The notes under the pieces: generated by a model
The model's input: the letters and a program-made list of their open reading frames with translations, nothing else
Told to the model about the DNA's origin: nothing
Databases searched by the model: none
Part shown: one piece after another, positions 1-64,000 of the stretch
How positions within the stretch are numbered: position 1 is the first letter of the stretch
Layout: every line of letters starts with the position of its first letter
DNA from: Candidatus Poribacteria bacterium
GTDB lineage: Bacteria; Poribacteria; WGA-4E; PCPOR2b
Assembly: GCA_965116925.1 (NCBI GenBank)
Contig: OZ220744.1
Coordinates: 5,536,001 to 5,600,000, forward strand
Length of the DNA stretch: 64,000 bases
Direction: 5' to 3'
Translations under genes and position numbers: made by a program

Positions 1-170
1 GCAGCGGGAATGAGCCCTCTGCCGAATAAGCCTCTTACGGCAGCGTCCGAACCTGCGCCAAAGATCCCCAGACCGGCAAGTGCAGCACCTTTGCCTATCG
101 TTGCAAGGAAATGCCGCCGCGAGGGAAGATCGGTTTCAGAACTGTTTGTAGAAATGTGCTTTTGTTTCAT
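1..170 (-). CDS. 5' part of a Tat-exported protein (runs off the window; possibly a molybdopterin/sulfite-oxidase-family enzyme)
   Basis: Not in the ORF track. Read manually on the minus strand: MKQKHISTNSSETDLPSRRHFLATIGKGAALAGLGIFGAGSDAAVRGLFGRGLIPA. Twin-arginine motif SRRHFL followed by a hydrophobic stretch; GGAGG RBS upstream of the ATG at 170. The family guess is weak. Confidence 0.7.
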   Translation of the reverse strand, partial: MKQKHISTNSSETDLPSRRHFLATIGKGAALAGLGIFGAGSDAAVRGLFGRGLIPA

Positions 171-241
171 CGATCTGCCTCCACCTAACGCATAATTTCA
201 GGCAACAACGATGAGAGGGGTTACTCAGTTGTGTACCCTCA

Positions 242-442
242 TTAGACCTCTGGCTCATACCATATAGAAATAATAATTTTGCTTGGATCCGCACTGCCTC
301 CACATGCTGATTGCTTTATATCTATGATTTTGATTCCAGGATTAGCATTAATCCAAGCATTAATCTCCCTTTCAAGGGACAATGCTGTTTTTGATATTCC
401 ACGAAAGTGACCGCCCGATATTGCAAATATTTTAGTTTTCAT
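242..442 (-). CDS. Small hypothetical protein (66 aa)
   Basis: ORF with AAGGA RBS; compact alpha/beta-looking sequence (LEREINAWI...IIDIKQS...IIISIWYE). Confidence 0.55.
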   Translation of the reverse strand: MKTKIFAISGGHFRGISKTALSLEREINAWINANPGIKIIDIKQSACGGSADPSKIIISIWYEPEV

Positions 443-594
443 GATGATTCCTTTTTTGTTATTACAGACTTAACGAAAAAGTTCAGTTGTGGTAGGGGCG
501 TCCAAATACCCCCAACAACCCCAAACCTACCGCAACCCAAAAACATTGATAAAACTGCAAATCTCCACCGTTAATCGCAGCGTGGGGTTAGGAT

Positions 595-1545
595 CTAATC
601 AGTTCCTTTTTTCAGCTTTATTGTTTCCTTATCAAAGTCAAACTCCTCTTGTATTTCCGTTTGTTCCTCGCCATATAATTTTTGAACTGATTCCTCGAAT
701 TTGTCAATTAAGGGGTCATGGTGATTAAGAAACCATCTCTTATGGTTCTCAAGATATTCTTGTCTGACTTTTTTCGTGTTCAAATCCAAGGGAATGCGTT
801 CCATTCGGGGATCTATGCTATCAAACCCTGTGAATTCACTATTTAGGCGTTCCTTAATCATTTTAACGTATTCTGGATTTAATTCGATACCAACGCAATC
901 TCTGTTTAATTGCTGGCATACTCTTAAAGTGGTGCCGCTGCCCGCGAACGGATCCAAGACTACATCTCCTTCATCGGACGATGCAAGTACCATTCTTTCG
1001 ATTAAGCCCTCTGGCTTCTGTGTGGGATGATTTTGTCTGTTTTCGTTGCAATAATGCACATGAGAAAATTGCCACACATCTCCTGGGTTTGCCCCTCTCA
1101 TATTGTTGCGCTCACGATAGTATTTCTGAGGTACTCTTATATTGTCTAGGTTGAACTTAAACGTTTTGCCTTTGGTAAACATTAGAATGTCGTCATGTCT
1201 CGGAGAGAACCCCTTTGTCTTTCCCATCCCTTGTGTGTAGTGCCAGCAAATCCAACTGTTGAAACACATCTGAAGTTCGCGGTCAAGTATATCGTACAGA
1301 TAAGAGATAAGTCGAAAGCCCATAAACACATAAATTGTTCCCGTTGGCTTAAGAATTCTACGAACTTCTGTTAACCAGAGTGTTGAGAACTTGAGGTACT
1401 CGTCGAATTCCTTCCGGTCGTAGTTGTTGCCATATTCTTTACCTAAGTTATACGGTGGGTCAGCGATAATAAGGTCTACTGATTCACTAGGGATACGAAG
1501 GAGGTGTTCCAGAGCGTCTCCCTCAATAATTTGTAGGTTACTCAT
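595..1545 (-). CDS. Site-specific DNA methyltransferase, N4-C/N6-A beta class
   Basis: Motif IV DPPY near the N-terminus, HPTQKP, and motif I DPFAGSGTT near the C-terminus (beta order). Confidence 0.93.
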   Translation of the reverse strand: MSNLQIIEGDALEHLLRIPSESVDLIIADPPYNLGKEYGNNYDRKEFDEYLKFSTLWLTEVRRILKPTGTIYVFMGFRLISYLYDILDRELQMCFNSWICWHYTQGMGKTKGFSPRHDDILMFTKGKTFKFNLDNIRVPQKYYRERNNMRGANPGDVWQFSHVHYCNENRQNHPTQKPEGLIERMVLASSDEGDVVLDPFAGSGTTLRVCQQLNRDCVGIELNPEYVKMIKERLNSEFTGFDSIDPRMERIPLDLNTKKVRQEYLENHKRWFLNHHDPLIDKFEESVQKLYGEEQTEIQEEFDFDKETIKLKKGTD

Positions 1546-1577
1546 TCCGGTTTTCCCCGTTGATAGAGATATAAAAT

Positions 1578-2357
1578 TCAGCCATCATATTTTATCCAAC
1601 CATATTTTATCGCAAGATTCAGCCAATCTTGGGTCGTTTTTCTGGTAGAACTAAGATATTTGCGGTCTAACAGTTGGCAAAACTCCCAAGTTGTTCTTCT
1701 TGTCAACGAAATATAATGAATATCTTTCACCTGAATCTGTCCCGTCCCAAGGGCTGGATTGTAATTGAAATCTTTTGAGGAAAGATACTTGAGATCATAA
1801 GCATTATATGCAACAATCTCCATAATCCCGTCCATTAATCCCGAAGTCGGATTCCTTGTTGAATAAACCCGATATTTAAGCGAAAGTATCACAAAGATGT
1901 AGTCTGGATCTTCAATATATGCAGAGCGAATACGACCAAAAGAGGTAATGTTGGGAGATTTGCCACTTGACTCGATATCCTCCGATGTAGATTTAACATC
2001 TACCTCCGCCGTAACACCCGATTCGATCTTACCTTCCCTCCTAAATTGGAGAATAACATCTGCTCTATGAAGCCGCTCTTGCGATTCGACATTAATTAAA
2101 CGGTATTTGTTACCTTGGTTCTTCACTACCTCATGGAACTTTTCAAGAACCCAAGCCTCCACAAAAGGGCCGGCGATTTTGTTGATATTTTCCATCGGTA
2201 GCCCCAACTTGAGGTTGGTATTGATGATGATTTTGTTTCTGCCGTTTTCAATTGCTTCTTGAATGATAAATTCGACCGCAGAAGTCACAAACTCTGAACA
2301 CTCTGGATAATCTTCATTTTCCTGTGGGATTTTAAACTCGAGTTCGTCGTACTCCAT
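1578..2357 (-). CDS. Putative type II restriction endonuclease (PD-(D/E)xK fold)
   Basis: ADV...EVDVKST catalytic-like motif; directly upstream of the MTase; start moved to the ATG at 2357 (AGGAG RBS). Confidence 0.7.
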   Translation of the reverse strand: MEYDELEFKIPQENEDYPECSEFVTSAVEFIIQEAIENGRNKIIINTNLKLGLPMENINKIAGPFVEAWVLEKFHEVVKNQGNKYRLINVESQERLHRADVILQFRREGKIESGVTAEVDVKSTSEDIESSGKSPNITSFGRIRSAYIEDPDYIFVILSLKYRVYSTRNPTSGLMDGIMEIVAYNAYDLKYLSSKDFNYNPALGTGQIQVKDIHYISLTRRTTWEFCQLLDRKYLSSTRKTTQDWLNLAIKYGWIKYDG

Positions 2358-2474
2358 GAAAACTCCTAATAGAGTTGAGCAGTGGCCTAACCCTTTACCA
2401 TATCCTACCACAATTACGCGGTATTTGGATTAGCGGGAAACGCTGCATAAAATAGCGTTGGGCACTGCGTCGAG

Positions 2475-3428
2475 TTACCGTCTGAGCACTTCCTCACGAT
2501 GCCAAGCTAAGGCATCTTGAGCTGGGTAAAGTTGATCGCGTCCCGGCAACAGGATGGATTTGTCCTGAAGTTCTGTTAACGTCCACTCCGTGGGTCGTCG
2601 ATTAGACATGAGCGGCGAAACAAGGACTTGATAGGTTTTACTCAAGGAGATTAATCCTTTATCAAAACTCCAATGGTGCAATTTGCAGAGAGAGATTCCA
2701 TTCCGTACATCGTCATTCTTTGAAATGCGAAATGGGATAATATGTGCAGCGTCAGTCGCGCTTTCTCCATCCATTGTCACAATACGCAGCCGACAGACAG
2801 CGCAGGTGTAATTGTACAATCCCATGATCGCTTGTCGGAACCCTACACTACGAATTGGCGATTCTTCTGGGATTGGTGGCGTCGGTTTCTGAAGTGAAAA
2901 GGGTTGTTCAACTTCGCTGATTAGTGACTGTTCATACTCTGTAATCTGTTTTCCTTCTGCGATGAGATCTTCGATTCCACCCTTGAACTCTATAAGATAG
3001 ACGTAGATAAGGGTCTGACGGATTATCTCTCGATTACTGGCATCGGTAAGTAAAACAAAGAGGTCATCATCCAAACTCACGTATGCGATAACTTCACGGA
3101 GGCGAGAAATCGCTGTAATTCGATCGGCAACGTCTAATACCTTTTCGTATCCAGTGTTTGGGTGAAGATGCCAGAATCCATCACTTCTTAAGTGGAAAAA
3201 TGGCAGGGCGATATTAGGTTTTCGATCCGTTACTTTTGACCAGTATTTAATGAAGGTCTCTGCCAAGTCCGGGGAGAGGGAAATTTTGTTTTCTTGAATC
3301 TGCCCTCGCTCAATCAGTTCAATAACAGCTAACAGCAGGAGCGGCTTGTGAGGAGCGACTCCGTGTGCCCTGTCTACCCGCAAGCGTTTTATCTTTTGGA
3401 CATATTTTTCTAGGGTATCGGTGGACAT
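2475..3428 (-). CDS. SBD-HNH endonuclease (putative phosphorothioate-DNA-dependent type IV restriction enzyme)
   Basis: N-terminal APHKPLLLLA and PFFHLRSDGFWHL motifs typical of the sulfur-binding domain; C-terminal CAVC...AAHIIP...NGISLCKLHHWSFDKG HNH domain. Confidence 0.82.
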   Translation of the reverse strand: MSTDTLEKYVQKIKRLRVDRAHGVAPHKPLLLLAVIELIERGQIQENKISLSPDLAETFIKYWSKVTDRKPNIALPFFHLRSDGFWHLHPNTGYEKVLDVADRITAISRLREVIAYVSLDDDLFVLLTDASNREIIRQTLIYVYLIEFKGGIEDLIAEGKQITEYEQSLISEVEQPFSLQKPTPPIPEESPIRSVGFRQAIMGLYNYTCAVCRLRIVTMDGESATDAAHIIPFRISKNDDVRNGISLCKLHHWSFDKGLISLSKTYQVLVSPLMSNRRPTEWTLTELQDKSILLPGRDQLYPAQDALAWHREEVLRR

Positions 3429-3494
3429 CTTTTTTTATATCCTACGACGATTACTCAGGGCTGATCAGCTGTAAAGTCTCTTGCCGTTTAATCT

Positions 3495-4496
3495 TCAATG
3501 AAAGCGGGCTGGCAGGTCACGCACCGCCTCAATGATTCTATCCTCCAGATCATCAGCGTTGCTGTCTGGCGCCCGGTTATGTCTATCCATCCAAGCGATA
3601 TTTTCTGCAACACTCTCCACAGCCGGCGTTTCTGGCTGAAATTCGGGGATGTCTTTCGAGAGTTTTGCGCCGGTATAGATCTGCGTGTGACCGAAGTTTC
3701 CGCTTAACCCTCGGAACCGTTCCGGCGCAATAGCGACGAGTGTCTCTTGGGGGACATGCACAATTTCGGCTTCGACGCCCAACGCTTGAGCGACGGTATG
3801 GTGCCATTCGTCCCATGTCCGTGCCTCTGGGTGGACGATGTTGTAGGCTTGACCGAAACATTCTGACCTGCCAAGTGCCTCTACAAATCCTACCCCTGCG
3901 TCACGCGATGCGAGAAATTGGAAGTAGTTTAGTCCGTCTCCTGCTGACAGGATCGGCTTGCCTTTGCGTAGGCGATCAATCCAACTCCCGTCGCCCCCGA
4001 CCTGTCGATGCACTAGCATACCGGGGCCGTGCGTGTAGGACGGCTTGAAGATTGTTACGGGAAAACCGTCTTCGGCGTGTGCGTCTAAAAGTAGCTGATC
4101 CGCAGCGATCTTGCCTCGCCCATATTCAGATGTCCCATTCAGCGGCGCGGTTTCGGGAATGTTGACGCCGCTAAACGGAAAGGGCGGTCCATAGGTCATC
4201 ACCGTAGAGCAGTGGATGAATCCGTCCACCCGTCCGCGAAACGCTCGTAAGGCGGAGGCGGCATCGTTAGCGTTATAGGAGATCATGTCGATGATGGCGT
4301 CGAACTTTTCGGCACGCATCTTGTTCTCAAAATCGTCACGGTCTTGACGATCTCCGTGGATGACCTGTATATCCGGTGGGGGTGCGTCTGGGTGCTGCCC
4401 GCGATTAAACATCACCACCTCGTGATTCCGCTTGTGCAGTGCTGCGACGATTCCACGGCTGATATTTCCGGTGCCACCAATAATTAACACTTTCAT
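3495..4496 (-). CDS. NAD-dependent epimerase/dehydratase family protein
   Basis: IGGTGNIS Rossmann motif; YGRGK (YxxxK). Confidence 0.88.
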   Translation of the reverse strand: MKVLIIGGTGNISRGIVAALHKRNHEVVMFNRGQHPDAPPPDIQVIHGDRQDRDDFENKMRAEKFDAIIDMISYNANDAASALRAFRGRVDGFIHCSTVMTYGPPFPFSGVNIPETAPLNGTSEYGRGKIAADQLLLDAHAEDGFPVTIFKPSYTHGPGMLVHRQVGGDGSWIDRLRKGKPILSAGDGLNYFQFLASRDAGVGFVEALGRSECFGQAYNIVHPEARTWDEWHHTVAQALGVEAEIVHVPQETLVAIAPERFRGLSGNFGHTQIYTGAKLSKDIPEFQPETPAVESVAENIAWMDRHNRAPDSNADDLEDRIIEAVRDLPARFH

Positions 4497-4664
4497 ACTT
4501 GAACACCCTTTTCCTATTGCGGATTAAACAGACGGTACAGATGACACAGAGAAAACGAGAAAACGGGAAAACGAGACGGAAAGAAAAAACTTTGCGCCCT
4601 TGTGCCTTAGCGACTTTGCGTTTCACTCGCGCAGATTCGTGGAAAAATCTGTTTCAACCTGTAA

Positions 4665-5441
4665 TCAACGTCCCTCTGGGATTTCGGGCCAATTGTATTC
4701 CGGGCGGTAGCCCAGTTCCTCCACAGTCTGTTTCCAATCGAATCGAGAATCCTCACGCCCCGCGACCACGTGGTAAGAACCGTACATCACATCTTGGGTT
4801 TCGATTGCCAACTCAACCGCTTGTGCAACGTCGCGTGGGTCAACATATACAAACCACGGTTCGGTTGGCCCGGCTTGGTCTAAATTGTCCGGTGCTTTGG
4901 GACCGGGATTATGCCCATCACCGGCGATGACACCGGGCCGCAGGTGGATAACGCTCAACCCGTGCGCTTGGTAGTATGCCTCTCCAACCTGTTCACCCAA
5001 GTATTTCGCAAGGGCATAGTACAGCCCACCCGAATTGAACGTAAACGGCGCACCGACACGGTAGGGCAGCTCAGCCTCCGGAAGCGGGCTACAGGCGGAG
5101 ATACTTGAAATGTTGACAAGCCTTTGCACTCCACCCGTCGCGCAGGCTTCGGCGATGTTCCACGTTCCCTTGACCATCACATCGGCGAATAACCATGCCG
5201 GCTTGTCGAAACGCTCGCGCACCAACGCCACGAGGTGAACAACGGCATCGTGTCCTTCACAAATCTTTTCAATCTCCTCATAGTTCATTAGATCCGCTTG
5301 CACAAAGGGCAGATCGTTGAAGTCCGGCTTTGGCTCGACCCTATCGGTGAGCGTAAGTTCATATTTGGATCGGAGGCGATTGATGATGAAACCGGCGAGA
5401 TACCCTGCTGCACCGGTGATGAGGATTTTCTTGATTTTCAT
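4665..5441 (-). CDS. NAD-dependent epimerase/dehydrogenase (extended SDR)
   Basis: ITGAAGYLA; YALAK. Confidence 0.85.
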   Translation of the reverse strand: MKIKKILITGAAGYLAGFIINRLRSKYELTLTDRVEPKPDFNDLPFVQADLMNYEEIEKICEGHDAVVHLVALVRERFDKPAWLFADVMVKGTWNIAEACATGGVQRLVNISSISACSPLPEAELPYRVGAPFTFNSGGLYYALAKYLGEQVGEAYYQAHGLSVIHLRPGVIAGDGHNPGPKAPDNLDQAGPTEPWFVYVDPRDVAQAVELAIETQDVMYGSYHVVAGREDSRFDWKQTVEELGYRPEYNWPEIPEGR

Positions 5442-5508
5442 GCGTGAATTTTTTCTCCCTAGCAGATAGATGCTGTAAACGAGCGAGGTCAGAAACCTTG
5501 TGCCCAGA

Positions 5509-5536
5509 GTTACGGCACACGGAGTGTGCCTACTAC
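5509..5536. repeat. GTAG-type REP-like hairpin, copy 1
   Basis: GTTACGGCACACGGAGTGTGCCTACTAC; second copy at 7949-7976. Confidence 0.75.
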
Positions 5537-5549
5537 TATTAATGTCTAT

Positions 5550-6566
5550 TTATTTTTCGATTCCACTATAATCGACTTTTACAAAGCCGCCGGTGTCTTG
5601 GCTTTTGATAGCTGCCTCTATTAATGCGAGGGTGTGCATCGCGTCTCCAAAGTCCGACCGAATCAGCGAGCGGTCGCCTGTTTCGATGGCGCGAAGCCAT
5701 GCGTGAATCTTATCAAGCCCGATGCTATTTTCAGGGGGCACGGATTCATTAAAGTCGTTTCCATGCAAATGACCGACGATTCGGTCGCCGTTTCGACCTC
5801 CTCGTGCGTCTGCCCGAAGGCGTAAATGCGGACCGATAACCTCTAGCTCGAAACCGTTTCCTTTCGTACCGCAGTGGTTTATGTGCGTACCGAATACACC
5901 GTTCTCAAGTTCGTACATCATCTGGATAGCGTTTTCAGCGTCAAACTCGGTTCGATCCAGTGCCATATTCTTGGCACCGATTGCGTGTGCCTGAACTGGC
6001 TTGACGTTCCCCATGACAAAGCGGGCACAATCAAGGATATGAATCGCTTGCTCGGCGAGGGGACCTCCGCTGATTTGGTGCTGCAAGAACCACGGTGACA
6101 TCCGAAAGCTGAGGTAATACTCGACTGTACAGACTGTGTGAACGAGATGCACCGTTTCATCAGCCAACAACTCTTTGAATCTCTCGTAGATTGAGCCGTA
6201 ACGTAGTTGAAAGCTGACCGCATTAATCACCCCAGCATCCTCAATATGTGCAAGGCATGCACGTGCATCAGCCATGTTTAGGGCGGGCGGTTTTTCAATC
6301 ATCAGGTGGATACCGCGTTCACAAGCCCCCCGCACCGGCTCAAGACGCACAGGGGGTGGTGTGGTGATGATCAATCCATCCATTTCAGCATCAAAGAACC
6401 GCTCAAGGTCATCCGTGGCGATTTTCGCACCTGCTCTCGTCCCAAGTTCCTGGGCCGCCGGTAGATGTATATCGTGAACTGCAACAACTTGTGCGCCGTA
6501 GTCAGCAACTCTACCTTCATGGCGGTTTCCCATCACTCCGGCACCGACAATTCCAATTTTTAGCAT
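5550..6566 (-). CDS. Gfo/Idh/MocA family oxidoreductase
   Basis: IGIVGAGVMG; IEKPP; GGPLAEQAIH. Confidence 0.9.
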   Translation of the reverse strand: MLKIGIVGAGVMGNRHEGRVADYGAQVVAVHDIHLPAAQELGTRAGAKIATDDLERFFDAEMDGLIITTPPPVRLEPVRGACERGIHLMIEKPPALNMADARACLAHIEDAGVINAVSFQLRYGSIYERFKELLADETVHLVHTVCTVEYYLSFRMSPWFLQHQISGGPLAEQAIHILDCARFVMGNVKPVQAHAIGAKNMALDRTEFDAENAIQMMYELENGVFGTHINHCGTKGNGFELEVIGPHLRLRADARGGRNGDRIVGHLHGNDFNESVPPENSIGLDKIHAWLRAIETGDRSLIRSDFGDAMHTLALIEAAIKSQDTGGFVKVDYSGIEK

Positions 6567-6630
6567 GTTCCCTCCCTGTACCTCACACGAAAGAAAATCC
6601 TTTAGGACTTAGTTGAACAGCCAAAGCCCC

Positions 6631-6693
6631 GTAGTTCGACGATTCATCGCCTCTGGAACACCGTTGCCAACGCCCGATAAATCGGGCAACTAC
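6631..6693. repeat. REP doublet (GTAG...CTAC, REPIN-like)
   Basis: GTAGTTCGACGATTCATCGCC...ACGCCCGATAAATCGGGCAACTAC; related inverted copies at about 49848-49911 and 52013-52072. Confidence 0.7.
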
Positions 6694-6706
6694 AATGCGG
6701 TGATTC

Positions 6707-7897
6707 TTACAACCATCCTGCAACTGCCCAGATCACACTTGCTCGACTGAAGGGTGCATCCTTGAGGGCATCGACCCCTGAAATCGGATGCCCCCCATAT
6801 TTACGCTCATAGGCTTCATGGATCTGGCGTTCAAACCCCGTTATCTCTTGAATCGGCAAGGTTATCCACGCGCTCCCGCGTCGGGCACTCTCCCGAATTG
6901 CGATCCACAATTCCAGATCTCGCCGGGCGTTGATGGAGCCGTATGCAGGCTGAATATCCTCCGTCACGGCGCGATACATACTGTGGAGGATGCTCGCTTT
7001 GGCAACGTCGTCCGATGCAGAGATCTTGTATTTGGCAAACGGGTTCGACCACACGATCGGCGGAGAGGTTTCTATCCGAACATAGTCTAACACCTGTTCG
7101 CCGTCAATTTCTGTATAAACGTCCTCAATTTGGTGACTCCCACCATTGTTATAAAGGGTTAGTTGGTCCCCGGAGAGATGTCCCTCTGTGCCTTCAATCT
7201 CCCAGTAGCTGCCACGCGCTCCCGGCGGTGGCATCTCGTAGAGGCAGGTGATTCCTCCCGGAAACTCAATGATACCGGACTCCCACCACCGTGTCTTCAT
7301 CGCTTCGTCACCGTAGCCGGTGTAGGGCTGTGTCGGTACTTCAGCTGCGTATCCCAAAACGCGTATCGGTTCGCAGCCGAGGATCATACGGATCGCGTTG
7401 ATGCCGTGATAGCTGCCCGATGCGTACCAGAGCCGCGCATGTCGAATTTTTCCGAGTAATCCCGCCCGGACAATTTTCTGTTTCAACTGCTCATGGGGCC
7501 AGTGCCAGACATTTTCGGCGATTTCGTATTTGACACCGTTCTGTTGGCATGTTTCCGTAATGGCATCTGCTATCGGCAGCGAGACAGCGATCGGAATTTC
7601 GGTGATGACGTTGATCCGGTGCTTAGCAACCGTCATCGCCATGACGTTGAGCGAATCGGTTGGCGTCAGACAGAAGACCACATCCAGCGTTTCGGACTGA
7701 AGCATCTCCTCGACATCTGTGTATTGCGCTGGGATGTCGTAGGTTTCGGCTGCGGCACGACATGCCTCGGCGTTTCTGTCGCAGATGGCGCAGAATGTGT
7801 AGAGGTCTGTCAGTTGCTTGATGACCGCCTGATAGGCGCGTGAGCGGGAGGTTTCGTAAGTCCCCGCACCGATTACAGCAATTCGTAAAGGGTTCAT
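6707..7897 (-). CDS. Gfo/Idh/MocA family oxidoreductase
   Basis: IAVIGAG; TEIPIA (variant of EKP); AENV. Confidence 0.85.
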   Translation of the reverse strand: MNPLRIAVIGAGTYETSRSRAYQAVIKQLTDLYTFCAICDRNAEACRAAAETYDIPAQYTDVEEMLQSETLDVVFCLTPTDSLNVMAMTVAKHRINVITEIPIAVSLPIADAITETCQQNGVKYEIAENVWHWPHEQLKQKIVRAGLLGKIRHARLWYASGSYHGINAIRMILGCEPIRVLGYAAEVPTQPYTGYGDEAMKTRWWESGIIEFPGGITCLYEMPPPGARGSYWEIEGTEGHLSGDQLTLYNNGGSHQIEDVYTEIDGEQVLDYVRIETSPPIVWSNPFAKYKISASDDVAKASILHSMYRAVTEDIQPAYGSINARRDLELWIAIRESARRGSAWITLPIQEITGFERQIHEAYERKYGGHPISGVDALKDAPFSRASVIWAVAGWL

Positions 7898-7948
7898 CGG
7901 TATCTCCTCTGGATGCGCGAAATTATAAGTTGGTTCATTGGTTCAAGG

Positions 7949-7976
7949 GTTACGGCATACGGAGTATGCCTACTAC
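7949..7976. repeat. GTAG-type REP-like hairpin, copy 2
   Basis: GTTACGGCATACGGAGTATGCCTACTAC; differs from 5509-5536 by a compensatory C-G to T-A stem change. Confidence 0.75.
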
Positions 7977-7989
7977 TATATTGCGTGCT

Positions 7990-8979
7990 CTACTTCTGAG
8001 ACAGGGTTTGGACCAACCATGGCAGCGACTGTTCTCCTGAAAAGAGGTGTCCGGCCTCAAATTCTTGTAGGGTAATCTGATCACTGGCATTCGCAGCGCG
8101 ATAAATACGCTGCGCCATCTCAAAGGCGGGGTGTACCGGGCGACTCACGTCCGCTGTCCCCCACTCCACAAAGATTGGACGCGGCGCGATAAGCCCCGCG
8201 ATGTCGGGCATCTCACAGAGTTCGCCGATGCCTTTCGGATGGTGACAGATACAGTGCCCAAACCATGAGGTCTGTGCGAAGGTGGTAAAATAGCCGCTTA
8301 ATACCGCTGCTTGAACCCGTTCATCCAGTGCGGCGTGGACGATGCCAAGCCAGCAACCGCCGGATAAACCTGCAATCCCGATTCGATTTTCATCCACCTC
8401 TGGCAGGCTTTGGAGGTAATCCACACCCCGCATCAGGTCATAGACCCGATACCCTGTCAGATCGTATCCGAGATAGTTCAAGCGTCGCCAGAGGAAATCA
8501 CAACCGCCCGACGGGTGAGCGCGTTCGCCCATCCCAGCGTTATCGGGGCACAACGTGATGACGCCCTGCTCTGCGAGATCACGACCGTAAGGGGCACCGA
8601 ACCCTCCATCGCCGGAGATAACGCTCTCTTTACCGCCCGGCACATGTCCGTGGATGCAGAGGACAGCTGGCATCTTCCCCATTGCACTTTTGGGAATTGA
8701 CAGATAAGCGGGAATCGGAGCGTCCTCTCGTGAGTGGTAGATCACTTTGTGAATCGTAATTTTGTCGTTCGATTCGGTGGAGATGATTTGCGGGTTTAGA
8801 GGGAACGCTTCATCCGGGAAGGGTCCAAGCTGCGCTCGCAGTTCGGGGAGCAGTTGGGTTCGCCAATCCCGCCACGCATCAACCGTATTCCCATCGAATG
8901 ATAGACGGGGTTTATGGTTTACAAAATCGTGATCGAGGAGTTCTGCCGATGAAAATTGCATCTCAGATGATGGAGGCAT
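7990..8979 (-). CDS. Alpha/beta hydrolase (dienelactone hydrolase/acetylxylan-esterase-like)
   Basis: GLSGG nucleophile elbow; LIAPRP; C-terminal GH. Confidence 0.85.
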   Translation of the reverse strand: MPPSSEMQFSSAELLDHDFVNHKPRLSFDGNTVDAWRDWRTQLLPELRAQLGPFPDEAFPLNPQIISTESNDKITIHKVIYHSREDAPIPAYLSIPKSAMGKMPAVLCIHGHVPGGKESVISGDGGFGAPYGRDLAEQGVITLCPDNAGMGERAHPSGGCDFLWRRLNYLGYDLTGYRVYDLMRGVDYLQSLPEVDENRIGIAGLSGGCWLGIVHAALDERVQAAVLSGYFTTFAQTSWFGHCICHHPKGIGELCEMPDIAGLIAPRPIFVEWGTADVSRPVHPAFEMAQRIYRAANASDQITLQEFEAGHLFSGEQSLPWLVQTLSQK

Positions 8980-8997
8980 GGTTTAGCTCTCCTGCTA

Positions 8998-11253
8998 TTA
9001 GAGATTCCAGAGGTAAGAGACCTTGAACACGACGACCCTATCGCCTAACTGTAATTCCCCTTCATCGGTGTGCCAATCTTCATTATACGCAAGGAAAATA
9101 TGGCTTTTGGGGCTATATTCCCAACCGAAGAGGGTGCTGACCAGATAGTTTTCTTCGGTCTCGATCTGATTAAAAGCGGTGCGCTCACGTCCGGCTTGTG
9201 CAAACACCCTGAGAAATAGATCTCGTGTAAACAGATAGGTGACGCGCAGAGAACTCGTGAAATAGCGTCCATCAATGACATCCTCTTGGGTCAAGCTTAG
9301 GGCATATCCACTTTCAAGGTCAATCGTGAAATTGCTCTGGGGGCGAATAGTGGTTGAGAGGGAAAGCAGCCGTTGCTTCCCTACCGCCTGCCGTGAGAAA
9401 TTGAAGTAATTTCCTATTCCTCCATCCAAGCCGACCGAAACGGGTCGCGACGTGTTTGTTAAGAGGGATAATTCATATCCGTCTGTCGTAAATATCTCCG
9501 TCAGTTCAACCTCCCGACTGCGTCCATAAGATACGCCAATCCCTTCCCAGAAAGATTCGGTAGGGCGCCAGTCTGCCCCAGCGTTGAAGTTCCAACTGAT
9601 TGAATCCTCGTCAAATTCCGGTGAAAGGGTCAGATCTGGATTATTCTGTTCCCAATCGTCAAAATATGTATTGGTGAATAGATCCTGGGAAACCTTGCCA
9701 CGAACCTGGAAAGCAGCCCGATGTGGTCCGAACCGAGGAATATAGGTTCCCATGAAATTCATTTGCTGCCAACCTCGATATCTCTCTTTGCGAAGGAATC
9801 CTGTCTCATTCGCTTCAAATAGGGGATCGATTCGTTCTAGTCGCACTCTGGTATTCCAGAGGTAATTGCTTTGAGCGAGTTCAACGAGGTACGCTCTATT
9901 CTTTGCATTTTCGTTGGGATTCCCTATATCTTCACTGGGATTAAAACTCATCGCATATTGTCCCGATAACCGATAGGTTTTCAGAAAGAACAGATCTGTG
10001 TCGAATCCGCCCACTCGACCGTAGCCATCTTCCGCATCAAGGTGCTCTTTGTTGGCGAAGATCAGTCCAACAGTGGAACGTTGCAGGATATCTTTCTTCA
10101 GCCTGACAGTCGAATATAACGCTTCCTCCTTGGATTCTGATTCTTGACCAATTTCCAGTGCCCCGAAACTGCCCGTTTGACTTCCGAGGATACCGAGAGA
10201 ATAACTGCCGATCTTGCCGGTCATTTTGCCACCCCAGAGGATGTCCCCCTCTCTGCCGATCCGCCGACTATAAAAGAGTTCCAGCGGTGTTTCAAAAAAG
10301 CTGTTTCCTTCAACAAAGAAAGGACGTCGCTCCGGAAAACGGGTCGGGAAACGGGTCAGGTTGATCTCCAACTGATCCGCCTCTACTTGTGCGAAATCCG
10401 GGTTGACAGTGACATTTGTCTTGAGTGTGCTGGTCAGGTTATACTGAACATCAAGCCCTGTCCCCAATTGACCATCAAGTGATTCCTTGTCGGACACCCC
10501 ACCCAGAAGATAGGGCGAGATTTCAAACGGTTTAGCCCCGCCAATATCCTTTAGTCCGACCATAAGCCCTAAGTCGGACATCCGCGTGGTCGCCCCGGCT
10601 TGGGTCATCTGCTTCCAAACGGTGACCTCATTTTTTCGCCGATGCACCCGTTCAACGTCAAAGCCCCACACCTGCTCCGACTTATCGGGGAAGCGGAAAT
10701 TTGCGAACGGGATCTTGAATTCAGCAACCCACCCCTGTTCATCAATACCTGTTTCTAACCACCAGATGCCTCTCCAACTGGAGTCAGATCGGATGTCGTC
10801 GAAACGGTACGCATCGCTCTGGACGCCGCCGGGGGTGGTCGCAAACTTATAGCCGGTGCGATGGTCATGGTGTGGGTCCATAAAAAAGGATATGACGTCT
10901 GAGTCGTAGATGTTCCCACCGCGCCGCACAATGCGGTTGACAACTTTATCAGGTTCGGCATCATAACACCGAAAGGCGACGTAGAGGTGGTGCGGGTCGT
11001 AAGCGATGTAAAACGCCGTATCATCGGTGGCGGGTTTGCCCCGATCTGGCACGAGTTGAATGAAGCCGCTTATCGGTTTTGCCTTTTGCCACGCGGGATC
11101 GTCGAGTTTTCCGTCGATCTTCGGAGCGGGAACGTCCCGATTCACGGGATAGGCTTCTACAACGTACTTTGCCGATCCAGATTCGTGTGCACACAAAGTC
11201 CCGGCAAAAAGGATGAGAAGGACAACAACATTAACGAAGATCCATTTGGGCAT
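8998..11253 (-). CDS. Secreted/outer-membrane CBM9-like plus DUF5916-type protein
   Basis: Signal peptide; PKIDGKLDDPAW CBM9-like start; NPDFAQVEAD and ERRPFFVEG motifs; C-terminal beta-barrel-like aromatic end. Confidence 0.8.
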   Translation of the reverse strand: MPKWIFVNVVVLLILFAGTLCAHESGSAKYVVEAYPVNRDVPAPKIDGKLDDPAWQKAKPISGFIQLVPDRGKPATDDTAFYIAYDPHHLYVAFRCYDAEPDKVVNRIVRRGGNIYDSDVISFFMDPHHDHRTGYKFATTPGGVQSDAYRFDDIRSDSSWRGIWWLETGIDEQGWVAEFKIPFANFRFPDKSEQVWGFDVERVHRRKNEVTVWKQMTQAGATTRMSDLGLMVGLKDIGGAKPFEISPYLLGGVSDKESLDGQLGTGLDVQYNLTSTLKTNVTVNPDFAQVEADQLEINLTRFPTRFPERRPFFVEGNSFFETPLELFYSRRIGREGDILWGGKMTGKIGSYSLGILGSQTGSFGALEIGQESESKEEALYSTVRLKKDILQRSTVGLIFANKEHLDAEDGYGRVGGFDTDLFFLKTYRLSGQYAMSFNPSEDIGNPNENAKNRAYLVELAQSNYLWNTRVRLERIDPLFEANETGFLRKERYRGWQQMNFMGTYIPRFGPHRAAFQVRGKVSQDLFTNTYFDDWEQNNPDLTLSPEFDEDSISWNFNAGADWRPTESFWEGIGVSYGRSREVELTEIFTTDGYELSLLTNTSRPVSVGLDGGIGNYFNFSRQAVGKQRLLSLSTTIRPQSNFTIDLESGYALSLTQEDVIDGRYFTSSLRVTYLFTRDLFLRVFAQAGRERTAFNQIETEENYLVSTLFGWEYSPKSHIFLAYNEDWHTDEGELQLGDRVVVFKVSYLWNL

Positions 11254-11319
11254 TAATCACGCTCCTTATAGCGTATTTTAGACTGCAGCTTTACTGTTTC
11301 CAATATCAGAATTCCTATT

Positions 11320-11457
11320 TATGGTAGATTTTAGAATTAATGAGACACCTTCGATGCACAGCCAACCCCCTAAATCCCCCTTATCAGGGGGACTTTGGAA
11401 ACTTCGCTAGGGACGGAATTATTGGTAAATGTCTACTTATTTCTCTAATTCACCCTA
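11320..11457. mobile_element. MITE-like element, family M1 (short variant)
   Basis: Ends TATGGTAGATTTTAGAATTAATGAGACAC and TGTCTACTTATTTCTCTAATTCACCCTA match the termini of 44407-44631 and 47150-47369, but the interior is different. Confidence 0.65.
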
Positions 11458-11486
11458 GATTATACTAAAGTTAGTATAATTTTTCA

Positions 11487-11732
11487 GTAGGTTGGGTTGA
11501 ACGGTACACAAGCAAACGGTAGCATGATAAAGACAACCAACGGTTTCAGACAGATACCAATGCACAGAACACCATAGAGAAACCCAACACACGGCAACGC
11601 CTGACCTGACACCGCCTCTTAGGAAGTTGGGTTTCGCTGATATTCGTGGCACTGCGGGCAACCACCAAAGTTGAGAACATCTTTGATCGAAACCGAAGGT
11701 ATTTCTTCAGGAATCCGCTCAACCCAACCTAC
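11487..11732. repeat. Long REP-bounded inverted-repeat element
   Basis: GTAGGTTGGGTTGAACGG ... CCGCTCAACCCAACCTAC; related sequence at about 41213-41314. Confidence 0.65.
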
Positions 11733-11859
11733 GATGTGCGGTTATTTTTCTCTTAGTTCCCCTTTGGTAGCAAACTCACAGAAAAATATCAAAGGATTTG
11801 ACAATTCAGCATCAAGCCAGCTTAAATCGGCCAAACTTTAGTAGATTATACAAACACAT

Positions 11860-12945
11860 TTAAAGCCGATAGAATTCCCTCGCATTTTCGGACAGAATCT
11901 TGCGTGCCAGTGACGTGGGTAGCTTTGCGGGGAAAGCCTCTTCGGGGGAATCGAAGTGCCAGTGGGGATAGTCTGTTGAAAACATCAGAAAGTCGTCCGA
12001 GTCGAGTTGACCGATAATCTGAAGCAGTTGCTCCGCAGTTGGCGGTCCATCAATTGGCTGGAGCGTCATGCGCATGTGTTCTCGGATATATGCCGACGGT
12101 AGCCGTTTGACCCACGGGGTAAGATGTCGCAGCCCACGCCACTCCTTGTCAAACCGCCACATGAGCGATGGCATCCATGTGAACCCCGCTTCGATGAGTG
12201 CCACCCGCAGGGATGGGAACTTGTCAAAAACTCCCTCTGATACTAGACTCAGCACCTGTGCCTGAAACACCTGCGACATACCAACATATTCCTCCAGATA
12301 GGTTGAGGGCCAACCGACCGATGTCGGTGGAAGCCCCGGTGCTCCGCCGTAATGGACCCCAACTACCAGATCATGGCGCACCGCAGCGGTGTAGATCGGG
12401 TGATAGCGTCGATTGCCATAAGGTGCCTGTGAACGCACCGGCAGCATCACCTGCACAAAGCCCGGATGCTCCCCTAGACGCTCAATTTCTTTGGCTGCGA
12501 GTTGAGGGTTTTGGCTCGGTACAATCAATGATCCCCGCAGGCGCGGTTCAGGGTCAAGCCAATGTTCGATCTGCCAATCATTGACCGCCGAGGCGAGTGC
12601 CGCCGCTAAGTCCTCGTTGTGTACGCTCTGTACGCGATAGGCGCAGGTCAGTATGCCGTACTCGATTCCCCAAGGGTCAAGTGCGTGTTCGCGTAGCAGT
12701 GCCAGATCCGATTGGGGACGATCCTCTGACGGTTCCGTGATTTCGGGTCGCGTTGAAGTTGGTGCGCCCTCTGGATAGTCGTTCGCATCGGGACCGAAAA
12801 AGCCGGATTCTTCGCAGTGATCGCACCAGTAGTCCGGCAGATACGGGTAGAGCATTTCAAGTGACGGGGTTCGGTTGTGGAGGTCACAGTCAATTACGGG
12901 TAACCCCGCTGCCACGACATTCGGTTTTCCATTCTCCATTCCCAT
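11860..12945 (-). CDS. Amidohydrolase-2 family protein
   Basis: IDCDLH metal motif; FSTDYPHWHFD; ENAREFY. Confidence 0.9.
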   Translation of the reverse strand: MGMENGKPNVVAAGLPVIDCDLHNRTPSLEMLYPYLPDYWCDHCEESGFFGPDANDYPEGAPTSTRPEITEPSEDRPQSDLALLREHALDPWGIEYGILTCAYRVQSVHNEDLAAALASAVNDWQIEHWLDPEPRLRGSLIVPSQNPQLAAKEIERLGEHPGFVQVMLPVRSQAPYGNRRYHPIYTAAVRHDLVVGVHYGGAPGLPPTSVGWPSTYLEEYVGMSQVFQAQVLSLVSEGVFDKFPSLRVALIEAGFTWMPSLMWRFDKEWRGLRHLTPWVKRLPSAYIREHMRMTLQPIDGPPTAEQLLQIIGQLDSDDFLMFSTDYPHWHFDSPEEAFPAKLPTSLARKILSENAREFYRL

Positions 12946-12992
12946 TTCTTTCGCTCTTTTCGCTGTACGCCCATGTTAAGACTTTAGTGCAA

Positions 12993-13026
12993 AGAAACCG
13001 AGTTTTCAAGAAAAAACTCGGTTTCT
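12993..13026. repeat. 34-bp palindrome, identical to 39428-39461
   Basis: AGAAACCGAGTTTTCAAGAAAAAACTCGGTTTCT; both copies are preceded by CATGTTAAGA. Confidence 0.8.
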
Positions 13027-13180
13027 CTTTAGATGTTCAAACATTTTTAGGATACCAGTTTGCGCCTTGTTTGTCAACATGAAATGGGGGTTGAATCTAC
13101 GGCTGATATGGCAGGTCTGATGCGAGGTCATCAGCGAATAATCTGCGGTATTATTGAGCTCCATTCGCAGCGGAAAAGTG

Positions 13181-13209
13181 TTGACGGTTCTCTCAGATTT
13201 TGCTATTCT
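13181..13209 (+). promoter_or_regulatory. Putative sigma70 promoter
   Basis: TTGACG-N17-TATTCT with TGn extended -10, upstream of the ORF at 13294. Confidence 0.5.
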
Positions 13210-13293
13210 ATACTTCGCTACAAAGAGACACCGAAATGGCTAACGGTTCTATATGCCACATAATCTATCAACGAACAATTGTAGAGATGAGTA

Positions 13294-14979
13294 ATGGTCC
13301 CCATTGAGGCAGAAATCGAATATCTGCGCCAGAGGGCGCGAATTCCGGTGCAGGTACGGCAGCAACTCGATCAGATGGTATCGGAAATAGAGCGGCTTCG
13401 GGCAGCGGGTGAACTCGGTGATGATACCGATGGAATACTTAGTCACTGGTTCGACGAACTCGTGGCAGGACGACTCACTGAGAAACAGGCGCGAGCGATT
13501 CCGGGTCAGCTGGTGGCTGCCAGAGATCTGATGCTATCCGCATTTGCCGAGATGGAACGAGCACCAGAGGTTGATAAGGACAACCTTTACAATTTGCTTG
13601 CCTTCGTTTTCAAATCGAGCGACATTGAAGGGGTTGCTCAACTCGTTATTCAAGTGTATCAGATTGGACTTAGGATCGATATAGACCAGATTCAGGCATT
13701 CCTGAATCCCTTCCTCCATCGGAATTCAATCGACGAAATCATACGCCGCTTGGATAAGCTTGGACAGTGGATGACGCAGTTTGAAGGTCGGAACTATGAG
13801 GGTGTGATGTTCACCCCGGTGGTGACCCGTTATTTGGCAGAACACTCAGATTTTGATGCAGCCCTAGCAGAGTTTGATCGGCTCCGAACGGAAACGTTGA
13901 AAGGGCGATTCCTGCTGGACAACGAACTCCAGAGAGATCTGGAATTCCTCCGGTTCGCTCACTTGGAAGCAAATCTCAATGGAGGACGAAGGGGCAGCGA
14001 CGAGCAGTACGCTGCCTTCAAGGCACTACCGGTGCTGCCGTCAGCTTGCCAAGAGACAGTCGAACTGAGTGAGGAGCATCTCGCCCAAGCGAAGCGTTAC
14101 GGCTATCAAGCTGCGTGTTTCCTGCAATTTCTCAGATACTTCAGAGATAAGACATCAAGGCCAATCGTGGTGGTTGGGAATGATCGCTATGGCAGACAGT
14201 GGGTTGTTGAACCGCTTCAGGACTATCTGAAGGACGATTTCACGCTCCGGTATGACCGCGTTCGATCCCACACGTCGTTTAGGCTCAGGGTGCCTCACGA
14301 GGTGGAGGGTAAGGTGCGGACAGGCTTTCCCCAAGATTTCGTCAGGGAGTTGAGTGAGAATATGCCGCACGTGGTTATCGTTGATGCTCGTAATCCAGTT
14401 AGGGGACCTGGCATGATGAAGATGTCGCGAGGGGCACGCGACTATGTGAACTGGTTTATGGTCTTTAACGACATCCGGGCGGAGGGCGATATCTCCAAGT
14501 ATGAACATGAGGGTGCGGTGCCCCACCTACCGGAGCTAAGGAAGTGGTACGAATTTGACCTCGTGAGGCGATTGATAAAGCCGTGGGTGAAACCTGGCTC
14601 AACGTACAAGATTACCCACTGGGCACCGGAGTTGAAGGAGTACGTGATGCTTGGGGATTTCGCTATGCGGGCAGAGCATCCCGACCCGTCGAGCGATAAG
14701 CCGCAGGTTGTCATGTCGAATGCCGACATTTATAGAACTGAGGGCGATGGCCTCTACGAGACGCTTCAGGGTACGCAGCCGTACTACTTCGATGGACCGG
14801 AGAAGTATGTGAAAGAAACAGTGGAATTCGGATTTGGGGAGTATGGATTGGAGACCCGCGTGAAAGGGTCTACAACTGATGAATTCGTTGCAAGGGTACA
14901 ACAGGAGATCACTGCCGAAGTCGGGAGGCTATTGCAAAGCAACGCAGTGCCCGCAGACGGGGTAATAGAACGACCATAG
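13294..14979 (+). CDS. Hypothetical protein (helical N-terminus; possible PRTase-like C-terminal half)
   Basis: 561-aa ORF with upstream promoter; IVVVGNDRYG and HVVIVD segments resemble phosphoribosyltransferase strands. Confidence 0.75.
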   Translation: MVPIEAEIEYLRQRARIPVQVRQQLDQMVSEIERLRAAGELGDDTDGILSHWFDELVAGRLTEKQARAIPGQLVAARDLMLSAFAEMERAPEVDKDNLYNLLAFVFKSSDIEGVAQLVIQVYQIGLRIDIDQIQAFLNPFLHRNSIDEIIRRLDKLGQWMTQFEGRNYEGVMFTPVVTRYLAEHSDFDAALAEFDRLRTETLKGRFLLDNELQRDLEFLRFAHLEANLNGGRRGSDEQYAAFKALPVLPSACQETVELSEEHLAQAKRYGYQAACFLQFLRYFRDKTSRPIVVVGNDRYGRQWVVEPLQDYLKDDFTLRYDRVRSHTSFRLRVPHEVEGKVRTGFPQDFVRELSENMPHVVIVDARNPVRGPGMMKMSRGARDYVNWFMVFNDIRAEGDISKYEHEGAVPHLPELRKWYEFDLVRRLIKPWVKPGSTYKITHWAPELKEYVMLGDFAMRAEHPDPSSDKPQVVMSNADIYRTEGDGLYETLQGTQPYYFDGPEKYVKETVEFGFGEYGLETRVKGSTTDEFVARVQQEITAEVGRLLQSNAVPADGVIERP

Positions 14980-15043
14980 TTTTGAGAATAGCACGAGCGA
15001 TAACCCTAAACATAGTAATCGCACCGGTTTTTCCTGCAACGAT

Positions 15044-15072
15044 TTGCTTATTTTGGTGCGGTTCGGTATAAT
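15044..15072 (+). promoter_or_regulatory. Putative sigma70 promoter of the dehydrogenase operon
   Basis: TTGCTT-N17-TATAAT. Confidence 0.55.
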
Positions 15073-15177
15073 AGGAGATTGCATGATGCCAAGCCGCATA
15101 ATTTGTAGCGCAGAATATTTACATTAATAGCGTGTCGTAATACACATTACAACTTATTAACTCTAGGAGACCTACTT

Positions 15178-16158
15178 ATGGACCTGTCACCTGAATTAGG
15201 TAAGAAGATGTACAGAGATATGTGGCGTATCCGGCTCTTTGAGGAAGAGGCGAATCGCCAGACAAGTCTCGGTTCCGTGGTCGGTGCACTTCACATGTAC
15301 TGTGGGGAGGAAGCGGTCGCCGTTGGTGTCTGTGGCAACCTCCGAGACGACGATTATGTTCTCGGTACACACCGCAGCCACGGTCACTGTTTAGCCAAAG
15401 GTGCTGAATCACACCGTATGATGGCAGAACTTTTTGGCAAAGCCACGGGGACGTGCGCTGGAAAAGGTGGTTCGATGCACATCGCTGATTTTTCTCTCAA
15501 CATGCTCGGTGCCAACGGCATTGTCGGTGCCGGTATTGCGCCCGCCACCGGTGCTGCGCTCGCCAGCAAGTTGCGTGGAACAGATCAGGTATCGGTGTGT
15601 TTCTTTGGCGATGGTGCGGCTGCACGCGGTACTTTCCACGAAGGGATTGGACTTGGGGCTTTGTGGAAACTTCCTGTTATCTATGTCTGCGAGAACAACC
15701 AGTACCAGCAGTGGGTGCCTCGCATGAATGTGGCGGTGCTCGATTCGGTCGCTGATATGGCGGGATCTTATGCGATCCCCGGTGTGTCCGTCAATGGTCA
15801 GGATCTCGTAGAGGTCTACGAGGTTGCCGGTGAGGCAGTCGCACGCGCTCGCAGAGGCGAGGGACCAACGTTGATTGAAGCACGAACCTACCGCTTCTAT
15901 GGACACAGTTTGGGAGACGAGGAGCAGTATCGATCCTCCAAAGAGGTTGAAGAGATGAGGACGAACCATGACCCAATCGCCACCTTCCGATCGACGATGA
16001 TGGATCAGGGATGGTTGACCGAAGAGGAGGACACGCAAATCCAGAACGAGGTTAAAGATGAGATTGCCGAGGCGGTCAGATTTGCCGATGAGAGTCCGTT
16101 CCCGACGCCTGATAACGTCACCACGGATGTGCTCGCCCCTGAGCAGGAGGTAGCATAA
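15178..16158 (+). CDS. TPP-dependent 2-oxoacid/acetoin dehydrogenase E1 alpha
   Basis: THRSHGH, GKGGSMH, GDGA...ENN TPP-binding motif, TYRFYGHS. Confidence 0.93.
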   Translation: MDLSPELGKKMYRDMWRIRLFEEEANRQTSLGSVVGALHMYCGEEAVAVGVCGNLRDDDYVLGTHRSHGHCLAKGAESHRMMAELFGKATGTCAGKGGSMHIADFSLNMLGANGIVGAGIAPATGAALASKLRGTDQVSVCFFGDGAAARGTFHEGIGLGALWKLPVIYVCENNQYQQWVPRMNVAVLDSVADMAGSYAIPGVSVNGQDLVEVYEVAGEAVARARRGEGPTLIEARTYRFYGHSLGDEEQYRSSKEVEEMRTNHDPIATFRSTMMDQGWLTEEEDTQIQNEVKDEIAEAVRFADESPFPTPDNVTTDVLAPEQEVA

Positions 16159-17129
16159 TGAGAGAACTAACTTTCAGTGAGGCATTACGAGAAGCACTGC
16201 ACGAGGAGATGGAACGTGATGAGACGATATTCGTCATCGGCGAAGATGTCATTACGCACGGTGGACCTTACAAGGTAACGGATGGCATTGCGGAACGTTT
16301 CCCGGAACGGATTTTCGAGACGCCGATCGCAGAGGCGGGGATTATGGGTGTAGGGGTCGGTGCCGCTATGGCGGGGATGAACCCTGTGGTCGAGATCATG
16401 TACATGGATTTCGTGACCTGCGCCATGGACGAAGTGGTCAATCAAGCGGCAAAGATGCGCTACATGACGGGCGGTCAAGCGAGTGTGCCGATGGTCATTC
16501 GCCTACCGTGTGGCGTCGGTCGGTTGCTAGCGGCGCAGCATTCGCAGATCATGGAATCGTGGTTTATGCACGTTCCGGGGTTACAGGTTGTCGTGCCTTC
16601 GACACCCGGCGACGCCAAGGGGTTGCTCAAATCCGCAATACGCAGCCCTGACCCGGTGCTGTTTTTCGAGTACAAACGGATCTATACCTCTAGGGGTGAA
16701 GTACCGGATGGGGATCATACCATACCCCTCGGTCAAGCTAAGATCTATCGTGAGGGAGAGGATGCAACTGTCGTTGCCATTGGTCCGATGGTACAGAAGT
16801 CGCTGGAAGCAGCCGTACTGTTAGAGGACGACGGCTATGATGTTGAGGTTGTAGACGCAAGGAGCCTGTCACCGTTGGATACCGAGACGATTTGTGAGTC
16901 GGTAAGCCGGACGGGTCATGCCGTCGTCTGCGGGGAGGACTCTAGCTTTGCTGGGGCGGCCTCCGAGATAGCAGCGATGATCGGTGAAAACTGTTTCAGA
17001 GACCTCAAGGGACCAGTCGTTCGGGTTGGGAGCCCACATGTGCCAATGCCGTTCAGTTCGGAACTGGTCAAGCATGTTGTGCCTGAGGTTCCTGATATCA
17101 CTGAAGCGGTTAGTCGCGTAATGACCTAG
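16158..17129 (+). CDS. 2-oxoacid/acetoin dehydrogenase E1 beta
   Basis: GEDV, ETPIAEAG, NQAAKMRYM, AAQHSQ; TAATG overlap with E1 alpha. Confidence 0.93.
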   Translation: MRELTFSEALREALHEEMERDETIFVIGEDVITHGGPYKVTDGIAERFPERIFETPIAEAGIMGVGVGAAMAGMNPVVEIMYMDFVTCAMDEVVNQAAKMRYMTGGQASVPMVIRLPCGVGRLLAAQHSQIMESWFMHVPGLQVVVPSTPGDAKGLLKSAIRSPDPVLFFEYKRIYTSRGEVPDGDHTIPLGQAKIYREGEDATVVAIGPMVQKSLEAAVLLEDDGYDVEVVDARSLSPLDTETICESVSRTGHAVVCGEDSSFAGAASEIAAMIGENCFRDLKGPVVRVGSPHVPMPFSSELVKHVVPEVPDITEAVSRVMT

Positions 17130-17151
17130 TACGAGGAGAAAGGGAGAATTC

Positions 17152-18711
17152 ATGGCAATACAGTTCCGTTTAGCGGCTCTCGGTCATACGATGGAAACGG
17201 GTCGCGTCGTTGAGTGGCATATAGCCGAAGGTAGCAGAATCGAGGAGGGGGAGCTGCTCGTATCGATTGAAACAGACAAGGCTGTCGCTGATATTGAGTC
17301 ACCGGTCAGTGGTGTACTGTTACGCATCGTCGGTCAGGTTGATGGCGTGTACGACGTTGGCGCAACCCTCGCTTGGTTTGGGGAAGAGGGGGAAGCGGTG
17401 CCGGACGAACCCGCAGACCAAGCCCAAGCACCTGCTGCAAAGCCCGCTGCCGAATCACGGGCGACGCCTGTTGCTTTGCGACTTGCCCAACGGCACGGCA
17501 TAGATGCTGAAGCACTACAAGGAACGGGTCCGGGTGGACGGGTTACTAAGGAGGACGTGCAGCGGGCTATTGATGACGGTACTGCCACCCCAGCAGAAGC
17601 CTCCACCGGAACCCCTGCTGTGGAACAAGCTGCCGGATCGCGAGTGACCCCTGTCGCCTTACGACTTGCCCAACGGCACGGTGTAGATGCCGAGGCACTG
17701 CAAGGTACAGGTCCGGGTGGACGGGTCATCAAGGAAGATGTACAACGTGCCATTGATGAGGGCACTACCACTCCAGTAGAAGCACCCACCGAAGCTCCTG
17801 CTGCGGGGCAAACTACCGGATCGCGAGTGACCCCTGTCGCTTTACGGCTTGCCCAACGGCACGGTGTAGATGCCGAAGCATTACAGGGTACAGGTCCGGG
17901 TGGACGGGTTACCAAGGAAGATGTACAGCGTGCCGTTGATGAGGGTGCTGCCACTCCAGTAGAAGCACCGAGGGAGACGCCAGCGCCTAGCCCGATAGCA
18001 CAGCCTAAGGAGCCGGCTGCAGGCGTTGAGGTTATTCCGCTTGCTGGCATCCGTCGTATCACCGCTGAACGTTTGGGAACAATTTGGTCTCAAGCACCGC
18101 ATGTCACAGAGGGGATCGAGGTCGATTTTACCGCGCTCCAAGCCGCACGTACGGCAAATGCGGAGGCGTGGCGCAATGCTTATGGGGTTGCACCGACGCT
18201 TAACGACTTTGTGCTGAAAGCGACCGCCGAGGCGTTGAAAGCACACCCTCAACTCAACGCAGCGTTGATTGACGATGCGATACATCAGTATAGCGGCATC
18301 AATTTAGGGGTTGCCATTGACATCGAGTCTGGGTTGGTCGTGCCGGTGGTTCGCAGCGTTGACACGCTTGGCGTGATTGCGCTCGCAAATCAAGTCAGGG
18401 AACTCGCGGATCGCGCTCGGAACGGAAAGTTGGGGCTTGATGACTTTAGCGGCGGTACGTTCACGGTGACGAATCTTGGTGGTCTTGGTGTGGATTGGTT
18501 TACGCCGGTTCTCAACCCACCCCAGTGTGCGATACTCGGAGTGGGTCGGGTCCGTGAAGCTGCTGTGGTGGCAGATAGATCCATTCAGTTCCGAGATGTG
18601 GCGACGCTGGTTCTTACCTTTGACCATCGAGCGATCGACGGTGCTCCCTGTGCACGCTTCCTGGCAGATTTACGCGCACGCATTGAGGATCCAGAGCAGC
18701 TGCTGCCTTAG
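17152..18711 (+). CDS. Dihydrolipoamide acyltransferase E2 with three peripheral-subunit-binding domains
   Basis: Lipoyl motif ETDKA; three copies of TPVALRLAQRHG...GTGPGGRV.KEDV; catalytic TFDHRAIDG. Confidence 0.93.
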   Translation: MAIQFRLAALGHTMETGRVVEWHIAEGSRIEEGELLVSIETDKAVADIESPVSGVLLRIVGQVDGVYDVGATLAWFGEEGEAVPDEPADQAQAPAAKPAAESRATPVALRLAQRHGIDAEALQGTGPGGRVTKEDVQRAIDDGTATPAEASTGTPAVEQAAGSRVTPVALRLAQRHGVDAEALQGTGPGGRVIKEDVQRAIDEGTTTPVEAPTEAPAAGQTTGSRVTPVALRLAQRHGVDAEALQGTGPGGRVTKEDVQRAVDEGAATPVEAPRETPAPSPIAQPKEPAAGVEVIPLAGIRRITAERLGTIWSQAPHVTEGIEVDFTALQAARTANAEAWRNAYGVAPTLNDFVLKATAEALKAHPQLNAALIDDAIHQYSGINLGVAIDIESGLVVPVVRSVDTLGVIALANQVRELADRARNGKLGLDDFSGGTFTVTNLGGLGVDWFTPVLNPPQCAILGVGRVREAAVVADRSIQFRDVATLVLTFDHRAIDGAPCARFLADLRARIEDPEQLLP

Positions 18712-18824
18712 ACGCTGCCGCGACACTCGTTGCTGATGCATGTGAGCTCTCCGTAATTCCGTCAAGATTTATCAATCTTACTGACAAGCCCCTTTTATTT
18801 TTGTCCCAGTCTTTAAGGTGTGGG

Positions 18825-19565
18825 TTATTCTGGCACATAAGGCGAGATTTCACTGGGTTCGGGTTCAAGCACGTCAGAAGTCGGTTGATCTGCCTTCAGT
18901 TTAAGCCTGATAACCGAACCATCATCATCGCTGATTAACTCAAGCATGTCTCCATCTCTGCTCCAGGTGCCTGTTATCACTTCGTCAGGGAAGAAGAAAT
19001 CTTCGCTTTCGCCAGGCTGCGCTTCTTCGATGGGGTAGTCAAGGTCATCGAGTAACGGTTCATCACTTTCTGCTAATATATCGGCATCAGGGGCACCAGA
19101 GGGTGGATTGTTCGCCGCGCCAGGGTCAGCGGCCGATGATGGTAAGTCGTGAGGATGGTCGAGTGCGCCCCTTCTGGCAGGGGTAGACAACAGTTCGGTG
19201 ATTGAGAGTTGGAATCTGTTATCTGGCAGCAGTTTATAATCGCCTTCGAGCCGGGACACATGTTTCCAGTATAAAACGCCGTAAGGGTATTGAAACTCAA
19301 CTTCGATAGCGAAGTTAAGTGTCCATGTATAATCCGCGAAGAACACCACCTCATTTTCCAGAATGGAGATAATGGTTGTTTTATCAGGGGTCGCTGTTTG
19401 TGGATCATCAATCGCATCAATAGGATAGCCATAGCCATCGGCAGATTCGATTCGCCATACGCCAACCCATTCATTGGCTTGATCATCGAGCAGATACTTC
19501 TCCAAGCCACACCCTACAAAAACTAACATCATTGATATCAGCAACGCTAAATAGATACGCATCAT
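18825..19565 (-). CDS. Lipoprotein (lipocalin-like, acidic insert)
   Basis: Start moved to 19565 (AAGGAG RBS); signal peptide with lipobox FVGC; WVGVW...GTWSRDGD. Confidence 0.7.
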   Translation of the reverse strand: MMRIYLALLISMMLVFVGCGLEKYLLDDQANEWVGVWRIESADGYGYPIDAIDDPQTATPDKTTIISILENEVVFFADYTWTLNFAIEVEFQYPYGVLYWKHVSRLEGDYKLLPDNRFQLSITELLSTPARRGALDHPHDLPSSAADPGAANNPPSGAPDADILAESDEPLLDDLDYPIEEAQPGESEDFFFPDEVITGTWSRDGDMLELISDDDGSVIRLKLKADQPTSDVLEPEPSEISPYVPE

Positions 19566-19656
19566 TATGCTCCTTGTATCAAATTTTGTGTTTTTATCGA
19601 AAGCCCTAAATAATCCAAACGACGAGACACAAAATGCCAAGCAGATCCCTCACCCG

Positions 19657-21333
19657 TCACTTCTTCGGAACAACCGGAAGCAGAATATGCGACGGATACT
19701 GGCTCGAATGATGAACCGTTTGCTGTGCTGATCGCATCTCTGTATCAACCCCTAACGTATTACCGGTGTTCGGGTTGCGATCAAAGCGTGGGAAGTTAGA
19801 GGAGGAGATTTCTACGCGGAGGCAATGTCCCTTTTGGAAAACGTTTCCGGTGACCGCAACATCAATTTCGTACTCATAAACCGTGTTCGGTTCGAGGAGC
19901 GTTGGGTTGGTGAAACTTTCGCGGTATCGGGCGCGAATAATCCCGTCGCATAGGTTCATCGCGTAACCTGTTGGCGAGACATCCACCAGTTTCGCTGTCC
20001 AGTCGGTGTCCAACCCATCGGTGGCAGCGTAGAGAACCACTTTAATTGGTCCGGTCACCTCCATGTCCTCTGCCATCGGTTCGCTGGTATAGCAGAGCAC
20101 ATCGCCGCGCATCTCCGCCGGACGTTGATCGTAGGGACCCCACGGAACGATATGGGGTGAACAGCAGTTGTTGCCGCCTATTGTTTGAACCGGGTAATGC
20201 GGATCGTAAACGAAGTGATCTGTCGGTTCATGCGCGGGTAGTTCGGTGGAAAGTTCTCCGTCGCCGAGCACAGAGTTCGCTTTGCCGTTTGAATGGAAAT
20301 ACCATTTCTGCCAATCTGTCCGTGTGAGGGGCCATTCATGCTCGTCACGCCACTCGTTGATCCCCATGATGAATAACCGCAATGGGGGTTCATCAACGAT
20401 TCCGTTATCAATTCCCTTGAGCCAGTAGTCGAACCAGCGCAGTTCTTCCCCGTCTAAGTCAACCAGCGAAGGCGCGCCGAAGTCTATATCGCCTGTGTGG
20501 GTGGAGGCACTCAGGGAGTGTGGCCACGGTCCAACGATAAGTTTGCTCTGCCGGGATTCAGGAGTCCGTCCACTCTGACGCAAGCCGTTGAAATTGATAA
20601 AGGTGTGTTGTGCATAGAGGTCATACCAACCGCCCATATTGAACGCGGGAGCAGCAATCTCACCCCATTTTGTCTCAACGTTGGTTGCGTCCCAATAGTC
20701 ATCGTAGGCTGCGTGTTCAATCCAATCTTTCCAAAACTGGAGTTTGCGTCCGGCGAGTTCATCCATCTCAATAAGCGGTAGTTTTCGGAACGCTTCCGTC
20801 CAGTGGTGATATTCAATGCTTTGGGCAGTCCGTCCATTGGTACGCATCCCCCACGTCATCAGCACATTGAGTTGAAACGCGCCGCCGGGGTAGGCTAATC
20901 CGGTGTAAAAGTCATTACAGATGACGCGAGGCACCATACAGGTCAGAAACTCGCTCCGATGGGGCGCGCTCTGCCACTGCACCAATCCTACATACGATCC
21001 GCCCGCCATACCGATTTTTCCGTTACACCACTCCTGCTGACCGATCCATTCCTGCATGTCGTAGCCATCTGGACCATGATTCGCAAAAGGGTAATGCTCG
21101 CCATCTGAATCCCAACGGCCTCGGACATCCTGAATCACGCAGGCGTAGCCGTTGTTTGCCAGTTGACGCGCTTTTTCGATCATTGTGTCCATGTTGTTAC
21201 TGTAAGGTGTGCGCATCAACACCGTTGGAAACTTCCCCTGCGCTTTCGGGAGATAGATATCTGATGAGAGATTGACTCCATCGCGCATCGGTGTCTTTAT
21301 ATTCAAACGCATTTCCACATCGTAATTCGACAT
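19657..21333 (-). CDS. CocE/NonD family hydrolase
   Basis: MRDGVNL, RTPY, GGSYVG, GGWYD, GPWPH, SSSNFPRFDRN. Confidence 0.93.
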   Translation of the reverse strand: MSNYDVEMRLNIKTPMRDGVNLSSDIYLPKAQGKFPTVLMRTPYSNNMDTMIEKARQLANNGYACVIQDVRGRWDSDGEHYPFANHGPDGYDMQEWIGQQEWCNGKIGMAGGSYVGLVQWQSAPHRSEFLTCMVPRVICNDFYTGLAYPGGAFQLNVLMTWGMRTNGRTAQSIEYHHWTEAFRKLPLIEMDELAGRKLQFWKDWIEHAAYDDYWDATNVETKWGEIAAPAFNMGGWYDLYAQHTFINFNGLRQSGRTPESRQSKLIVGPWPHSLSASTHTGDIDFGAPSLVDLDGEELRWFDYWLKGIDNGIVDEPPLRLFIMGINEWRDEHEWPLTRTDWQKWYFHSNGKANSVLGDGELSTELPAHEPTDHFVYDPHYPVQTIGGNNCCSPHIVPWGPYDQRPAEMRGDVLCYTSEPMAEDMEVTGPIKVVLYAATDGLDTDWTAKLVDVSPTGYAMNLCDGIIRARYRESFTNPTLLEPNTVYEYEIDVAVTGNVFQKGHCLRVEISSSNFPRFDRNPNTGNTLGVDTEMRSAQQTVHHSSQYPSHILLPVVPKK

Positions 21334-21351
21334 TTGTTTCCTCCTGTTTCT

Positions 21352-21382
21352 TTAGTTCATTAGTTCACTAGTTCATTAATGA
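21352..21382. repeat. Short 8-mer tandem repeat (TTAGTTCA)n
   Basis: TTAGTTCATTAGTTCACTAGTTCATTAATGA; near-identical copy at about 33198-33228. Confidence 0.6.
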
Positions 21383-21409
21383 ATCCATCCCCTATGCACC
21401 GCTTTCAAT

Positions 21410-22111
21410 TTATCCGTCAGCGAACTGTAAAGAGCCAAAATGTTGTGGACGATGATAATCGATCTCTCGGGTTGGCGACCATGCGGTGTATTCGTCTTCG
21501 GCTTCCGTTTTCCCGCGATCAATCCGATACAGGTTCATGCGCCAGATGTCTCCCGCTTTCGGTGGGATATTTGGGGCGGTCAGTAAGTCCTTGAATGGGA
21601 CAGCGATTTCACAGGACCAAGATGTATCCGGCGGACTGATAGTTCCTCTGTCGGCGGGGGAATTCGTTTTTGCCGTGCCGTCAACGGAGACTGCATGTTG
21701 CAACGTTTCGCTATCCCAATCGCGCAGCACGTGCATCTCCTGCCCGTGTGATTTGCCGTTGACAACGAAGGCATCGAACAACGTATTGAGGGGACTGACT
21801 TCAAGCTCGATGTATGTCCGGAGGTCGCAGTCTGGATCGAGAAAGACTTCGACCACCTCCTCATCATAGATATTCCCATCACGCTCGCGAATTGTTCCCC
21901 AGATGTCTTGATCATAACACAGAAATCCGACGTAGAGGTACTCGCTATTCCAGAGCAGCCGAACTTCTGTTGGTTGACGCGATTTTTCGCCGGTATCCGT
22001 CGTCAACAGTTCAATGACATCGGCCGATTTCCACGCGGCATCCGTGAGCGAACCATCAATTTTTATTTCGCCCTCAATCCGAACACAACCATATTGCGGC
22101 AATTCTATCAT
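21410..22111 (-). CDS. Carbohydrate-binding family 9-like protein
   Basis: IDGSLTDAAW, EVVEVFLDP, WRMNLYR, WSP...HRPQHFG. Confidence 0.85.
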   Translation of the reverse strand: MIELPQYGCVRIEGEIKIDGSLTDAAWKSADVIELLTTDTGEKSRQPTEVRLLWNSEYLYVGFLCYDQDIWGTIRERDGNIYDEEVVEVFLDPDCDLRTYIELEVSPLNTLFDAFVVNGKSHGQEMHVLRDWDSETLQHAVSVDGTAKTNSPADRGTISPPDTSWSCEIAVPFKDLLTAPNIPPKAGDIWRMNLYRIDRGKTEAEDEYTAWSPTREIDYHRPQHFGSLQFADG

Positions 22112-22144
22112 CGGTTTCTCCTTCGTCTAGCAATATTCTATGTT

Positions 22145-23227
22145 TTACGTTTCACGCATCACAAGATCAACCCCCAAACCGGGGCGATCGGAAAGTTCGA
22201 TATATCCAGAAACTACCCCCTCCGGCGGGTTCAGGAGTTCCCCCCGCCATTCCACCTCGCCCCATGCGAACTCTAGGATTGCAAAGTTCGGCACAGTTGC
22301 CATACACTGCACACTTGCCGCGGTTGCAACCGGACCGCTTGGGTTATGTGGGGTCATCATCACATTCGCTGCTTCTGCCATCGCTGCAATCTTTTTCAAT
22401 TCTAAGATACCACCAACATGCTTCACGTCTGACAGGATATAATCGGCGGCACGTTTTTCCAGAAGCCTCTGAAAGGCGGATTTGGTTCGTAACTGCTCTC
22501 CGGTTGCGATTGGCATTGAAGTGGATTGGCTGACGTGAGAAAGGGCATCCAGATTTGTCATAGGAATCGGATCTTCAAGCCAGAAGAGATGCAGGTCATC
22601 GAGGGCTTTCGCTGTCTGGACAATCAAGCCCGGGTTGAAACGGCTATGACAATCGACCATCAGGTCGATATCGGGGCCGATGGTTTCGCGGATACGGCGG
22701 ATCCGTTCAATCCCTGTCCGAATCGCAGGAGTCAAGGTGCCGTGGGATATATCTCGCATGGAAACATCGTCAAAAGGGGCGCACTTTACCGCCGTAAACC
22801 CTTCCTCAACTGCTTTTCGAGCATTTTGCGCGAAGCCTTCGGGGGTTCGGTTCACAGTTGCACGGTTGATGTTGGCATATAGACGAATCTTCTCTCGACA
22901 CTTGCCACCCAAGAGTTGATAGATGGGGACGTTCAACGCCTTGCCGACAAGATCCCAGAGCGCGTGTTCAAGTCCGCTGATTGCCGTATGATAGGGGCGT
23001 CCTTCACCCTCATTATAGAGCCGGCGGTGGAAGTCCTCAATTCGGAATATATCCCGACCAACGAGGGTGGAGTTGAGCCCTTCGATAATTTGCACTACGC
23101 GTCCGTCGTGACCGTGAGAGGCTTCTCCAATACCTGTCGAGCCATCTTCAGCATGGATTTTGACAAAGACCCAATCGCCACGATGGTTGATATCCACAGT
23201 ATGGGTTTCGATTACTTTAATTTTCAT
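22145..23227 (-). CDS. Mandelate racemase/muconate lactonizing (galactonate dehydratase-like) enzyme
   Basis: ALWDLVGK, MVDCH, WLEDP, ATGEQ, PHNPSGP; start likely at 23227. Confidence 0.88.
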   Translation of the reverse strand: MKIKVIETHTVDINHRGDWVFVKIHAEDGSTGIGEASHGHDGRVVQIIEGLNSTLVGRDIFRIEDFHRRLYNEGEGRPYHTAISGLEHALWDLVGKALNVPIYQLLGGKCREKIRLYANINRATVNRTPEGFAQNARKAVEEGFTAVKCAPFDDVSMRDISHGTLTPAIRTGIERIRRIRETIGPDIDLMVDCHSRFNPGLIVQTAKALDDLHLFWLEDPIPMTNLDALSHVSQSTSMPIATGEQLRTKSAFQRLLEKRAADYILSDVKHVGGILELKKIAAMAEAANVMMTPHNPSGPVATAASVQCMATVPNFAILEFAWGEVEWRGELLNPPEGVVSGYIELSDRPGLGVDLVMRET

Positions 23228-23234
23228 TTCATCC

Positions 23235-23639
23235 TCATTCAGTAGAACAGGTTTCAGATTCACAGTCCAATTTGCTCAAACGTGATCGATTCTTTGCGAT
23301 GATTAGGTACGCCCCCTTCAGCAGCGTCCGAACCACGGGCACAAGGTAGATCCATGTGATATAGCGATACTTGCCGAGTCGCTTATAAATTTGGTAGATG
23401 GTATCCGCTCCGCAGTAGACCTTCCCGTTTGCGTCAATGAACCGCATCCCTTCCTCCGATTCGATGGCTTCAAGCTGTGGATAGTGTGTGTAGAGGTCGG
23501 GGATTTGTTTGGGGGTATAGGTAAACTGGTCTGCCTGATCCTTGTTCTGAATTCGACGGATGCCGTTCAAGCAGAAATTGCATTCTCCATCGTAGATGAT
23601 AACGGGTTTGGTTGGTTTTGTTGTGTTGTCCGTTTTCAT
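23235..23639 (-). CDS. DCC1/DUF393 thiol-disulfide oxidoreductase family protein
   Basis: YDGECNFC motif; YLIIAKNR. Confidence 0.85.
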   Translation of the reverse strand: MKTDNTTKPTKPVIIYDGECNFCLNGIRRIQNKDQADQFTYTPKQIPDLYTHYPQLEAIESEEGMRFIDANGKVYCGADTIYQIYKRLGKYRYITWIYLVPVVRTLLKGAYLIIAKNRSRLSKLDCESETCSTE

Positions 23640-23749
23640 GAGTTAGATTCTCCTTTTGAGATGCCGATCTTTATGCGGGAAACCAGCCTTGCAGAACTTC
23701 ACGGAAGCGACGAAACAGCTCTTTCCAATCACGTTTGGAACACTATCCC

Positions 23750-25516
23750 CTACATCTCCTCAAGCGTTTCAATACCTAGCAGGGCTAAAGCTTTCTTGAT
23801 AACAGCTGCGGAAGCGTTTATCAGTGCCAATCGCGCTTTTATTAATGGAGGACTTTCCGCGGAAAGCACGGGGTGCTTGTGGTAGAATTGATTGACAGTT
23901 TGCGCGACGGTGAACAGATGATTACAGATACGAGCGGGGGAGAGATCCCTAGCGGCTTCTTCTACAACTTCGGGGAATTGAATCAGCGCACGAATCAGTT
24001 GCAATTCCTCCTCGTTTCCGAGCAGCGAAAAATCTGGTTCAACTGAGGTAAATTCTTGCGTTTGTGCCCTTCGTAGGATGCTTGCACAACGTGCGTAGGC
24101 ATACTGGCAATAGGGTCCAGTAAAACCATCGAAGGAGATAGATTCTTCCGGATCAAAGTTGATGGTGAGTTCGGGCCGGACGCGCAGCAGATAGAATTTA
24201 ATCGCCGCCATCCCAATCGCAAAGGCACGTTTCTGTACCTCCGCGTCCGATAGCCTGCCCTCCGAGTCGCGTCTCCGAATTTCATCTGCGGCAAGCTGAA
24301 ACATCTCTTCAATGAGGTCATCGGCATCAATCACTGTCCCTTCACGCGATTTCATTCTTCCTCCTGGCAGATTCACCATGCCGTAGGATAGGTGATAGCA
24401 CTCCGGTGCCCATTCAAAGCCGAGCATATCGAGCAGTTTGAATAAACACTGGAAATGGTAGTTCTGCTCTGAACCGACGACATAGATGGAACGATCGAGT
24501 TGATGCTCGTCAAACTTCATCTTTGCTGTTCCGAGGTCCTGCGTGATATAAACGCTGGTGCCGTCGCTACGGAGCAGCGTCTCCACCTTCTGGCTTCCAT
24601 CCCTTTGTGTGCCGAATTCGTCAACGGGCAATTTGGCTATCACAGCCCCGTCTTCAGCCACGACGAAGGCACCCTTATCCAGACCGGTTTGGATGAGATC
24701 TTTGCCGAGATTGTAGGTCTGGGACTCGTAGTAGAAAGCGTCGAATTCTAAGCCGAGTTTTTGATAGGTTTCGCCGAATCCATCGTAGACCCACCCGTTC
24801 ATCGTCTCCCAGAGTTTAAGCGTCTCTGGATCACCGGATTCCCACTTCCGAAGCATCCCCTGCGTCTCTTGTTCCAGATCTGGGTGCTTCTTTTCTTCTT
24901 GTGCGTAACGGACATACCAATCCCCAACAAAGTGATCGCCCTTCGTGTCGGTCGTCTCCGGTGTCCCACCATCTGCCCACTTCAGCCAAGCAAGCATTGA
25001 TTTGCAGATGTGGACACCACGATCATTCACGAGGTTTGCCTTAATCACCGTATGCTCTGTCGCTTCAAGCAGGTTTGATACCCCCATTCCGAGGACACCG
25101 TTGCGGATATGTCCTAAGTGCAGAGGTTTATTGGTATTAGGGGAGAGATATTCGACCATCACCCGCTGTCCCCGCCCTATATCGGTGTTTCCAAGACGCT
25201 CCCCCTGTTGTGCGATCTCATCACATACACCGCCGAATAGAGCGTGATCGTCAATCTTAACGTTCAAATAGGGACCAACCGCCCTCACCGATTGGATCGA
25301 TTCGTTCGGTTCGATCTCGTCTGCAATTGCTTGGGCAATTTGGGCTGGGTTTTGCCGAAATTGTTTTGCTAGCGGGAAGCATTCTATCGTAAAGTCACCC
25401 AATTCGACCTGTGGTGGATACCCTAGTTTGAGGGCTTCCGGTTTTTGTCCAAATCGGTTTTGGCAGGCGGTTTCTATTGTAGTTAGAATTTCGGTTTTAA
25501 TACTGCTAATTAACAT
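23750..25516 (-). CDS. argS: Arginine--tRNA ligase
   Basis: SPNTNKPLHLGHIRN (HIGH), MKSREG, GPYCQYAYAR, C-terminal LEEM. Confidence 0.97.
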   Translation of the reverse strand: MLISSIKTEILTTIETACQNRFGQKPEALKLGYPPQVELGDFTIECFPLAKQFRQNPAQIAQAIADEIEPNESIQSVRAVGPYLNVKIDDHALFGGVCDEIAQQGERLGNTDIGRGQRVMVEYLSPNTNKPLHLGHIRNGVLGMGVSNLLEATEHTVIKANLVNDRGVHICKSMLAWLKWADGGTPETTDTKGDHFVGDWYVRYAQEEKKHPDLEQETQGMLRKWESGDPETLKLWETMNGWVYDGFGETYQKLGLEFDAFYYESQTYNLGKDLIQTGLDKGAFVVAEDGAVIAKLPVDEFGTQRDGSQKVETLLRSDGTSVYITQDLGTAKMKFDEHQLDRSIYVVGSEQNYHFQCLFKLLDMLGFEWAPECYHLSYGMVNLPGGRMKSREGTVIDADDLIEEMFQLAADEIRRRDSEGRLSDAEVQKRAFAIGMAAIKFYLLRVRPELTINFDPEESISFDGFTGPYCQYAYARCASILRRAQTQEFTSVEPDFSLLGNEEELQLIRALIQFPEVVEEAARDLSPARICNHLFTVAQTVNQFYHKHPVLSAESPPLIKARLALINASAAVIKKALALLGIETLEEM

Positions 25517-25525
25517 CCTTCCCTC

Positions 25526-25987
25526 CTACTTTTCTTCGTTAGGCTGGGAAGGGAAAAGCCTTTCGTCATCAAAGTCATAATCGTCAAGTTCGTCATATGC
25601 TTCTTCATCTTCCTCATATTCATCAACGGTTTCCACATCGGGAACTTCAATCTGTGGAGCGTCAGCCCAAAGGCGTTCGAGATTATAGTATTCCCGCTTA
25701 TCTTCGAGAAAAATATGTACCACAAAGTCAACGTAGTCTAGCAAGACCCAGTCTGCATCACGGCCCCCTTCTCGATGCCAAGGACGTTCATTCCATTTGT
25801 CCGCCAGTTCGTCTCGCACGGCCTCGGATATACCTTCGACCTGTGTATCTGAGATACCACTACAGATGACGAAAAAGTTTGTAAACGAGGGTAACTGTCT
25901 TAAATCGAGGATAACCGCATTGCGAGCCCGTCGGCTCAAGGCGGTAGCAGCAGCGGCTTGTACCATTTCTAACATATTTTCTTGCAT
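25526..25987 (-). CDS. rsfS: Ribosome silencing factor (with acidic C-terminal tail)
   Basis: FFVICSG, WVLLDYVDFVVHIF, REYYNLERLWADA. Confidence 0.95.
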   Translation of the reverse strand: MQENMLEMVQAAAATALSRRARNAVILDLRQLPSFTNFFVICSGISDTQVEGISEAVRDELADKWNERPWHREGGRDADWVLLDYVDFVVHIFLEDKREYYNLERLWADAPQIEVPDVETVDEYEEDEEAYDELDDYDFDDERLFPSQPNEEK

Positions 25988-26026
25988 GTTATTCCTCCTT
26001 TTTGTCGTGGCTGGATTTTTTGAGAG

Positions 26027-27502
26027 CTATTCACAGGTATAGCTTAGAAGTAACTCTTTTTCGGGTTGAGATACTCGGTGATTTAGATAATTTCTTTCGT
26101 GGATATAGTAAATTTCAAGTGATGTGAGCTGTTTCTGACCCGTATGCGTCTCGTTCCAACGCTGGCAAAGATAACGTGCGTAATCCTCTTTGAACCCCAA
26201 GGGTCTGAAATATCTACGCCATCGATGGTTCTTGTAGATGGCAATTACAAGTTCTGGTTTTTTCCAACTCACTGTTCTATCCGGGTTGAGAAGATTGACC
26301 TTGGTTCCATCTTGAAGTTCACCAACGATTACATGCCATCCATCTTTTCTCGGTGGTCCCCTAAACAGTCCCCACCACTGATCTAATCTCAAAGTATACC
26401 CGATCGACTGAACAGCCATGGGAAAGGAAAGTGCGGGATTGACCGTCCTTAGATTCCACATCAGAACGTAAAGCAGAAAAAACAGAGCGAGTGCGTTCTT
26501 CCAAATCGCCTGCTCCCGGATTGGGGAATCAGTCCTCTGAACTAGCGTTTTGAACTTTCCTAAGAATTGGTCCCAAAACCAACTCGGAATAAACAGTAAC
26601 CAACTCGCCATGCAGATGTAAGTAAACAGCCACAATTCCAGAGCAAGTCCCATACTGAAGTGAAAAACCGTGAAACTGACGATAACGAGGCAGCGCACCG
26701 GACCCGAAAAAAACGGTGAGAACGCAAGCAGCGGTCCAAATGCTTCGAGTCCCATCGTGGCGTAGGTAAGAAACTTCAACAACAGCGGATGGGATTCGAG
26801 CAGCAACTTTCCAAAGTTTGTAACGTATCGGTCAAGCATCAGCGCGTAATAGACACCGGTGCCTCTGATTAACCAACTCTTGGTTGATTTTAATATGACC
26901 GAAAACCAGTATACAAAGCATATCTGTAGTAAGGCAGCGACTGTACCTCCTGAAAAGATGACGTTAGATTCTTGGAATTGATGCGGGTTTCTTAAATGGT
27001 CAATGGAGTAACGTGCTCCAAGCGGCAAAAACATTCCCCAAAAGAGCAATAGACATAGTAGATAATCACCGCCCTGCATCAGAAGCCAATTTCGAGAATT
27101 CAAGGAAATTGTCAGGAACCAAACGATAGGTGTCACCAAACGGGTATGGTAGCCTAAAAGCAACCCGACCGCAAATAACCCCGCAATAATGAACAGAGCG
27201 GTTTGGAATTCTATTGAGCCGTTAAGCAGATGTACAGATACACGCCATTTTGCGGAGTGCTTAATGACTCTATCTATCGGTAGAACACCACGATCTGTAT
27301 AGTGCGATTCTAAGTCGATAGCACGTGTGATGAGATCTACGATGATTATAAGTGCGATGCTGATGCGAAAGACTGCTAGTGAACGCAGATCGATTCCAAA
27401 TAATTCTTGTGCTTTTAACTTCCAGTGATGAAGTCGAGATTGATTACGGAACATGTTCAACTTTTCGCATACTTGAACCGATAGTGCTACTGGACCTGTC
27501 AA
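26027..27502 (-). CDS. HTTM-domain membrane protein
   Basis: IDLRSLAVFRI, YTDRGVLP, FLPLGARYSID, LDQWWGLF, NHRWRRY; multiple TM segments; true start may be about 27454. Confidence 0.82.
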   Translation of the reverse strand: MTGPVALSVQVCEKLNMFRNQSRLHHWKLKAQELFGIDLRSLAVFRISIALIIIVDLITRAIDLESHYTDRGVLPIDRVIKHSAKWRVSVHLLNGSIEFQTALFIIAGLFAVGLLLGYHTRLVTPIVWFLTISLNSRNWLLMQGGDYLLCLLLFWGMFLPLGARYSIDHLRNPHQFQESNVIFSGGTVAALLQICFVYWFSVILKSTKSWLIRGTGVYYALMLDRYVTNFGKLLLESHPLLLKFLTYATMGLEAFGPLLAFSPFFSGPVRCLVIVSFTVFHFSMGLALELWLFTYICMASWLLFIPSWFWDQFLGKFKTLVQRTDSPIREQAIWKNALALFFLLYVLMWNLRTVNPALSFPMAVQSIGYTLRLDQWWGLFRGPPRKDGWHVIVGELQDGTKVNLLNPDRTVSWKKPELVIAIYKNHRWRRYFRPLGFKEDYARYLCQRWNETHTGQKQLTSLEIYYIHERNYLNHRVSQPEKELLLSYTCE

Positions 27503-27653
27503 CTTTAGAACTTAGTATCTCAGCGCGGGAAAACCAGATGCCCCGCCTACAGTTGGCTGCGTCAATCCGAGAACTGATGGATGGGACAGCGAGTCCCCCG
27601 CGTCAATCCAACTCAATTGAATTCTCCCTCCATTAAATTGAACTTAATACACA

Positions 27654-28277
27654 CTACTCTGGTTCGCCGATTTCGTGGAGTGCACTGTTATAGGCATCTA
27701 TTGTATGTGGATGAATGAGGACACCTTTGGCGAGAAGGTGTTCAATTTTGTAACGACTGACTTCAAAAACGGCTTTGTTCAAATCTTGATAGGCAAGCTC
27801 ACGCACAGCATGTGCCTCCGCGTGGTTGCGCTTCGGTTCAGCAAAGTCCGTGACATACAGGATCTTGTCGATAAGCGTCATCTCGCCAGATCCGGTTGTG
27901 TGGATTCGGATGGCGTTGAGGATTTCAGGGTTATCAATGTCGAAGTGGGTAACAGCGAGCATCGCTCCAACGGGCGCGTGCACAAGCGACGGGTTGTGGC
28001 ACTCGATTTCATCAAGTTGAATCTCGTGGTTTGCCGCCGCTTCATACTGTTCTGAAGTCCGCATCCACTTCGCACAATCGTGTAGAAGGACAGCGAGGTT
28101 CACCTTCCGCAAATCCGCGCCATATTTCTTCGCCAAGTCAAGTGCTAACTCTCGAACAGATAGGACGTGCGTATATCGTGCTGGCGTTAATTTGGATTTG
28201 AGATATTTTTCAATCTCAGCGGCTTTTGGTTCTGCAAGCAGCACTGTTTTTTCAATGTCGTCGTTATTCTTCTTCAT
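27654..28277 (-). CDS. yqeK: HD-domain Ap4A hydrolase YqeK
   Basis: RYTHVLSV, LLHDCAK, HAPVGA, IRIHTTG, DFAEPKR; nadD/rsfS context. Confidence 0.9.
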   Translation of the reverse strand: MKKNNDDIEKTVLLAEPKAAEIEKYLKSKLTPARYTHVLSVRELALDLAKKYGADLRKVNLAVLLHDCAKWMRTSEQYEAAANHEIQLDEIECHNPSLVHAPVGAMLAVTHFDIDNPEILNAIRIHTTGSGEMTLIDKILYVTDFAEPKRNHAEAHAVRELAYQDLNKAVFEVSRYKIEHLLAKGVLIHPHTIDAYNSALHEIGEPE

Positions 28278-28518
28278 TTGTAATTTCGTCCACTTCTCCC
28301 ACATCAAGCAAAAACTGTGCGAGTGCTTCTTTTTCTTCATCTGCCATCAGGTCAGCATTCGGCAGTGGCGCACTGATCTTGTACTCTTCGCCAAACCATT
28401 TACCCAGATCTATTGACTTGCAGCGCGCGCTACAGAAGGGAAAGTTTGGCGGTAATTTCCCACCCGGTTTGTAATCAAATTCGCTAACTGTTCCGCAGAC
28501 ACTACATTTGTGTTTCAC
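28264..28518 (-). CDS. yacG: DNA gyrase inhibitor YacG
   Basis: CSVC...FPFCSARCKSIDLGKWFGEEYKI. Confidence 0.9.
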   Translation of the reverse strand: MKHKCSVCGTVSEFDYKPGGKLPPNFPFCSARCKSIDLGKWFGEEYKISAPLPNADLMADEEKEALAQFLLDVGEVDEITNEEE

Positions 28519-28594
28519 TATCCGCTCACCCCTTTAAAAAACCTAATTTTTTACACGATAGTTTTTATAAGAACAATAAATAAGGTTCTCCGAT

Positions 28595-29176
28595 TTACCT
28601 ATATAGCTGATGACGTTCAATATACTTCCAGACAGGTTCTGGAACGAGGTATCGAATGGACTGTCCGGATCGGATGCGTTTACGAATCTGAGTTGCGGAG
28701 ATATCAACCCCCGTTATCGAAAAATATTGGACGCGGTCTCGAAGATCTGAGGGAACTTTGTCCAAGCAGTAGTTAGGACGTGTAGTGGCGATGAAGCGAC
28801 AGATGTTGAGAATCTCATCATAATCCTTCCAGATCTTAAAGTCAATGAGTGAATCGGCACCGATAATAAACGCGAGATCACATCCTTCTCCGTAAAAGGC
28901 TTGTAACTCTTTGATGGTCTGAATAGCAAAAGATGGACCGACACGATCCAACTCAATCCGCGACACCTCAAAATCAGAGTTATCCTTGGTTGCGAGAAGG
29001 GTCATTTGATAGCGGTGTTCTGGATCGATGATGTCCCGCGAATCTTTATGGGGGGGACGGGCAGATGGGATAAAGAGGATCTTATCATAGCCCAAGCCAT
29101 CACACACCTCCTCCGCACTCAACAGATGGGCATAGTGGATAGGGTTGAATGTACCCCCCATAATGGCGATTTTCAT
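28595..29176 (-). CDS. nadD: Nicotinate-nucleotide adenylyltransferase
   Basis: GGTFNPIHYAH, PPHK, IIGADS, ISATQIR. Confidence 0.95.
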   Translation of the reverse strand: MKIAIMGGTFNPIHYAHLLSAEEVCDGLGYDKILFIPSARPPHKDSRDIIDPEHRYQMTLLATKDNSDFEVSRIELDRVGPSFAIQTIKELQAFYGEGCDLAFIIGADSLIDFKIWKDYDEILNICRFIATTRPNYCLDKVPSDLRDRVQYFSITGVDISATQIRKRIRSGQSIRYLVPEPVWKYIERHQLYR

Positions 29177-29260
29177 CTTTGCCCTCTACTTTCATCAACG
29201 CCAGTGAGTCAGATATAGTTACCCGTTGAGTCCTGATGTGCTCTGAACATAAAATACATT

Positions 29261-30733
29261 TCAATAGGCTTTTTTGAATCTGTTTACTGGCTTTAGTAGG
29301 TATTTCTTTTCGCTTTCCGAGAACAAGCCGGTGCTCCAGAGAATCAGAGGATAGCCCAAAAAGAACAGGAGCTTCAGTGCTACATCCGTTCCGATAGCCC
29401 CATTATTGGCAACCAACAAAGATAGTCCATAAAGTCCAAATCCGATTCCTGTGATATGTAAAAGTCTTCCAACCTCGAAGTGGAGATCATAGAATTTTGC
29501 TGAATAGTATGCTTTCAGAGCATTCCATACAATGTAAGATAGCATAGTGGCGAATGCAGCCCCTAACATGCCCCATTGGGGGACAAAAAGAAAGTTTAAC
29601 CCAATATTCACCAATGCTGCCACTAAAACGATTCCCGAAATATGGAACGATTTTTTCATCAGTCCCATACCCCAACCGACGAAATTACCAAGCCCATGTT
29701 GAACGTAGGAGTAGGTGATGATTGGGACGATGACCCAAGCTGCCCAGAACACCTCTTTCCGGGCAAAAAGCATCAAAATCTCTCGACTGAAAAGTGAAAT
29801 CAGAAGACACGCAGCGCACCCCACCAGATAGAAATAGGTGGCACCCACTCTTAGAAAATCCCTGATGGCTTCGGGATCTTCTTCCTGCTTGAGAACAACG
29901 GGTTGAAGTGCCTGTTTCAACGGAGTTACCAAAGCGGTCTGAAGGATTCCAGCAATTTGATATCCGAAGGAATAGAGACCCACCATGCTAACGGAATTGA
30001 AGATTCTTAAAACATACCGATCGCCAGATTGGATGAGAAGATTTGAATATTCCGACAACAACAGCGGATAAGCGTATTTCAGCGGTGGAATAAGGATCGA
30101 ACGAGACAGCTTAAAGGTCGATCTTTTGATAAAAACGGGGAGTACCATGATCACCGTGACTATCAGACTGAGCAAGTTTCCGACGATAAGTGCGAGCACT
30201 CCCTTTTTCAAAACAATAAGCAGATACAGTGTCAAACCCGCAGAGAGCAACAGGCTTGATATAGATGTAAATACGAAGTACTTTGCCCTCTCTAACATGC
30301 GAAGCAAGCACAGAAACAGGGACGAAAGCGGTTGTAAAAACAGTATCAGCGCATATATTTTGAGGAGGTGAGCGAGATTCCTATCTTGTAGGAGTACCCC
30401 AGCGAGGTATTCACTGATTCTCCAAAATATAACTGCACAACAGGTAATTATCAGCAACGCCCATAAAAATAGGTTGAACAGTAAGATACCACTTTTTTCC
30501 TCATATTCTGGTGCATAGTAAAACCGAGTAAAGGCACTATTGATCGGTGCTGACACGAACCGAGTCAACAGGCTAACCGTAATAGATATCAACCCAATAA
30601 TACCAAAATCGTGGGGAGACAAGAACGAGGTGTAGATTGGGAACAGTAAAACGAATAACGCACCTTGAGATATGCTGCCGATGCTATAGATACTTCCCAG
30701 TTGTATCGTTCTTTTTATATGATCTATTATCAT
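29261..30733 (-). CDS. Oligosaccharide flippase (Wzx-like)
   Basis: About 12-14 TM segments; DRYVL, VGLYSFG, NIGLNFLFVPQWGMLGAAFAT. Confidence 0.88.
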   Translation of the reverse strand: MIIDHIKRTIQLGSIYSIGSISQGALFVLLFPIYTSFLSPHDFGIIGLISITVSLLTRFVSAPINSAFTRFYYAPEYEEKSGILLFNLFLWALLIITCCAVIFWRISEYLAGVLLQDRNLAHLLKIYALILFLQPLSSLFLCLLRMLERAKYFVFTSISSLLLSAGLTLYLLIVLKKGVLALIVGNLLSLIVTVIMVLPVFIKRSTFKLSRSILIPPLKYAYPLLLSEYSNLLIQSGDRYVLRIFNSVSMVGLYSFGYQIAGILQTALVTPLKQALQPVVLKQEEDPEAIRDFLRVGATYFYLVGCAACLLISLFSREILMLFARKEVFWAAWVIVPIITYSYVQHGLGNFVGWGMGLMKKSFHISGIVLVAALVNIGLNFLFVPQWGMLGAAFATMLSYIVWNALKAYYSAKFYDLHFEVGRLLHITGIGFGLYGLSLLVANNGAIGTDVALKLLFFLGYPLILWSTGLFSESEKKYLLKPVNRFKKAY

Positions 30734-32310
30734 ACATTGTAGACCGCATAACCCTCATTGTCATACAACGGTTCCAGTGATTTTAAGGGGTATTCAATTC
30801 CTCGTTTCGCCGCTAATTCTACCTCTCGTTTCTGAACCACCAGTGTATTGACCCCATACCGGGCACGAAAATGGTCAAAGTCTGGCTTCATCAGATAGAG
30901 ATATACATGATCTTCACCCATATACCTCATCCCTCGTCCCGGTTCAGACATTGAAGGGTAATAAAAGCGAGAATCGGTTTCCTCGATGCTTCCAGCCAAA
31001 GCATAACTGAGTTTCGTCGGGATGGTAATTATATTCTGTCCGTTTCTCTTATTCAAGAATTTGATAACGTCATCAAGATCCGTTTCTCTGGGGGGCCAAA
31101 GATTGTTTTTAATTCTAACCGAACTTAGATACAGGAAATTCACCAAAACGAACCCGATGTGAATCAGGAGGATTACATAGATTATTTCGTATGAGTGCTT
31201 GACTGTAATGCAATATCTGACAAAAATTAGATGAATAAAGGCTAGCGAATACTCAAGATATCTTTCTGCCTCGCCTAGGAATAGGGCAAACTTGATAGAT
31301 GTAATAACAAATGCGATGAAACTGGCGATAGTGAGTCCAGTTATATACCAAATGACGTTGTCAGAAGAGAGTGCCGTGAAAGTATCCGGTGAAGAAAGCC
31401 ACCAGTATAAGAGAAGTGGGATAACTGGTATCGAATAGAGGATGATGATCGGTGTCGCTTTGGTAAAAACTATCCTGCCAAACTCTCTTGGTCGGGAGAA
31501 CAGGTAGACCGGTAGTGCGACAAGATCCTTGAAACTATTCCTTTCTGCTATCGGCGTTGTACCTTCCTTTATAGCGGTGAAATACCACTTATAATGTGCC
31601 CATTTACGCGCAAGTAACTGCCTGACGCCGAGCTGCGGAACAAGTAGACAGAGTCCAAAGGTTCCTAGCAGCGGTAGTAACGGAACGAAGTCTCGGTAAA
31701 AACAGGACAGTACAATGGAATTCATTACTAACACCTGCATCCCAAACTGAGAAGAAAGCACCGTCAGCGTTCCTAAGAGAAGACAAGGCAGGTAGAAGTA
31801 GGGAAGTCCAAATAGATAACCGATACCGAAACAGGTAAAATAGAGCAGAATTAAGAGATTTCCTAGGGTTCTTCCTCCTATCGCTTGCAATCGAGCGGTT
31901 ATTGGATGCAGCTTTGGGCTCGTTGCGTAGAGAAGCGTCACCGCACCTGCAGCGGAAATAAATTGTCCAGCAGACAGCTGCCAAACACGCTCAAACAGAA
32001 GATAGCTTAAAAAATAGACTAGCAGAATACTCGCTAAATCGAAGGCAAGGTTGGTCAACCTGCCAACTAATACCCAGTGTTTTGGATTAATCTGTGCGAT
32101 AATAGCGTGTGGCAGTGGGGGATAGCCTCTAATTCCGGGGACGAGCGAATCTTTCACGTGGTGCTTGCCGATACCCTTGAGTCCCCCTAGGTCGCGCCGC
32201 AGCTTCGTGAGCCAAAGATGTGCGTCAAGGTCGCTGCCTGTGTGCAGCAGAAAAATCAGACGTGTCACAAGACCCAAGAAACAGATGCCTACCACTTCAA
32301 CGTAGAGCAT
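30730..32310 (-). CDS. Multi-pass membrane protein, possible GT-C-fold glycosyltransferase
   Basis: First TM followed by a D..H loop and YPP motif, many TMs, soluble C-terminus; lies in the glycan cluster. Confidence 0.65.
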   Translation of the reverse strand: MLYVEVVGICFLGLVTRLIFLLHTGSDLDAHLWLTKLRRDLGGLKGIGKHHVKDSLVPGIRGYPPLPHAIIAQINPKHWVLVGRLTNLAFDLASILLVYFLSYLLFERVWQLSAGQFISAAGAVTLLYATSPKLHPITARLQAIGGRTLGNLLILLYFTCFGIGYLFGLPYFYLPCLLLGTLTVLSSQFGMQVLVMNSIVLSCFYRDFVPLLPLLGTFGLCLLVPQLGVRQLLARKWAHYKWYFTAIKEGTTPIAERNSFKDLVALPVYLFSRPREFGRIVFTKATPIIILYSIPVIPLLLYWWLSSPDTFTALSSDNVIWYITGLTIASFIAFVITSIKFALFLGEAERYLEYSLAFIHLIFVRYCITVKHSYEIIYVILLIHIGFVLVNFLYLSSVRIKNNLWPPRETDLDDVIKFLNKRNGQNIITIPTKLSYALAGSIEETDSRFYYPSMSEPGRGMRYMGEDHVYLYLMKPDFDHFRARYGVNTLVVQKREVELAAKRGIEYPLKSLEPLYDNEGYAVYNV

Positions 32311-32365
32311 TTACGCGGCTGTCCTTTCTTGCTAAGCAACCGGAATTTATGGGAACTGCGAGCTC

Positions 32366-33196
32366 TTAGTATACCATAGATTCCATCATATCGCCTGCAA
32401 TCTGATCAAATGCGTTTCGTTGTTCTTGTGTCCAGTCAGTCCAACGCGGAAAATTATCAGGTAAGCCTGCCCGCTCTTGCAATGAGTTAATACGTGCGTT
32501 GATCATCGCTCCTATCTGATTGGTGTTAAATCCGTCTAGGCTCAAAAAATCGAAAATCTGTTCCATTTTGAGCGCGTCCAAGGATTTCATATCCACCTGA
32601 AGCCAATGTTGATTATCGAGTTCAGAGAACAACTCCAGCGCTTTCTTATTAAAGTTAGCCCAGTACCAAGCACACTTTTCAAAACGCGAGAGCTGTTGCC
32701 ATTCCTCAAAATATGGATCGCCGGGACTAGGGCGTAGGCGACTATAATCCCACCAATCCTGTTCAGGCGAATCAGTTAGCGATTTTGGATCGTCCTCCTT
32801 CATGGCGAAGATCCCACTATGCGAGAATTTCTGACTATAGAAATCGTGCCAGTCCATCAAGGAGCGTACAACCTCTCGTCCATCCCGCACCGGAAACAGG
32901 AATTTGCAATCCCATAGTTCGGCGATGTATGGAATAAACGGTAGATAGTTTGGATTTTTGTCTCCATACCTTAGACCACTAGACAACACCTTTTGGATTG
33001 GCTCTGACTTTGCTTTTTGAATGACCTGCTTCGGATCCTTTAATAGCCCCCGATATAAATTTCGTGCCTCGATGCACAGGTTCGGTTTCTGCTCCACAAA
33101 GATAGTTGCGTTCTGTGACGTATTTAGCATTTTTACCAGTGCCGTCGTTCCACTTCGCGCGCAGCCAATGATGAAGAAAATATCAGCCATAACCAT
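32366..33196 (-). CDS. Sulfotransferase family protein
   Basis: 5'-PSB GCARSGTT; GDKNP; 3'-PB RDGREVVRS. Confidence 0.88.
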   Translation of the reverse strand: MVMADIFFIIGCARSGTTALVKMLNTSQNATIFVEQKPNLCIEARNLYRGLLKDPKQVIQKAKSEPIQKVLSSGLRYGDKNPNYLPFIPYIAELWDCKFLFPVRDGREVVRSLMDWHDFYSQKFSHSGIFAMKEDDPKSLTDSPEQDWWDYSRLRPSPGDPYFEEWQQLSRFEKCAWYWANFNKKALELFSELDNQHWLQVDMKSLDALKMEQIFDFLSLDGFNTNQIGAMINARINSLQERAGLPDNFPRWTDWTQEQRNAFDQIAGDMMESMVY

Positions 33197-33290
33197 TTTA
33201 GTTCATTAGTTCACTAGTACATTAATGAGCCAATGAACTAACAAAGCGGTTCATTAACTCCCTTCCTCACCTACTCGCTTCCCCGTTCTA

Positions 33291-34061
33291 TTAGGGCTTA
33301 TGGGCAATCACTTCAAACACATTAACAAGTCCCATATATGTTGCATCATAGTTTGGGGACGGTTGGCTGGTTTGTCCATTGCCAAACCCCAAAGTTCCTT
33401 CAGCTCCTAGTGCAACAACCTCGAAGCCAGATTTGTCCAAGGCACGCTTGGTGCCACCGAGGGTCATTATACGGGCACCGGTACTCAGCGAAAACCCACT
33501 TCGTTTGCGGATTAACGTATTCCAGAAGGTCTGAATGCCGTAGCGTCTGGGGCGGAAATCCATCGACGGATTCGGTCCTTCGATAATATTATAGAGATAC
33601 CAGCCGGGTCCATTGGTACAGATGTATAGGGTTCCACCCTTTTTTAGGCTGCGAAAGAAGTTTCTAAAGACCTTATGGTAATCCGTTAGATACACAACGC
33701 TATAACAAAAAACCGCATCGAATGTATCTTCAAAATTGGGCATCTCTTCCAAACTGGCTCGATGAAATTCTACATTTTTGACATCATTTATCGAGGCGAG
33801 TTGAGTGCTAACAGATAAGCGTTCTGAGTCAACGTCCACACCAATAACGTGCTTTGAGGTCTGCGCCATTGCGAATGTCCATTGTCCGAATCCGCAACCT
33901 GCATCTAGAATCCTTTCCTTATCAACGCAGCCGATATGAGCCAAGCGTTCTCTATATTTATTCAATCCACCGGAATAAACCCGCTGCAAAAAGCCTACAT
34001 CATTTGCGCTTAAACGTTGAAGTAGCCGATCTGGAATCTCTATGTTGTCTGTTCCAGACAT
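33291..34061 (-). CDS. Class I SAM-dependent methyltransferase
   Basis: ILDAGCGFG; FDAVFC; LKKGG. Confidence 0.9.
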   Translation of the reverse strand: MSGTDNIEIPDRLLQRLSANDVGFLQRVYSGGLNKYRERLAHIGCVDKERILDAGCGFGQWTFAMAQTSKHVIGVDVDSERLSVSTQLASINDVKNVEFHRASLEEMPNFEDTFDAVFCYSVVYLTDYHKVFRNFFRSLKKGGTLYICTNGPGWYLYNIIEGPNPSMDFRPRRYGIQTFWNTLIRKRSGFSLSTGARIMTLGGTKRALDKSGFEVVALGAEGTLGFGNGQTSQPSPNYDATYMGLVNVFEVIAHKP

Positions 34062-34075
34062 TGGAAGTTGAACCT

Positions 34076-35152
34076 CTAAGATGTTTGCGTATATTTGTGT
34101 GAGTGACCAAATCCCATGGCGAACGGTAGATCGTGCAAGACCTTTTTTTCTGCTTCAATCGGGTTGAAACCTGCAAGGCGCGTCCGTGCCATTGCCTCAC
34201 CAACCTTCAATCCGGCGGTATGCAGGGCGATAACCGGTTTAGGACCTAAGTAATCGGTTGTAACGCTCATGTAACCGGGTGCTGCCGATTTTTTCGGAAG
34301 GCACGGGATGGCGGCGTTATCGATTTCTTCGCGATTTATATTTCCTGCGATGTGGACAATCGACACATGTGGGCTCAACGCTAACAGTTCATCAACCGCT
34401 ATCTGTCCTTCACTGCCGATTAAACAAACTGGATTGCGGTGTTCTACTAGAACAACGAGATCGGCATCACGAAGCGTAGATTTAGCAGATTCGGTCTCCA
34501 AGGAAGCACCCGCAGCAAGGTCAATATATTTTATATCAGCCTCTAACTTATCAAATGCCTTGACGCAGCTTTCACCAAAGACACCGCTTCCGACAACCAC
34601 AACTTTCGATCTGTAAATTTCGATCTCTAATTCAAACGCTAGTTTAACTGCCAAATATCCGACATAGGTGAAAAGGTTTAGCCCCACCTCCCGCTCATTT
34701 GTACCCAGAACCATAATTCCCACCCGCCGACATTCTGAGAGATCGAGATCCGCTTCGCGAAATTCCCACGTTTCCCACATCAGTGGGAGAACGGCAGTTG
34801 GTTTTAGGTGGGTAATTATATTCTTATCGATTGGGCGCACAAATCCAAGATTCGTTACAATATCAACCTGCGAAAGCGTTGATGGAATTTTATTGGAAAC
34901 TATCTCAATCCGATCCCCTACTCCCCACCTTTGCGCTAGTTCAAGCGTGAAATCTCGCACATCAGCCGCTTTGCCGTACCGAGAATCCCGCGTGATTGCG
35001 AAGACCCGATCCGAACCAGCCAACGCCGCAATCAAGGGGGTTACGACATAGTTGCCACTTGCCGCCTCTGTGAAAACAGTGAGTCCTGATAGGTCTAGAT
35101 TGTACGTGTCTATTGCATCACCAATGAGTTTCTCAATACGCTTGATGTTCAT
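34076..35152 (-). CDS. Hypothetical Rossmann-fold protein in the glycan cluster
   Basis: ATGA-coupled to asnB; TEAASG, VVVGSGVFG, HTAGLKVG. Confidence 0.75.
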   Translation of the reverse strand: MNIKRIEKLIGDAIDTYNLDLSGLTVFTEAASGNYVVTPLIAALAGSDRVFAITRDSRYGKAADVRDFTLELAQRWGVGDRIEIVSNKIPSTLSQVDIVTNLGFVRPIDKNIITHLKPTAVLPLMWETWEFREADLDLSECRRVGIMVLGTNEREVGLNLFTYVGYLAVKLAFELEIEIYRSKVVVVGSGVFGESCVKAFDKLEADIKYIDLAAGASLETESAKSTLRDADLVVLVEHRNPVCLIGSEGQIAVDELLALSPHVSIVHIAGNINREEIDNAAIPCLPKKSAAPGYMSVTTDYLGPKPVIALHTAGLKVGEAMARTRLAGFNPIEAEKKVLHDLPFAMGFGHSHKYTQTS

Positions 35153-37194
35153 TTCAAAAATTGTTTCAACCACCACTCAAAACTCAACAACGACCAGATT
35201 AGGAGTCGCTTGTTCTCTGCGCCAGAACTGTGGGTTTCAATGACCTGTCGCACATATTCGGGGTTGAGATATTCGTTAATTCGCGCCTTATCACTCAGCA
35301 ACAGATCTCGCATATACTTTTCACTGCTCCCACGGAACCACGACTCATCGGGTCCACTAAAGCCCTGTTTCTTGGCTTGTGTAATTGATTTGGGGATAAT
35401 CCGTCCCATCGTTTTACGTAGGATGTCTTTGCCAACATCTGTCCGTTCCAAACCAACCTTCCCCGGGCGTGGAGTGTTTTCATTGAACGCCTTCCAGTTG
35501 TGCAAGTTGGCAATTTTGTAGCGGACGGGTGTTTGGCAAGCGAGATTAACCAAGTCATTATCCAGAAGTGGCACCCTTGTTTCCAATGAATGTGCCATCG
35601 AAATTTTGTCTTCAACCACCAGCAACCCGTGTAAAAAGGTTTTGCATTCAAAGTAGAGTGAGTGGTTGACCTGTTCTTCCCGGCTGTCACACCGAATGTC
35701 TTTCGGATAGACATTCCGAAATACCGTCAAAGTGTGGTTTTTGAAGGAGGGTCCTCCATCAATATCCATTTTGTGAAGTTGATTTGTAATCTCTTGGTTG
35801 AAAAGCAGGGGTTTCTCTTTATTATATACCAATCTCTGCCAGTAGCGGTAATAATTGTTCGTGTAACTCTCGACACTGTTTCCAAGCCCTGTAGCATATC
35901 GCCAAGGATAACCGCCGAATAATTCGTCGCCACCTGTTCCGGACATGACGACTTTAACCTGCTTACTTGCCAGCTGAGCCGCATAGTAGTTAGGATAGCA
36001 CTGTCCGACCCGCAAATCTTCGAGATGCCAGATGAGATCTCCCATGGCAGCTTCCATATCGCCAGAATGCAGCACCTGCTCGTGATGCGCTGTCTGAAAC
36101 AGGTTTGCCATATATTCGGCTAATTCCCGTTCATCAAAACTCAGTTCATGGATTGCGGCTTCCGAGAGATCAAAACCTATTGTGAACGTGGCAATTTGTC
36201 CGAAGACAGCGGCAGTGATAGCGGTTACAGTTCCTGAGTCCATGCCGCCGCTCAAATAACTACCAACCGGAACGTCGCTAACACACTGGCGTTTGACAGT
36301 CTGTGTCAACAGGTCGTAGAGTTGGTCTTCAAGTTGATTTGCGGGAACATCCGTCTCCTGCCCGAAGTCAAAATCCCAGTATTTGGTCTTAGAAATCTTT
36401 CGCTCAATGAGATCAGGAGGCAAAGCAGTGTGCGATAAATCGAGTTCCAAGCAGTGTCCGGGCGGGAGTAGCTTAATCCTTGAGAAGAGGGTGCGGTCAG
36501 TAAAAATATTTTGGAATGAGAAGTATTCGTTTAATGCCGCGAGATCTACATTTGGTCTGTCGGGCAAGTATTCCAGAATGGACTTAATCTCGGATCCAAA
36601 CAGAAATGTGCCTTCATCGGTGAGGGTATAGTAGAGCGGCTTGATGCCGTAACGATCGCGAGCAAGCCAGACTTTTTGATTCAGGCTGTCATACAGCGCG
36701 AAGGCGAACATCCCGTTGAATCGATGAATACAGTCCGCTCCCCACTGGTGGTAGGCGTGGATGATGACTTCGGTGTCAGAAGAACTGAAAAAGTGGTAAC
36801 CGAGCCCTTTTAACTCCTGACGTATTTCTCTGAAATTGTAAATTTCCCCGTTGTAGATAAGCCAGATCTTACGTGATTTATCACACATCGGTTGATGCCC
36901 ACGCGAGGAGAGATCAATGATCGACAACCTTCGGTGTCCGAAAAACAGATCCCATTTTTCTGAATGCAATCTGTTCTGTTCGACAGCTGAATCAATTACG
37001 GGCAGCGACGGGCAAACTTCTTGAAATTGGCTATCTGTAAAATCTTGACCGAATGGGTGATGCGCCCCTGTCTGATAGACGAGATAACCCGCATCGTCTG
37101 GTCCCCTGTGGGCGATCACATCTACCATCGGTTTCAGACGTTCTACTTGAAGGGGTCTATGATTGAGAGATATTGCTCCGGCTATACCACACAT
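35149..37194 (-). CDS. asnB: Asparagine synthase (glutamine-hydrolysing) family amidotransferase, glycan-associated
   Basis: MCGIAG, HRGPD, HRRLSIID, NGEIYN, LSGGMDS, GGDELFGGY. Confidence 0.93.
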   Translation of the reverse strand: MCGIAGAISLNHRPLQVERLKPMVDVIAHRGPDDAGYLVYQTGAHHPFGQDFTDSQFQEVCPSLPVIDSAVEQNRLHSEKWDLFFGHRRLSIIDLSSRGHQPMCDKSRKIWLIYNGEIYNFREIRQELKGLGYHFFSSSDTEVIIHAYHQWGADCIHRFNGMFAFALYDSLNQKVWLARDRYGIKPLYYTLTDEGTFLFGSEIKSILEYLPDRPNVDLAALNEYFSFQNIFTDRTLFSRIKLLPPGHCLELDLSHTALPPDLIERKISKTKYWDFDFGQETDVPANQLEDQLYDLLTQTVKRQCVSDVPVGSYLSGGMDSGTVTAITAAVFGQIATFTIGFDLSEAAIHELSFDERELAEYMANLFQTAHHEQVLHSGDMEAAMGDLIWHLEDLRVGQCYPNYYAAQLASKQVKVVMSGTGGDELFGGYPWRYATGLGNSVESYTNNYYRYWQRLVYNKEKPLLFNQEITNQLHKMDIDGGPSFKNHTLTVFRNVYPKDIRCDSREEQVNHSLYFECKTFLHGLLVVEDKISMAHSLETRVPLLDNDLVNLACQTPVRYKIANLHNWKAFNENTPRPGKVGLERTDVGKDILRKTMGRIIPKSITQAKKQGFSGPDESWFRGSSEKYMRDLLLSDKARINEYLNPEYVRQVIETHSSGAENKRLLIWSLLSFEWWLKQFLK

Positions 37195-37197
37195 AGC

Positions 37198-38412
37198 TTA
37201 ACCCCTGACCTGCTGAAGACTTTGGCACACCAATTCCTGTTCAACGTCTGTCATCTGTACATAGAGCGGCAGCGTCAATCCCAATCGATCCGCTAAATAA
37301 GCGTTGGGAAATTGTTCAGGATGTAGCGCGTATTTTTTCGTATAGTAACCCTGCAGCACCGGGGCGTGTGTGCCTTGGCGGGTCGCAATCCCTTTCGCCT
37401 CTAGTTGCATCATTAGTTCGTTACGTCCTTGGTGGAGTCGATCCACATTGCTCAGGGTGGGTTCTTCAGGACGAAATAGGCAGACATAAGCCTGATACCC
37501 GTGGACGAAACCGTCGGGAATTCTTGGTGTTTCCAGCCACTCTACCTTAGTTAGCAGCTGATCGTAGTGCTGGGCGCGTTGTGAACGTATGTCCAAGATC
37601 CACGCTGCCCGATCCATCTGTGCACAACCGAGCGCGCCTTGGATGTCCGTCATGCGGTAGTTATAGCCGAGATGATTATACTCTGATAGCAGGAACCCGG
37701 CTTTGCCCGTGTGGCGTGAGAGATCAGAACGTGAAGCACCGTGATCCCGTAAGATGCGCGCTAGTTGATCGAAATCCTTGCGCTGCGTTGTGATCATTCC
37801 CCCTTCGCCGGTGGTAATCGACTTACGTGGGTGGAAGCTGAAGCAGCCCATTTCGCCAAACGTACCTGCATGTTTGCCGTGATACTGGGCACCGAACCCA
37901 CACGCGGCATCTTCCACAACCCACAGGTTATGTTTTTGAGCGATTTCCTGAATTGGCTGCATCTCCGCGCATAGTCCAAACAGGTGTACCGGGATAATCC
38001 CTACCGTTTTAGACGTAATCAACCCTTCAATCTGCTCTACATCGATATTGAAGGTGGGCAGATCAATATCGCAAAAAATAGGTTTTGCCCCCATGTATTC
38101 CACCACGTTAGCGGTGGAGATCCATGTGAAGGCGGGCACAATGACTTCGTCACCGGGCTTTAATCCTAATGCAGCGACAGCGATGTGCAGTGCTGTTGTA
38201 CAGGAGCTTGTTGCGATTGAAAAACTGGCTTCTGTGAAGGCTGAAAACTTCTTCTCAAATTTCCCGACAAACGGCCCCTGAGCTACCCAACCGCTGTGCA
38301 AAGGGGCGCGGATCGCAGCCTCTTCCTCCGCTCCGAAAAATGGTTTGGTGATTGGGATCTGTTGGAGTGTTGTCTCAGCCTTCAACGGTAACACCGCCTT
38401 TTTTATCGGCAT
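37198..38412 (-). CDS. DegT/DnrJ/EryC1/StrS sugar aminotransferase
   Basis: SSCTTALH, EDAAC, FSFHPRKSITTGEGG, GYNYRM. Confidence 0.93.
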   Translation of the reverse strand: MPIKKAVLPLKAETTLQQIPITKPFFGAEEEAAIRAPLHSGWVAQGPFVGKFEKKFSAFTEASFSIATSSCTTALHIAVAALGLKPGDEVIVPAFTWISTANVVEYMGAKPIFCDIDLPTFNIDVEQIEGLITSKTVGIIPVHLFGLCAEMQPIQEIAQKHNLWVVEDAACGFGAQYHGKHAGTFGEMGCFSFHPRKSITTGEGGMITTQRKDFDQLARILRDHGASRSDLSRHTGKAGFLLSEYNHLGYNYRMTDIQGALGCAQMDRAAWILDIRSQRAQHYDQLLTKVEWLETPRIPDGFVHGYQAYVCLFRPEEPTLSNVDRLHQGRNELMMQLEAKGIATRQGTHAPVLQGYYTKKYALHPEQFPNAYLADRLGLTLPLYVQMTDVEQELVCQSLQQVRG

Positions 38413-39355
38413 TCCGCCAATCGATCAATCGGCGCATCCCGTCTTCTATATCGACTTTCCACCGGAACCCTAAATCCCTTTCAGCGGCGTGGGTAGAACC
38501 GATCCGGTTTGTCACAAAGGTTTGATCAGCGGGTGCATACTGAATCTCAAGATCGCTGCCCGTCAACCGCAGCAGCAGCTCCGTCAACGCTTTGATTGAT
38601 GTGCCGATGCCCCGTCCAACATTGTAGTTTTTGTCAGTCACGTCAGCCCGCATAGCACAAACGTTCGCACGGGCGATATCACTCACGTAGATGAAGTCGT
38701 ACTGCTGGCTGCCGTCTCCGTAAACAACTGGAGGCAATCCTTGATCAATGCGGTCCAGAATCTTCATCATGACAGCGGTATAAGCCCCCTTATAATCTTG
38801 GCGGGGACCGTAGGCGTTCATGTAACGCAGCCCCACCCAATCCAGATTGTAGCGATGTCCCAAAGCCTTAAACATCTGCTCACCGGCAATCTTGGTCGCC
38901 CCATAAAAAGTATAGTTATTATAAGGATGCTCCTCCGTCATTGGCAACTCGACAGCGTCCCCATATACGGAAGCAGAGGAGGAATAGACCACGCGCTCTA
39001 CGCCCTGTTTAATCGCCGCTTCCAATACGTTGAAAGTACCTCCGACGTTGACTTCAAAGGCGGAACGAGGGTATTCATGGCAATGTAACAGCCACAGTGC
39101 CGCCAAATGGAACACACCGTGAACTCCCTCCATCGCCGACTCCAATATATCACGGTGTAGTATATCTCCGCCGTGGGGATTTATTGAGACCCTAGGGTCT
39201 TTCAACGCCTCCTGCAAATTTTCTTGAATTCCTCGCGTGAAATTATCATAGACAATAATCTCAGCGACATCTGTCTCGATTAACTGATCAACGACATGGC
39301 TTCCGATGAAGCCAGCTCCGCCAATAACTAAGATACGTTTATCTTTTAAGTCCAT
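38375..39355 (-). CDS. NAD-dependent nucleotide-sugar epimerase
   Basis: GGAGFIGSH, SSSASVYG, YGATK; start moved to MDLKDK. Confidence 0.9.
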   Translation of the reverse strand: MDLKDKRILVIGGAGFIGSHVVDQLIETDVAEIIVYDNFTRGIQENLQEALKDPRVSINPHGGDILHRDILESAMEGVHGVFHLAALWLLHCHEYPRSAFEVNVGGTFNVLEAAIKQGVERVVYSSSASVYGDAVELPMTEEHPYNNYTFYGATKIAGEQMFKALGHRYNLDWVGLRYMNAYGPRQDYKGAYTAVMMKILDRIDQGLPPVVYGDGSQQYDFIYVSDIARANVCAMRADVTDKNYNVGRGIGTSIKALTELLLRLTGSDLEIQYAPADQTFVTNRIGSTHAAERDLGFRWKVDIEDGMRRLIDWRNADKKGGVTVEG

Positions 39356-39427
39356 AATGATTTTACCGCAGAGACACAGAGAACGCAGAGGTAAAACGTG
39401 AACGCTCATGTTAAGAAATAGTGCACC

Positions 39428-39461
39428 AGAAACCGAGTTTTCAAGAAAAAACTCGGTTTCT
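39428..39461. repeat. 34-bp palindrome, identical to 12993-13026
   Basis: Direct sequence identity; flanked by ACCGCAGAGACACAGAG-type inverted repeats. Confidence 0.8.
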
Positions 39462-39535
39462 TTGTGTGCTTTGCACTTTCTTTTTACTTAATCTTTTGTT
39501 TTTCTCTGTGCACTCTGCGCCTCGGCGGTGATTTT

Positions 39536-40117
39536 TCAATAACCGGCAGATGTAAGCTGATTATCGCGACACTGATATTTTCGATGACAGTGACCACACT
39601 GTGCGAAATTGTCTATCAGCTCCAAACGGGTTCCACATTGACACATCCAACCGTGTTGCCGCGCAGGGTTGCCATAGACTAAGGCGTAGTCGGGGACATC
39701 CCGCGTTACCACAGATCCCGCACCGATGAAGGCATGTTCACCAATGGTGATACCGCAGACAATCGTCGCATTGGCACCAACTGTCGCTCCCCGTTTTACC
39801 AACGTGGAATCGTATTCATCAATTGTTCTGGGGACAGCACTTCTCGGATTGATGACGTTTGTGAACACCGCTGAGGGACCACAGAAAACGTCGTCTTCGA
39901 TTGTGACCCTCTTGTAGACAGAGACATTGTTTTGAATCTTGACATTGTTTCCGACGCTCACGCCACTATCAATATTAACATTTTGCCCAAGTGTGCAATT
40001 TCGTCCAATTTGGCTGTCCTTCATAACATGGCAGAAATGCCAAATCTTGGTGCCATCACCAATCGAAACAGGCTCATCGATATAAGAGGACTCATGAACA
40101 AAATAAGATTTTTTCAT
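39536..40117 (-). CDS. Hexapeptide-repeat N-acetyltransferase (WbpD-like)
   Basis: IGDGTKIWHFCH, KIQNNVSVY, FTNVINPRS, GNPAR...WMCQCG. Confidence 0.9.
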   Translation of the reverse strand: MKKSYFVHESSYIDEPVSIGDGTKIWHFCHVMKDSQIGRNCTLGQNVNIDSGVSVGNNVKIQNNVSVYKRVTIEDDVFCGPSAVFTNVINPRSAVPRTIDEYDSTLVKRGATVGANATIVCGITIGEHAFIGAGSVVTRDVPDYALVYGNPARQHGWMCQCGTRLELIDNFAQCGHCHRKYQCRDNQLTSAGY

Positions 40118-40159
40118 ATTATTCCCCTTTCTCGACGATATAGACGATACAATTATACA

Positions 40160-41182
40160 TCACATTTTGATGTCCACCGGTTCACCGTTCTGGTTGCGTG
40201 ATTGCTGCGCTGCTTGTAGGACTCGCACAACGCGAAGCCCATCTCTCCCATCGCTTCTGGGTTTGCGATGATCTGTGATACAATCGAGAAAGTGTTGGCA
40301 TTCCAACTTGAGCGGCTCGGTCATTTTGATGTACGGTATTGTGACATCACCGAACCGCGGGCTTAAGGCTTCACCGTAGGAGGTGTAGCCTGCGCTGTGA
40401 TTGACCCCTTTGTTGTAAATTTTCACCATTTCTGTCGTTTCCATATCATCAAAAACGACCATTTTTTCGCTGCCGACAATTGTTGTTAGGCGCAGCTTAT
40501 GAGGGTCTAGCCAACTCAGTTGGATATGCGCCATTATCCCACCGGGAAATTGAAGGTTGACAAAGACCACATCGTCAATCCCCTCTTGCAGATAGGATGC
40601 TCCACGGGCGGATACGTTCTCCGGCTCGGCATCAAGCAGGTACATGGCGACGGAGAAATCGTGAGGGGCGAGGCTCCACATCGCATTTTCGTCGTGTCGG
40701 ATTCTTCCCAAGTTGACCCGTTGTGCATAGAGATAGTGGATCCCCCCAAGTTCTCCCGACTGGATGAGATCTTTTAATTTTTCAATCGCCGGATGGTATT
40801 CCATCAGGTGCCCGACCATCAGGATTCGATCCGTATCTTCAGACAATTCGACCAATTCGACAGCCTGTTGTACCCTTAGTGTTAGCGGCTTTTCAATGAA
40901 GATATGTTTGCCGTGCTGAAGGGCTTTCAGGGCAAAAGTGTAATGTGTGCGCGCTGGCGTTGCGATGACTATTGCGTCGAGATCGGGGTCGTTCAGCAGG
41001 ACATCATAGTTATCAGTGACCATGAGATTCGGATATTGCTCTTTGGCACTAGCGAGACGGTTTGAATCTAGGTCACAGCAGATTTTGACGCAACAATCGG
41101 GTAGTTGATCAAAGTTCCGCAGTAGATTTGGTCCCCAATACCCTAATCCAACCATTCCGAGGGTTATCTTGGATGTTTTCAT
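40160..41182 (-). CDS. Gfo/Idh/MocA oxidoreductase (WbpB-like sugar dehydrogenase)
   Basis: GLGYWGPNL, IEKP, LAPHD, SWLDPHK; upstream of the WbpD-like gene. Confidence 0.88.
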   Translation of the reverse strand: MKTSKITLGMVGLGYWGPNLLRNFDQLPDCCVKICCDLDSNRLASAKEQYPNLMVTDNYDVLLNDPDLDAIVIATPARTHYTFALKALQHGKHIFIEKPLTLRVQQAVELVELSEDTDRILMVGHLMEYHPAIEKLKDLIQSGELGGIHYLYAQRVNLGRIRHDENAMWSLAPHDFSVAMYLLDAEPENVSARGASYLQEGIDDVVFVNLQFPGGIMAHIQLSWLDPHKLRLTTIVGSEKMVVFDDMETTEMVKIYNKGVNHSAGYTSYGEALSPRFGDVTIPYIKMTEPLKLECQHFLDCITDHRKPRSDGRDGLRVVRVLQAAQQSRNQNGEPVDIKM

Positions 41183-41333
41183 ACTGTTATCTCAACCCGC
41201 GCTTTGTAGTGGGATGTTGGGTTTCACTCAATTTATCTATAAGCGGGTGTTGTTAAAAAGCATAGGTTCTTTTGTCGTTGATAGGGATTCACCTTTACCG
41301 TTCAATCCAACCTACCTACTGTTAAATATCCAC

Positions 41334-42284
41334 TTAGTATCCCTTTTGTTTATCCACAACATTTTCTAATGGCTCGCCCTTGATGTAGCGATGTAAGTTG
41401 TCAACAAACAGTTGCATGGCACGTGCACGGATGTGCTGAGATGCGCCTGCACTATGACCGGTTAAGATTACGTTAGGTTCTGTCCATAGTGGACTATCCG
41501 GGGGACACGGCTCCGTGTAAGTTACATCCAACCCTGCTGCTGCCAATTTGCCACTGCGAAGTGCAGCGATTAAGGCATCTTCATCGATAATTCTCCCTCG
41601 ACTGACGTTGATGAGGTAGCTACCATCAGGCAATAGATTAAACTGTTCATGCGATAGGAGTTGATGCGTTTCGGGGGTGCTTGGGCAGCAAACCATCACC
41701 ACGTTGGATTGTGCCATCAACTCCGGCAGCCAATCTAACTTCCCAAGTTGAGTCACCGTATCCGGTTTCTCCATAGATTCTGGATCAACGGCAATCACAT
41801 TAAACTCGAATGCCTTTGCCCGCGCGGCGACTGCGCGCCCGATGCCACCAAGTCCTAGAATCCCCATTGTCATCCCCGCCAATTCGATACACGGCACACG
41901 TTCCCAATGCTTGCGTTTCATAAACTCTAGTTGCGCCGGGATGCTGCGGGTAAGAGAAAGCAGGAGGGCAAAGGCGTGTTCAGAAATCTGTCGCCCGTAC
42001 AATCTTCGACAATTCGTCAACACCACGTTGCTTGCTTTGAAAGCGGGGTACATGAAACCTTCAACACCTGCATGTGGCTGATGCACCCATCGTAATGATC
42101 CGGCTTTTGGGAAGTCCGCCTCACCTATTGAGCCATAGATAATCTCGATTCCGGAGAGATGGTCACTAAGTTGTTCCCCCGGTGGCAGAAGGTGTATTTC
42201 GACATTTGGCGGGGCATCGTCGAGTATGGCTTCAACTTCCGGGGTTTGACGGCTTGCAATGAGAATTTTTGGGGTAGGCATCAT
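41334..42284 (-). CDS. D-2-hydroxyacid dehydrogenase family protein
   Basis: GLGGIG, INVSRG, AGLDV...EP, TGHSAG; start moved to MMPTPK. Confidence 0.9.
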   Translation of the reverse strand: MMPTPKILIASRQTPEVEAILDDAPPNVEIHLLPPGEQLSDHLSGIEIIYGSIGEADFPKAGSLRWVHQPHAGVEGFMYPAFKASNVVLTNCRRLYGRQISEHAFALLLSLTRSIPAQLEFMKRKHWERVPCIELAGMTMGILGLGGIGRAVAARAKAFEFNVIAVDPESMEKPDTVTQLGKLDWLPELMAQSNVVMVCCPSTPETHQLLSHEQFNLLPDGSYLINVSRGRIIDEDALIAALRSGKLAAAGLDVTYTEPCPPDSPLWTEPNVILTGHSAGASQHIRARAMQLFVDNLHRYIKGEPLENVVDKQKGY

Positions 42285-42514
42285 AATTCCTTTCATGAGT
42301 TGTGTGGGACATGTTGGAAAACATTTAACATGGGTTGTATAAAGATTCGTGGGGATTGGGTGAACCAGTATTCCCAACATTTTTTGCCAAAGTAATTCAA
42401 GTTGGGTTCATGTTAAGAAAGCGTGTAACAGAAACTAAGTTTTGGGCACGGGCGGGGCAAGATGCCCCGCCTACGGTTTCTTTCGGTATTTTGCCCTTTC
42501 TTTTTACATGAGCC

Positions 42515-43204
42515 TCAAGTTTTGTAGACTGTTGGATCTTCAACGCCCGCTTCTTCAAAGCCCTTTATTCGTAACAGACAGCTATCACACGCACCACACG
42601 CTCTACCTTGTGGATCGGGGTCGTAACAGCTGAGGGTGAGTCCGTAGTCAACGCCGAGTTCCGCACCTTTTTGTATAATCTGCGCTTTAGTCATTGAGAT
42701 TAGGGGGGTTTCGATCTTTAGCTTCGCTGTACCTTCAACTCCAGCCTTAGTCGCCAGATTTCCCATCTGCTGATATGCTTCAATATATTCTGGTCTACAG
42801 TCGGGATAGCCGCTATAATCAAGAGCGTTGACACCGATGAAAATTGTGTCGATTTCTAACGTCTCCGCCCAAGCGAGTGCAAAAGATAGGAATATCGTAT
42901 TTCGTGCAGGAACGTAGGTGATTGGGATGCCGGTCCCAATTTCCTGATCTGACCGCTCTTTGGGAACATCAATATCATCCGTCAGTGCAGAACCGCCAAA
43001 TGCACGCAGATCTATATCGACGATGACATGCTTTTTTGCCCCCATTTTCTCCGAGATCTGCTTTGCGCTGTCGAGTTCCAAAATGTGTCGTTGGCCGTAC
43101 CGGAAACTTATGGTGTATACATCGTATCCTTGGGATTGTGCAATTGCGAGGATTGTCGTGGAATCAACACCCCCGCTTAAAAGCACGACCGCTTTTTTTG
43201 CCAA
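42515..43204 (-). CDS. queC: 7-cyano-7-deazaguanine synthase
   Basis: LSGGVDS, YGQRH, TYVPARN, GYPDCR, SCY...CGACDSC. Confidence 0.97.
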
Positions 43205-43289
43205 TCTGAATTCCTCCTTTGTTTATTTGTAATAATGTAAGATTTGACCCACCGATGATTGGAGTTGTCAGCGTTGATTCGGGCATTTG

Positions 43290-43318
43290 ATTATAGCCAA
43301 ACATCAGAAAATTCTCAA
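43290..43318 (-). promoter_or_regulatory. Putative sigma70 promoter of queC
   Basis: Minus-strand TTGAGA-N17-TATAAT. Confidence 0.6.
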
Positions 43319-43347
43319 GCGAAAATGACCTGACTTTCACCGCTCAG

Positions 43348-44334
43348 TTAATCACGCTTCTTATGTTTTAGATTTTCGGCGGCGTTGAACACCTGCTCAA
43401 CTGTTACTGCTTCTATGACCGCACAATTCCCCTTTCTACATCCGCCGGGACGCTTACCGGGGTGGCATGGGTTGCAACCGAGCTCAACACCACTCTGGAC
43501 GACGATGTGTTCCTCGCCATAGGGACCACTGCGATGGTGGTTTGTTGATCCAAAAATAGCGATGACAGGGGTCCCGACAGCAACGGCAATGTGCATTGGT
43601 CCCGTATCATTGCCGATATAGAAATCGCAGGCTGCGATAAGTCCAGCGATTTGACACAAATCGTCTGCTTTTACGCAGATTGGTTGTTGGCACATTAGAT
43701 CGGCAACTCGCGCTTGTAGCTGCCTCTCGTTGGGTCCAGCAAATAACAGAACCTGCACGTTCCATTTTTCACACAGCCGGTCTGCAATTTGTGCAAAGCT
43801 CTCCGGTCCCCATAGCTTATAAACCCAATTTCCGCCGGGGTGAATCCCAATTAGCACCTGATGTCGATTAACTCCATTTTCAGTTAAAAATGCGTCGCGT
43901 TTTGTGAGCCTTGAAGCGGTGAATTGTAGTTGTGGTCGTGCGCCATCGACATCGAGGCCGTGTCGCTGGAGCACATCAAGGTATCGTGTGACAGCGTGGA
44001 TATTTCCTCTCCTGAGCCGCATGTTCCAATGTTTTCCACCAACGAATCGGGACCATACGCTATCTCGGAGATCGACAACCAGATCGAACCTCTCACGGCG
44101 CAAAAATTGAATGAGGCGGATTTTTCCGCGCCAGCCAGCGTGCTCGCCTAGATTGTCGTACACAAGGACCTGATCTATTTGTGGGTCGGCAGCCAACAGA
44201 TCGAAGGCATGGCCGCCAACAAGGAAGGTAATCTTTGCATCGGGAAAATGTTGGCGTAACGGACTGATGACCGCTGTCGAAAGAACAGCGTCACCGATGA
44301 AACTGAAGCTGAATACCAGAATCTTTTCGATCAT
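43348..44334 (-). CDS. Glycosyltransferase family 9 (heptosyltransferase-like)
   Basis: IGDAVL, HPGG...KLW, GNDTGPMHIA, IFGST. Confidence 0.9.
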   Translation of the reverse strand: MIEKILVFSFSFIGDAVLSTAVISPLRQHFPDAKITFLVGGHAFDLLAADPQIDQVLVYDNLGEHAGWRGKIRLIQFLRRERFDLVVDLRDSVWSRFVGGKHWNMRLRRGNIHAVTRYLDVLQRHGLDVDGARPQLQFTASRLTKRDAFLTENGVNRHQVLIGIHPGGNWVYKLWGPESFAQIADRLCEKWNVQVLLFAGPNERQLQARVADLMCQQPICVKADDLCQIAGLIAACDFYIGNDTGPMHIAVAVGTPVIAIFGSTNHHRSGPYGEEHIVVQSGVELGCNPCHPGKRPGGCRKGNCAVIEAVTVEQVFNAAENLKHKKRD

Positions 44335-44406
44335 GATGTGTAGTGGTAGTTCAGAAGTTCATTTAATGGGCCAATATACTAATGCACTCATGAACAAATT
44401 ATCACT

Positions 44407-44631
44407 TATAGTGGATCTTAGAATTAATGAGACACTTCAAATCGGCGCAGTTGGATGAAAATTAAAAAAATGATTCGGTAATTTCTAGCGACGCCGGCGC
44501 GGTTGAAAACCGCGCCTACCGTATGTTTGGAGGAAAATAGGGATTACCGATTTAAATACTTAAACTTCATGAAACAGCGCCTACCAAACATGGGAGGCGA
44601 CAGTGTCTATTTATGTTTAGAATTCACCATA
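44407..44631. mobile_element. Nested MITE, family M1
   Basis: About 225 bp, highly similar to 47150-47369; imperfect terminal inverted repeats beginning and ending in TA; nested inner inverted repeats and a REP hairpin. Confidence 0.8.
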
Positions 44632-46100
44632 GTTACCGCATAAAACTGAATTTGGCTCCCCTTTTGACTGCGTAGGCAGACGATTAGTTCGGGTAGATCA
44701 TCATTGTCAGCGTCGGCAATTTTCATGTCCATAATTTGCCCATTGAGTAACGGGCTTCTCCACGCCTCTACATACAAATCTCCCTTTTGTTCAAGGATGA
44801 TAAATTGATCTGAAAAATCAAGGGTACTCGGCAGGTTTTTCACTGTCCCAACAATCTCCGGAGCACTATCCCCGTTCAGGTCCCCAATCACAACTCCCTC
44901 ACCAAAGATTGGTGGTGTCTGCCATGAGAGCTGCGTCGTGTTGTTGTCAATGTGATAGATTTGCAGATGTCCCTCCAAATCGACAAGGGCAACTTCGCTT
45001 GTGGAGCGATCTATCGCCCCTACGTGTGTGGCAATTGAATGGTAATCAACGGGCAACGGGCAGGGATGTTTCAGATGAATTTTTCCCATACGCCACACCC
45101 AACAGCTCGTCGATTGTCCGCGATAGGTCAGTTGATTGGCATCAGTTTTCCCAAAGATTAGCCGCTCCCCACCTTGGGCAAGTAATACCGAATCCTCTGC
45201 GAAAGTTGTTACCTTTGTGTCCTCTTCCCATTCGATTCGCTGTGTTAGGTTTGGCGTGATGCCGATATAAATCTCATCCCGATCATTCCCATCTCGGTCT
45301 GCGGCAAGCATTATCCGTTGGGGTCGCGCCAAAACCGGGGTCTCATCGGTGCCGTATTGTGCGTCTGACAGGTCAGGGTGTTCCCAAAGATCTACTCTGG
45401 TCCATTGCAATACTTTCACATACTTTTCGTCCGCGACCAACACTTCATTAAAACCATCTCCGTCCGGATCTGAGACCTCGATTGCGAGTGCAAAATAGTC
45501 CGCCTCCGGTAAACTTTGCCATTTGAGGAAGTAGGGTTGAAAGTTCGCGTCAGGTGCTGCCCTATAGAGTCCCGCCAATGCAGCAACAGGGGATAGTTGA
45601 CGATTGGCAACATATCGGAGATATCCTGTCTTCACATCCCATAAAAAAAGATTGAGGTTGACGACTAGATCAAGTCTTGCGATGTGCCCCGTGATTAGCC
45701 ATCGACATGCCAAGGATTTGCCATACTGCTTCACCTGCTCAGGAGTCAACAGACTGCCATCTGTGGGGTATTGACGCCAATCTAGACGTTCTGAGCCGAT
45801 AAGAGCCTCGCCGATTGCCCCTGCCAACTGAGAGGCAAGTAGACTTGTCAAAACACGACTCACCGTTTTTAGATCTGGTTCTGTTGTGTTTAGGGGAATC
45901 AACGCGGTTCCAGCTTCGCTGGAATCCTGCGGTAGTTCCGCAATCACCTCACCTGCAATACCTGCTATTGCACGATTCAGATCCCGCTCTGGCGCAGCAA
46001 AGGCTACAATCACACAGTACCAAAAGAGGATAAAAACGGTGAGGGGCAGACAAGCTTTGATCTTAAAGGAATCCTGAGTTACTGTAGTATTTTGCGTCAT
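44607..46100 (-). CDS. Secreted protein with FG-GAP/VCBS-like repeats
   Basis: Signal/TM; repeated DxDGDG..E motifs (DPDGDGFNE, DRDGNDRDE, GDLNGDSAPE, DADNDDLPE). Confidence 0.75.
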   Translation of the reverse strand: MTQNTTVTQDSFKIKACLPLTVFILFWYCVIVAFAAPERDLNRAIAGIAGEVIAELPQDSSEAGTALIPLNTTEPDLKTVSRVLTSLLASQLAGAIGEALIGSERLDWRQYPTDGSLLTPEQVKQYGKSLACRWLITGHIARLDLVVNLNLFLWDVKTGYLRYVANRQLSPVAALAGLYRAAPDANFQPYFLKWQSLPEADYFALAIEVSDPDGDGFNEVLVADEKYVKVLQWTRVDLWEHPDLSDAQYGTDETPVLARPQRIMLAADRDGNDRDEIYIGITPNLTQRIEWEEDTKVTTFAEDSVLLAQGGERLIFGKTDANQLTYRGQSTSCWVWRMGKIHLKHPCPLPVDYHSIATHVGAIDRSTSEVALVDLEGHLQIYHIDNNTTQLSWQTPPIFGEGVVIGDLNGDSAPEIVGTVKNLPSTLDFSDQFIILEQKGDLYVEAWRSPLLNGQIMDMKIADADNDDLPELIVCLRSQKGSQIQFYAVTMVNSKHK

Positions 46101-46313
46101 TCGTCACTCCTTATCGGCACGCGTCGTGTTTCGGTTATAGGGCTACTTAGTTTGCGTCTCCCTATCTGAGCGATGCGTCAGGATTTGGGGATCTCTCCTA
46201 CAAGAGAACTAAATCTCCCTATTTCAGTTAAAGTTTATCTTGACAAAACAATCCCATGTGTGGAATTATAAGGTGTTATCATACTTACTGTCAATCGTAC
46301 ACCGTTAAACCAG

Positions 46314-47147
46314 ATGCAAATTCCAGACTACTACCGCACATTAGAAATAGATCGCCGCGCAACAGCAGAGGACATTAAACAGGCTTACCGTAAGCAGGTG
46401 AAGCGGCACCACCCGGATAAAAATCCGGGGCAGGAGAAGTATGCCGAGCGAATGTTTCGCCGGATCTGTATCGCCTATGAAATTCTTAGCGATCCCCAGC
46501 GGAAGTTAAAGTATGATCTCACGCTTAAGTCAGTCGATGTAGAGCACGCGTGGCACCTCCGTCCTTTTGAAAATCTCCGGAAATCAAACCAAACTCGACA
46601 CAAGTATCAACTCATGTTTCAGGAACTGCTGAACGAGAACATTGAAGCGGGTATCGAAATTTACGAGCAGTTGCAGTGTGAGAAGAGAAAGGGCTGTATT
46701 GACGACTTTTTGGGCTATGCAGACAGCCGTGACTGCGAATTCCTCATCGCAGAAGCCTACCAGACGCTTGGGGATTATCGAACGGCGATGGAAATTTATG
46801 AGTCTTTAATTGAGTCCGAAAAGCGGCGTCCCTGTTTCCACCACTTCATTGATGAAATCAAGGAACGATTGAAACGGGTCTATTTCCGTGTCCTGACGAA
46901 CCCTCAAAACCTTGAAGATATCCCAACGGATTTAGAAAAGATTCGCGCTTTGAACCTATCGAAACGTGAAACGGCATGGATTTATAAAAGATTATCGGAG
47001 TGCTACATTGATATTAACCAGATTAACCAAGCGAAAGAGATGTTGAATATGGCATTTGAACTCCACCCGGGCATGGCGGGTGCAAAAAAGATTTGTCAAC
47101 AGCTAGGCATGGAACACTTACTGTTACAAAATGGCAAACGATGGTAA
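46314..47147 (+). CDS. DnaJ-domain protein with TPR-like C-terminus
   Basis: DYYRTL...HPDKN...AYEILSDP J-domain; helical TPR-like repeats. Confidence 0.88.
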   Translation: MQIPDYYRTLEIDRRATAEDIKQAYRKQVKRHHPDKNPGQEKYAERMFRRICIAYEILSDPQRKLKYDLTLKSVDVEHAWHLRPFENLRKSNQTRHKYQLMFQELLNENIEAGIEIYEQLQCEKRKGCIDDFLGYADSRDCEFLIAEAYQTLGDYRTAMEIYESLIESEKRRPCFHHFIDEIKERLKRVYFRVLTNPQNLEDIPTDLEKIRALNLSKRETAWIYKRLSECYIDINQINQAKEMLNMAFELHPGMAGAKKICQQLGMEHLLLQNGKRW

Positions 47148-47149
47148 TC

Positions 47150-47369
47150 TATAGTAGATTCTAGAATTAATGAGACACTCCAAACCGGGGCGGTTTGATG
47201 AAAATTAAAAAAACAGTTCGGTAATTTGCTAGCGACGCCGGCGCGGTTTCCAACCGCGCCTACCGTATGTTTGGAGGAAAATAGGGATTACCGATTTAAA
47301 TACTTAAACTTCATGTAACCGCACCTACCGGGGGGCGCAAGTGTTTCTTTATTTTTTGAATTCACTATA
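47150..47369. mobile_element. Nested MITE, family M1
   Basis: Direct-orientation copy of 44407-44631. Confidence 0.8.
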
Positions 47370-47670
47370 ATTCAAATAATCACTCCGATGAATTATCTTA
47401 TTTTAGGTTACAGATAGTATAATATCATAACCCCCCGTGTTTTTCTATTGATAATGCATCCAGTCTAGGGGCATTTAATTCTCCCCTATTATTTTTTGAA
47501 TCACGGATAAACACGGATTGAGGGATTACACGGATAAAAGGCGATCTCAATACCTACCATAAGAACGCGCAATGGATTGCGCTACTGCAAACAGCGGGGC
47601 AGGTCTGATCCCGTTCCATTCATACCGTTCAGGTTCAATATCAAAGCATCTAAATGCCTAGGTTTCTGCC

Positions 47671-48897
47671 ATGCTCCAACAAATCAATCCAACCCTAAAA
47701 GTCAGAGGAAATTTGGTTGTCGGACAATCCGGGAATCCATCGGCAGTATTCAACGCTTGCCTCTATGGCGCGATCCAAGAGGCAAAGCAACACCCTGAAA
47801 TCCAAAATATCTACGGTATGGTAGATGGCATTGGGGGACTGTTGAAAGGCGACCTGATTGATCTGGGACGGCAGAACCCGACGATCCTTGAAGGACTGAA
47901 AAACGTTCCATCTGCCGCACTCCCCTCCAACCACGATGCCCTTGTGGACGAGGATTATGATCGCGCTCTGGAAATCTGCAAAAAATATAAGATCCGCTAT
48001 GTCATTTATATGGGCGATAAGGGGGCAATGTCCACCGCCGAGCAACTTGCGGAATTCGCTGAGGTTGAAAGCTACCCGCTCTGTTGCATAGGAGTTCCGC
48101 ACTCCGTGGAGAACACGCTTGGCTTCACAGATCACTGTTTCGGTTACGGCACCGCCGCACGAGCAAACGCTATCGTCGTGCGAAATGTTGGACGTGATAT
48201 TGAGGCAATGGGTGTCACGGCAGGCGTAAAAATTATTGAGACGATGGGAAGTAATTCCGGTTGGCTCGCCGCAGCAACTGTCTTGGCAAAAGATTCCGAT
48301 GATAGCCCACCACACCTGATTTATCTCCCGGAAAGTGGGCTGGATCCGGCGCAATTCCTCGCCGATGTAGAGGGAGTGTGTCGGCGGTTAGGCTATTGTC
48401 TAATTGTCGTCAGTGAGGGGTTGAAAGGGGTGGACGAATGCACACTTCCGCCGGGCAAGCGTATAGGGGAATATCTGTGTGAACTCCTCGCAGATCGACT
48501 CCAGCTGAAGGCAAGTTGGGATAAACTTGAGGATCTCTCTCGATTCGGAATGCAGTCCGCTTCAGTCGTCGATTCTGGGGAGGCGGTAATGGCGGGGCAA
48601 GCGGCTGTCCGCCGCGCTGTTGATGGAATGAACGGCTTCATGATTACTATTGCTCGACACTTAGACCCGAACAAGCCTTATAGCTCTTTAATCGGTATGG
48701 TGCGGCTCAGACTGGGGGCGAGGTCTGAAAAAAGGGTGCCAGCGACGTTCATAAACGAGGCGGATAACTTTGTCACGGAGGCGTTTGAGAAGTACGCAAC
48801 CCCATTGATTGGCGGAAAGCTGCCTGCTACTTTAGAGTCAGATCCTATCGGGGAGGATGTACAGTTGGAGCCAATGCCTGTCAGCGTCCCCGACTGA
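47671..48897 (+). CDS. Phosphofructokinase (PfkA/Pfp) family homologue with degenerate active site
   Basis: Aligns by eye to PPi-PFK (GQSG.P.AV.NA, TDHCFGYGTAA, PHLIYLPE, VVSEG, Y..PLIGG), but the catalytic motifs are altered. Confidence 0.85.
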   Translation: MLQQINPTLKVRGNLVVGQSGNPSAVFNACLYGAIQEAKQHPEIQNIYGMVDGIGGLLKGDLIDLGRQNPTILEGLKNVPSAALPSNHDALVDEDYDRALEICKKYKIRYVIYMGDKGAMSTAEQLAEFAEVESYPLCCIGVPHSVENTLGFTDHCFGYGTAARANAIVVRNVGRDIEAMGVTAGVKIIETMGSNSGWLAAATVLAKDSDDSPPHLIYLPESGLDPAQFLADVEGVCRRLGYCLIVVSEGLKGVDECTLPPGKRIGEYLCELLADRLQLKASWDKLEDLSRFGMQSASVVDSGEAVMAGQAAVRRAVDGMNGFMITIARHLDPNKPYSSLIGMVRLRLGARSEKRVPATFINEADNFVTEAFEKYATPLIGGKLPATLESDPIGEDVQLEPMPVSVPD

Positions 48898-48924
48898 TAG
48901 TTCAGAAAAGAGTGGATTTTCATC

Positions 48925-49506
48925 ATGAGCATGTTTCGTGAACATTGGATTGGTGGATTGGTGGTCTACACTTCGTTTTTCGCGATTTCGCTTGCAGCAA
49001 CGCTAATCGGCATCTTCGCTTTTCGACTGCCAATCGACTGGAACCCAACAGTTCCCCTTGATCCCCTGAAAATCGCTGCTTGTTTCGCCATCGGTGTTCT
49101 TTCAGGGTTGTGGCCCGATGTGGACACCAAGAGCAAAAGTCAACAGATATTCTATCGACTCTTCCTTATCTCTAACGTTGTATTGATCTATAAGGGACAT
49201 TACGCCATATCCGCATTTTTTGGCTTATTTGCTATGCTTCCGCTCATCGGCAATCATCGAGGCTGGACACATTCCAAATTGACGATGCTGTTGTTACCCG
49301 CGGTTTTCCTGATTTTGCCGATGGCCTATTTCCAACGTGATCAGTTGGACCGAAATGAGTTGTTGGCATCGCAGAATCTGGTCTTGCTCAAAGGGTGGCT
49401 GCCCTTCTATACAGCCAGTTTAATCGGGTATGCAACGCATTTACATTTGGACGGTATTCTATTACGGTCCCGCAAGGCACAAAGGCGTCAGGCAAGGACT
49501 GGTTAA
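48925..49506 (+). CDS. Membrane-bound metal-dependent hydrolase (YdjM-like)
   Basis: H near the N-terminus, PDVD, HRGWTHS, HLHLD; several TM segments. Confidence 0.85.
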   Translation: MSMFREHWIGGLVVYTSFFAISLAATLIGIFAFRLPIDWNPTVPLDPLKIAACFAIGVLSGLWPDVDTKSKSQQIFYRLFLISNVVLIYKGHYAISAFFGLFAMLPLIGNHRGWTHSKLTMLLLPAVFLILPMAYFQRDQLDRNELLASQNLVLLKGWLPFYTASLIGYATHLHLDGILLRSRKAQRRQARTG

Positions 49507-49777
49507 AGCGATTCTTTTCTCTTTATTTTTAGGACTTACGCACTTCAGTTTTAAGAGTAGAGACGGACGCAGATCTCGCAGATAAAGGTCGCATGAGCGA
49601 GATTAAAAAGGTTACGTTTTGCCTGCGAAAATCAAATTTTCCCATTTTTCCCGCGCAAATGGGAAAATTGTCCCTATTTCAGGGTGAAACGTTTTGTCAT
49701 AGACCTTTAATCGTGTTACAAACAGTTACAAACAATTACATTTCATTGTCGTCTTATCGTTGGGATTCTTATTGTTG

Positions 49778-49943
49778 TAGGAGTTACGCACTTCAGTAGT
49801 GAACAACGATCATTGTTCACTACGAACTCCTTGATGGTGCGTCTACTGTAGTTGCCCGTTTCTTAACAGGCGTTGGAAGTTGTGTCCTACGGCGATGAAT
49901 CGCCGAGCTACAGGATTTTGAGCATTCAACTGCATAAGTCCTA
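49778..49943. mobile_element. MITE-like element, family M2
   Basis: TIR TAGGAGTTACGCA / TGCATAAGTCCTA; contains GTAG REP hairpins; an orphan left end lies at 49530-49548. Confidence 0.75.
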
Positions 49944-50096
49944 ATTTTATTACTATCATCGCTGATAGTGCCTGCATTAGAATCTTGCGATAGAAATTTC
50001 ATGTGGTTGCCACGATTATGTAACATTTCTTCAGTATACTTTTTTGTTTTTCAGGGATAAATAGTTTTCAATAGAATTGATACAGAAGGAGAAAAA

Positions 50097-51839
50097 TTGA
50101 TGGATTGTAAACAGATTTTGAAAGTTTTTGCTGTGTTGCTTTTATGCCTTGCTGCTGGTGGTGTTGTAGCACAAGCCCCAGACTTTCCGGACCGGATGCC
50201 GATTGTCGAACGACCATTTTCAGAGGATCCGGACAAATTCACTTTCGCGATTATTGGCGATAAAACCGGGGGCGGTCTAGATAAGTGGCACATATTTGAT
50301 CGTGCAATCAGTGAAATTAATGCGCTGCAACCTGACTTTGCCATCATGGTGGGTGACCTGATACAAGGGGTAACGACTGATATAGCACAACTCGACGCGG
50401 AATGGGAGGAGTTTTGGCAACATGAATCCCCTCTGAACGTCCCATTCCTACCGTTACCGGGGAACCACGATATCACCAATCCGGTGATGTATGACTATTG
50501 GGTTGAGCATATCGGACGAACCTATTCCGCTTTTACCTATAAAGGTTGCCTGTTTATCATACTCAATACGGAGGAGAGACACGGGTTGCCTCAAGGCGTG
50601 GAAGATTGGTTTGGAGAGGCGCAGATTCGCTATGCAGCGGAAGCCTTGGAACAACATACGGATGTGCGCCACACTTTTGTTCTGCTGCACAAGCCCGCAT
50701 GGTTACATGAAGATTCCGGTTGGGATCAAATTGAGGAAATGCTGGGGGACCGGGCATACACCGTTTTTGCTGGGCACTACCATAACCTGACACTGCACAC
50801 GCGCAATGACCGCCGATATTTTGTACTGGGCGCGACCGGCGGCGGACTAACTCCTCGTGACGTAAAAGAGTTTGGTGCGTTTGATCATTATAGCATTGTG
50901 ACGGTGGACGGTGATGATGTCACTGTTGCGATTGTTGAACCGGGCAGTATCCATCCGGCAGACATCTCGACCACCGCGTTCAAAGAGAAGTTCGGAGATC
51001 TGCTCACTTTTCAGTCGGACTTTGAGGTTGACAGAGCGCAGCCCGTTGCCAGCGGAAAGCTGGAAATCGAGTTAAAAAATAGGCTTGAAAAACTGGTAAA
51101 GGTTGAAATTGCGTTTGACCCAAGTGATAATTGGCAGATAACTCCGAATCAACTCACCTTTGAAGTGAAGCCGGGGCGGGAGACACAGAGTGTGGTGACG
51201 TTTTTAGGTGCGTCTGATGCGTTGCTACCCTTACCAACGTACCACTACTCCATCCTGTACGGTGGGGAGCAGTTGTATAGCCGGAGCGAGAAGGTTAAGT
51301 TTGTCGATGAGGCAGATCTGCACGCGCTCAAAGACTGGCAGATTCTCGGTCCGTTTGACCTCGGCATGACAGAGCGACCGACCGACTCGCAAACTGCGCC
51401 GGCGCAGTTTATTGCTGAACAACTTCCAGAGGAGGGATTAAGTGCTAAGACCTATCCGGGAAAGAATGGGGAAATCCACTGGCAGGAGCACCGTGCTGAC
51501 AGCGAAGTTATCAACTTAAACAAGGCATTGGGGGATCCGGATTGGGCACTCGCTTACGCAGTAACGCATATCAAGAGCCCTGACGACCGGACGGTTTTCG
51601 CTCAAATTCGATGGGGAAGTGAGTTGGGACGGCTTTCTGTCAACGGCGTCGAGATTCGGGAGGCATCCGTACCGGAAGCGGACCTATTCTTCAGCTGGGC
51701 TTACGTTGAGTTGCCGTTGAAGGCGGGTTGGAATACCGTGATGGTCAAATCCGCAGATTATACGGGCGGCTGGCACTATCGGATGTGGGTTGAAAACCGG
51801 ATGGATACGCTTGTTTTTTCCCATCAGATGCCGCACTAA
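50097..51839 (+). CDS. Secreted calcineurin-like metallophosphoesterase with C-terminal beta domains
   Basis: Signal peptide; GD, GDL, PGNHD, HKP, AGHYH. Confidence 0.88.
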   Translation: MMDCKQILKVFAVLLLCLAAGGVVAQAPDFPDRMPIVERPFSEDPDKFTFAIIGDKTGGGLDKWHIFDRAISEINALQPDFAIMVGDLIQGVTTDIAQLDAEWEEFWQHESPLNVPFLPLPGNHDITNPVMYDYWVEHIGRTYSAFTYKGCLFIILNTEERHGLPQGVEDWFGEAQIRYAAEALEQHTDVRHTFVLLHKPAWLHEDSGWDQIEEMLGDRAYTVFAGHYHNLTLHTRNDRRYFVLGATGGGLTPRDVKEFGAFDHYSIVTVDGDDVTVAIVEPGSIHPADISTTAFKEKFGDLLTFQSDFEVDRAQPVASGKLEIELKNRLEKLVKVEIAFDPSDNWQITPNQLTFEVKPGRETQSVVTFLGASDALLPLPTYHYSILYGGEQLYSRSEKVKFVDEADLHALKDWQILGPFDLGMTERPTDSQTAPAQFIAEQLPEEGLSAKTYPGKNGEIHWQEHRADSEVINLNKALGDPDWALAYAVTHIKSPDDRTVFAQIRWGSELGRLSVNGVEIREASVPEADLFFSWAYVELPLKAGWNTVMVKSADYTGGWHYRMWVENRMDTLVFSHQMPH

Positions 51840-51953
51840 TGCGCTGTTAGGGAGCTTTACGTAGGGACGCAATGGTGTCGAACCGTTCCACAGCATTTGG
51901 GTGAGTCAACCTTGTCCCTACCACCACGATTAAATTAGACCGTTCATGAATAG

Positions 51954-52126
51954 TAGGAGTTACGCACTTCAGATTGTAGGGAACGCAGATCTGCGTTCCC
52001 TACGAATTACTGTAGTTGCCCGATTCATCGGGCGTTGAGAGTTGGCCTGTGTGGCGATTTATCGCCGAACTACAGGTCGCAGACTCTCGGAACGGAGACT
52101 TTGAGCGTTCAACTGCGTAACTCCTA
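51954..52126. mobile_element. MITE-like element, family M2
   Basis: Perfect 13-bp TIR TAGGAGTTACGCA / TGCGTAACTCCTA with internal REP hairpins. Confidence 0.8.
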
Positions 52127-52154
52127 CATAAGTCAAATAGTGAGGATGTCAATT

Positions 52155-52946
52155 ATGTCGAATTACCTAGAACCGACACATCATAGAGATTGGAAAAATA
52201 ACAACTATCTAAAAATTTCGGGCTTCTTCTCAGATGAAGAGGTGACGGCATTGCAAGCGTGGGTCAAGGACATTGAGGGACGGAAACCGACCCATGACAA
52301 ATGGCTGCACCATTTTGAAGCCACGCCGGACGGGACGCGGCTTTCTCGTTCGGAAAATTTTGTGCCGTACCACACAGGTCTGGAGAAACTGTTGACGGGT
52401 GGCAAGGTGTTGGACGTTGTTTCGGAATTGATGGGCGAGCCGGCAGTCCTCTATAAGGAGAAAATCAATTACAAGTACCCCGGTGGTGGTGGTTACGCCC
52501 CACATCAGGATGCGCCCGCTTACGAGTTCGTTACATTCCATATTACCTGTTTGATTTCCGTTGATCCATCAACACCGGAGAGCGGTTGTCTCTCTTTCTC
52601 GCCGGGGCGATACGAAAAAGATTTCATTGCGCTCGATGAGAAGGGTTGTATTGCTGAGGAGGTCGCTTCGGAGATGGAATGGGTAGAGGTGCCAACAGAG
52701 CCGGGGGACATCCTGCTTTTTGGGTCCTATATCCCACATAAGAGCGGAGCAAACAGCTCCAATCAACCGCGACGCATCATCTATGTAACCTACAACGCCC
52801 TCTCCGAAGGCGATTGGCGGGAGCAGTATTACGAGGATAAGCGACAGGCCTTTTCGGAATATAAAAAAAGCAGTTCAGCAGAAGCAGGTCAAATCAGTAA
52901 AATTGGACACTTTCAGGGGAGGACGGTGCTGAACCATGAAAGATAA
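52155..52946 (+). CDS. Fe(II)/2-oxoglutarate dioxygenase, PhyH family (PhnY-like)
   Basis: KEKINYKYPGGGGYAPHQD (HxD), PHKSGAN...RR; upstream of a PhnZ-like gene; start moved to 52155. Confidence 0.85.
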   Translation: MSNYLEPTHHRDWKNNNYLKISGFFSDEEVTALQAWVKDIEGRKPTHDKWLHHFEATPDGTRLSRSENFVPYHTGLEKLLTGGKVLDVVSELMGEPAVLYKEKINYKYPGGGGYAPHQDAPAYEFVTFHITCLISVDPSTPESGCLSFSPGRYEKDFIALDEKGCIAEEVASEMEWVEVPTEPGDILLFGSYIPHKSGANSSNQPRRIIYVTYNALSEGDWREQYYEDKRQAFSEYKKSSSAEAGQISKIGHFQGRTVLNHER

Positions 52947-52994
52947 TGAGACAATCCCAATGCTGTAGCGTTGGGTCAAATCGTATAACTTTAG

Positions 52995-53023
52995 TTGATT
53001 TTGCGTGTAAATGATGGTATACT
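52995..53023 (+). promoter_or_regulatory. sigma70 promoter
   Basis: TTGATT-N17-TATACT with TGn extended -10. Confidence 0.65.
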
Positions 53024-53038
53024 TTTGGTACGTTCAAA

Positions 53039-53220
53039 AGCGGGAGAATGTCACCCTTGCAGCCTTGCAAGGTCGCCCGTCTCTCCAGTGACATGGGGAC
53101 TTTGGACGAGTGGCTAACCAAGCCACATAAGGACGAAAACCAAGTCCAAAATTGTATCACCGTCGCGGCGGGACACGCCGAGACGTAAAAATGCCTGTGG
53201 AGGGGCTGTAAGACCACGCT
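53039..53220 (+). ncRNA. Candidate structured ncRNA (~182 nt), family unassigned
   Basis: Several nested helices, paired 5' and 3' ends, own promoter, followed by ATTTT; see findings. Confidence 0.5.
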
Positions 53221-53319
53221 ATTTTGCATGGCAAATCTCATCGAAGCAGGTATACGGTAGGGGTGCCCTTAGCGGGGCACACCCGTAAGTCCGTTAAAAA
53301 CTCTCGAAGGAGATACAAA

Positions 53320-53958
53320 GTGATTACTAATAAGAATCCCAATGTTTCAACTTTGGGAGCGGTCAACAGTCGGATTGATCAAACGCTCGCGGAACAGCTG
53401 ACAGGTGCAACAGCAGCGGAGAAGGTTGCCACGCTGTTCGATTATATGGAACGTAGAGGACAGTCGTTTTACGATGAATCGGTGACGCAACTGCAGCACG
53501 CGTGTCAATGTGCGAATCAGGCACAGCTGCACGAAGGAAGTAGGACGCAGGTTGCGAGTGCTTTGCTGCATGACATCGGGCATTTCCTGCTAGACGAACA
53601 CAATGCCGAGAGTGACTTTTTGGAGGAAGATCAGAACCATGAGGAGGTTGGCGCAGATTATCTAGAACCGTTCTTCCCGGAGGCGGTTACAACGCCGATC
53701 CGATTGCACGTACCGGCGAAGCGGTATCTGTGCACCACCGACGCATCATACTACGACGGCTTATCCGAGGCGTCGAAAAGGAGTTTCCGAGTTCAGGGCG
53801 GGGTTATGTCGGACGAGGAACGGACAGCGTTTGAGGGCATCCCGCATTATCAAGACGCGCTCCAGCTGCGGCGGTGGGATGACCTTGCCAAGGTGAGGGG
53901 GTTAGAGACACCGACGCTTGATACTTACCGCGAGATTGTGCAAGCCTGCCTAAAATAA
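53320..53958 (+). CDS. HD-domain phosphonate-cleaving oxygenase (PhnZ/TmpB-like)
   Basis: ESVTQLQHACQ, LLHDIGH, HEEVGA, LHVPAKRYL, SFRVQGG, LRRWDDLAK; GTG start with AAGGAG RBS. Confidence 0.88.
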   Translation: MITNKNPNVSTLGAVNSRIDQTLAEQLTGATAAEKVATLFDYMERRGQSFYDESVTQLQHACQCANQAQLHEGSRTQVASALLHDIGHFLLDEHNAESDFLEEDQNHEEVGADYLEPFFPEAVTTPIRLHVPAKRYLCTTDASYYDGLSEASKRSFRVQGGVMSDEERTAFEGIPHYQDALQLRRWDDLAKVRGLETPTLDTYREIVQACLK

Positions 53959-54207
53959 CGCAAGTTGCTAGTTATAAAACCCGCTCGGCTCCGACTTCGC
54001 CAATCTGTTCTTAGGACTTCAATTTATCGGCAGTGCTTGGCCCTGGCTATACACATTGCGCTCCTCTGGAGCGCGGGTATCCAACCTATTGCGGTTCTAT
54101 AGACATATCGCTTCTCTGGAGCGAAAGACAAAGGACCTACCAGATGGTCGGGGAGGCTCTGCCCTGACAAAAAACGGTGGACTTTCAACGACTAGCAACT
54201 TAGGTTA
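53956..54207. mobile_element. MITE-like element, family M3
   Basis: Imperfect TIR TAACGCAAGTTGCTAGT / ACTAGCAACTTAGGTTA starting at the preceding stop codon; two internal CGCT.CTCTGGAGCG hairpins. Confidence 0.6.
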
Positions 54208-54244
54208 AAATAGTGCAGAAATTTCAAGGGTGTTCATTATCTCC

Positions 54245-54273
54245 TTGACAAATTGAGGATCATCGTCTAAAAT
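54245..54273 (+). promoter_or_regulatory. sigma70 promoter of the tRNA operon
   Basis: TTGACA-N17-TAAAAT, 12 nt before tRNA-Asp. Confidence 0.85.
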
Positions 54274-54285
54274 ATATGCCCTATC

Positions 54286-54364
54286 GGACCCGTAGTGTAG
54301 CCTGGTTTAACACATCTGCCTGTCACGCAGAAGATCGCGAGTTCAAATCTCGTCGGGTCCGCCA
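54286..54364 (+). tRNA. tRNA-Asp(GTC)
   Basis: GGACCCG/CGGGTCC acceptor stem, anticodon loop CTGTCAC, TTCAAAT T-loop, encoded CCA. Confidence 0.96.
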
Positions 54365-54415
54365 ACTATTTATCTGTTTTGTATCAATATCTTTGCGGAA
54401 TTAAGGTTGGATTTT

Positions 54416-54489
54416 GGGCGGGTAGCTCAGTTGGCTAGAGCGACGGCCTTACAAGCCGTAGGTCACAGGTTCAAGTCCTGTTCCGCCTA
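54416..54489 (+). tRNA. tRNA-Val(TAC)
   Basis: GGGCGGG/TCCGCCT acceptor stem, anticodon loop CTTACAA, GGTTCAAGTCC T-arm; CCA not encoded. Confidence 0.95.
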
Positions 54490-54543
54490 TCCCGATTCAT
54501 CGGGACGAAACGTCGAAATCAGAATTAAAAGCGACCCCTTGTC

Positions 54544-54622
54544 GGACCCGTAGTGTAGCCTGGTTTAACACATCTGCCTGTCACGCAGAAGATCGCGAGT
54601 TCAAATCTCGTCGGGTCCGCCA
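54544..54622 (+). tRNA. tRNA-Asp(GTC), second identical copy
   Basis: Identical to 54286-54364. Confidence 0.96.
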
Positions 54623-54628
54623 GTTATT

Positions 54629-54665
54629 AAAGCCACAGGTTGTTCCAAATAGCCTGTGGCTTTTT
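54629..54665 (+). terminator. Rho-independent terminator
   Basis: AAGCCACAGGTTGTT-CCA-AATAGCCTGTGGCTT followed by a T-run. Confidence 0.85.
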
Positions 54666-54695
54666 CATATCTATAGATCGAAGGAGGACACTCTT

Positions 54696-55994
54696 GTGTT
54701 AGATCTCAAATTCATCCGCGACAACCCCGATGCAGTGCGAGCGATGCTAACCGCTCGCCGCATGACAGCACCGTTGGAGGAGCTTATTGAAGCAGACCGC
54801 AAATGGCGTGAACTGTTGGGGGAGGCAGAGTCACTCAGAAGTCATCAGAACACCGTCTCAAAAGGGATTGCACAACTCAAGCGAGACAAGCAGGACGCCT
54901 CCGAGCAGATCGCTGAGATGAGAACGGTGTCTCAGAAAATTAAGACGTTGACCGACCAGTCACAGAGCTACAGAAGTGAAGTCGATAAGATTATAGCACT
55001 TATCCCAAATATGCCGGATGCCAGTGCACCGATCGGGAATAGTGAAGCGGATAACGTTGAGATTAAGCATTGGGGAGAGATCCGGAACTTTGATTTTGAG
55101 CCGAAGCCGCATTGGGAACTTGCGGAGGCGTTGGACATCGTTGATTTTCAACGGGGAGCGAAGGTCGCCGGTAGCCACTTTGTGTTATACAAAGGGTTAG
55201 GGGCGAAATTGGAACGTGCACTGATCAACTTCATGCTCGATCTGCATGTCTCTCAACACGGCTACACAGAGGTCTCTCCGCCTTTTGTCGCTAACCGTCC
55301 AACGATGACGGGCACCGGGCAGTTGCCGAAATTTGAGTCGGATATGTATCGGTGCGATCGCGATGAGGAGAATGAGGAGATGGATCTCTTTCTCATACCG
55401 ACCGCAGAGGTGACGGTCACCAATATTTTCGCCGATGAGATTTTGAACGGCGAGGATCTGCCGATCTACTATACCGCATACACCCCCTGTTTCCGACGGG
55501 AAGCGGGTTCTTACGGTCGGGAGACACGCGGATTGCAACGGCTCCACCAGTTTGATAAGGTCGAGATGGTGAAATTCACCTTTCCAGAGACATCTTACGA
55601 TGAACATGAATCGCTGCTGCGTAATGGTGAAGCGGTCTTGCAAGCCCTCGATTTGCCGTATCGTGTCATCTCTCTTTGTACAGCGGACCTCGGATTTAGT
55701 GCGTCTAAATGTTACGATATTGAATTATGGGCACCGGTCGACGAAAAGTTCAATTTGGAAATATCTTCGTGTAGTAATTTTGAGGATTTTCAGGCGCGTC
55801 GTGCGAATATCCGTTTTCGTCGTGAGCCGGGCGCGAAACCTGAGTTGGTGCATACCCTCAACGCCTCTGGGACAGCGTTGCCGCGATTGGTTATCGCTAT
55901 CCTTGAAACGTATCAGCAGGCGGATGGGAGTATTCGGGTTCCGGAGGCTATTGTGCCTTATATGGGCGGGGTTGAGACAATTGAATTGACGTGA
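54696..55994 (+). CDS. serS: Serine--tRNA ligase
   Basis: [52 protein letters not shown]. Confidence 0.97.
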
Positions 55995-56146
55995 TAGGTG
56001 GAAAATTTCCTAGAGCTTGGGGGTGTTCACAATCATTGTCTGAATCGCGGATTAAACTGATGACGCGGATTGCGCGGATTATTGTCCCGATGCTCCCCAA
56101 TAGATCGGGGACTCCGTTCCGAGAGCAGGCAGGTCGATCGGGCTTC

Positions 56147-56238
56147 AAAGCAAATTGATTTGATAAAACAGTGCCTCAAAATCGCGCAACAACTGGAGGC
56201 AAAACAACGAGTGAAGATGTTAAAGTTGAGCAGAGCTC
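56147..56238 (+). pseudogene. Relic of a HigB(Gp49-like)-HigA toxin-antitoxin junction
   Basis: Encodes KQIDLIKQCLKIAQQLEAKQ (toxin C-tail-like), then the antitoxin start with ATG mutated to ACG; 56187-56238 matches 57996-58047 at 48/52 nt. Confidence 0.6.
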
Positions 56239-56291
56239 AATTAACTTGGGATCCGAAAGACACCGAATGTTGAAGAAGGGAATAGATTACG

Positions 56292-56528
56292 ATGATTCAA
56301 ATTGCTGAACCAGTTACCCTAGAAAAACTGTTACCACTTGTCGAAAAACTGTCGAAAGTGGAACGTGAACAACTGCGTAAATCCCTTGAAACGGACCCGA
56401 CCACGTGGCGAAAAGAGTGGGAGAATATCGTCGCACAGTTTCACGATGCTTTTGCTGATACACCAGAGGAAGAAGTGACGCGAGATATTGAGGAAGCACT
56501 GGCAGAGGTAAGGCATGGACGAATCTGA
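56292..56528 (+). CDS. Putative antitoxin (partner of the PIN toxin)
   Basis: 78 aa with acidic C-terminus (TPEEEVTRDIEEALAEVR), overlapping the PIN gene. Confidence 0.7.
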   Translation: MIQIAEPVTLEKLLPLVEKLSKVEREQLRKSLETDPTTWRKEWENIVAQFHDAFADTPEEEVTRDIEEALAEVRHGRI

Positions 56529-56988
56529 AAGCCGGTGGCGCGTTTATCGAGTAACGTTCGACACCAATATCTTCCTCCGCGCATTGATTCGGAAGGGAAA
56601 CCTCGCTGATAATCTACTCTCACTCTGGCTTGATGGACGGATTGTCCTTGTGCTATCGCAGACGATTATTGATGAAATTCAGGCAGTCCTGTTACGTCCT
56701 AGGCTTATCCGAAAGTATTCATACACATCACAGGCTGTTACCGAGTTGATCAATCTGTTGGTGCAACGGACAATTATCGCTGAGGTGCCTTTCTCGCTTG
56801 ATCTATGTAGAGATCCAAATGATAATCCGTTTGTCGATTGTGCGGTACTGGGGCGCGTGCAATTCTTGGTATCATACGATAATGACCTTTTAGATGACCT
56901 TACCCTCCGACAAACTCTATTTGAATTTGGGGTTGAGATTGTTGATCCCCAGGCTTTTATGGAGAGAATACAGGAGGAGGTAAGGTGA
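56515..56988 (+). CDS. PIN-domain toxin (VapC-like)
   Basis: VTFDTNIF...E...CRDPNDNPFVDCA...VSYDNDLL. Confidence 0.9.
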   Translation: MDESESRWRVYRVTFDTNIFLRALIRKGNLADNLLSLWLDGRIVLVLSQTIIDEIQAVLLRPRLIRKYSYTSQAVTELINLLVQRTIIAEVPFSLDLCRDPNDNPFVDCAVLGRVQFLVSYDNDLLDDLTLRQTLFEFGVEIVDPQAFMERIQEEVR

Positions 56989-57299
56989 AGCGAACAAACA
57001 TGAGAGAGCAGAATACCTCTGTCAAATACACCCGTTCTGAAATAGACACCCTTCCTGATGAAACTGATTGGGAGCGCGTGGATGCGCTGACAGATGAAGA
57101 CATCAACGCGGCAGCCGCCTCCGATCCGGACGCTCCGCCAACGGAGGCATCTTTCTGGAAGGATGCAACAGTGGTTATGCCAGAAAACATAGTCATCGTT
57201 GATACAGATCTGTTAGCATGGTTCAAAGCCCATACCCCAGATTACGAAACACGAATCAATGCGGTGCTTCGATCGCATGTCGAGGCGAATGACAGTTAG
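56985..57299 (+). CDS. BrnA-family antitoxin (no BrnT partner visible)
   Basis: TDWERVDALTDEDI...D.DLLAWFK...YETRINAVLR. Confidence 0.82.
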   Translation: MKRTNMREQNTSVKYTRSEIDTLPDETDWERVDALTDEDINAAAASDPDAPPTEASFWKDATVVMPENIVIVDTDLLAWFKAHTPDYETRINAVLRSHVEANDS

Positions 57300-57336
57300 G
57301 GCACACGTCCAAACACCAACCTCGTGGCGAAACTTC
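57300..57336 (+). repeat. Array repeat class A, copy 1 (gene-tail-like)
   Basis: GGCACACGTCCAAACACCAACCTCGTGGCGAAACTTC. Confidence 0.7.
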
Positions 57337-57393
57337 TCGAAGATGCACAACGGGAACGCGAAGTAGAAGGCTAAGAGAAGAAAGGTTGATAGA

Positions 57394-57576
57394 ATGAAAA
57401 CACTTTATGAGTCCGACGGTGGTGGTGGTTTTGATGGTGGATTAGGCTACCCACCCAACCCTTCCGATTTTGAGCAGCCTAGCTGCAGGGGGTGTTTGTG
57501 GAACGCGATTAAATTGGTAATAATTTTCATAATACTGTTTTTCGTTCTGTTTTTCATTCTTCCCAAGTTTTTTTGA
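57394..57576 (+). CDS. Small single-TM hypothetical protein
   Basis: GAAAGG RBS; C-terminal hydrophobic helix. Confidence 0.55.
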   Translation: MKTLYESDGGGGFDGGLGYPPNPSDFEQPSCRGCLWNAIKLVIIFIILFFVLFFILPKFF

Positions 57577-57581
57577 TGAAA

Positions 57582-57609
57582 ATATCCTATAAAATCGGTT
57601 ATCGGACAT
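57582..57609. repeat. dif-like 11-6-11 palindromic site P1
   Basis: ATATCCTATAA-AATCGG-TTATCGGACAT. Confidence 0.75.
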
Positions 57610-57633
57610 CCTTCCAGAAAGGAGGAGATATAA

Positions 57634-57930
57634 ATGGATTTTTCAGCATGGTCGCCATCACATCTGATTGTGGCAGCACTGGCACTGGCAACGATAATAG
57701 GACAAGCCATCGCCGTGTTAGCACGACTGAAAGCGAACACGGAACAGCTGCAAAAGCAAGGCGAGACATTCGTTCAGGCGATGGAACGGCTAGAAGATCG
57801 GATCGACAAGCGATTCGAGGGAGTGAATCAACAACTTACGGATATGCAAGCAGAGATTCGTGACGTTAGAGGTGAAATGCGACAACTCAACCAGAACCAC
57901 ATCGACCACCTGAACCGGCATCACGATTGA
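57634..57930 (+). CDS. Small TM plus coiled-coil protein
   Basis: AGGAGG RBS; N-terminal hydrophobic helix followed by a heptad coiled coil. Confidence 0.75.
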   Translation: MDFSAWSPSHLIVAALALATIIGQAIAVLARLKANTEQLQKQGETFVQAMERLEDRIDKRFEGVNQQLTDMQAEIRDVRGEMRQLNQNHIDHLNRHHD

Positions 57931-57937
57931 AGTGATA

Positions 57938-57991
57938 AAAGCCCCAAGGCAGGCACACCTCCCCACGCCTCCCTTGTGACGAAACTTCAGA
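57938..57991 (+). repeat. Array repeat class A, copy 2
   Basis: AAAGCCCCAAGGCAGGCACACCTCCCCACGCCTCCCTTGTGACGAAACTTCAGA; 48/54 identical to copy 4. Confidence 0.8.
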
Positions 57992-58015
57992 CACTCAACA
58001 ACTGGAGGCAAAACA

Positions 58016-58344
58016 ATGAGTGAAGATGTTAAAGTCAAGTAGAGCTCCGGGGATGTGTTTAAGATGTAGGATTTTCTGATGCCGAAGCCGATCGAGCCTT
58101 GTTAAAGACAGATTTAGCTCTTGAGATCTGTAACATCATTGAAGCACAAAAACTCACACAAGCAAAAGCGAGAAAAATCCTCGGTGTTGACCCGTCTGAT
58201 ATTTCAAGACTGAAGCAAGGTGATTTTAACCGCTTTAGTGTGGAGCGATTGTTTACACTTCTCAATCGTTTTAACAGTAACATTGAGATTCGGATTACAT
58301 CGGCGGAAGATAGAGAGGGACATCAGCAGGTCGTTGCGGTTTAG
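58016..58344 (+). pseudogene. HigA-like XRE/HTH antitoxin pseudogene
   Basis: MSEDVKVK*SSGDVF, then a 1-nt frameshift into DVGFSDAEADRALLK...LTQAKARKILGVDPSDISRL...FSVERLF; in-frame TAG at 58040. Confidence 0.8.
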
Positions 58345-58378
58345 GGCTGTTTAACACCTGTATGATTTTCTGGGTTGA

Positions 58379-58870
58379 GTGATGATCTATTTTATTCAAG
58401 CGGGCAATGATGGTCCCATCAAAATTGGCAAGGCGCAAAGTCCTGAAGCCCGTCGTAGAGAGCTGCAAACAGGCAATCACGAAAAATTAAACTTAATTAA
58501 AGAGATTCCCGGTGATGTGGAGAGGGAGAATAGCATTCATAATGATTTACGAAGCCATCGGTATCGTGGTGAATGGTTTAGCCCAACGCCAGAAGTTTTA
58601 GATTACATAGATGAAATAGCACGAGTGGACTATCAAGACATCAACGGTGTTGCAATAGCAGTGATTTGGCGCAACGATAGCGAACTATTTATTACAGACT
58701 ATTGTCCATTTTGTGGTGAACGTCATTATTACGAAGGTGAGGATGGCAGGACAGAAGTTGGGTGCTTTGATGAATCACCATGCTTGTTTCCAATGGACGA
58801 CCGAACTGTTGCGGATGGCACGGTTCTTAAACAGTCTGATGGTTATATTGTTCGGACGCGAAAGAAATAG
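58379..58870 (+). CDS. T5orf172/MUG113-type GIY-YIG-like nuclease domain protein with C-terminal CxxC
   Basis: IYFIQAG...IKIG...RRRELQTGN...E..IH...RGEWF; CPFCGERH. Confidence 0.82.
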   Translation: MMIYFIQAGNDGPIKIGKAQSPEARRRELQTGNHEKLNLIKEIPGDVERENSIHNDLRSHRYRGEWFSPTPEVLDYIDEIARVDYQDINGVAIAVIWRNDSELFITDYCPFCGERHYYEGEDGRTEVGCFDESPCLFPMDDRTVADGTVLKQSDGYIVRTRKK

Positions 58871-58918
58871 CAAAGAGCAATCTCCCCCCACATAGGCTCA
58901 TAATAATCTGGTCTCACA

Positions 58919-58929
58919 TCATCGGATAT
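58919..58929. repeat. Degenerate P-type half site (P2)
   Basis: TCATCGGATAT resembles the right arm TTATCGGAYAT and sits in the same position before an RBS; left arm decayed. Confidence 0.4.
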
Positions 58930-58951
58930 TAATTGAATCATTGGAGGACTT

Positions 58952-59509
58952 ATGTTTGCTAGATTACTGGTATGTGTCGGGCTTGTTACGCTCTTTGGGT
59001 GTAGTAACACGAAGTATCAGTATGTGGTTCTGCGTGATGTCCCGCAGTCTCCCACTTTCGTTGTTATTCCTCCCAATCGCTATATGTATGAGATTGAGTT
59101 TGCCAATACGGTAGAGGAAATCATCATGAGTCTTGGGGTAAAAGTGGTTGATAGACCTGCAACGAAGGAGGTAACAGAGACAACAGAGAAAGGAATTGCA
59201 GGAGCGAAAGCGGAAGATAGTAAATTGATGGCAGGGGAGAGAAGTCATCAACGAGTTGAGAGCTATTTCGCGTATGAAGATCTCAAAGCCGATTATATTG
59301 TGCGTTCCTATAGTAATTCCAAACAGGTTCGGATAATCAAAAGACAGAGTGAGGAGATTTTAGCTTCCATAAATCTGAGTCATTACTCTACTCCCGTTGA
59401 TGATATAGGGAAAAGAGATTCTTATAGATACATAATCTTTGCTTTCTTGGATAACATGGGGATTCCTGTTATACAACCACCTAACCCAATGCGGGTGAAA
59501 CCTTTTTAA
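58952..59509 (+). CDS. Lipoprotein of unknown function
   Basis: GGAGG RBS; signal peptide with lipobox LFGC. Confidence 0.78.
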   Translation: MFARLLVCVGLVTLFGCSNTKYQYVVLRDVPQSPTFVVIPPNRYMYEIEFANTVEEIIMSLGVKVVDRPATKEVTETTEKGIAGAKAEDSKLMAGERSHQRVESYFAYEDLKADYIVRSYSNSKQVRIIKRQSEEILASINLSHYSTPVDDIGKRDSYRYIIFAFLDNMGIPVIQPPNPMRVKPF

Positions 59510-59522
59510 CATAATAGAACGT

Positions 59523-59581
59523 CCAAGGGGGTATATCCCCATGCCTCTCTTGTGGAGAAACTTCAAGAAATTGGGATTTGA
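59523..59581 (+). repeat. Array repeat class A, copy 3
   Basis: CCAAGGGGGTATATCCCCATGCCTCTCTTGTGGAGAAACTTCAAGAAATTGGGATTTGA. Confidence 0.75.
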
Positions 59582-59594
59582 TGAGGCTGAAAAT

Positions 59595-60347
59595 ATGATA
59601 AATCTAAAAGATAGCTGTGTCATTGATAGGTTCGTAGCACATCTGAGGAAAAATGGTTATCCGAATCTCCAGGTTGATCGACGTCCGGACGAAGAAAATC
59701 GAGTTTCTCCAGATATAGATGCAATTGCCGGTCCCTTTGCGATTGAGCATACAAGAATTGACACCCTCCCAGATCAATCTCGTAATAATGATTGGTTCGA
59801 TAAAGTAACCGGTGGTCTTGGGAAAGAACTCTCTAGCCGACTTCCGTTTCGTCTGAGTATTATACTTGAGTATAATGCTATTACTACAAATCAAGATTGG
59901 AAGGCAATTAAAAAAGCACTGAGGAAATGGATTATCAACGAATCTCCCAAACTGGTGAACGGGCACCATGTTTTTGGCAACATTCCTGATATACCTTTCA
60001 AGCTAACTGTGTTCAAAGATATTGATATGCCTCCGAAACTTGTTTTCTCTCGTTTTGACCCGAATGATAACACGCTTTCCAACCGGCTCAAGGTGTTGTG
60101 TGATAGAAAGGCAAAGAAACTCGCAAAATATCAGGGAACTAGAACAACGACGGTGCTTCTTATTGAAAACAATGATATTGCTCTTATGCACCCAATTATA
60201 ATGCGGCAGGCGATACAAAAAGCCTACCCGAATGGACTCCCTCCGGGAGTTGATAAGATCTGGTATGCGGATACAGCTGAAGTGAGAGAGATGCCCGTAA
60301 AAGCCAGTGATATTACTTTCGAGGATTTCACCCCATATCTCTGCTGA
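59595..60347 (+). CDS. Hypothetical protein, possible PD-(D/E)xK nuclease fold
   Basis: RPDEE...PDIDAIAG.FAIEHT; start moved to MINLKD. Confidence 0.7.
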   Translation: MINLKDSCVIDRFVAHLRKNGYPNLQVDRRPDEENRVSPDIDAIAGPFAIEHTRIDTLPDQSRNNDWFDKVTGGLGKELSSRLPFRLSIILEYNAITTNQDWKAIKKALRKWIINESPKLVNGHHVFGNIPDIPFKLTVFKDIDMPPKLVFSRFDPNDNTLSNRLKVLCDRKAKKLAKYQGTRTTTVLLIENNDIALMHPIIMRQAIQKAYPNGLPPGVDKIWYADTAEVREMPVKASDITFEDFTPYLC

Positions 60348-60384
60348 TTTCCTCCAGTATTTGATAATAACAACGGCTTTGCCG

Positions 60385-60452
60385 AAAGCCCCAAGGCAGG
60401 CACACATCCCCATACTTACCTTGTGGCGAAACTTCAGAAAATGGGGATTTAA
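60385..60452 (+). repeat. Array repeat class A, copy 4
   Basis: AAAGCCCCAAGGCAGGCACACATCCCCATACTTACCTTGTGGCGAAACTTCAGAAAATGGGGATTTAA. Confidence 0.8.
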
Positions 60453-60473
60453 TCTTAAAGGAGATGGTCAAAT

Positions 60474-60779
60474 ATGGATGTCTTTCATCCGAAGATGCTA
60501 ACGCGGATTGCTTTAATTTATCTGGAGGAAGCGGTCTTAGATGTTTTGTTTAAGGCGAGGCAAGACCATGAGGGTCTTCAGCCTGCGGAGATAGGTACAT
60601 TGATAGGTATTCCTTCATCTTCCCGACGTCTGACGGGCATTGCGTCTCCAATTGTTCGCGGCATTCTGGATAGGCTTGAAGTTGGAGGGTTTGTCCAGCA
60701 AAAAGAGTCGTATGGATCGTGGGAGCTTACAGTTAAGGGAATTGAAAACCAACTCGGTAAGTATCACGCAAATATCTGA
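60474..60779 (+). CDS. Small winged-helix-like protein
   Basis: AAGGAG RBS; LQPAEIG...IVRGILDRLE..G.V......WELT pattern. Confidence 0.68.
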   Translation: MDVFHPKMLTRIALIYLEEAVLDVLFKARQDHEGLQPAEIGTLIGIPSSSRRLTGIASPIVRGILDRLEVGGFVQQKESYGSWELTVKGIENQLGKYHANI

Positions 60780-60799
60780 TAACCAGCCTTATCGGATAT
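60772..60799. repeat. dif-like 11-6-11 palindromic site P3
   Basis: ATATCTGATAA-CCAGCC-TTATCGGATAT; supplies the TGA stop of the upstream ORF. Confidence 0.78.
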
Positions 60800-60846
60800 T
60801 CGGGGTGTCAATCTCCATCTAAAAATAGCACTATCACAAATAGGAG

Positions 60847-61692
60847 ATGAAGCAAATGGCAATAAAGGTAGCACTAATCAATATGAAAGGTGGGGTTGGA
60901 AAAACAACGCTTGCCGTGAATCTCGCACAGTATTTTGCTGATGCCATCGACGGAGTGGCAATAGAAGTCCTGCTAGTTGACCTTGACCCCCAGTTTAACG
61001 CAAGCCAATATATACTCGGCAAGTATAAGTATATGATGCTTAACCAAGCAAATGCACCGACAGTTCAAAACATATTTGAGGACAGTGTAACTTCATTAGA
61101 TCATAATTCAGTTATCCACAACGTTTATGAGGGCTACCATGATGAAGGATGGTATGGAAGACTGGATTTGATTCCTTCACGTTTGGAATTAGCTGATACC
61201 CTGCGCCAGCCAGCGCAGAAGGAGCATCTATTCCCGGAGTTTATATCCAAAGTAGAAAATAAATACCAGCTGATATTCTTTGATTGTCCACCAACGGAGT
61301 CATTGTTCACGACCGCGGCATATTTAGCGAGCGATTATCTGCTAGTGCCAGTCAAACCAGAATTTCTGTCTACGATTGGGCTTCCATTACTGCACCGGTC
61401 AATGGAAGATTTCCGCAAAAAATACCCGGACAGGGATCTTCAACTTGCAGGAATAGTGTTTAATGAATCTGACAACTATATTCCAGAAGCCGAGAAATCA
61501 AAAGACGAGGTGTGTGAAGTGGCAAATCGGCGAGGCTGGTACGTTTTTAAGGAGAAAATAAGTTACTCACGTTCATACGCCAAAGGACCGCGTGAGGCGG
61601 AGCCCATCTTCCGCACTTCCTACGCAAGATGGGACCGGAAAGAACAATTCCGTGACTTCGTTCATGAATTTCAATATAGAATCGGACTATGA
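60847..61692 (+). CDS. ParA/Soj-family ATPase
   Basis: KGGVGKTT deviant Walker A; DLDPQFNAS; DCPP. Confidence 0.9.
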   Translation: MKQMAIKVALINMKGGVGKTTLAVNLAQYFADAIDGVAIEVLLVDLDPQFNASQYILGKYKYMMLNQANAPTVQNIFEDSVTSLDHNSVIHNVYEGYHDEGWYGRLDLIPSRLELADTLRQPAQKEHLFPEFISKVENKYQLIFFDCPPTESLFTTAAYLASDYLLVPVKPEFLSTIGLPLLHRSMEDFRKKYPDRDLQLAGIVFNESDNYIPEAEKSKDEVCEVANRRGWYVFKEKISYSRSYAKGPREAEPIFRTSYARWDRKEQFRDFVHEFQYRIGL

Positions 61693-62216
61693 TTACACGA
61701 AAACAAAAAGAACTGTTGATGGATCTGGTGAAGTTGTTCGACAAGCACGGCACACAACCCTTTGAGGAACTTGCCGAATTACTTTCTTCGCCTGAAACTA
61801 TTGAATTATGGGTAAATTTTTTAAGGCAGAGCTCGACTGCAGCTCGGAAGGCTGGATTTGAGCAGAACGGTAAACGGAGAGGGGGACCGCGCCGCGCCGT
61901 AAAATCGGAATTGGAACGGATCAAGTCTGAGGATCCAGAGAAACATCAGGCACTCGCCTCATTCCGTGATGTGCTCCTATCCAAAACTATTTTGCCACAG
62001 CTGAAAGATGTTCGTAATTTCGCGCAAACCCGTGGCTTGCCTGCGATAACAGCTAGGAGTCGAGAACAGGCAATATTCTTGCTCCTTCAATCAATGATTG
62101 CGTTGGACACCAATGTAATTAACAAGATTATTGAGTCATTACCTTCTTCCCCCACAGAAACTGTAAACGACCTGGAGGAATGGACTAGAATCATTATGGC
62201 TGAGAAACGTAAGTAA
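61689..62216 (+). CDS. Hypothetical helical protein coupled to ParA
   Basis: ATGA overlap with the ParA gene; no ParB motif recognised. Confidence 0.75.
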   Translation: MITRKQKELLMDLVKLFDKHGTQPFEELAELLSSPETIELWVNFLRQSSTAARKAGFEQNGKRRGGPRRAVKSELERIKSEDPEKHQALASFRDVLLSKTILPQLKDVRNFAQTRGLPAITARSREQAIFLLLQSMIALDTNVINKIIESLPSSPTETVNDLEEWTRIIMAEKRK

Positions 62217-62232
62217 TTGAAATTTTACCGAT

Positions 62233-62257
62233 TTTGGCTTTAGTCTATAAAGCCAAA
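62233..62257. terminator. Perfect hairpin, possible terminator
   Basis: TTTGGCTTTA-GTCTA-TAAAGCCAAA. Confidence 0.45.
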
Positions 62258-62307
62258 GCGTTCCACGAGCAAAAGGAACTAAGCCACTTAAGGTAGAAAT
62301 GTGAAAC

Positions 62308-62335
62308 ATATCCGATAAATTAGCTTATCGGACAT
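62308..62335. repeat. dif-like 11-6-11 palindromic site P4
   Basis: ATATCCGATAA-ATTAGC-TTATCGGACAT. Confidence 0.8.
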
Positions 62336-62356
62336 TCAGCATTTATAGGAGGCGAC

Positions 62357-63034
62357 ATGGCATTAGACGAAAACACACAGATACAAACTGGGATTGAGAA
62401 AATACGAGAACTGATCGAAGGGGGCGCAGGGAACAGAATCAAACTCTCTGAAGCGGTTTCCTTAGCGCGGTCAATCGTTTATGATATACGCGGGGATAAG
62501 CATCCACTCATGGAGGATCTCTCGGTAGCTCTGAAGATGCTGCCTATGTCTGGCCCGTCTGGTTTTCATGCTGCTATTGCAGCGTGTAATAGTGTAGTAA
62601 CATTGCACGACCAAGGTGGTCTCAGCAGTCCCCGTCTGGAAATTGCTCGCGAGATAGAAGGGGATATTCTCGACATCGCCCATGAACAGATTAAAGCATC
62701 TGAGAGAAACCCTGATGCAACGCATAAGCAATTGCAACTTGGGATCGCCGCATTTCTGGGTGGGGCTGCTTTGGAGGACGCACTAAGACGATTGTGTGAT
62801 GCCAATGGTATTAGCTACAATCGACAGCGAACATCTATATCAACACTTCAAGCAGCACTTTATCAACCATCGAAGCAAATTGAGGTGATTTCCGTGTCAG
62901 ATAATAAGCAGATCACTGCGTGGGGTGATACGCGGAACAAAGCTGACCACGGACGATTTAGCGAAATTGCCTACTCAGAAGTTTTACCGATGGTCATTGG
63001 TGTGCGGGGATTTATAGATAAGCATCTTCCATAG
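62357..63034 (+). CDS. HEPN-domain (DUF4145-like) protein
   Basis: AGGAGG RBS; GAALEDALRRLC and RNKADH (RxxxxH). Confidence 0.8.
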   Translation: MALDENTQIQTGIEKIRELIEGGAGNRIKLSEAVSLARSIVYDIRGDKHPLMEDLSVALKMLPMSGPSGFHAAIAACNSVVTLHDQGGLSSPRLEIAREIEGDILDIAHEQIKASERNPDATHKQLQLGIAAFLGGAALEDALRRLCDANGISYNRQRTSISTLQAALYQPSKQIEVISVSDNKQITAWGDTRNKADHGRFSEIAYSEVLPMVIGVRGFIDKHLP

Positions 63035-63050
63035 AATCTATTTTGAGAAC

Positions 63051-63079
63051 ATGTCCGATAATAAGATGTTATCAGACAT
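63051..63079. repeat. dif-like palindromic site P5 (7-nt spacer)
   Basis: ATGTCCGATAA-TAAGATG-TTATCAGACAT; an additional left arm ATGTCCGATAA lies at 63158-63168. Confidence 0.72.
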
Positions 63080-63267
63080 TTTAAGCGGTTTTCAGGGAAA
63101 ATCGAAAATCTTGACATAGTAAATACGCGGGTTTTGCCAGTCTCGATAAGCAAAAAAATGTCCGATAACCTTACCCGATTCAACTGCATGGACTGACGCC
63201 AGAAGCAAAAAAAGAGTCGATAGAAGTCATTTTCAATGAGCAACGCACCAAGAATAAGGAGAACATA

Positions 63268-64000
63268 ATGAATGACACAGGCTATACCAATCCACAACTG
63301 CTGATTTCCGCTGAAGAGTTGATGGGCAAACTCGACGACGGTTCAATCTGCCTTGTGGATGTCCGACCGACGCATGAATATGTCGCGGGACATATCCCCG
63401 GTGCTATCCATCTTGATCTATTCGCAATCAGCCTCAGCGACACGAGCGAACAGGTGTTCGACGCGTTTATGTGGACGATTGCGTACCTCTTTAAGGACCG
63501 TGGAATTGACCCGACCAAGACAATCGTATGGTACGAGAACGAATCTGGCGTTAAGGCAGCGCGCGGATTCTGGTTCTGCGAGTATCTGGGGCATGAGGAT
63601 GTCCGGGTGTTGGACGGTGGACTCAGTGCTTGGTCTGCGGCGGGTGGAGAGGTCAGCACTGACGCCGTAGCACCAGACGAGGTAGCACAATTCTCGACCG
63701 ACTCAAAAGCAGATGCCCACATGGATGCGGAGACCATCCACGGGTTACTCGATGCCGGTGATTTTGCTGTCCTCGACACGCGCGCCGCTGCCGAACATTA
63801 CGGAGATGTCGCACGTTCCGCACGGGGCGGTGCTATCCCCGGTTCCGTCCATATCGAATGGATGAACAATCTGGACGAAAACGGTATGTTCAGACCTGCC
63901 GCAGAACTTCGTGAACTCTACGAATCCGCAGGGATTACGCCGGAGAAGCGCGTCATGTCCTACTGACAGGGCGGATACCGCTCTTCCCACAGCTATCTGG
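63268..64000 (+). CDS. Tandem-rhodanese sulfurtransferase, probably selenocysteine-containing (continues past the window)
   Basis: GHIPGA, VLDGG, DTR, GAIPGS; the in-frame TGA at 63964 reads Y-[TGA]-QGGYRSSHSYL, the catalytic loop. Confidence 0.88.

Follow-up and report, generated by a model that had tools for sequence, protein, structure and literature searches.

A candidate dif-module-like system in Poribacteria: palindromic Xer-type sites as putative junctions of accessory-gene modules

Accessory-gene modules joined at dif-type sites have already been published as pdif modules and chromosomal dif-module islands of Acinetobacter (PMC13141974, PMC12907356, PMC6449649, PMC11705084), and PMC6449649 describes dif modules as a characteristic feature of that genus. 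The chromosomal islands (PMC6449649, PMC12907356) are the closest known system to the Poribacteria locus presented here, sharing with it 28-bp 11-6-11 sites with variable spacers, accessory modules without a recombinase, TA cargo, extra chromosomal sites distant from the main dif, and exchange at identical or near-identical spacers. Unlike Acinetobacter, the Poribacteria system has one recombinase and symmetric arms, and therefore no C/D alternation; it also has no detected FtsK, many chromosomal hotspots, no plasmid backbone seen, and a second class of site, the accessory-bearing anchor, with a polarity toward that anchor. For the two FtsK-independent plasmid sites examined in PMC11705084, that source reports no accessory sequences nearby.

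Several single-recombinase systems are also comparable. One Xer is likewise used in XerS/difSL, XerH/difH, and archaeal XerA/dif, the recombinase gene adjoins its site in the case of xerS, and XerA has inverted 11-6-11 arms and FtsK independence, as described in PMC5357621. In contrast to all three, the Poribacteria arms are fully symmetric and come with extra half-sites, a 21-bp motif, an Arc/RHH-like partner gene, and 10-20 further site copies per genome. The TnpI/irs region of Tn4430 and Tn5401, compared by layout, similarly has a core IR1-IR2 and two direct repeats 5' of its recombinase gene, repeats that are probably autoregulatory in both (PMC7157771), whereas the Poribacteria xer locus is a vertically inherited single copy with neither transposase nor transposon ends. 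The attA/attD sites of Rhizobium etli IntA are symmetric, have the same 8-bp arm core, and are served by one tyrosine recombinase that tolerates one spacer mismatch, but they have a 7-nt spacer and are described as two sites for plasmid cointegration, with no gene-module arrays (PMC4928290). The Poribacteria arm core equals that of the tested IntA att arms and of the Myxococcales dif XerC arm (PMC4928290, PMC2731167). Integrons and CALIN, as portrayed in PMC4889954, share co-oriented accessory-gene arrays, stop codons in the site, and one special end site with accessory repeats. The Poribacteria sites differ from these in being sequence conserved and double stranded, without an IntI domain or attC fold, and in bounding multi-gene modules whose genes face the anchor, not away from it.

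Palindromic sites of the serS-rhodanese interval

The host is a sponge symbiont, and the window is the whole 64-kb stretch of its DNA that was analyzed. The initial annotation had described palindromes among 13 co-oriented ORFs downstream of serS, and both the ORFs and the palindromes were recovered: P1, P2, and P3 matched the 11-6-11 consensus at no more than three mismatches, with 0 matches in 100 shuffles, and P4 had a 7-nt spacer (Table 1). No further arm of at least 13 bits was found elsewhere in the window. Of two half-sites that had been called, the one at 63158 was a perfect left half, while the one at 58919 was only a weak right half and is possibly a decayed site. The former had been listed separately from P4; positions 63051-63168 are instead one 118-bp complex unit. 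With six ORFs between the first two sites, the idea of one gene per cassette was not borne out, and because only four full sites serve 13 genes, the units are multi-gene modules. The PIN, BrnA, HigA-like HTH_37, T5orf172/MUG113, and ParA-type AAA_31 assignments all passed Pfam cut-offs, HEPN was reached by feature search only, and the nuclease-like (59541), lipoprotein, and wHTH labels had no passing family match. A second repeat type, R2, absent from the initial annotation, lies at other junctions (about 57300, 57938, 59517, and 60385).

Table 1. Sites, repeats, and genes of the serS-rhodanese interval, in window coordinates
Feature	Position	Strand	Basis and remarks
serS	54696..55994	+	Pfam PF00587/PF02403; conserved left anchor of hotspot; homology to relatives mostly stops directly past gene
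Putative antitoxin, 78 aa	56292..56528	+	Overlaps PIN gene; role suggested by position; no family match above cut-off
PIN_3 toxin, type II TA pair	56515..56988	+	PF13470, E 2e-20; TIGR00305
BrnA-type antitoxin	56985..57299	+	PF14384, 29.5 bits (cut-off 26.1); no adjoining toxin gene
R2 partial repeat	57300..57336	+	Repeat; homology breakpoint with G006
Membrane ORF, 60 aa	57394..57576	+	ORF; precedes P1; also 5' of first site in G018, G017, G005, where DNA beyond differs
P1	57582..57609	.	Motif match; simple Xer-type core site, spacer AATCGG; breakpoints of G005, G017, G018 all within 5 nt of right end
Coiled-coil ORF, 98 aa	57634..57930	+	ORF list; in relatives, occurs elsewhere beside a site or R2
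R2 repeat	57938..57991	+	Imperfect 13-15-13 palindrome, then ribosome-site-like tail
HigA-like HTH_37 antitoxin	58099..58344	+	PF13744, E 4e-17; shorter than relatives' 109-116-aa form
T5orf172/MUG113 (GIY-YIG-like) protein	58379..58870	+	PF13455, PF10544 above cut-off
Weak right half-site	58919..58929	.	12 of about 20 bits; without left arm
185-aa ORF	58952..59509	+	Lipoprotein-like N-terminus read from sequence; no family match
R2 degenerate repeat	59517..59600	+	Breakpoint with G005 at 59542
ORF up to 268 aa	59541..60347	+	No family; start may be 59596, past R2
R2 repeat	60385..60452	+	Repeat comparison
101-aa ORF	60474..60779	+	Weak HTH hint (HTH_IclR, E 0.012, below cut-off); stop codon within P2 left arm
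P2	60772..60799	.	Motif match; simple core site, spacer CCAGCC; homology with G014:C7 stops at 60800
ParA-type ATPase	60847..61692	+	PF13614 (AAA_31), E 2.5e-32; module P2-P3; pair has 75% homologue in G013, no site listed there
Partner ORF, 175 aa	61689..62216	+	Overlaps parA; no family match
P3	62308..62335	.	0 mismatches; simple core site, spacer ATTAGC
DUF4145/HEPN-like protein	62357..63034	+	Feature search only (0.93-0.94); no Pfam/NCBIfam/PADLOC match; one-gene module adjoining anchor; absent from all 16 other serS intervals
P4	63051..63079	.	Core of complex (anchor) site, 7-nt spacer TAAGATG; homology with ten relatives starts at most 7 nt from 63051
Accessory motif, 21 bp	63113..63133	.	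Also inverted upstream of xer, 14.9 bits
Degenerate half-site	63140..63149	.	Conserved block, 37-site alignment
Distal half-site	63158..63168	.	Perfect left half-site; closes complex site
Rhodanese/sulfurtransferase	63268..63966	+	PF00581; conserved right anchor

The Xer gene and its own site

Scanning the Poribacteria genome (G000) with the site motif returned 13 sites with a 6-nt spacer and one with a 7-nt spacer (at least 21 bits), and none with spacers of 3-5 or 8-11 nt or in everted or direct arrangement; the motif is genome-wide, not local to the window. One of these sites lies directly upstream of the only Xer-like gene found (G000:C1:1660132-1661061), besides which there are two Cre-like genes. 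The Xer orthologue was found as a single copy in 29 of the 41 genomes searched (55-92% identity), with the core site upstream at 28 of the 29 loci, and the catalytic residues R145-K172-H249-R252-H275-Y284 were invariant in 16 aligned sequences. Its best solved-structure match was XerA (E 4e-32), and it did not reach the NCBIfam thresholds for XerC, XerD, XerA, and XerS. The dif-like architecture proposed in the initial annotation was supported, as was, by this linkage, its suggestion that a tyrosine recombinase of the host serves the sites in trans; the enzyme at the sites is probably the single Xer.

Half-sites follow the xer core at +14 and mostly +86; one of them overlaps the xer ribosome site, which makes autorepression likely. 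An Arc/RHH-like protein is encoded behind the gene. The site is roughly opposite dnaA, at 0.46-0.50 of the chromosome in 12 of 13 genus chromosomes, whose synteny as relatives is not independent; the exception (G003, 0.14) is the chromosome that lost the site. The distance was 0.29-0.48 in other genera, GC skew showed no clear terminus, and two dnaA-like genes are present. We found no recognizable FtsK homologue. As the genetic linkage suggests, Xer would bind the site located 5' of its own gene near the dnaA antipode, occupying its two identical arms, and may resolve chromosome dimers without recognizable FtsK. The accessory half-sites and the 21-bp motif would provide control, perhaps together with the Arc/RHH-like protein, in a manner comparable to cer and the TnpI irs.

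Turnover of gene content at the sites

Extra copies of the site occupy 5-14 chromosomal hotspots per genome, with modules carrying TA, restriction/defence-like genes, ParA pairs, and unknowns. Median site counts were 8, 4.5, and 8.5 in f1, f3, and f4, the lineages with an Xer orthologue; in family f2, 53/100 genomes had a site match, nearly all with 1-3 sites, and six f2 genomes searched had no Xer orthologue. Among 17 genomes the serS-rhodanese interval ranged from 0.36 to 15.7 kb, with gene content changing at the sites, and over 204 distinct sites 29 of the 37 shared flank families had more than one partner. The expectation that breakpoints would coincide with sites held in part. Homology breakpoints occurred at 23/35 sites vs 11.9 ± 2.9 for pseudo-sites at site-less junctions (2000 draws, maximum 21), but 11 of the 23 were complex, 10 being the same orthologous anchor and therefore not independent; with complex sites set aside, the count was 12/24. 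Site-less junctions were also often broken (79/127 vs 22/29), and 340 of the 365 breakpoints in the interval lay away from sites, 25 at them. Much of the hotspot turnover is also via R2 repeats, IS elements, and deletions. Orientation was head-to-tail at 134/172 sites (78%), barely over the genome background of 72%. Among 40 non-Poribacteria loci with the same site, a tyrosine recombinase adjoins in 10 and lies within 6 kb in 18. The sites are very probably tyrosine-recombinase junctions, and the comparison shows the extra copies as joints of accessory-gene modules to different neighbors.

Neighboring sites had no direct spacer match in 57 pairs, and recent swaps kept the spacer at 5-6 of 6 letters in 9/12 pairs. 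Matched-spacer exchange is, by a little, our preferred main route. The 6-nt spacer would serve as an address: because neighboring spacers differ, a module could not pop out alone. Its replacement would need incoming DNA whose spacers match those of two sites, with one crossover after the other, as in the cointegrate-and-resolve scheme put forward for pdif modules in Acinetobacter. Two cases are left unexplained by matched-spacer exchange, namely one 97.6%-identical swap and, in G013, a 973-bp module that two full sites enclose at the xer site, both with unmatched spacers. The contigs of four sequencing runs showed no clean site-to-site excision joint, and a search for a plasmid or phage donor gave none, the best plasmid match having 39% identity. 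Toward the anchor, DNA common to other serS intervals dropped from 2.5 to 1.8, 1.0, 0.3, and 0.1 (10 intervals), a pattern that might arise if accessory-bearing complex sites such as 63051-63168 were preferred entry points, and the newest DNA therefore adjoined them. The 37 complex sites had 34 different partner flanks.

The gradient, the diversity of partners, and the lack of spacer sharing between neighbors would also fit an integron-like growth, in which Xer again acts, inserting circular modules that carry one site into the complex site with no need of a spacer match, by one strand exchange that is resolved by replication or a heteroduplex intermediate, leaving a time-ordered array growing at its 3' end. 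This differs from matched-spacer exchange only in how modules enter and are exchanged, and we consider it unlikely, although the G013 module has a native-like spacer on its accessory side but not on the far side, where the spacer is new, and one-exchange Xer reactions are described at cer and VGJ phage (PMC5357621). Spacer TATTTC occurs in 10/37 complex sites and 2/141 others, its rarity elsewhere implying that insertion seems not to duplicate the spacer. Spacer retention in most recent swaps at simple sites speaks against such growth, as do the lack of half-spacer homology between neighbors (0.18-0.31 per position, n = 39) and the contigs of the four sequencing runs, in which no circles were seen; the gradient, moreover, may stem from a serS-linked TA island of greater age that some genomes share. 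Array genes point toward the anchor, so there is no apparent Pc-like drive, and promoter-like matches were at chance level.

Mobile elements, operators, and integron remnants

Because the arm sequence serves several tyrosine recombinase clades, the sites could instead be scars or resolution sites of mobile elements with their own recombinase (Cre/TnpS-like, IntA-like, or Tn3-linked), the host Xer merely having the motif in common with them. In unrelated bacteria the same site is found next to recombinases belonging to three or more further clades, and three times it stands beside Tn3 transposase genes. The arm core of IntA and the Cre-like genes in 17/20 genus genomes point the same way. However, only 1/30 Cre-like loci had a site within 1.5 kb, the query used found no Cre-like gene in site-rich G011 (13 sites) or G002 (9 sites), a Pfam search found no recombinase gene in the window array, the accessory motif is common to complex sites and the xer locus, and G000 has no serine resolvase, making this origin decidedly improbable.

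Many sites lie 15-60 nt 5' of a start codon, xer itself is likely autorepressed, and resolvase-type binding is reported to regulate nearby TA genes (PMC7157771), as would be expected if the palindrome were an operator by which Xer or another repressor silences newly acquired genes, breakpoints coinciding only because each foreign gene carries its own. The operator alternative, which the initial annotation had itself raised, is very improbable: no conserved regulon was seen, the downstream genes being unrelated and different between genomes, and sites stayed with the upstream flank in 10 families and with the downstream flank in 11. In 21 of the 134 head-to-tail sites the upstream stop codon falls on the arm's TAA, and the motif agrees with Xer sites in its ATAA-N6-TTAT core and constant 6-nt spacing (PMC11705084). 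The sites may nevertheless have a repressive side effect. A classical integron remnant (CALIN) with attC sites served by a distant IntI, suggested by the co-oriented short genes, stop codons within sites, and TA content, is disfavored to the point of being scarcely credible, with no IntI (best score 86.9 bits, cut-off 265), neither RYYYAAC nor GTTRRRY in the roughly 80-110 nt around the four sites, and conserved arms with a fixed spacer where attC has extrahelical bases and a variable terminal structure (PMC4889954). The initial wording of an integron-like array and a new gene-cassette system found no support either: IntI and attC triplets are lacking, not every gene is flanked by sites, and just 25 of the 365 breakpoints in the interval fall at them.

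The earlier interpretation as a whole is thus partly supported. On genomic comparison, the best reading is that the palindromes are the target of a single chromosome-resolving recombinase, reused as accessory-module junctions, and the whole is fairly probably a single-recombinase, apparently FtsK-less version of the Acinetobacter dif modules, not an integron. Such modules have so far been described in Acinetobacter, and Poribacteria would have a dif-module-like system of their own, in which the sites are mirror symmetric and one end is anchored.

Palindromic sites in the window and along the chromosome

The palindromes that the initial annotation had placed between the genes downstream of serS were recovered: the three with six-nt spacers (P1, P2 and P3) gave 0 matches in 100 shuffles, and the fourth (P4) was confirmed with a spacer of 7 nt. 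The two accompanying half-sites fared differently, that at 63158 being perfect while that at 58919 was weak, and no further strong arm was found in the window, as had been stated. The sites have the Acinetobacter-type 28-bp layout, that is, two 11-bp arms, a 6-bp spacer and an ATAA-N6-TTAT core, following the definition in parts of PMC11705084 and PMC13141974. The interval from serS to the rhodanese gene is filled by 13 co-oriented ORFs, among which the proposed identities stood for PIN_3, BrnA, HTH_37, T5orf172 and the ParA-type ATPase, all passing Pfam cut-offs; the last ORF was DUF4145/HEPN-like by feature search. PADLOC returned no convincing defence match for the 13 array proteins, Rfam found nothing above threshold except tRNAs at 54000-64000, and promoter and terminator scans remained at chance level. 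With four full sites for 13 genes, the units are modules of 1-6 genes rather than cassettes of one gene each. Upstream, both tRNA-Asp genes lie within a 103-nt repeat, and a short intergenic element after serS is highly repeated, with a contig depth in the thousands.

Coordinates of sites, genes and repeated elements discussed in the text
Feature	Location	Strand	Remark
P1	window 57582		simple site
P2	window 60772		simple site
P3	window 62308		simple site
P4	window 63051		7-nt spacer
Complex (anchor) site	window 63051-63168		core, 21-bp motif and half-sites
R2 repeat	window 57300, 57938, 59517, 60385		~70 nt
tRNA-Asp, tRNA-Val, tRNA-Asp	window 54268-54628		directly 5' of serS
Intergenic element	window 56036-56090		after serS
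xer	C1:1660132-1661061 (G000, the genome of the window)		full site 87 nt before open frame; genome search
Partner gene	L001:924-1310	-	128 aa, lineage-restricted
209-bp element	G000:C1:3689323-3689531 (L012); 6013453-6013661 (L011)		inverted ends, 8-bp duplications
1.24-kb element	C1:4348833-4350076		394-aa open frame
dnaA-like genes	G000:C1:4979157 and 6054295		~460 and ~395 aa
Four-gene block	G000:C1, 3231826 and 3597522 regions		opposite orientation
Exported-protein array	G000:C1:~3822000-3827500		between two sites
G013 module	L145:2517-3517		973 bp, at xer core site

Four public read runs were available as contigs only. Contigs from two of them (X19, X20) contain long array pieces with zero differences, which argues against an assembly artefact, although X19 may be the source sample. 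A contig from a third run (X21, depth 2.2) joins 62324 to 63069, as a deletion between P3 and P4 would, and the junction of another locus would look identical. The remaining joints in read contigs, which connect a site to R2, had short sides.

The motif proved not to be a local feature. Specifically, the genome of the window (G000; 6.47 Mb, one contig) carries 13 sites with six-nt spacers and 1 with a seven-nt spacer at a threshold of at least 21 bits, and scans of it at other spacings, or for everted or direct arms, yielded no sites. Two further sites are split by a small inserted element of 209 bp. This element recalls the IS1202 family, which targets dif sites according to part of PMC10132070. 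As a general site hunter it was rejected, given that 2 of its 8 copies in G000, and 0 of the 19 examined in relatives, lie in complex-site spacers. An element of 1.24 kb with similar ends may be its partner.

The site pattern was present in all 19 genus relatives (19/19), with a reversed-pattern control of 0. In a survey of 151 genomes of the phylum, every member of three families had a match (f1, 25/25; f3, 10/10; f4, 4/4; medians of 8, 4.5 and 8.5, respectively), as did 53 of 100 genomes of f2, nearly always with 1-3 copies, and 1 of 11 in the remaining families, counts in which kin are not independent. Carriage on Rep_3/OrfX plasmids is a trait of the Acinetobacter-type dif modules; all sites examined in complete genomes of the present set were chromosomal, a count that excludes one site on a second contig of G001. 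Additionally, ten viral-contig stretches (L342-L351) held an exact site, one contig having it at both ends (L350, L351).

The Xer-like gene, its site and its neighbour

Three tyrosine recombinases were found by genome search in G000, two Cre-like and one Xer-like, the latter termed xer. Its orthologue was single-copy in 29 of 41 genomes searched, and all six catalytic residues of Xer were kept in 16/16 aligned orthologues, so that the enzyme appears catalytically intact by sequence. It fell below the cut-offs of the named families (XerC, 199.9/335; XerD, 192.7/330; XerA, 176.5/220; XerS, 104.6/267), and its best solved relative was archaeal XerA. Of 29 loci, 28 have a core site upstream of xer; behind this core, one half-site lies at +14 in all 28 and another at +86/87, over the ribosome site, in 25. 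The xer-linked site and the extra copies have the same arms, and the clusters of extra copies are spread over the chromosome, 59 of 80 site clusters being within 0.3 of dnaA. No xer orthologue was found in six f2 genomes searched, nor in G020, G024 and G027, which have sites and fragmented assemblies; PLSDB plasmids had no close xer. One genome with 12 sites and no xer match (G033) has the partner gene at a contig start, and xer is therefore probably unassembled there. Ownership of the sites by the Cre-like enzymes is unlikely, since a site was near only 1 of 30 Cre-like loci. The arm presumably resembles the gamma-delta half-site of serine-resolvase res sites; a serine resolvase (PF00239) was not found in G000 nor in 9 of 15 genus relatives.

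In 12 of 13 genus chromosomes, the distance between dnaA and the xer locus was 0.46-0.50 of the chromosome, and in four genomes of other genera it was 0.29-0.48. Two dnaA-like genes are present in G000 and likewise in most relatives. Neither GC skew nor gene-strand bias showed a clear origin or terminus, so distances were measured to the longer (~460-aa) gene, with circular chromosomes assumed and G017 (two large contigs) and G038 left out, and the position of xer opposite dnaA is suggestive only. In one relative (G003; L151), the core site of an intact xer has been lost, the gene is 0.14 from dnaA, and the genome has only two sites left.

Directly behind xer, in 29/29 loci (60-96% identity), was a gene for a 128-aa protein with weak resemblance to Arc/RHH proteins, the other neighbours being an oxidoreductase-like gene and ruvX. 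For this partner protein, a search of 1.84 billion proteins gave only six clusters at E ≤ 1e-10. Its fold search had no match at E ≤ 0.001, and the Arc repressor at the top of that search (E 1.8) and Arc in the feature search (0.87) are leads only. We infer that Xer binds the sites, catalyzes recombination and resolves dimers, with a role for the partner protein.

Gene-content changes at simple and complex sites

To compare gene content, 17 serS-rhodanese intervals were used, the interval having been chosen without regard to sites. It is 364 bp and site-free in one relative (G013) and elsewhere reaches 15.7 kb with largely different genes. The proposal that breakpoints coincide with sites was upheld from the side of the sites, 23 of 35 having a homology breakpoint within 12 nt, but not from that of the breakpoints, 340 of 365 of which fall elsewhere. 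Pseudo-sites at site-less junctions gave 11.9 ± 2.9 compared with the 23 observed (maximum 21 in 2000 draws), and among whole junctions, 22 of the 29 bearing a site were broken versus 79 of the 127 lacking one. Eleven of the 23 breakpoint-bearing sites are complex, leaving 12/24 for simple sites. Among 204 distinct sites from loci selected for having a site, 29 of 37 shared flank families had at least two partners, the similarity stopping at the site. The modules carry no recombinase of their own, and the neighbours they meet at the sites vary. Within the window, the DNA beyond the 60-aa gene and P1 is different in G005, G017 and G018, and homology with ten relatives begins no more than 7 nt from P4. 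Were the sites operators only, this junction pattern would be left unexplained. The upstream stop codon is the TAA of the arm at 21 of 134 head-to-tail sites; head-to-tail orientation was rejected as a signal because 78% at sites versus 72% in the background does not discriminate.

The complex site of the window belongs to a family of 37 complex sites, in which the core is accompanied by a 21-bp motif at a fixed +43-47 and by two half-sites, one degenerate and one perfect. The same motif is inverted between the xer half-sites in 19/19 genus loci with a core (6.6-24.3 bits), and scores on the opposite side were -11 to -1.5. In 31 of 37 cases the genes are oriented towards the complex site, and the 37 sites have 34 different partner flanks. 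Over ten serS intervals, the sharing of DNA with other intervals declines as the anchor is approached, from 2.5 to 0.1 genomes; a direction of array growth may be proposed.

Other junctions in the interval are marked by R2, a repeat whose imperfect 13-15-13 palindrome precedes a ribosome-site-like tail. G000 has ten copies, positioned before start codons, 9 of which are no farther than 6 kb from a site (0.2 expected). R2 often lies 15-45 nt after a right arm, or up to four codons' length past the stop of a 98-aa gene family. It had no Rfam match, showed almost no covariation as a structured RNA (1/7 pairs), and was rejected as a gene 3' end, there being no long open frame upstream (48 copies).

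In G013, a module flanked on each side by a full site, the two differing in spacer, encodes a signal-peptide ORF of ~219 aa and has hairpins at both ends. Two sites in G000 are followed by one and the same four-gene block, possibly a duplicated module. Finally, 1-4 tandem paralogous exported proteins of ~550 aa lie between two sites in G000 and in L183 (G003), L057 and L258 (G011). The bracketing spacers of this array are reverse-complementary and change together between genomes (GAACAA/TTGTTC, GAAAAC/GTTTTC), and no flipped form was found in the six loci compared.

Proposed exchange mechanism, known systems and implications

In direct orientation, the spacers of neighbouring sites matched in 0 of 57 cases, and single modules therefore cannot leave by ordinary Xer deletion. 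At simple sites, the most recent swaps were 12 from eight families: six retained the spacer at 6/6, three at 5/6, two at 4/6 and one at 2/6. These mostly kept spacers fit a two-step, matched-spacer exchange, as proposed for pdif modules in parts of PMC13141974 and PMC11705084, which is the probable route; Acinetobacter-type modules need spacers that are identical or nearly so in order to recombine. Integration at the anchor irrespective of the spacer is a distinctly less probable route, with which the unmatched spacers of the G013 insertion, the swap that keeps just 2/6 letters, and the spacer TATTTC, common at anchors (10/37) and rare inside arrays (2/141), are all consistent; one-exchange Xer reactions are also known, as described in part of PMC5357621.

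The Poribacteria system works like the dif modules of Acinetobacter, including chromosomal islands, as far as described in parts of PMC6449649 and PMC12907356; dif modules are presented as a feature of Acinetobacter in the former. It differs in having symmetric arms and one Xer-like gene, whereas the Acinetobacter modules have distinct XerC and XerD arms, alternating C/D modules and a XerC and XerD pair. FtsK-controlled XerCD/dif includes the FtsK translocase, whereas FtsK (PF01580) was not found in G000; a family match occurred in 7 of 41 genomes, five over short stretches only and two in long ORFs. According to portions of the respective papers, IntA of R. etli recombines sites with an 8-bp arm core identical to that of the Poribacteria sites (PMC4928290), a common arm variant of the Poribacteria sites is identical to the XerC arm of Myxococcales dif (PMC2731167), and the TnpI irs has the layout shared by the xer locus, in which a core inverted repeat together with DR1 and DR2 precedes the recombinase gene (PMC7157771). 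TnpI/irs belongs to a Tn3-family transposon, whereas the xer locus has no transposase. The suggested integron-like nature was not supported, and the system is not an integron: the Xer-like protein was below the IntI cut-off, with IntI4 matching profile positions 230-288 only, and the sites lack the attC features sought (AAC/GTT triplets, extrahelical bases, variable terminal structure).

A collection scan provided DNA for at least 80 loci, of which 40 were treated as Poribacteria (two titled 'uncultured bacterium') and 40 as other bacteria. Among the matches listed, a tyrosine recombinase was adjacent at 10 of the latter 40 loci and no more than 6 kb away at 18. Five Proteobacteria loci (L016, L019, L043, L045, L050) have the same site upstream of tyrosine recombinases of one family, 420-438 aa long, in two cases with a divergent Tn3 transposase gene.

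A search with most subscription papers outside its reach found no literature on Poribacteria and dif sites. Among the matches listed, there was no mention of Poribacteria in the recombinase, genomic island or cassette literature, and nothing on a symmetric, single-recombinase, integron-like system of XerA dif modules. More tentatively, a cellular, FtsK-free, single-Xer system may have turned into a distributed gene-capture platform with anchors that admit modules regardless of spacer and time-ordered arrays, though we consider this unlikely on balance. Anchors (core, 21-bp motif and half-sites) would possibly be gated by the lineage-specific Arc/RHH-like partner, arrays would be built at several chromosomal hotspots, and unmatched spacers would lock earlier modules in place.

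For this lineage of sponge symbionts, the findings place the logic of dif modules on the chromosomes, with a single recombinase and symmetric sites and without FtsK as far as found. This combination makes it the simplest version, one gene and 28-bp sites, testable in E. coli. It offers a handle on two questions, how single modules move and how cells with many sites avoid deletions and inversions, whether by spacer addresses or by accessory-gated anchors. Moreover, the sites are a marker for hotspots of accessory and defence-like genes in Poribacteria, and the enzyme is a candidate Cre-like tool with a natural spacer library. The gene-capture platform, if true, would amount to an analogue of integrons that relies on double-stranded dif sites and a housekeeping dimer resolvase.
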